23,031 bases of DNA, from NCBI GenBank assembly GCA_043767805.1, contig JAYUGC010000164.1:1-23031 (forward strand), written 5' to 3'. A program made the position numbers and the translations under genes. This document shows positions 1-23,031 of this stretch, one piece after another. This DNA is from Pseudomonadota bacterium. Its GTDB lineage: Bacteria; Bdellovibrionota; FAC87; UBA2466. The notes under the pieces were generated by a model. That model had not been told where the DNA came from. It worked only from the letters and a program-made list of their open reading frames with translations, and did no database searches. Positions within the stretch are counted from its first letter, which is position 1. Every line of letters begins with the position of its first letter.

Positions 1-808
1 AACTGGGGCGGAGCCGTCGGAGCCGCTCCTTCCGTTCGAGCCGTCGGAGCCGCCCGGATTGGAATAATAAGTCGTATTGGAGTGCGTGGTGGTGTTTCCA
101 TCGGAATCGGTCGTGGTGTAATAGTCGGTGTCGGACCAAGAATAGGAGCTTCCTCCGCTGCCGCCCCTTCCGCCGTTGCCGCCTATTCCGTTCGTCCCGG
201 CTTGTCCGCCTTTGCCGCCATCAAACTCCGGCGCGAGGAGCATGAGAAGGTGGGTGTCGTCTCCCGAAACCTTGACGATGATTTTGCCGCCGTCGCCGCC
301 ACGCTCTCCGCTCGTCGCGTTTCCGCCGTTGCCTCCGTCACCGCCGTTATCTCCCGACGTGCCCGAAGCATACCGGCTCGCATCCTATCCATCGGCCCCC
401 CCGGCCTCCGTCTTCGCCTTTGCCTCCATTGCCGCCCGTACCGCCGTCCCCGCCGACGGCGAGAAGCGGGATGTAACCTTTCGTGCCAACGACTGCCGAC
501 TTTTGAAAATCCCCTGGTTTTCCAACGGCTGGGGTCACGCGGCCCTTCAAGACGATGCCGCCTTTGCCGTCGCTCTGAAGCTTGAGATCGACGTTGCCCG
601 AGCTTTGTCCCGCTTCCGCGGGGCCAGCGTGTCCGCCGTCGCTCCCGTCGCGGTTCGTCGAGGCGTGGCCGGTATGGCTGACGCCGTCGCTTCCTTTTTG
701 GCCGTGGCGGCCCGAGACGTCGACCTTGATGAGGTCATTCTCGGCGAAGGCCGAAGCGGAGAGGGTGGCGATAAGGACGATTAGGGCTGAAGAAAGTTTC
801 GTTCTCAT
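1..808 (-). pseudogene. Secreted Gly-rich (GGxGGxGG, collagen-like) protein, split by a +1 frameshift near 385-402; 3' end lies beyond the window
   Basis: ATG at 808 gives the signal peptide MRTKLSSALIVLIATLSASAFA and then GGDGGTGGNGGKGEDGGRGG. That frame turns non-repetitive and stops at 349-347. The same Gly-rich style continues stop-free in the +1 frame from 384 to 1 (DASRYASGTSGDNGGDGGNGG...GGSSYSWSDTDYY...NPGGSDGS). Confidence 0.8.
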
Positions 809-936
809 TCTTTCAGCGTCGGAGTATTCCGCTAGAGGACATCCCGCTTCCGGCGCGGAATTTCGACATCGCTGGAAAAATAGCGAGTTAGCCCCTCGCT
901 TGCTGTGACTTTGGGATCGGCCTTGAGCCCCGGGGT

Positions 937-1599
937 TTAATCCCGGACGATCGAGGGCTTCGGCGCGAGCTCGTAGCACGCTTGTCCCTCGGCTCCGCTC
1001 GCGCGGCGAGTTTCGATGCATAGCTGGTCTTTGCCGACGTAGAAGTGTCCCCACGCACTCGGAGGCGCGCCAGAATGGGAGCCTTCCGTGGAGCAGGTCA
1101 CTTCTTTCTCCTTCTTCAAGGTTTCGCACAGGCCGCCGCAGGAAATGGGCTTGAGGTAGAAATCCGTATCGACGGTCACCTCGGAGATTTCGCAGTCGGC
1201 ATAGTGACTGACTTTAAAGGCGGAAACCGCCGGAGCGCACAAGGGGTCGGAGCCTTTGATCCAGCAGCGGTCTTTCACTTGGCGCAATTCCCAGTTGTAC
1301 GCGGGGTTCGGGGTGCCCCGGTCGATGTAGAGCTCTTCCGTTTCACAAATCGTCGACCAGTCGGAGCAGAAGCTTTGGCGAGTCACTCCCGTCTCACCGT
1401 TGCCCTGGTACTCTTGCCGTGCGGTGGAGCAGAGCGCGGTGCCGCTTTTTAGCACCCCGCATTTTTGCCGGCATACCGAGGCGCTTTGGCACTCGGTCGC
1501 TCCGAGTTTGGCGAGAAGCTCCGGAGTTACGTTTATCGTCGATATCGCCTGAAGAGAGAGGGAATAGAGAAGTCCGTAAAGGACGGTGAACGAGCGCAT
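937..1599 (-). CDS. Cys-rich secreted hypothetical protein (220 aa, 14 Cys), downstream of a TPP riboswitch
   Basis: ATG preceded by GGAAGGA SD; hydrophobic N-terminus MRSFTVLYGLLYSLSLQA; 14 cysteines counted; no recognisable family motif. Confidence 0.8.
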   Translation of the reverse strand: MRSFTVLYGLLYSLSLQAISTINVTPELLAKLGATECQSASVCRQKCGVLKSGTALCSTARQEYQGNGETGVTRQSFCSDWSTICETEELYIDRGTPNPAYNWELRQVKDRCWIKGSDPLCAPAVSAFKVSHYADCEISEVTVDTDFYLKPISCGGLCETLKKEKEVTCSTEGSHSGAPPSAWGHFYVGKDQLCIETRRASGAEGQACYELAPKPSIVRD

Positions 1600-1702
1600 C
1601 TTGGTTTCCTTCCGCCAGCATTACCTGGTTCAAGTAGTTCGGGTCGCTCACCCCGTGTGAGCCTCTCAGCCGTCTTGGACAGCTCCCCGTTGCGCCAGGA
1701 TG
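1597..1702 (-). promoter_or_regulatory. TPP (THI-box) riboswitch aptamer
   Basis: The minus strand reads CGGGGA-GCTGTC-CAA-GACGGC-TGAGAG-GCTCAC-ACGGG-GTGAGC-GACCCG-AACTA-CTT-GAA-CCAG-GTAATG-CTGG-CGG-AAG-GAAACCAAG-ATG. This gives P2 CGGG/CCCG, P3, the conserved UGAGA, P3a, P4 CUU/AAG (covarying with the usual CCU/AGG), P5 with the UAAU loop, and GCG at the P5/J5-4 junction. Confidence 0.92.
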
Positions 1703-1798
1703 TATTGCCGGCGTCTCGAGATGTCAATGCCGCGATCTCGCCAGATTCGTTACTGGGCGTCGCTAGCGCTCTCGTTCAAACTCATTCTGGGGGAAATT

Positions 1799-1945
1799 AT
1801 GCTAAAGGGACTCGCCGTATTCATGTTGTGTGCACTGTCTTTCTCGGTGAGAGCCGAGCACGCCGACGTCGACTTCCATCCTGAGCTTCCTCCCGAAAAG
1901 AAGCCCACTTGCGGCCGCCGTATCGAGTTCGACGAAGCTCATTGA
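1799..1945 (+). CDS. Small secreted peptide (48 aa) or truncated gene remnant
   Basis: GGGGGA SD 4 nt before ATG 1799; MLKGLAVFMLCALSFSVRA looks like a Sec signal ending in V-R-A; short charged mature part; TGA at 1943-1945. Confidence 0.5.
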   Translation: MLKGLAVFMLCALSFSVRAEHADVDFHPELPPEKKPTCGRRIEFDEAH

Positions 1946-1955
1946 GCCGCCGCTC

Positions 1956-1984
1956 ATGACACCCCTCGCCGGGGGTGGTAAAAA
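1956..1984 (+). promoter_or_regulatory. Putative sigma70 promoter for ade (possibly leaderless)
   Basis: ATGACA-N17-TAAAAA with an extended TG, ending 5 nt before ATG 1990. Confidence 0.4.
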
Positions 1985-1989
1985 GGGGG

Positions 1990-3669
1990 ATGCTCAGTGA
2001 AGCTCAGATCCACAGCAGGGTGGAAGCCGCTCAAGGCAAGATTCCCTGCGATCTCCTATTTCGCAACGTGACATATCTCGACGTCTTCTCCTGCGCGTGG
2101 AGAAAAGGGGACGTGGCCCTGGTGGATGGCGTCATCGTCGCGCTCGATCCGGGCTTAAAGGCTAAACGAGAGATCGACGCCAAAGGTAAATGGCTCGTGC
2201 CCGGCTTCATCGACGCTCACGTACATGTCGAAAGCTCCATGCTCGTTCCGACCAATTTTGCCCACGCCGTCTTGCCCCGGGGGACGACTACCGCTATCTG
2301 CGATCCTCATGAGCTTGCCAATGTGCAAGGAGTCTCGGGCATCGAATATTTTTTGGACGCCGCCGAGCAGGTCCCTCTTGATTTGCGCGTCATGCTTTCG
2401 AGCTGCGTGCCGGCGACGCATCTGGAGACCAATGGCGGGGGCGCCATCGAGGCCGAAGCGCTGAAAAAGCTGCGAACGCGTGCGAAGGCCCTGGGCCTCG
2501 CCGAGATGATGAACGTTCCCGGTGTGCTCTTTGGCGATGGGGGCGTCCTCCAAAAGCTCTCCGCTTTCTCCGACTCTTTCATCGACGGCCATTGCCCGCT
2601 CGTCTCCGGCCGCGCTCTTTCGGCTTACGCCGCTTCCGGTATCAAGAGCTGCCATGAATCGACTCGGCTCGAGGAAGCGCAAGAGAAACTGACTAAGGGA
2701 ATTTCCGTTTGGATCCGCGAGGGCAGCGTCGCTAAAGATCTCGACGCGCTCGCGCCTTTGCTGACGCTGGCGACTTCGACTTCCGTTGGATTTTGCACCG
2801 ACGACCGCAATCCGCTCGACATCGCGAGTGAGGGCCATGTCGATCACCTCATTCGCGGCGCGATTCGTAAGGGTGCCGCGCCGGAAGTCGCCTACCGCGC
2901 GGCTAGCTGGAGCGTGGCTCGGCACTACGGGCTTCGCACTAAAGGCGCCGTCGCGCCCGGCTACGAGGGAGATTTGGTTTTACTTAGCGATCCGGCGTCC
3001 GTTTCGCTCCAGCAAGTTTTTCGAGCGGGCGTGCCGACGACGGAGCTCAGCTTTCCCGCGGCGGACAGGGCCACCGCCGGCAAATCCGTGAAGGCGAAAG
3101 TTCCCGAGGCGGGCGATCTGCTCGGCCCCAAAGGCCGCGTCCACGTCATTGGCGTCGAGCCTGGAAAGATTCTGACCACCCGCCACGTTCTAAATCACGA
3201 TGCCAAAGGGGTCGCCCATCTCACCGTACTCGAACGCTACGGCCGAGGGTCGAAGCCCGCGAACGCTTACGCTTTGGGTTTCGGAGAAAGCTTCGACGGC
3301 GCCATCGCGTCGAGTGTTGGGCACGACAGTCACAACCTCATCGTAGTGGGCTCCAATACGGAAGACATGCGAATTGCCCTGGCCGCTCTCATCGAGTGCG
3401 GCGGCGGATACGCGGTCGCGAAGCACGGAAGCGTGATTGCCAGACTCCCGCTCCCCTTCGGAGGGCTCATGTCTTACGATCCCGAAACCGTTCTCGTAAA
3501 ACAGATTACGCGGATGCGGGAAGCGAGCCGAGAAGTCGGTTGCGCGCTGGCCGAGCCGTTTCTTCAGCTCGCTTTCCTAAGTCTTCCCGTCATTCCTTCC
3601 TTAAAGCTCACGGATAGAGGGCTCGTCGATGTGGACGCGTTCCAACTCATCGACGTGAGGGCCGCATGA
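1990..3669 (+). CDS. ade: Adenine deaminase
   Basis: Amidohydrolase motifs PGFIDAHVHVESS, DPHE, AEMMN, DGH, HE, REGS, CTDD, GHDSHN and C-terminal FLSLPVIPSLKLTDRGL. Start is ATG 1990 or GTG 1975. Confidence 0.95.
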   Translation: MLSEAQIHSRVEAAQGKIPCDLLFRNVTYLDVFSCAWRKGDVALVDGVIVALDPGLKAKREIDAKGKWLVPGFIDAHVHVESSMLVPTNFAHAVLPRGTTTAICDPHELANVQGVSGIEYFLDAAEQVPLDLRVMLSSCVPATHLETNGGGAIEAEALKKLRTRAKALGLAEMMNVPGVLFGDGGVLQKLSAFSDSFIDGHCPLVSGRALSAYAASGIKSCHESTRLEEAQEKLTKGISVWIREGSVAKDLDALAPLLTLATSTSVGFCTDDRNPLDIASEGHVDHLIRGAIRKGAAPEVAYRAASWSVARHYGLRTKGAVAPGYEGDLVLLSDPASVSLQQVFRAGVPTTELSFPAADRATAGKSVKAKVPEAGDLLGPKGRVHVIGVEPGKILTTRHVLNHDAKGVAHLTVLERYGRGSKPANAYALGFGESFDGAIASSVGHDSHNLIVVGSNTEDMRIALAALIECGGGYAVAKHGSVIARLPLPFGGLMSYDPETVLVKQITRMREASREVGCALAEPFLQLAFLSLPVIPSLKLTDRGLVDVDAFQLIDVRAA

Positions 3670-4937
3670 CACGAGGCCATCCGCGCACGGAATGTCTGGC
3701 CGGCCTCACCACGTTCTTCACCATGGCCTACATTGTGGTGGTGAATCCGGCGATTCTGTCGACGGAAGGGACGGGCATGCCCTTCAACGGGGTCCTCACC
3801 GCCACGGTGCTTCTCAGTTTTCTGATGACGCTGCTCATGGGGCTTTACGCGGATCTCCCCTTTGGCGTCGCTCCTGGAATGGGCATCAACGCCTTTTTCA
3901 CGTTTTCTCTGATTCTCGGCCGCGGCATTCCCTGGCAGACGGCGCTCGGCATGGTTTTTTGGGCGGGCGTGCTCTTTCTCATCGCCTCGCTCACCAACGT
4001 GCGGGTCAGTATCGCGAAGGCCATTCCCCACGGGCTCCGGTTGGGAGCGGCCGGCGGCATCGGTCTGTTTCTTACCTTCATTGGTTTAAAGAACTCAGGG
4101 CTCGTCGTCGCTCACCCCGTGACGTTGGTTACGGTTGGGAAGCTCAATGGGACGACGTGCCTCTCGCTTTTCGGGCTTTTTATCGTCGTCGCGCTGGCGC
4201 GTAAAAAAAGTCCCTTCGCCTTTCTCGCGGCCATCTTTGCGGTTACCGGACTTGGTCTCGCTATGGGTCACGTGCAGGCGCCAGCCTCTTGGTTCAGCGC
4301 GCCTGATTTTGAGAGCGTGCTTTTCAAGGCGGATATTTTTGGTGCGCTGAAATTCGCGTACGTCCCTTTCATTCTTTCCATTCTTCTGACCGATCTCTTC
4401 GATTCGCTCTCCTCCTTCATCGGTGTGTCGCAAGCCACGGGAATGGTCGACGCGAGGGGTGAGCCCAGAAACCTCAAACAGGGGCTTATCGTCGACGCTT
4501 GGGCGACGCTATCGGCCGGGCTGCTCGGGACTAGCTCCGGTACCGCTTTCATCGAAAGCGCCGCGGGCGTCGAAGTGGGCGGCCGCACCGGATGGACCGC
4601 CGTTTACACGGCGCTTTGTTTCTTGCCCTGCTTGTTCATCGCGCCACTCGCCGGCATGGTCCCTGGTTACGCTACGGCGCCGGTGCTCATTTACGTGGGC
4701 TTTCTCATGTTTCGCTCCGTAACGGAATTGAAGTTCACCTCCGTCGAGGACTCTTTCCCTGTCTTTCTCACCGTGATTCTCATTCCGCTCACGTTTTCGA
4801 TCACTCAAGGCATTCTCTGGGGATTCTTGGCGCATGCGGTGCTCTACGGACTTGCGGGCCGTGGCCGCGAAGTATCGCCCATGCTCTACGCTCTGGCCGC
4901 TGTGGCAGCAGGGCTATTTTGGATGGAGGCTAAATGA
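3666..4937 (+). CDS. NCS2/AzgA-like adenine-guanine-hypoxanthine permease (PbuG/PurP type)
   Basis: AGLTTFFTMAYIVVVNPAILS, APGMGINAFF, FIESAAGVEVGGRTG and IPLTFSITQG signatures; many TM segments; ATGA overlap with ade. Confidence 0.95.
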   Translation: MTRGHPRTECLAGLTTFFTMAYIVVVNPAILSTEGTGMPFNGVLTATVLLSFLMTLLMGLYADLPFGVAPGMGINAFFTFSLILGRGIPWQTALGMVFWAGVLFLIASLTNVRVSIAKAIPHGLRLGAAGGIGLFLTFIGLKNSGLVVAHPVTLVTVGKLNGTTCLSLFGLFIVVALARKKSPFAFLAAIFAVTGLGLAMGHVQAPASWFSAPDFESVLFKADIFGALKFAYVPFILSILLTDLFDSLSSFIGVSQATGMVDARGEPRNLKQGLIVDAWATLSAGLLGTSSGTAFIESAAGVEVGGRTGWTAVYTALCFLPCLFIAPLAGMVPGYATAPVLIYVGFLMFRSVTELKFTSVEDSFPVFLTVILIPLTFSITQGILWGFLAHAVLYGLAGRGREVSPMLYALAAVAAGLFWMEAK

Positions 4938-6673
4938 ACGAGCTCGCAAAAATCGCATTGGCTCATGGCGACGACGCACGCAAGGCTCAAGGAGACCTCC
5001 GCGCAAAGCTCGGTCTAGACGAGCTGAACTTCGCGTACTTCTTTGCTCTCTACCGCATGAAAAAATCCGGCCGTGCTTTGGATCGGTTAGCCATCTTCGA
5101 AGAGGGACGGACGCGTCCCGGAGCTGCCACCGCGTTTCCCACCGCGATTGCGTCTCCCGAGATGTTAAAGAGTCTTCCGCTCGTTCAGCATCGGCAGATC
5201 GCCGTCGAGCAAGATAGGGTCGGCGCTTCGGGGGCGGTGCTTTGGATCAAAAAGATGCAGGCGGGCACGGGCTCCGCGATGGTCCGCAGAACTTATTTGG
5301 CGAAGTACCAAGACGTGCCCGCGGACCAGGTGCATATTGGCGCAAAAGGCACGGATCTTTTCGTTCAAGTGCCGAGCGGCGAAGAAGTAACGCTGGCGGA
5401 ACTTCAGATCGCGCAGCTCATCCTTGCCGCGCGTCGGGGCGAGTTCGGCGGCGTCCTTTTTCACGATATCGTCGGTACCGAGACCGCGGCTTCCATCGAG
5501 AAAGTCTGGAAGCGCAAATCACTTTTGGATCCATCGAAAACCTACGCGGAGCTCGTGGACTCGACTCCTGGGTTGGGCCGTTTCAAAGCTAGCTTTCAGG
5601 CGCACATTCCCACTTTGAATCGCCAAGGAGAGCTCACGACCAATCGCACCGCTCCCGGCGGGCACGCGCTATTCGCGGTGGATGCTTTGCGCGCGGCCTA
5701 TACCGACGGTGGTCTACCCGATACTGGGGGCAAACCTCTGGTGGCCGCGGTCGGAAACGGCGAGGATTTGGGGAGCACGCCCAGCCGTCACATGGTCGAC
5801 TGGATGGTGCGCCATCAAATTCCCATCGCCATGGTCACGACCGAAAAGACCGGTGTGGATCTTCAAGGCGGGCAGATAGCCCTCGTCGAGCTTCCTTCGG
5901 GCAAGCGGTATGTGACTTTGATCGAGACCGCTCAGGCCAAAGAGGCGGGTCAGCTGGATCTCTTTCAGAAGATCGGCCTCGATATCAAGCGGCCCGGGCA
6001 GATGGCTTGCTTTAATACGAACGTCGCACTCTTTAACTACGACGTCTTGGCGCCGAAAATCCGCAAGCTCGTCGCTGAAATCGGGGAAGAGGCCTTTATG
6101 GCGGTGGTCATGCCGGACCTCATCGACAAGTGGAAGTCGCAACAAGACAAGGACGGCGTCACGAGGGAGTACCTTCAGCTTGAGGGCGCCATGGGCTCGA
6201 CGCTGCTCAATCTCGATAGGTACTGGCGCGAGCGCTTTGACGAGCCTCTCGTGCATTTCATCAACGTGGATAAGCTCGAGCGCACGGACTACTTTTCACC
6301 CATTAAGAACGGCTTCGACTTCTTCATGCAGTTTCACTCGGATCGGTTCCGGCTGGACCCCGAGACTTTGCGCCTAATCAACCTCCGCCCGGGATCGATC
6401 CCGCTGGTGCGCTTCACGCCCCCTCACGGTCAGGAGAAGTACTGGGACGATCTATCGACGGTACTCGACGCTTTTCGCGGAGCCAAGGTCCTCGATCTCG
6501 ACACTCTCACGGTGAAAGGCGCCATCAAGGTCCCCGGAGTCACTTTAGAAGGCGACGTCTCGTTCCTGAACGCCACCTCCGAAGTGGTGGACGTGACCCC
6601 ACGCATTCCCGACAAAAAACTCCGCAACGCCAACGTCCTAGTCGGTCCTCACGCCCGCATCTCGGTGACCTAA
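4934..6673 (+). CDS. UTP--glucose-1-phosphate uridylyltransferase family protein (eukaryote-type UDPGP fold, divergent)
   Basis: Motifs KKMQAGTGSAM, APGGHA, NGEDL, QGG, LIETAQ, FNTN, QLEGAMG and FSPIKN parallel eukaryotic UGPase motifs in the same order; C-terminal LTVKG...LEGDV beta-helix-like tail; ATGA overlap with the permease. Confidence 0.8.
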   Translation: MNELAKIALAHGDDARKAQGDLRAKLGLDELNFAYFFALYRMKKSGRALDRLAIFEEGRTRPGAATAFPTAIASPEMLKSLPLVQHRQIAVEQDRVGASGAVLWIKKMQAGTGSAMVRRTYLAKYQDVPADQVHIGAKGTDLFVQVPSGEEVTLAELQIAQLILAARRGEFGGVLFHDIVGTETAASIEKVWKRKSLLDPSKTYAELVDSTPGLGRFKASFQAHIPTLNRQGELTTNRTAPGGHALFAVDALRAAYTDGGLPDTGGKPLVAAVGNGEDLGSTPSRHMVDWMVRHQIPIAMVTTEKTGVDLQGGQIALVELPSGKRYVTLIETAQAKEAGQLDLFQKIGLDIKRPGQMACFNTNVALFNYDVLAPKIRKLVAEIGEEAFMAVVMPDLIDKWKSQQDKDGVTREYLQLEGAMGSTLLNLDRYWRERFDEPLVHFINVDKLERTDYFSPIKNGFDFFMQFHSDRFRLDPETLRLINLRPGSIPLVRFTPPHGQEKYWDDLSTVLDAFRGAKVLDLDTLTVKGAIKVPGVTLEGDVSFLNATSEVVDVTPRIPDKKLRNANVLVGPHARISVT

Positions 6674-6680
6674 TCCCACC

Positions 6681-6724
6681 AAAAGGTGTGTCGCTAAAAG
6701 GTGTGTGAATACTTTTTAGCGCAC
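6681..6724. repeat. AAAAGGT-cored hairpin / REP-like element between convergent genes
   Basis: Direct repeat AAAAGGTGTGT twice; 13-bp stem CGCTAAAAGGTGT-GTGA-ATACTTTTTAGCG (6692-6721) with two G.U pairs. Confidence 0.6.
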
Positions 6725-6729
6725 TTAGA

Positions 6730-7512
6730 TTAAGTACGCAGGCGATGGCCCGTGTGAATCAGAGTCGCCGCCCAAATGAAAAGAATCAAGCTCAGGCCGC
6801 CCGTGATGAAAAAAGATAACCGCAGGGAAACGTCGCTGGATCCCAGCACCGTCGAGCGAAAGCCATCAATGGTGTAAAAGAGCGGATTGAGCTGAGTGAT
6901 TTTCTGCCAAAACGGCGGAAGCACCGTCGTCGGGTAGAAAAGCCCCCCGAGATAGATCATCGGCATGAGGATGAAGTTCATGTAGACGGAAAGCGCTTCA
7001 AAGCTCTCCGAATAAATTGCTGCGACAATCCCCGCTTGAGACATCATGAAGCTCGTCAACACGGCCATGCACAGGGCGAGCCATGGGGACGTCCAGGGCA
7101 AAGCGGTGAAGAGCGCGGAGATCGCAAACACAGCCGCGCCCACCAGGAGGCCGCGCAGAACGGCGGCCAAAGTATAGGCGAGGATGATTTGCGTGGCCGT
7201 CAGCGGAGTCACCAGTAAATCGACGAGATTTCCGATGTACTTGGAGAAAAAGAGAGAAGACGAGGTATTGGCGAACGCGTTGTTGATGATGCCCATGAGC
7301 GCGAGGCCCGGCACCACGAACTGCACGTAGGAAAGGCTCGAGTGCACGTCGATGCGCCGGCCTAGGTTCACGCCGAAGATGAAGAGAAAAAGCGTGGAGG
7401 TCACCACGGGCGCGAGTAAAGTCTGGCCGGGCACCACCAAAAAGCGCAGGGCTTCCTTTTTGAACAGCGTCCAGAACGGAAGCCACGTGGGGCTGACCTT
7501 ACCTTGTTCCAT
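6730..7512 (-). CDS. ABC-2 type transporter permease (YadH-like)
   Basis: KEALRF, QTLLAPV, YVQFVVPGL, NAFANTSSS, LLVTPL, YLGGLFYP and NPLFYTIDGFR motifs. Confidence 0.93.
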   Translation of the reverse strand: MEQGKVSPTWLPFWTLFKKEALRFLVVPGQTLLAPVVTSTLFLFIFGVNLGRRIDVHSSLSYVQFVVPGLALMGIINNAFANTSSSLFFSKYIGNLVDLLVTPLTATQIILAYTLAAVLRGLLVGAAVFAISALFTALPWTSPWLALCMAVLTSFMMSQAGIVAAIYSESFEALSVYMNFILMPMIYLGGLFYPTTVLPPFWQKITQLNPLFYTIDGFRSTVLGSSDVSLRLSFFITGGLSLILFIWAATLIHTGHRLRT

Positions 7513-7535
7513 GACGCTATTTTGTAGCCTGTTTG

Positions 7536-10500
7536 CTATGGTTTGTAACGTCCGCCGTCGCCCATGTAAGGGTTGCCGGTTTCAGTAAAATCGGTGCCTC
7601 CCCAAATCATCATGTAGCCAGCTCCCCACACGGCAGTATGCTGGAACCGGCGGCGGCCCGGAAAGGGCGTTCCGACCACGTTCGTGGGTCCCCAAATATT
7701 CGTGAACGGGTTAAACATCACTCCGAAGTCATCGCCCCAATAAATGATTTGAGAGCTGGTCCACACCTGGGTTGAGAGACTAAACACGCGGGTGTTGGAA
7801 GGCGGCGTGTAGGCGGCCATTGCGGTCCAGACCCTCGTGGTCGGATTGTAGATCCCGCCTGTATTGGGAGGATTCGCGGTGCCCCCAAAGACCACCATTC
7901 GCGTACTCGCCCAGGTAGCGAGGCATTCTCGACGTTCAGAGGGGAGGGTGCCGGTGTAAGTCGTATCCCACGCGTCGGTGCCGGGAGTGTACTCTCCAAA
8001 AATCTGAGTACCGCCCGAGGCGGTATTCGATCCTCCAAAGACGATCATCTTTGTGCCCGTCCATACGCCACAAGGAGAATGGGGCGAATTGGGATAAATT
8101 GAGACCGGGTAGGGCCCTCTTGCCATGGTCGTCCACTGTTTGGTCGTAGGATCGTACTGACCGCCGAGGGGGAAGTCGTAATATTGTACGGCGTAAAAGT
8201 AGGAATGCATGCCTCCGAAGATGAGCATCTTAGAACCCGTCCAAAAGGCGATGTGCATAGATCTTTCCGACGGCACATTGGCTCCCGTGCCAGTGGCCGT
8301 CCAGGAATCGGAGGTCATCGTGTATTCTCCGCCGGTATTCGTGTCTCCGTAGTAGGCGTGGTCGTCGATTCCGCCCCAAATAATCATCTTGGTTCCCGTC
8401 CAGACAGCGGTGTGACCGTATCTTCCCTTTGGAGCGCCGGTCTCCGTTACCGCAGACCAAGAATCCGAAACAGGACTGTAGAGGGCACCGGTAGCTAGCT
8501 TTGCGCTTCCCGCCACGCCTCCCCAAATAATCATGCGAGAGCCGGTCCAAATCGCGGTGTGACCAACTCTTGCCGACGGAGCTCCCGAGGACGCCATCGT
8601 GAACCAAGTGGAATCCGAATAGGTATAAGCTACTTTGGAATGGCTCTGCCCGTTGGGATTGGTCACCGCCACGCTGATGGCGCCATAGGCGTGCGAGGGC
8701 GTTCTTCCGGTAATTTGGGAAGAGCTGACGAAAGTAAGTGACGTGAGCGGCAGGCCGTCAAAAGTGACGGTGGCACCCGAAACGAAATTACTGCCAGAGA
8801 CCGTGACGGCGGTGTTACCCGCGGAAGGACCGGTGGCGGGACTGACTGAATTGACGACTGGTGTCGCATAATAGGTATAGCCATTGGTAAGCGTGCCAGA
8901 CCCGATGGAAGGGGTTGTCATTACTACGTCCACAGTGGCCGGAGTGTGGCCAGCGGTAATGGCTCTCATCTCAGTGGATGAAATAAAGGTCGGCGATCCG
9001 GTCTGAATGACTCCGCCGATAGAAATGGCGGTGTTAGAGGCAAAGTTTGCTCCGTAGATCGTGACAGCGGTGCCCCCGTTACTGGTTCCTGAGCTCGGTG
9101 TTATGCTGCCGATGGAAGGAGCCGTTTGGTAAGTGAAGCCGTTCGTGAGAGTACCGCTTCCATAAGTGGTCGTAGCAACGACGTCCACAGCGCCAAGAGC
9201 GTGAGGTCCAGTTGCGCAACTTAGTCTAGTGGCGCTTAAGACGGTCAGTCCGCTGCAGTTTACCCCGCCTATGCTCACGGTCATGCCAGCTTCATAACCC
9301 TTTCCACTTAGAGTGACTGCAGTTCCGCCCGCGATAGGACCCCCGTTCGGAAAAATGCTCGTTACTGTGGGGGCAGTGCCGTTGTAGGTGTAGGCGTTCG
9401 TACCGGTGCCGACTTGGTTATCCTGGTTGGTAACCACGACATTCACGGCGCCGGCGTAATGGGCCTGTGTCGTTGCCGTCACGGTTGTCGCGTTTACGTA
9501 AGCATAGCTAATGGCGATCGTCCCACCGAAGGTCACTGAAGAAAGGCTTGGTAAGAATCCCGTGCCGGTGATGGTGACGTCAGTTCCTCCGTGAGAGGTC
9601 CCATTGTTTGGGTTCACTGAGGAGACGGTAGGAGCCGCTTGATAGGTATACCCGTTGGTTAGAGTACCGGTCTGCGAGTCGGGGTTGGTAACGACGACAT
9701 TTACGGTGGCTGCCGATCTTGCCCCGGTGGTGCAACGAAGTTGATAAGCCGCATCGAAGAGGACAGTGCCGCATGCCGCTCCGCCTATGCTCACCGTCGC
9801 GCCTGAGACGAAGTTGGTTCCGCCAATCGTTACGGACTGTCCGCCCGCCGTCGGTCCCCCAGTTTTGTTAATGTAGCTTATCGCGGGCGCAGCCCTGTAG
9901 AGGTAAGCGTTGGCTAAGAATCCGTCGACCCCGTTCGGGTTTGAGACTGTGATAGTGATGTAGCCGGGGACGGTAGTGGAAGGGTTTCCGTTACAAACTA
10001 GGGTAGTGGCATTGGTGAAAGTCACGGACGTGCAACTTTTTCCGCCGAAGTTGATAGTGGCTCCGCTTACAAAATTAGTTCCGGTGATCGTGACGTTTTG
10101 GCCGCCGGCAAGGGGACCGCTGCTCGCTGAGGCACTCACCACTGTCGGAGGGCCCGCGTAGGTGTAACCATTGGTCAGCGTGGAACTCTGTCCGTCGGGA
10201 TTGGTAATTACCACGTTCACGGCTCCCGCCGCGTGCGCCGGCGTCGTGCACTTGTAGGTATCTTGTGCCTGAAAGATCGAATTCGTGCAGGCACTTCCGC
10301 CCAGAGTAATCGTTGCGCCATATCGGAAGCTCGTTCCGGTTAGAGTGACCGGGGTAAAGCCGCCGGTAGTTCCCGTTGAGGGGGAAATCGAAGTGAGTGA
10401 AGGACCGGCTACATAGATGAAGCCATTGGCCAGGTTTCCGACTTCGCCGCTTACGGTGACGTTCACGTCCACGTTGCCTGCGGTATGGGCGGTAGTCGTG

Positions 10501-11523
10501 CAAGTGACCCTCGTAGAATTGACGAAGGTCAGCGAGCCGCAGTTAGAGCCCCCTAAACTTGCAGAGGTCTGGCCACTGACGAATCCGGTACCGTCAATGG
10601 TAACCGGTGTGCCGCCGGCCACCGCTCCGGTTGAAGGAGTGATGGATGTTACGCCTGGAACGGTGAGAAAAACGCCGTCCGCCACGCGGATCTTGTTGAT
10701 AAGGCCGCCCGTATACGAGCCAATCGTTCCCCGTCCTACGGCGTAAATATAGAGAGTGTCGCCGAAGTACGATCCGCCGTTGAGTACGTCGTCACTGGAA
10801 CCGACGGGATGAACGCTCAGCCCATCGCCATCGAAGTTCGTGTCCGGCACTCCGGAGGCGCCCAGGCGAACGGCCAGCGCATCGTAGTTCGTTCCGTTGT
10901 AGGCGGTGCCCACACTCAGGAATTTACCGCCGGTCACGTCTTGAATCGACGAATTCAAGATGCAGTCTTTCGTCGGCGACGCGCCGTCGTGACTGATGAT
11001 CGTAATTCCCTGATTGTCTATTCCGCCCGTAATGGTCACCTTTCCCCAGGAGCTCAGCAAGTTTCCTGTCGTAGGATGTACGGCGACGACAGCGCATCTC
11101 CAGGGAGGAGTAGAGTCGTTGACTCGATTTCCGCCGACGACGATGATCGTATCTCCGACCCGAGAAATTCCTGCGGGTACGGAGTCGGTACCGCCGCCGG
11201 CCGCGGCGAAGTTCACCGCGGTTCCCCAGGGGCTACCGCTTGCGGTCAAAGTGCTGTCGAAACGGTGGACGTAGAAGTTATTTGTACCCGTCGTTTCCGT
11301 ACTCGCCGTGTAAACGTAGCCAGCGTCATGGTAGGCGATGCCGACGGCTGTACCGTCGATTCCGCTCAGGGTGGTGGAGTTACCGAGCGTCCCGTTCGTG
11401 GCGTCGTAGGAAGCAACGAACGGATGTCATCTCGATGCCGTCAAAACGGGGATCGGCCGAGCCAACGGAGGCCCAAAGTAAAAGGCAAAGAAGCGAAATG
11501 AATTTCCTAATGATTGTAGGCAT
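7536..11523 (-). pseudogene. Large secreted surface protein (N-terminal beta-propeller-like repeats, 8 IPT/TIG domains, 7 Kelch-like repeats); signal peptide out of frame with the body
   Basis: The main frame is open from 11426 to 7536, with 8 repeats of PxVxSIxPxxGxxxGGxxVTIxGxxF and 7 of HTAVWTGxxMIIWGG type. ATG 11523 encodes MPTIIRKFISLLCLLLWASVGSA in another frame that stops at 11382-11380. The main frame has TGA at 11429-11427. Confidence 0.85.
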
Positions 11524-11693
11524 GAAAGAGCTCTGACGTACTGCAATGACAAGAGGGCTTGTCCTCTGATCTTATCGGTAAAGCGTGGTCCGTTCATCCC
11601 CCTAGCCACTAAGTGCCCGTAACCAAACGGAATATAAGAAAACGAGTGGACGCACGATCTAGCAGCCGAGTAAAAGTTTGTGCGGGATTTCAG

Positions 11694-12632
11694 CTAGATG
11701 CGGGCGGGAATTTTGGGCTTCGACGTCAGCTTCAAAAAGACGTGCTCGAGGCTCGCCTCTTTCGTCTCGACGTCTACGACAGGGGTACCGTGGGTGAATA
11801 GGGCGCGAAGAACCTCCGCCGATTCTTCCGAACGGGAGAGACTGAACTCCAAAGTCATCCCGTCGGTGGAAACGCGCGGCTTCCAGCGAGCCACCGTTTC
11901 AGGAAGCGCCGAGCGCTCGCCGAGACGAAGCCTGAGTGTGCGCTTGTCGAGCCGACCCATCAGATTTTTCGTCGTGTCCAAAGCCACGAGCGCGCCATCG
12001 TTCATGATGCCGATGCGGTCGCACATCTCTTCGGCTTCTTCCAAGTAGTGAGTCGTGAGTAAAATCGTGGTTCCGCCCGCGCGGATTTCTCGCGCGAACT
12101 CCCAAAGCCCTTTGCGCAGTTCCACGTCCACTCCGGCCGTGGGCTCGTCCAAGATGAGGAGCTGCGGACGATGGACGAGGGCCTTGGCGATCATGAACCG
12201 GCGTTTCATGCCGCCGGACAGACGGTTCATCTTCTTATTGATGTGGGGTCTCAAGGCCAGGCGATCCAAAAGGGTATCGCGCCAAGCCGGGACATCTTCC
12301 ACTCCGAAGTAACCGGATTGGAGCCGGAGGGCTTCCCCCACGGTGAAGTAGGGATCGATGACGATTTCCTGATGAACGACCCCGATGAGTCTCCGCGTGA
12401 TCCGGTAGTCCTTCACGTTATCGTGGCCGAAAACCGCAACGGACCCGCCACCCATGCGGCAAACGCCGGTGATCAGATTGATGGTGGTGCTCTTTCCGGC
12501 GCCGTTCGGCCCCAGTAAGCCGAAGATCTCGCCCGGTTGGACGTCCAAGTCAAAATTCTTAACCACGGGAGCGCCGCCGAAAGACTTCGTGAGATGGCGA
12601 ACTTTTAAGGCTGGTTGGGCTGACTCCGCCAT
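11694..12632 (-). CDS. ABC-2 type transporter ATP-binding protein (YadG-like)
   Basis: Walker A GPNGAGKST, signature LSGGMKRR, Walker B LILDEPTAGVD, H-loop TTHYLEEAE; start placed at MAESAQP (12632). Confidence 0.95.
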   Translation of the reverse strand: MAESAQPALKVRHLTKSFGGAPVVKNFDLDVQPGEIFGLLGPNGAGKSTTINLITGVCRMGGGSVAVFGHDNVKDYRITRRLIGVVHQEIVIDPYFTVGEALRLQSGYFGVEDVPAWRDTLLDRLALRPHINKKMNRLSGGMKRRFMIAKALVHRPQLLILDEPTAGVDVELRKGLWEFAREIRAGGTTILLTTHYLEEAEEMCDRIGIMNDGALVALDTTKNLMGRLDKRTLRLRLGERSALPETVARWKPRVSTDGMTLEFSLSRSEESAEVLRALFTHGTPVVDVETKEASLEHVFLKLTSKPKIPARI

Positions 12633-12638
12633 CGGCCC

Positions 12639-12666
12639 ATTATAGGGGGGTCGATTGATGCCGCAA
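12639..12666 (-). promoter_or_regulatory. sigma70 promoter of the ABC ATPase gene (leaderless geometry)
   Basis: TTGCGG-N16-TATAAT-N6-ATG on the minus strand; no SD before ATG 12632. Confidence 0.65.
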
Positions 12667-12758
12667 AGCGTAATAATTCCTTGATCTAAACGAATGTCTT
12701 TAGGCATACTGCGCGGCGCTAAACAGGCATTAGGTTTTTGTATTTCAGGAGTCCAGAA

Positions 12759-13853
12759 ATGAAAGTCATTCAGTCTTTGGCCTTAGTGGGCCTTTTCCTC
12801 GGAAGCCTCGCTTCCGCCGCCTCCTTCGAAGGCACTTCCGTCACTCAAGTGATTGAGCGTACCGGAAAGAATCTTCAGGGAGACGACACCCGCGCCTTTT
12901 CCCTGACCTCGGAAATTTATCGCGTCACCACCCGCCGGGAAGTCGTCCCGGAACTGGTTTGGGATTGCGAAGACAGCGCCCCTGCCGACGGCACTCACGG
13001 CGACTGGAAAGGTTTTTTCGAAGCGACCAAAGAAGACAAGCCCTACCGTCTGGCCGATGCCGTTAAGGGAATTGGCGTAGAGACGGCTCGCCGGCTCATC
13101 AACGACGGCTACTTCAATAATAAGCCGCGCTCGTGGAAGGAGTTCAAAAACCGCATGAGCGATGCGGATGCCGAGTACCAAACGGGCTTCTCCAACGAAG
13201 TCATCGTGAAATTCGGCAAAGAGAACGCCGTCAACCTCGGTTACATCGTCGAAGGACAATGCGGTTACAAAACCGTGATGATCGAGCGGCTCGTGCCCGT
13301 GCGCAGCTTCGTGCGCAACGAAGTCCGTCAGTATCAGGTGCGGCTGCAAAACGCCCCGTTGCTGGCCGGTGAGACGGAAAAGATCACCGTCACCTTCGAC
13401 GGCGTGGAAGATAGCATTTACGTCAATTCTTTCTATAACGACTATAAGGTCGATCGCTGGAATCAAAACGGCGGTGTGGTGTTCGATTTGGCGGGCGCGC
13501 GCAAGCAGGTGCGTCCCGACAATACCTTGAATCTCGCGGCGACGGTGAATGCGGGTAATCTCGCGGTCAGCCTCTCCGACGGGGGCTTCGACGGAGACGT
13601 CTCCGCTCTCGAAGATCGTTTCGTAGTTGGTAAGGTGCAACTCGATAAGCGCGCTTGGAAGAGCAATGTCGACCTCGCGACGTTCGATCAGCCTCTTTCC
13701 AAAACGTCCAGCGTGACGACACTGAACAACCTCGGGATTTCGGTCCCGGCCGGTGAGAGCCTCGTCATTTATTACCAAATTCGGGTCGGCAGCAGCCGTT
13801 TTCACAACGGTGAACCCAGTTCCTCGAAGAAGTTGAAGCTGAAGCTGAACTAG
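12759..13853 (+). CDS. Secreted hypothetical protein with an internal helix-hairpin-helix motif
   Basis: AGGAG SD 7 nt before ATG 12759; signal peptide MKVIQSLALVGLFLGSLASA; LADAVKGIGVETARRL matches the HhH consensus (xLPGIGxxxAxxI); strongly biased codon usage. Confidence 0.85.
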   Translation: MKVIQSLALVGLFLGSLASAASFEGTSVTQVIERTGKNLQGDDTRAFSLTSEIYRVTTRREVVPELVWDCEDSAPADGTHGDWKGFFEATKEDKPYRLADAVKGIGVETARRLINDGYFNNKPRSWKEFKNRMSDADAEYQTGFSNEVIVKFGKENAVNLGYIVEGQCGYKTVMIERLVPVRSFVRNEVRQYQVRLQNAPLLAGETEKITVTFDGVEDSIYVNSFYNDYKVDRWNQNGGVVFDLAGARKQVRPDNTLNLAATVNAGNLAVSLSDGGFDGDVSALEDRFVVGKVQLDKRAWKSNVDLATFDQPLSKTSSVTTLNNLGISVPAGESLVIYYQIRVGSSRFHNGEPSSSKKLKLKLN

Positions 13854-13900
13854 GAGCGGAAGTGGTAAGAGCTAAACGCTGTAGCTGAAGTGAATCGCCT

Positions 13901-14662
13901 TTAAACGTAGCCCGTAATCCTATAGATCCCTGAGAGAGGCACCGCCGGCGCCTCACTACAAATCGTATCCATGAACACATGCGCCGCCCGCGGTAAAGCC
14001 GCGTACAGCGCCGCCGTATTCGCGGGCTCGTTCTCAAACGAAGCGGCCACAGTTCCGAGTGGCACACGCTTCGCGATTGCCTTCACCTTGTGCTCGCTGT
14101 CTCCCGACTGATCTTCCTTGAGCCAGATGTCCTCGCCCGAGCGCACGGGAAAGCAATCTCGTTTCAAATTTTCCCGCGTGCCGAGGCCCATGACCTTTTC
14201 ATCGCGGGCACTCAAATAGATGAGCCGAGCGCCAGTGGCGGCCAGCCGCTGACAAAATTCCGGAGCCCCGGCGTAGGGAGCGTCGTGCGCCATGAACTCG
14301 TTTGAAAAAAATCTCGGCCACCAGGTTTCCCGCAGTAGCTTTAGCGAGTCCGTCCACTGCGGATCTTCGGGAAAGAGCCCGTTCAAGCGAAAGGTGTCTC
14401 TCAAGGAAAATCCCATGTGCGGCTCCTCGAGACTTTCCAAAAGCCGTAGGGCGGCTTCCGGGATCTTGTCTTTCAAATCGGGCGCGAGCGCTCTCAAGAC
14501 GGCGCGGGTGCGAGGGGCGTTGCGGTAGAGCGTGTGATCCAAATCGAGCAAAACGACAGGCTGCTTCGCCCGGCCAATGCGCGCGATGACCTCGTCCAGA
14601 ACCTCGGTATTGGTTCCTCTCTCGAAACGGCAGGCATCAATCCAGGCTCGGCGCGCTAACAC
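13901..14662 (-). CDS. HAD-superfamily hydrolase (phosphatase-like)
   Basis: Motif I VVLLDLDHT, motif II IYLSAR, Lys in EHK, motif IV variant FENEPAN. Start placed at GTG 14662 because the longer ORF overlaps copA. Confidence 0.8.
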   Translation of the reverse strand: MLARRAWIDACRFERGTNTEVLDEVIARIGRAKQPVVLLDLDHTLYRNAPRTRAVLRALAPDLKDKIPEAALRLLESLEEPHMGFSLRDTFRLNGLFPEDPQWTDSLKLLRETWWPRFFSNEFMAHDAPYAGAPEFCQRLAATGARLIYLSARDEKVMGLGTRENLKRDCFPVRSGEDIWLKEDQSGDSEHKVKAIAKRVPLGTVAASFENEPANTAALYAALPRAAHVFMDTICSEAPAVPLSGIYRITGYV

Positions 14663-14716
14663 GGGAGCTATCCTAGCATGGAGGCCGCCGAAGTTTTTCG
14701 TGATAAAACTATTGGT

Positions 14717-16852
14717 ATGGAGCACCCTCCGCATTGCCATCATCATCCCCAAGCGCCCGCGAAGCCGAGCCCGCCGCTGGTGCCAACCTCAAGTTCCGGG
14801 ACTTGGACTTGTCCGATGCATCCCGAGATCAGGGAGATGCGCCCCGGGGCTTGCCCAAAATGCGGGATGGCTCTGGAGCGAGCCACGGTCTCCTTGGAGG
14901 ATGGCACCGCAGCGGAAGCCGCCGACATGAAACGCCGCTTTTGGATCGGCGCTGTTCTCACCGTCCCCGTTCTCTTTCTGAATATGCGGCCGGACGGCGG
15001 CGTGATTTCCGCTGTCCTTTGCGCTCCCGTGGTTTTTTGGGCGGGCTGGCCGTTTCTCCAGCGGGGATGGGACTCGATTCGGCATCGATCGCCCAACATG
15101 TTCACTTTGATTTCCTTGGGCACGCTTGCGGCTTACTTCTATAGCTTGGCGGCGATTCTCTTTCCTGGCGGTTTTCCCTCCGTATTGAGCGCGGGGCATG
15201 GGCACATCCCTCTCTATTTCGAAGCGGCGGCGATGGTGACCGTGCTCGTGCTTCTCGGGCAAGTTCTCGAGCTAGGTGCCCGAAAGAAAACCGGGGACGC
15301 TCTGCGATCGCTTTTAAAGCTCGCGCCCACGACGGCGTTTCGGCGCGCGGCGGAGGGGACGTTTCAGGAAATACCCCTCCAGGACGTGCGAGTTGGGGAC
15401 GTATTGCAAGTTCGCCCAGGGGACCACGTGCCGGTGGACGGCAAAGTGCGCGAGGGTAAGACTTTCGTAGACGAATCGATGGTGACCGGCGAGCCCGTCC
15501 CGGTCTCGAAGGGGCCGGGAGACGGGGTGACCGCGGGAACCGTGAATGGCTCGGGGAGTTTCGAGCTGACGGCGGAACGAGTCGGCGACGCCACGCTACT
15601 CGCGCGCATCGTGCAAAGTGTCGCGGGAGCGCAACGAAGCCAGGCGCCGAGCCAAAAGCTCGCCGACAGGGTGTCTTATTATTTCGTGCCCGCGGTGGTG
15701 GGGACGGCCATTGTGACGTTTTTCATTTGGATGAGTTTTGGTCCCGAGCCCCGCCTGGCATTTGCCGTGGTGAGCGCGGTCTCGGTGCTCATCATCGCGT
15801 GCCCTTGTGCTTTAGGACTCGCGACTCCCATGGCGGTGATGGTCGCCATGGGTAGAGCGGCGTCCGCGGGCGTGCTTTTTAGAAACGCGGAAGCCTTGGA
15901 GCGACTCGCCTCCATCGACGTCCTTGTCGTCGACAAGACGGGAACGCTTACCGAAGGGTATCCTCGCGTTACCGCGGTGAAACCAGCCAAAGGGTTTTCC
16001 GAAGCGGAGGTGCTCAGATGGGCGGGAGCGCTGGCTTCGAAGAGCGAGCATCCTCTGTCTTCCGCGATTTCTCAGTATGCGGGAGGCGGAGCTGCGGCGT
16101 TGGAAGCCTTCGAATCAATTCCCGGGGAGGGGGTGCGCGCGCTCTTTGAGGGACGAAAGCTCGCGCTTGGGCGAGACACTTTCGTCAGTCAAACCCGGCC
16201 GGACACGGAAAGTATTTTTGGCGTCGAGGCGGGGGCAAGCACGCACGTTTTTCTTGGCGTCGAAGGAGCGCTCGCCGCGAGACTTAGTCTTACCGACGCC
16301 ATCAAAACCGGAACTCGGGTGGCGCTCGACGAAATGCGCGCCCAAGGCGTTCAAGTCTGCATGCTGACCGGCGATCGTTTGGCGACCGCGAAAGCCGTGG
16401 CCTCCGAGCTCGGCATCGAGACTTTCGTCGCGGGCATACTCCCCGAAGAAAAGCTCAGCTACGTGAGACGGCTTCAAAAGCAAGGCCACCGTGTCGCCAT
16501 GGCGGGAGACGGCATCAACGACGCTCCCGCTTTGAGTCAGGCGGAGGTCGGAATTGCCATGGGGACCGGATCGGGAATCGCCTTGGAGAGCGCCTCGGTG
16601 ACGCTCATTCAGGGAGACTTAAAGGGCATCGGCCGCGCCCGTAAGGTGAGCCGCGCGGCGGTCCGCAACATGAAGCAAAATCTATGGCTCGCGTTTCTCT
16701 ACAATGGCCTCGGGGTTCCGATCGCGGCGGGCGTGCTCTATCCTTTCACGGGGATCCTCTTAAATCCGATGTTCGCGGGCGCGGCCATGAGCCTCAGCTC
16801 GGTCTCGGTCATTGCCAATGCGCTGAGGCTCCGGCGGCTTCGCGTTGTCTAG
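14717..16852 (+). CDS. copA: Copper-translocating P1B-1 type ATPase
   Basis: His-rich N-terminus; CPMHP...CPKCGM metal-binding domain; TGE, CPC, DKTGT, HP, GDGIND, YN and MxxSS motifs. Confidence 0.95.
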   Translation: MEHPPHCHHHPQAPAKPSPPLVPTSSSGTWTCPMHPEIREMRPGACPKCGMALERATVSLEDGTAAEAADMKRRFWIGAVLTVPVLFLNMRPDGGVISAVLCAPVVFWAGWPFLQRGWDSIRHRSPNMFTLISLGTLAAYFYSLAAILFPGGFPSVLSAGHGHIPLYFEAAAMVTVLVLLGQVLELGARKKTGDALRSLLKLAPTTAFRRAAEGTFQEIPLQDVRVGDVLQVRPGDHVPVDGKVREGKTFVDESMVTGEPVPVSKGPGDGVTAGTVNGSGSFELTAERVGDATLLARIVQSVAGAQRSQAPSQKLADRVSYYFVPAVVGTAIVTFFIWMSFGPEPRLAFAVVSAVSVLIIACPCALGLATPMAVMVAMGRAASAGVLFRNAEALERLASIDVLVVDKTGTLTEGYPRVTAVKPAKGFSEAEVLRWAGALASKSEHPLSSAISQYAGGGAAALEAFESIPGEGVRALFEGRKLALGRDTFVSQTRPDTESIFGVEAGASTHVFLGVEGALAARLSLTDAIKTGTRVALDEMRAQGVQVCMLTGDRLATAKAVASELGIETFVAGILPEEKLSYVRRLQKQGHRVAMAGDGINDAPALSQAEVGIAMGTGSGIALESASVTLIQGDLKGIGRARKVSRAAVRNMKQNLWLAFLYNGLGVPIAAGVLYPFTGILLNPMFAGAAMSLSSVSVIANALRLRRLRVV

Positions 16853-16867
16853 GAACGAGTCAGGTTA

Positions 16868-16891
16868 AATCGCTCAAACCTTTAAGCGATT
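16868..16891 (+). terminator. Possible hairpin after copA (weak terminator or protein-binding dyad)
   Basis: AATCGCT-N10-AGCGATT inverted repeat 15 nt after the stop codon; no U-tract. Confidence 0.3.
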
Positions 16892-16911
16892 CCCAAACGG
16901 GCATTACGATC

Positions 16912-17083
16912 GTCTAAAAGTTCGACGCGAAATAGGGATGAACTACGCTCAAACTCCCGAAACTAGAAGCAAAGGACGAAAAAGGGTCACGGAGGCGGGT
17001 AACCGTCCAAGAATCGGACGGTCTAAAATCAGATTCGCGCTCTGGAATTTTCAATCGGTAAAACAATCGTCTGGAACTTCGCC
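16912..17083. promoter_or_regulatory. Array of GTC-N9-GAC-type dyads, candidate enhancer sites
   Basis: GTCTAAAAGTTCGAC (16912), GTCCAAGAATCGGAC (17005), GTCTAAAATCAGAT (17021, degenerate), GTCTGGAACTTCGCC (17069). Confidence 0.45.
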
Positions 17084-17113
17084 ATTTTTCATAATGGGAT
17101 CAAAGCTGGTGAC

Positions 17114-17130
17114 TCGGCCGTGCGGTTGCA
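17114..17130 (+). promoter_or_regulatory. Putative sigma54 (-24/-12) promoter
   Basis: TCGGCCGTGCGGTTGCA has GG(17116-17117)-N10-GC(17128-17129) with TTGCA, ending 45 nt upstream of ATG 17176. Confidence 0.55.
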
Positions 17131-17175
17131 ATGAATAGTCTCATCGCTTTTGCCTGTGGTCCGTCGGAGGGTGGC

Positions 17176-17769
17176 ATGTCGTTTCTCGCTCGCGTAGCTC
17201 TCATTCTCATTTCTCTTCTGGCTTCCTATTCGTCGATGGCGGATTCCTTCCCCGGAGGCCCTCTCGACGTCGTGCTTTCCGGAGAGGTCCTCTCCGTGAA
17301 AGACAATCGCCTCGGTGAGGCCTACGTCGTAAATGGCAACAAGGCGCGCGCTCAGGCGCGGGTCCAGGTCACGGTGCGTGGGTTTGCGGGAGGAAGCCTT
17401 CGCGAATGGCTGGAAGGCCGCCTGCCGCTCAAAGTTCAAGGGTACTTCGAGCGCGAGGACAAAGGTCTCGGGTTATTGACGCGATTTAAGCCGGTGACCT
17501 TTTCCTTAGATCCAGTCAGCCTTCGTTGCCAAAGGGACCAGGCGCCGGAATTTCGGCTGTGCACGGCTGAGTACTTGCTCTCGCGATCCAATACGGTGGA
17601 CGTGCCGCCGGGCGATAGCGGCGATCACCTCCTCGCGTTGCAGATGGTGCCGCCTCGGCAAGTGGATTTTGCTATCAAGATTGCTCGCGGTGCCTCCCGC
17701 GCCTTCAACGTCTTGACCGGCAAGCCGACGTTATCGATGTCTCAATTCGCCGGCCTACCTCAGCCCTAA
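17176..17769 (+). CDS. Secreted hypothetical protein (197 aa)
   Basis: GGAGG SD 5 nt before ATG; signal peptide MSFLARVALILISLLASYSSMA; followed by a terminator. Confidence 0.8.
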   Translation: MSFLARVALILISLLASYSSMADSFPGGPLDVVLSGEVLSVKDNRLGEAYVVNGNKARAQARVQVTVRGFAGGSLREWLEGRLPLKVQGYFEREDKGLGLLTRFKPVTFSLDPVSLRCQRDQAPEFRLCTAEYLLSRSNTVDVPPGDSGDHLLALQMVPPRQVDFAIKIARGASRAFNVLTGKPTLSMSQFAGLPQP

Positions 17770-17789
17770 ACGATCAAAGCCATCCTTCT

Positions 17790-17822
17790 AGGCCCGCTTC
17801 CTCGGCGAGGGAGCGGGCTTTT
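17790..17822 (+). terminator. Rho-independent terminator
   Basis: AGGCCCGCTTCCTC-GGC-GAGGGAGCGGGCTT stem running into a T-tract, 20 nt after the stop codon. Confidence 0.75.
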
Positions 17823-17856
17823 ATCTTAAAAGGTAGGGCGCTACCTTTTAAGATAA
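17821..17856. repeat. Perfect 16-bp inverted repeat with AAAAGGT core (REP-like)
   Basis: TTATCTTAAAAGGTAG-GGCG-CTACCTTTTAAGATAA. Confidence 0.8.
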
Positions 17857-18005
17857 CTATTTTGGGATGAGGGCTGAAAAGCGAACGAAACATTCGCTGA
17901 CGTAGGTTCTCGTTCCCAGTTTTCTCAGCTGGGCGCGGACATCGGTGAGCTCTTTTTGCAGTTTTCTTACCTGCTGGGTGATCTGGTGGTGCGATTGTTG
18001 CGGTT

Positions 18006-19187
18006 TTAGAACTTAACTTGGAGCTCGTTTAGGACCATGTGCTTTACCTGGGCCGAAGCGTAAACGCCGAAGGTGCCGCGGTTGGGGGCCTCGAAGATAT
18101 AATTCATCTGGTAGCGCATCGACGGATTTACGTACCAGTTCCAGCCGAACAACGCCGACTGCAGATCGGAATTTACGCCGACGACGCCGTGGCGCGAGTG
18201 CTCGTAACGGACTAGGAGCTCGAAGCCGCCTTCTTCGCCGCCCACGAGAAAATATCCGCCCTGAAGATAGCCGCCCCAAAGCGATCGCAGAGGATTGACG
18301 AGGGTGGCGACGGTATCGGAGTAGGTCACGCCCAAGACTTCCATCCGAAACGAAAAGGCCCGCGAGGTCACATCCAGATCCACTTCGAACCCATGGCGCC
18401 GGCCGGCGGCTTGCCCCGTAGCGTAGGGCACCATGGCGTGGTCGTAGAGGGAGACGGTCGTCGTGGGGTCGACATGGGTGTCGTAAGCAAATCCGAAGGT
18501 GAGCCCGCGCGCGGGATTGAAGACGACCTTCATTTGAACGTCTTTGTCGGCGTTGTTGTCCGTATCCGTCGAAAGGCTATTACCCGAGCCGTTAAAGACG
18601 CCCAGGTAGTAATTGAAAAAGCCTTCCGCCATCCGGCCGTAAACCATCGCGCCCATCTGGGTGTCCAGAAAACCCGCTGCGACGAGCGAGCTAAGCAGCG
18701 CCGACCGCTCCACGGTATCCAGCCGCCGCGAGGACCTCGCGTTCTCACTGGAAAAGGGCACCACGAATTTACCGAGCCGGAGCTGGAGATACTCTTTAAA
18801 GAGGGGCGTGGTGAGGCGAGTCTCGAGGATACCGACGTCGGACCCCACGACGCTCCCCGGAATGCGCACCGAGGGCGTTCCGATTTCCGTGAGAAGCTCC
18901 AGGTTCCGGTACATCTTCGCTACCAAATCGATACGGGCCCGGCGGACGCCGAACCCTAACAGCGCGTCTGGCCGAGTCGTCGAGCCCTGATAGCTCCCGA
19001 GAAAAAGATTGCCCGTGAATTGCCCGTATCCCATGAGGGAGAGCTGAAAAGCCTGGTCGGGGGAGCTCAGATAAAACCCGCCGCCGCCCTCTCTGACGCC
19101 GACTCCCCAGCTGGCGGTGGCGGGGTCGGCCGCTGACGCCGCCGCACCAACCCAAAATGCCAAGGCAGTGATACACTTTTTTAGCAT
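18006..19187 (-). CDS. Outer-membrane porin, OprO/OprP (phosphate-selective porin) superfamily-like
   Basis: Signal peptide; FGVRRARIDL, LRLGKFVVPFSSE, NYYLGVFNG, GWNWY, RYQMNY; terminal Phe (ELQVKF). Start is ATG 19187 or TTG 19193. Confidence 0.85.
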   Translation of the reverse strand: MLKKCITALAFWVGAAASAADPATASWGVGVREGGGGFYLSSPDQAFQLSLMGYGQFTGNLFLGSYQGSTTRPDALLGFGVRRARIDLVAKMYRNLELLTEIGTPSVRIPGSVVGSDVGILETRLTTPLFKEYLQLRLGKFVVPFSSENARSSRRLDTVERSALLSSLVAAGFLDTQMGAMVYGRMAEGFFNYYLGVFNGSGNSLSTDTDNNADKDVQMKVVFNPARGLTFGFAYDTHVDPTTTVSLYDHAMVPYATGQAAGRRHGFEVDLDVTSRAFSFRMEVLGVTYSDTVATLVNPLRSLWGGYLQGGYFLVGGEEGGFELLVRYEHSRHGVVGVNSDLQSALFGWNWYVNPSMRYQMNYIFEAPNRGTFGVYASAQVKHMVLNELQVKF

Positions 19188-19194
19188 CTTCAAT

Positions 19195-19223
19195 ACTTTA
19201 CTGTTCTGTAGTAGAAGAGTCTA
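19195..19223 (-). promoter_or_regulatory. Putative sigma70 promoter of the porin gene (leaderless geometry)
   Basis: TAGACT-N17-TAAAGT-N7-ATG on the minus strand; no SD. Confidence 0.5.
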
Positions 19224-19268
19224 GGCGGGTTAGGGGTCCCATTAACGACAGCTTTGGGAGATTCAGTG

Positions 19269-21014
19269 ATGAAACACACCGCGCTACTGCTTTGCGCTTT
19301 CCTAGCCATCGGCGCTCACGCCGAAAAGGTTTTCAAGTACTCGGAAAACGGAGTCGCCGCTAACCTGGATCCCACCCAGGCGAACACCATCTACGACTCC
19401 ATGATCCTGAAAAACATTTACGATACGCCTTATACGTATCTGTATCTGAAACGACCGTATGAGCTCGCCCCTCAGCTCGCGGAAGCGATGCCGAAGGTCA
19501 GCAAAGACGGCCTCACTTACACTTTTACGATCAAAAAGGGCGTCCTCTATGCCGACGATCCTTGTTTCAAGGACGGCAAAGGCCGCGAAGTCGTGGCGGA
19601 AGATTTCGTTTATGGCATGAAGCGCCATTTCGATCCCAATACCCGCTCGCGCAACACCTGGTTGTGGAAAGATCGCATTGTCGGTCTCGATGAGTGGAAA
19701 GAAAAGGGCTCGAACTACGCGAAAGACGTCGAGGGCCTTCAGGCCGTCGATAAGCACACCATCCGCATCAAGCTCAAAAAGCCGTATCCGCAGCTCCTCT
19801 ATACGCTCGCGATGGTTCCGGCCGGCTTCGTTCCCAAGGAAGCGGTCGATAAGTACGGCAAAGAGTTCGGTATCAAGCCCGTCGGCTCGGGTCCCTTCAG
19901 GCTCGAGTCCTTCAATAGCAAGAAGGCGGTCCTGGTCCGCAACCCGAACTACCGCGAAGAAAAGCTCGATCTCAAAGCCGAAGGCTATCACGAAGCGGCT
20001 TATGGCCGGTACGGACTCAAAGAGCTCGACGGCCAGAAACTTCCCATCGTCGACAAAGTGGAAGTTCACTTCTTCGACAACCCGATGCCTCGCTGGGCGT
20101 CTTTCTCCAAAGGCTCGGAGATCCATTCGACCGCCGTTCCCCCGGAACTTTTGAAAAACGTGACGTCCTCGACCAATCCCGTGAAGCTGAAGCCGGAGTA
20201 CGACAAGAAGTACAACTGGAAATCAGCGACGGAGTTTGGCCTCGTCTACACCAATTTCAACATGGACGACCCCCGGGTCGGCTATAGCTCCGATCCGAAG
20301 CAGGCGGAGAAAAACAAAGCGCTCCGTTGCGCGATTCGTAAGGGCTTTAACTGGCAGGAGCGCATCCGGAAGTTCTATTACGGCATCGGCGAAGCGTTTC
20401 CGGGCATCATCCCGCCCGGCATCGACGGTTACGATGCGGCCATGTCCAAAGAGTCCATCACCAACGACGTCGAAGGGGCGAAGAAGCTTCTCGCGGACGC
20501 GGGCTGGACGGCGAAGGACCTGCCGGTGCTTGAAGACGGAGGCGTCGCCAGTACGCTCAATCAGCAGTTTTTCGAGCAGTTCCGCGGCTGGATGCTGAAA
20601 ATCGGCTACCCGCGTGAAAAGATCAAAGCGCTCACCTACGCGACTTTCGGCGACTACAGCAAGGCCATGAAGGAGAAGAAAATTCTCATGCACGGGCTCG
20701 GCTGGGCCATCGACTATCCGGATAGCGAAAATCTCCTTCAGCTCTTTTACGGGCCGAACGAATCGCCCGGATCGAACTCGTCCAACTACAAGAATGCGAA
20801 ATACGACGAGCTTTTCAAGAAGTCGTCGACCATGCAGCCTTCGCCTGAGCGCACCGAGATCTACAAGCAGCTGAACAAGATGCTGGTCGACGACTGCGTG
20901 ACCATCGCGGGCTTCTCGCGCACGGGTATCGGCCTGTGGCACAAGAACGTGCTCATGTTCCCGGACAGAGACGTTCTGGGCGGCGCGTTCTTTAAGTACG
21001 TCGGAACGAAATAG
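19269..21014 (+). CDS. oppA: ABC transporter substrate-binding protein, family 5 (oligopeptide/dipeptide/nickel)
   Basis: GGGAG SD; signal peptide; NLDP, PQLAEAMPKVSKDGLTYTFTIK, AEDFVY, PVGSGPF and WAIDYPD motifs. The symbol is family-level only. Confidence 0.92.
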   Translation: MKHTALLLCAFLAIGAHAEKVFKYSENGVAANLDPTQANTIYDSMILKNIYDTPYTYLYLKRPYELAPQLAEAMPKVSKDGLTYTFTIKKGVLYADDPCFKDGKGREVVAEDFVYGMKRHFDPNTRSRNTWLWKDRIVGLDEWKEKGSNYAKDVEGLQAVDKHTIRIKLKKPYPQLLYTLAMVPAGFVPKEAVDKYGKEFGIKPVGSGPFRLESFNSKKAVLVRNPNYREEKLDLKAEGYHEAAYGRYGLKELDGQKLPIVDKVEVHFFDNPMPRWASFSKGSEIHSTAVPPELLKNVTSSTNPVKLKPEYDKKYNWKSATEFGLVYTNFNMDDPRVGYSSDPKQAEKNKALRCAIRKGFNWQERIRKFYYGIGEAFPGIIPPGIDGYDAAMSKESITNDVEGAKKLLADAGWTAKDLPVLEDGGVASTLNQQFFEQFRGWMLKIGYPREKIKALTYATFGDYSKAMKEKKILMHGLGWAIDYPDSENLLQLFYGPNESPGSNSSNYKNAKYDELFKKSSTMQPSPERTEIYKQLNKMLVDDCVTIAGFSRTGIGLWHKNVLMFPDRDVLGGAFFKYVGTK

Positions 21015-21035
21015 ATTCCGCGGGGCGGAATCTAT
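21011..21035 (+). other. Intercistronic stem-loop after the binding-protein gene
   Basis: ATAGATTCCGC-GGG-GCGGAATCTAT, an 11-bp perfect stem without a U-tract; typical mRNA-stabilising position in ABC operons. Confidence 0.6.
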
Positions 21036-21064
21036 CCTGAGGAGTCCGGCGACGAAGGATCTTG

Positions 21065-22018
21065 ATGGAAACTCTGGTCTACGCTTTCAGAAAGCTCCTG
21101 TATGGGCTTCCGCTCGTGCTCGGAGTCACGCTCATCAGCTTCGTGCTGATGGTGTACTTCGGGCCCGATAAGACTTACGACCTGCTCGGTAAGAACGCCA
21201 CCGTGCAGGAGATAGCGGAGGTCCGTCATCAGCTGGGTTATGACCGCCCGTTCGTGGCGCGGTACGCCGAGTACTTGAAAGAACTCGTCACCATGGACTT
21301 CGGCAATAGCGATTCCACGGGGGAGAAGGTGAGCTCCATTTTCGCGCGCACCGTGCCGGTCACTTTCGCGCTGTCTCTGCCGGGCTTCATTCTGGGGGAA
21401 CTACTCGCCATCGCCATCGCGCTGTTCGCGGCGTTTTACCGTGGGAGGTGGCAGGACCGGGTGGTGATGACACTCTCCGTGGTAGGGATGAGTATTTCGT
21501 TACTGGTCATCGTCATCGGCTTCCAGATTCTGTTTTGCTCGTCCTACGGCTTGAACCTCTTTCCCGTGACGGGGTGGAGTACCGAGAATTTTCACGAATA
21601 TCTGCTCTATGTCGCCGTCCCAACTCTGGTGAGCGTTTTCGTGAGCCTCGGCTATAACGCGCGGTTTTTCCGCGCGGTAGTCGTCGAGGAAATGGGCCGG
21701 GATCACATCCGCACCGCCTTGGCCTACGGCTGTCCTCCGCTTCCGCTGCTCTTTAAGCATGTGCTGAAGAACTGCATGGTGCCCATTATCACGCGTACGG
21801 TCTTTTCGATTCCGTATCTCTTTATCGGCGGAAGCCTCGTCATCGAAGGGTACTTCAGCATTCCTGGCATCGGGCTCAGCACTTATCAGGCGATCACCTC
21901 GGGCGATCAGCCTTTGATGAAGGCCTTGGTCGGCGTCACTGCCGTCGCTTACGTTTTCTGTCTCATTTTGACCGACATCCTGTATCAGGTCTTCGATCCG
22001 AGGATTAGTCTCAAATGA
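21065..22018 (+). CDS. oppB: Peptide ABC transporter permease (OppB/DppB)
   Basis: LGYDRP, DFGNS, EAA-like loop DHIRTALAYG, KHVLKN, FSIPGIG and DPRI motifs. Confidence 0.93.
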   Translation: METLVYAFRKLLYGLPLVLGVTLISFVLMVYFGPDKTYDLLGKNATVQEIAEVRHQLGYDRPFVARYAEYLKELVTMDFGNSDSTGEKVSSIFARTVPVTFALSLPGFILGELLAIAIALFAAFYRGRWQDRVVMTLSVVGMSISLLVIVIGFQILFCSSYGLNLFPVTGWSTENFHEYLLYVAVPTLVSVFVSLGYNARFFRAVVVEEMGRDHIRTALAYGCPPLPLLFKHVLKNCMVPIITRTVFSIPYLFIGGSLVIEGYFSIPGIGLSTYQAITSGDQPLMKALVGVTAVAYVFCLILTDILYQVFDPRISLK

Positions 22019-22893
22019 CGGCGAATATCGTAAAAGCCGAGCCCCGGGACTCGCTTTGGAAGCGCGCCTACCGCAAGCTCTCCAAGGACAAAGTCGGCAT
22101 TGCGGCGCTTGCCGTCGTCCTTCTTTATTTGATCATCGCGCTCGGCGTGCGGTTTCTGAACTGGGGCGAGGGCTGGGACGAGCTGGTGAAAGACGGCTGG
22201 ACGCCCATGTCGCCCGAGCATTGGTTCGGCACGAACCGCAACGGGCAGGACATCTATAAGCGAACCATCTACAGCACCAAAACCGCTTTCGAAGTTGGGA
22301 TCCTCGTCGCCCTGTTCTCGACGCTCCTGGGCGGCCTGCTCGGCTGTATCTCGGGTTTCTTCAGCGGCACGTGGATCGATGAAGTCATCATCTGGCTCTA
22401 CGGCTGTCTGGATTCCATTCCGTTTTTTCTTTTCGTGGCGGCGGTGGCCTTTGCCATGAAGGCCAGCCCCTGGGCCATGCACATCGCCATGATCGCGACT
22501 TTCTGGACGACGACCGCAAGGCTCGTGCGCGGCGAAGTGATCAAGATCAAGTACTTCGAGTACATCGAAGCGGCCCGCGCCCTCGGTGTCCCGAAAAGCC
22601 GCATCTTGTTCCGCCACATCTTGCCCAACACGACTCACATCCTTCTTGTGCAAAGCACCATCGTTTTCGTCACCGCCATCAAGAACGAAGTCATCTTGAG
22701 TTTCTTGGGACTCGGCGTGAAAGAGGGCATCAGCTGGGGTCTCATGATCGGAGAGGCCGCTTCCGAAGTGGGCGCGGGGGAGTTCAATAACCTCATCGCT
22801 TCATCCGTCTTCATGTTCGTCCTCGTGATGGCGTTCAATCTCTTTTCCGATTCCCTCCAGGACGCCCTCGATCCGCGGAAGGTTAGCGCATGA
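22015..22893 (+). CDS. oppC: Peptide ABC transporter permease (OppC/DppC)
   Basis: [34 protein letters not shown] and DALDPR motifs; ATGA overlap. Confidence 0.93.
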
Positions 22894-23031
22894 GCGATTT
22901 ACTCTCCGTAAAAGATCTCAAAGTTGAGTTCCAGACCGACCGCGGAGTAGTGCGCGCGGTGGATGGGATTAGCTTCAGTCTCGCGCATGGCGAGACTCTG
23001 GGAGTCGTGGGGGAATCGGGCTGCGGCAAGA
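22890..23031 (+). CDS. oppD: Peptide ABC transporter ATP-binding protein (OppD/DppD), partial
   Basis: Read by hand: [47 protein letters not shown] (Walker A); ATGA overlap with oppC; truncated by the window edge. Confidence 0.92.

Follow-up and report, generated by a model that had tools for sequence, protein, structure and literature searches.

A predicted TPP riboswitch on the start codon of an orphan, cysteine-rich and probably exported protein in the Bdellovibrionota

The lone TPP sensor of a bacterium which, to judge from its gene content, depends on imported thiamine serves a gene for a small, probably exported protein that we could not place in any class. The switch itself is ordinary for a TPP riboswitch; its target is not. 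The reading which we prefer, tentatively and at somewhat less than an even chance, is that the riboswitch represses a single disulfide-rich orphan which acts as an accessory of thiamine acquisition. Few features point to the function of a gene as reliably as a riboswitch, and about one tenth of the TPP switches across the sampled phylum show a comparable layout. We regard the protein, called P0001 below, as a candidate new player in the way bacteria cope with a shortage of vitamin B1. The features of the locus are collected in Table 1, in which positions are those of the window, i.e., the whole stretch of 23,031 nucleotides that was analysed.

Table 1. Features at the riboswitch locus, in coordinates of the window
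Feature	Position	Strand	Remarks
Terminator-like hairpin, 6-bp stem then U-run	882..900	-	37 nt past the stop codon of P0001
ORF P0001, 220 aa, 14 Cys, orphan	937..1599	-	stop codon 937-939
Putative Sec signal peptide MRSFTVLYGLLYSLSLQA, codons 1-18	1546..1599	-	by eye
TPP (THI-box) riboswitch aptamer	1590..1699	-	RF00059 match, entire model length
P1 helix, 3' strand UGCGCU	1593..1598	-	start-codon UG and the 4 nt that follow; constrained fold
Shine-Dalgarno-like GGAAGGA	1607..1613	-	read from the sequence; partly P4 3' strand (cmscan alignment)
P1 helix, 5' strand GGCGCA	1691..1696	-	ViennaRNA with the aptamer helices enforced; outside Rfam's register

The aptamer and its overlap with the start of the gene

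An earlier note on this DNA had described a complete TPP aptamer reaching the start codon of the gene, and the comparison with Rfam bears this out. In a permissive scan of 501 nt (1500-2000) the family RF00059 matches over its full length (model positions 1-105 of 105) with 50.9 bits and an E-value of 3.9e-9, and the match overlaps the AUG of the ORF. In a search of the whole source genome (G000; 4.52 Mb, 100% complete) the same match has an E-value of 8.2e-9 and is the only RF00059 match found. The Infernal check which the note had proposed thus came out well in E-value and coverage, but the score is 3.4 bits below the Rfam gathering score of 54.3 bits for this family, which is why a scan of the window at the default gathering threshold lists no family. 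The penalty arises mainly because P1 is mostly non-canonical in Rfam's register (one of five pairs is canonical), and also because a linker of about 11 nt carrying the Shine-Dalgarno (SD) sequence separates P4 from P1; the base of P4 has one G-G mismatch.

The motifs of the class are all intact in the cmscan alignment. The pyrimidine-sensor helices P2/P3 are present with CUGAGA and ACCC, in columns which are invariant in 13 aptamers of the family, and so is the P4/P5 core CCAGGUAAUGCUGGCG, where the pyrophosphate sensor with its conserved loop and CG bulge (ACUUGAACCAGGUAAUGCUGGCGGAAGG) aligns to the consensus. ThiB-linked aptamers from sister genera obtain similar scores (49.1-56.8 bits). A related strain from another sample carries the aptamer, in which 1655 reads A instead of G and 2 nt are inserted behind 1676; both differences fall in hairpin loops, the P3 loop and the P2-extension loop, by our own indexing from the folds. 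Judged by its sequence this is a genuine TPP riboswitch of the ordinary kind, and a real ligand-responsive switch very probably controls the gene of P0001.

Once P2, P4 and P5 are enforced in the folding, an alternative P1 of 6 bp forms between the two P1 strands of Table 1. The distance from the SD-like sequence to the AUG is 7 nt. By constrained folding, P1 helices which span the start codon and differ in sequence are seen also at a thiB locus (L043) and at two other loci (L065 and L095), and the start codon is at most 16 nt from the end of the model in 10 of the 13 loci of the family; the design in this lineage is therefore compact and has no separate expression platform. The unconstrained minimum free energy (MFE) fold of a 141-nt stretch (-52.6 kcal/mol) differs from the aptamer, and a 133-nt stretch gives -42.5 kcal/mol when folded freely against -36.0 kcal/mol with the aptamer enforced. 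In the MFE fold an upstream segment pairs with the 3' strand of P5, and this ligand-free fold may be the state that competes with the aptamer. It should be noted that the MFE fold pairs the SD as well, and the ON state is for this reason a presumed one. No sigma-70-like promoter was found near the switch.

The orphan protein

A word-indexed search of 5.8 billion clusters gave a single relative of P0001. This protein, P0002, is encoded on a contig of 2057 bp, has 226 amino acids and is 70% identical to P0001, with 14 of 14 cysteines invariant and one 6-residue indel, and these features argue that the gene is real. The collection of homologues suggested in the earlier note was carried out and amounts to this one protein. 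Five weak matches came from an exhaustive HMMER profile search, which covered 1.84 billion representatives; we rejected them as homologues and judged them to be compositional. Four were scanned with Pfam and proved to be long and for the most part repetitive: three carry type IX secretion sorting domains together with Ig/PKD repeats, and the fourth has weak coiled-coil-type matches only. No loci related to P0001 were detected in the metagenome and genome contigs searched, and the protein is absent from all 33 other genomes of the family.

P0001 matches no Pfam family at E<=0.01 and no PDB sequence at E<=1; NCBIfam returns 13-bit NuoE noise, and a protein atlas (language model) holds no usable match. 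The PADLOC toxin and defence models find no family in any of six proteins tested, P0001 among them. The statement of the earlier note that the protein resembles no known thiamine family accordingly holds for Pfam, NCBIfam, the HMMER profile search and the PDB sequences, the proteins considered being ThiB/TbpA, ThiY/NMT1, TenA, ThiT, ThiW, PnuT, CytX, YkoE/F, TonB receptors, TPK and ThiM/D/E/C. Its other statement, that no thi gene lies in the window, is confirmed by Pfam for 17 proteins and by NCBIfam for 13. Terminator-like sites such as the one behind P0001 are no commoner here than in shuffled sequences (2 found, 2.4 expected). The next minus-strand ORF (347-808), whose product is rich in Gly and hydrophobic at its N-terminus, begins 128 nt further along. 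To the left, a public contig reaches 1476 nt beyond the end of C164, the contig of the window.

The note had also given P0001 a signal peptide and 14 cysteines. The cysteines are there by count; the signal peptide is better called putative. The N-terminus has R2, an uncharged run of 24 residues and LQA at 16-18, which together with the 14 conserved cysteines make export plausible; the best 10-residue hydropathy is 1.51 (2.00 in P0002). ThiB-like and TonB proteins of the phylum, used as exported controls, reach 1.96-3.41 in 17 of 17 cases, all above P0001, and P0001 fails our hydropathy rule for export. The ThiC/ThiM controls stay at or below 1.81 in 9 of 9 cases, and P0001 lies above 8 of them, the exception being a ThiM-ThiE fusion (1.81). 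We consider it probable that P0001 is exported.

The AlphaFold2 model of P0001 (pLDDT 60) consists of a helix bearing CxxxC and a four-strand meander (40-115), followed by a weaker helix and three strands (157-213). The fold search that had been proposed was run on this model and gave no credible match: Foldseek against the PDB finds nothing at E<=0.001, with TM at most 0.21, and a wide VIA search gives generic beta-meanders with a best Z of 5.5, a designed cystatin fold coming at 5.0, where Z<8 is the range of common arrangements. An internal duplication of P0001 was considered and is unsupported by sequence (hhalign of the N-half against the C-half, E 0.21).

Thiamine economy of the host, origin of the locus and recurrence of its layout

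Genome searches of G000 found no ThiC, ThiE, TPK or ThiN; ThiD gave sub-threshold matches of 20 bits only, and a ‘ThiG’ match turned out to be PdxS. ThiL is present (210 bits), and contig C176 carries prmA, a small ORF, ThiB, ThiP and ThiQ in this order, with ThiB scoring 245 bits on TIGR01254 and ThiP and ThiQ adjoining it. The SSF thiamine-type symporter which is common in the phylum was unmatched in G000, a weak negative from a single protein query. This gene content marks the bacterium as a predicted thiamine auxotroph which would import thiamine or its phosphates. The P0001 switch is the sole TPP switch of this auxotroph, and the link of P0001 to the thiamine economy is strengthened by this status together with the recurrence of the layout in the phylum.

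The gene adjoining the switch encodes adenine deaminase. Synteny with a genome of the same genus (G004, 93% complete) extends from 1990 rightwards and is missing for 1-1990, so that the break lies exactly where the adenine deaminase gene faces the switch. G004 has neither a TPP switch nor P0001, and the unit of switch and gene is therefore dispensable in the genus. TPP matches at E<=0.001 occur in 13 of 34 genomes of the family, G000 included, one in each; the targets in the 12 other genomes are thiC (3), thiM (3), a ThiB-like gene (3), a 439-aa membrane protein (1) and, in the remaining two, related proteins of 274 and 281 aa with an N-terminal hydrophobic segment. The P0001 aptamer is 68-70% identical to the ThiB-linked aptamers of the family and 47-56% identical to the others. 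The thiB neighbourhood (TPR gene, prmA, thiBPQ) is syntenic across G005 and G007, where the switch lies between prmA and thiB; G000 and G004 keep this neighbourhood with neither the switch nor an aptamer remnant, and the search upstream of the G000 thiB found none. Sister genera place their TPP switch at the thiB locus, and in G000 it is elsewhere.

These observations bear on a proposal of the earlier note, in which the gene had displaced the original target of the switch and captured it. Displacement of thiB in situ is unsupported, because thiBPQ is intact on another contig without a remnant of the aptamer and the switch lies at a locus which G004 lacks. Relocation or acquisition of a switch-plus-gene unit would fit the gene order better.

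How often a TPP switch stands ahead of such a gene was followed in two samples. Public collections scanned with the shared P4/P5 core gave 86 loci (47 genome, 39 metagenome), and the ORFs downstream were sorted by BLAST clustering with Pfam/NCBIfam spot checks, partly by eye. The first downstream ORF encodes a TonB receptor at about 35 loci and an SSF symporter at 6; ThiB-like proteins (5), ThiC (5), ThiM (4) and ThiT (3) follow, and PnuT, TPK, ThiW, an MFS protein and a CytX-like protein occur once each. Eight terminator-type leaders and two loci with too little sequence were left unsorted. At 13 of the 86 loci, in 7 sequence groups and including some metagenome duplicates of genome loci, the ORF is small and belongs to no family, and it has a signal peptide and mostly an even number of cysteines. 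Most of these orphan ORFs look monocistronic, since the next listed ORF is convergent at 7 of the 13 loci. Their aptamers are the nearest to that of P0001 (72-79% identity, against 67-72% for those of ThiB, ThiM and ThiC), by a small margin.

The unbiased check was a search with RF00059 of 151 genomes of the phylum, of which 149 have a completeness of 90% or more and a contamination of 5% or less. The search gave 72 TPP switches in 67 genomes. The targets are SSF symporters (23, with two more inferred and one unclear), TonB receptors (12), ThiM (6), ThiB-like proteins (6), ThiC (4), YkoE-like proteins (4), one each of MFS, SBP_bac_5 and DUF2608, four larger proteins of no family and, at seven switches including that of P0001, a small ORF of 111-241 aa whose product belongs to no Pfam family and is hydrophobic at the N-terminus. 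Six of the seven genomes with an orphan-linked switch have no second TPP switch. Independently, the single switch of G034, of G036 and of G037 precedes an orphan, and the two switches of G035 precede orphans which are paralogous. By a crude rule an N-terminus of exported or membrane type is found in 10 of 12 non-canonical targets, P0001 not among them, compared with 33-46% of 3900 crude G000 ORFs; 1 of 10 ThiC/ThiM controls passes. As some of the genomes are related and hence do not count independently, we give no test statistic.

The orphan groups are mutually unrelated in pairwise hhalign and phmmer comparisons, with one exception, the C-half of P0001 against a 111-aa group. This family consists of the secreted-type Cys-rich orphans L036, L065, L163, P0008 and P0009. 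Comparison of P0001 with the group by phmmer, among about 100 sequences, gives E-values between 1e-3 and 6e-3 and a local alignment over P0001 149-199 which is Cys-for-Cys. With hhalign the C-half obtains an E-value of 5.5e-4 (probability 30%) and the full profiles 0.006 (probability 6%). The spacings of the six cysteines are 22-3-11-24-17 against 17-3-10-24-13, a match reached by 4.6% of shuffles at tolerance 4, 7.7% at tolerance 2 and 19% at tolerance 3. Homology between the C-half of P0001 and the 111-aa family is possible. The 111-aa model (pLDDT 60) has the helix and the four strands in the same order as the P0001 model; its best VIA Z is 4.7, to generic beta-meanders. The VIA lists of the two models share several low matches, including 7oc9 at Z 4.3. 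A kinship of P0001 with L174 was rejected, as the 7.7 bits come from the signal peptide and a ‘VCRQK’ motif only.

Possible functions and comparison with known systems

According to the reading which we prefer, P4 would hold part of the SD and P1 would pair with the start codon in the TPP-bound fold, so that ribosomes would be unable to initiate on P0001 as long as cellular TPP is sufficient. When TPP falls the leader would refold and P0001 would be synthesised and exported, either into the periplasm or out of the cell, where it might capture or liberate thiamine or its phosphates for uptake. The OFF-switch logic, the export of P0001 and any thiamine-related activity are what we infer. A role in acquisition is suggested by a host which appears to lack thiamine synthesis and to rely on ThiBPQ import and ThiL; it is a bet which we would put a little under even. 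It speaks against such a role that P0001 shows no sequence, profile or structural similarity to thiamine-binding or thiamine-processing families. The preferred reading is weakened further by the poor structural model, the low hydropathy of the P0001 N-terminus, the aptamer score under the gathering cut-off with P1 outside Rfam's register, the SD pairing in the ligand-free fold and the lack of the whole unit in G004. The mutually unrelated orphans would fit repeated capture of fast-evolving secreted genes equally well as a shared function.

A rather unlikely alternative, still to be taken seriously, is that TPP shortage is a starvation cue for a secreted effector, antagonistic, lytic or adhesive, which does not touch thiamine and helps a bacterium of a predatory lineage to get cofactors from other cells. 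Effectors are typically small, Cys-rich, restricted to a lineage and quick to evolve, and have N-termini of the exported type. The absence of shared sequence among the orphan groups agrees with this, as do the tiny families (one relative for P0001 among 5.8 billion clusters and two more for the 111-aa family) and the labels of the aptamer-core loci, which are Bdellovibrionota, Bacteriovoracaceae, Oligoflexales and Myxococcota MAGs. However, the PADLOC models are empty for all six proteins, no immunity-like partner gene accompanies P0001, whose unit looks monocistronic, and the other TPP targets classified in the phylum all serve uptake or salvage. We also consider an incidental capture unlikely: a rearrangement or a transfer would have brought the switch, or switch and gene together, to this place, and control by TPP would have no adaptive link to thiamine. 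The end of the synteny with G004 exactly where the adenine deaminase gene faces the switch (1990), the intact but switchless thiBPQ, which is the target of the most similar aptamers in the family, and the lack of P0001 in 33 of 33 other family genomes speak in favour of it. Against it stand an aptamer that has kept all its conserved ligand-contact motifs, with related-strain differences confined to loops (own indexing), and has the SD and AUG built into it, a layout that recurs with independent orphans, often as the only switch of the genome, and non-canonical targets that are nearly all extracytoplasmic by the crude rule.

Very improbable, in our opinion, is a relic without a present function, in which the aptamer decays, the ORF is non-coding, or both. 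A score under the gathering cut-off, the mismatches in P1, a low recognition by the language model (1801 vs 2300) and the lack of an RNA holder among the public runs listed could be read in its favour, but they stand against an E-value of 8e-9 with every conserved motif intact, similar scores (49.1-56.8 bits) for the ThiB-linked aptamers of sister genera, a proper SD spacing, and an ORF conserved at 70% with its 14 cysteines invariant and an indel of 6 residues. Going beyond the preferred reading of an acquisition accessory, one may speculate that P0001 with two modules and the 111-aa family with one represent an undescribed class of TPP-repressed, exported, disulfide-locked proteins for vitamin capture, built of a CxxxC helix on a beta-meander, which thiamine-auxotrophic Bdellovibrionota and related predators would release at low TPP to seize thiamine or its phosphates for the ThiBPQ or SSF importers. 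We hold this to be a long shot; if true it would be the thiamine counterpart of hemophores or BtuG, and the sequence-unrelated orphans would be further fast-diverging solutions to the same task.

What the orphans would mean depends on which reading is correct. If thiamine is what they bind or release, predatory and sediment bacteria would have a further, new component for scavenging B1, the proteins would provide a new small binding scaffold, and vitamin status would control what these cells export. Should they be effectors, the TPP level would turn out to trigger antagonism, a role in which it has so far gone unrecognised.

The TPP riboswitch of E. coli thiM is of the translational type. The P0001 switch resembles the RF00059 class in its full-length match, CUGAGA, ACCC and the P4/P5 core, and in its position on the ribosome-binding site. 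It differs from typical members in having no expression platform apart from the aptamer, with the SD placed in P4 and in the linker from P4 to P1, and from the RF00059 model in that the 3' strand of P1 is the start codon itself, about 11 nt off Rfam's register. A known counterpart is ThiB/TbpA of ThiBPQ, which is extracytoplasmic and controlled by a TPP switch in sister genera (L011, L012, L014) with aptamers 68-70% identical to that of P0001; unlike it, P0001 has no SBP domain and no similarity to it, and the G000 ThiB is encoded elsewhere without a switch. The 111-aa family shares with P0001 an aptamer of the same class (78% identity, among the nearest), a monocistronic arrangement, a putative signal peptide and, in both low-confidence models, the order of CxxxC helix and 4-strand meander; P0001 is twice as long. 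The BtuG-type B12 binders of Bacteroides are riboswitch-linked accessory proteins for vitamin capture, and HasA is a hemophore. By analogy, P0001 may share with these the concept alone, that of an exported binder which is induced by cofactor shortage and feeds a transporter.

In the part of the published account considered here, the TPP regulon is divided into two classes, biosynthesis and transport genes (PMC3766115), and P0001 would fall outside both. Literature searches on TPP riboswitches, thiamine auxotrophy and Bdellovibrio/Bdellovibrionota turned up no proteins of this kind, and the supplementary gene lists of PMC3766115 may hold hypothetical members. A precedent in approach is OarX, which was assigned to thiamin salvage via its association with a TPP riboswitch, according to the portion of the report used here (PMC11223231). 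The gene of OarX, a cytoplasmic SDR, lies in a cluster with thi genes, while P0001 is an orphan without thi neighbours; the case of OarX, as presented there, illustrates how a thiamin function can be recognised from the TPP switch that precedes an unassigned gene (PMC11223231).

Sequences around the switch and P0001

The segment CGCCGGCAAUAC lies upstream of the aptamer (1700-1715, minus strand) and is near-complementary to the loop and 3' strand of P5 (1614-1625, minus strand). In the ligand-free MFE fold these two stretches are paired (z -2.3), and on this model CGCCGGCAAUAC could be an anti-aptamer element located 5' of the aptamer. The small ORF on the opposite strand had no match in a Pfam search. 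It is probably not a gene, because 1799-1950 is absent from the contig of a related strain when compared with the window.

The two ORFs downstream of P0001, the 14-Cys protein behind the switch, are Gly-rich with repeats of the GGxGG type. Contig C164 is the window in full, and a public contig extends 1476 nt past the start of C164. Further into the window, the flanks of the TIG/IPT-Kelch gene lie next to each other in the same-genus genome G004, where window positions 7513 and 11720 map 6 nt apart; the gene is therefore either an insertion in the window's genome or a deletion in G004.

Features in the window and in the loci collected from this and other genomes
Feature	Location	Strand	Remarks
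Gly-rich ORF	window 1-243	-	downstream of P0001; runs off contig end
Gly-rich ORF	window 347-808	-	downstream of P0001; signal-peptide-like start
Small ORF, 81 aa (51 aa if inner ATG used)	window 1700-1945	+	between TPP switch and adenine deaminase gene
1237-aa protein, TIG/IPT repeats and Kelch beta-propeller	window 7536-11249	-	flanked by two ABC-2 transporter genes
Operon, SBP_bac_5 (similar to L162's) and two permeases	window 19254-22893		without switch
thiBPQ region, G000 (window's genome)	C176 (L115 3000-4470)		counterpart in G004: C113 (L116)
TPP-switch target in relative	L005:689-1510	-	
TPP-switch target in relative	L010:669-1511	-	
TPP-switch target in relative	L129:1601-2335	+	
TPP-switch target in relative	L004:1585-2901	+	
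Family-5 solute-binding protein (SBP_bac_5, Opp/Dpp type) behind TPP switch	L162:231-1652	-	genome G127

Possible phosphatases and small signal-peptide proteins behind TPP switches

The four targets in relatives, none of which was given a name by an NCBIfam search, include proteins of ~245-281 aa with an N-terminal hydrophobic segment. Two of these carry a DxDxT-like motif, DYD(G/S)T, a third is a DUF2608 protein, and a related 439-aa membrane protein belongs to the same set. It is possible that they are extracytoplasmic phosphatases acting on thiamine phosphates. A single MAG (G035) has two TPP switches (L031 and L056), each followed by a 142-aa signal-peptide protein; the two proteins are paralogues, both with a CxxxC motif.

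Thiamine importer genes and other transporters

In the window's genus (G000 and G004) thiBPQ has no riboswitch. The two genomes share a short promoter-like leader at thiBPQ. There is a small ORF in the prmA-thiB gap, and weakly similar ORFs (30% identity) occupy the same position in G005 and G007. The commonest TPP-controlled gene of the phylum sample (L127-L180) is a sodium:solute symporter (SSF) of ~470 aa, confirmed by Pfam behind 23 of the 72 switches; a search with one protein query gave no match to it in G000. A solute-binding protein of the kind that stands behind a TPP switch in G127 is encoded in the window by the switchless operon with two permeases.
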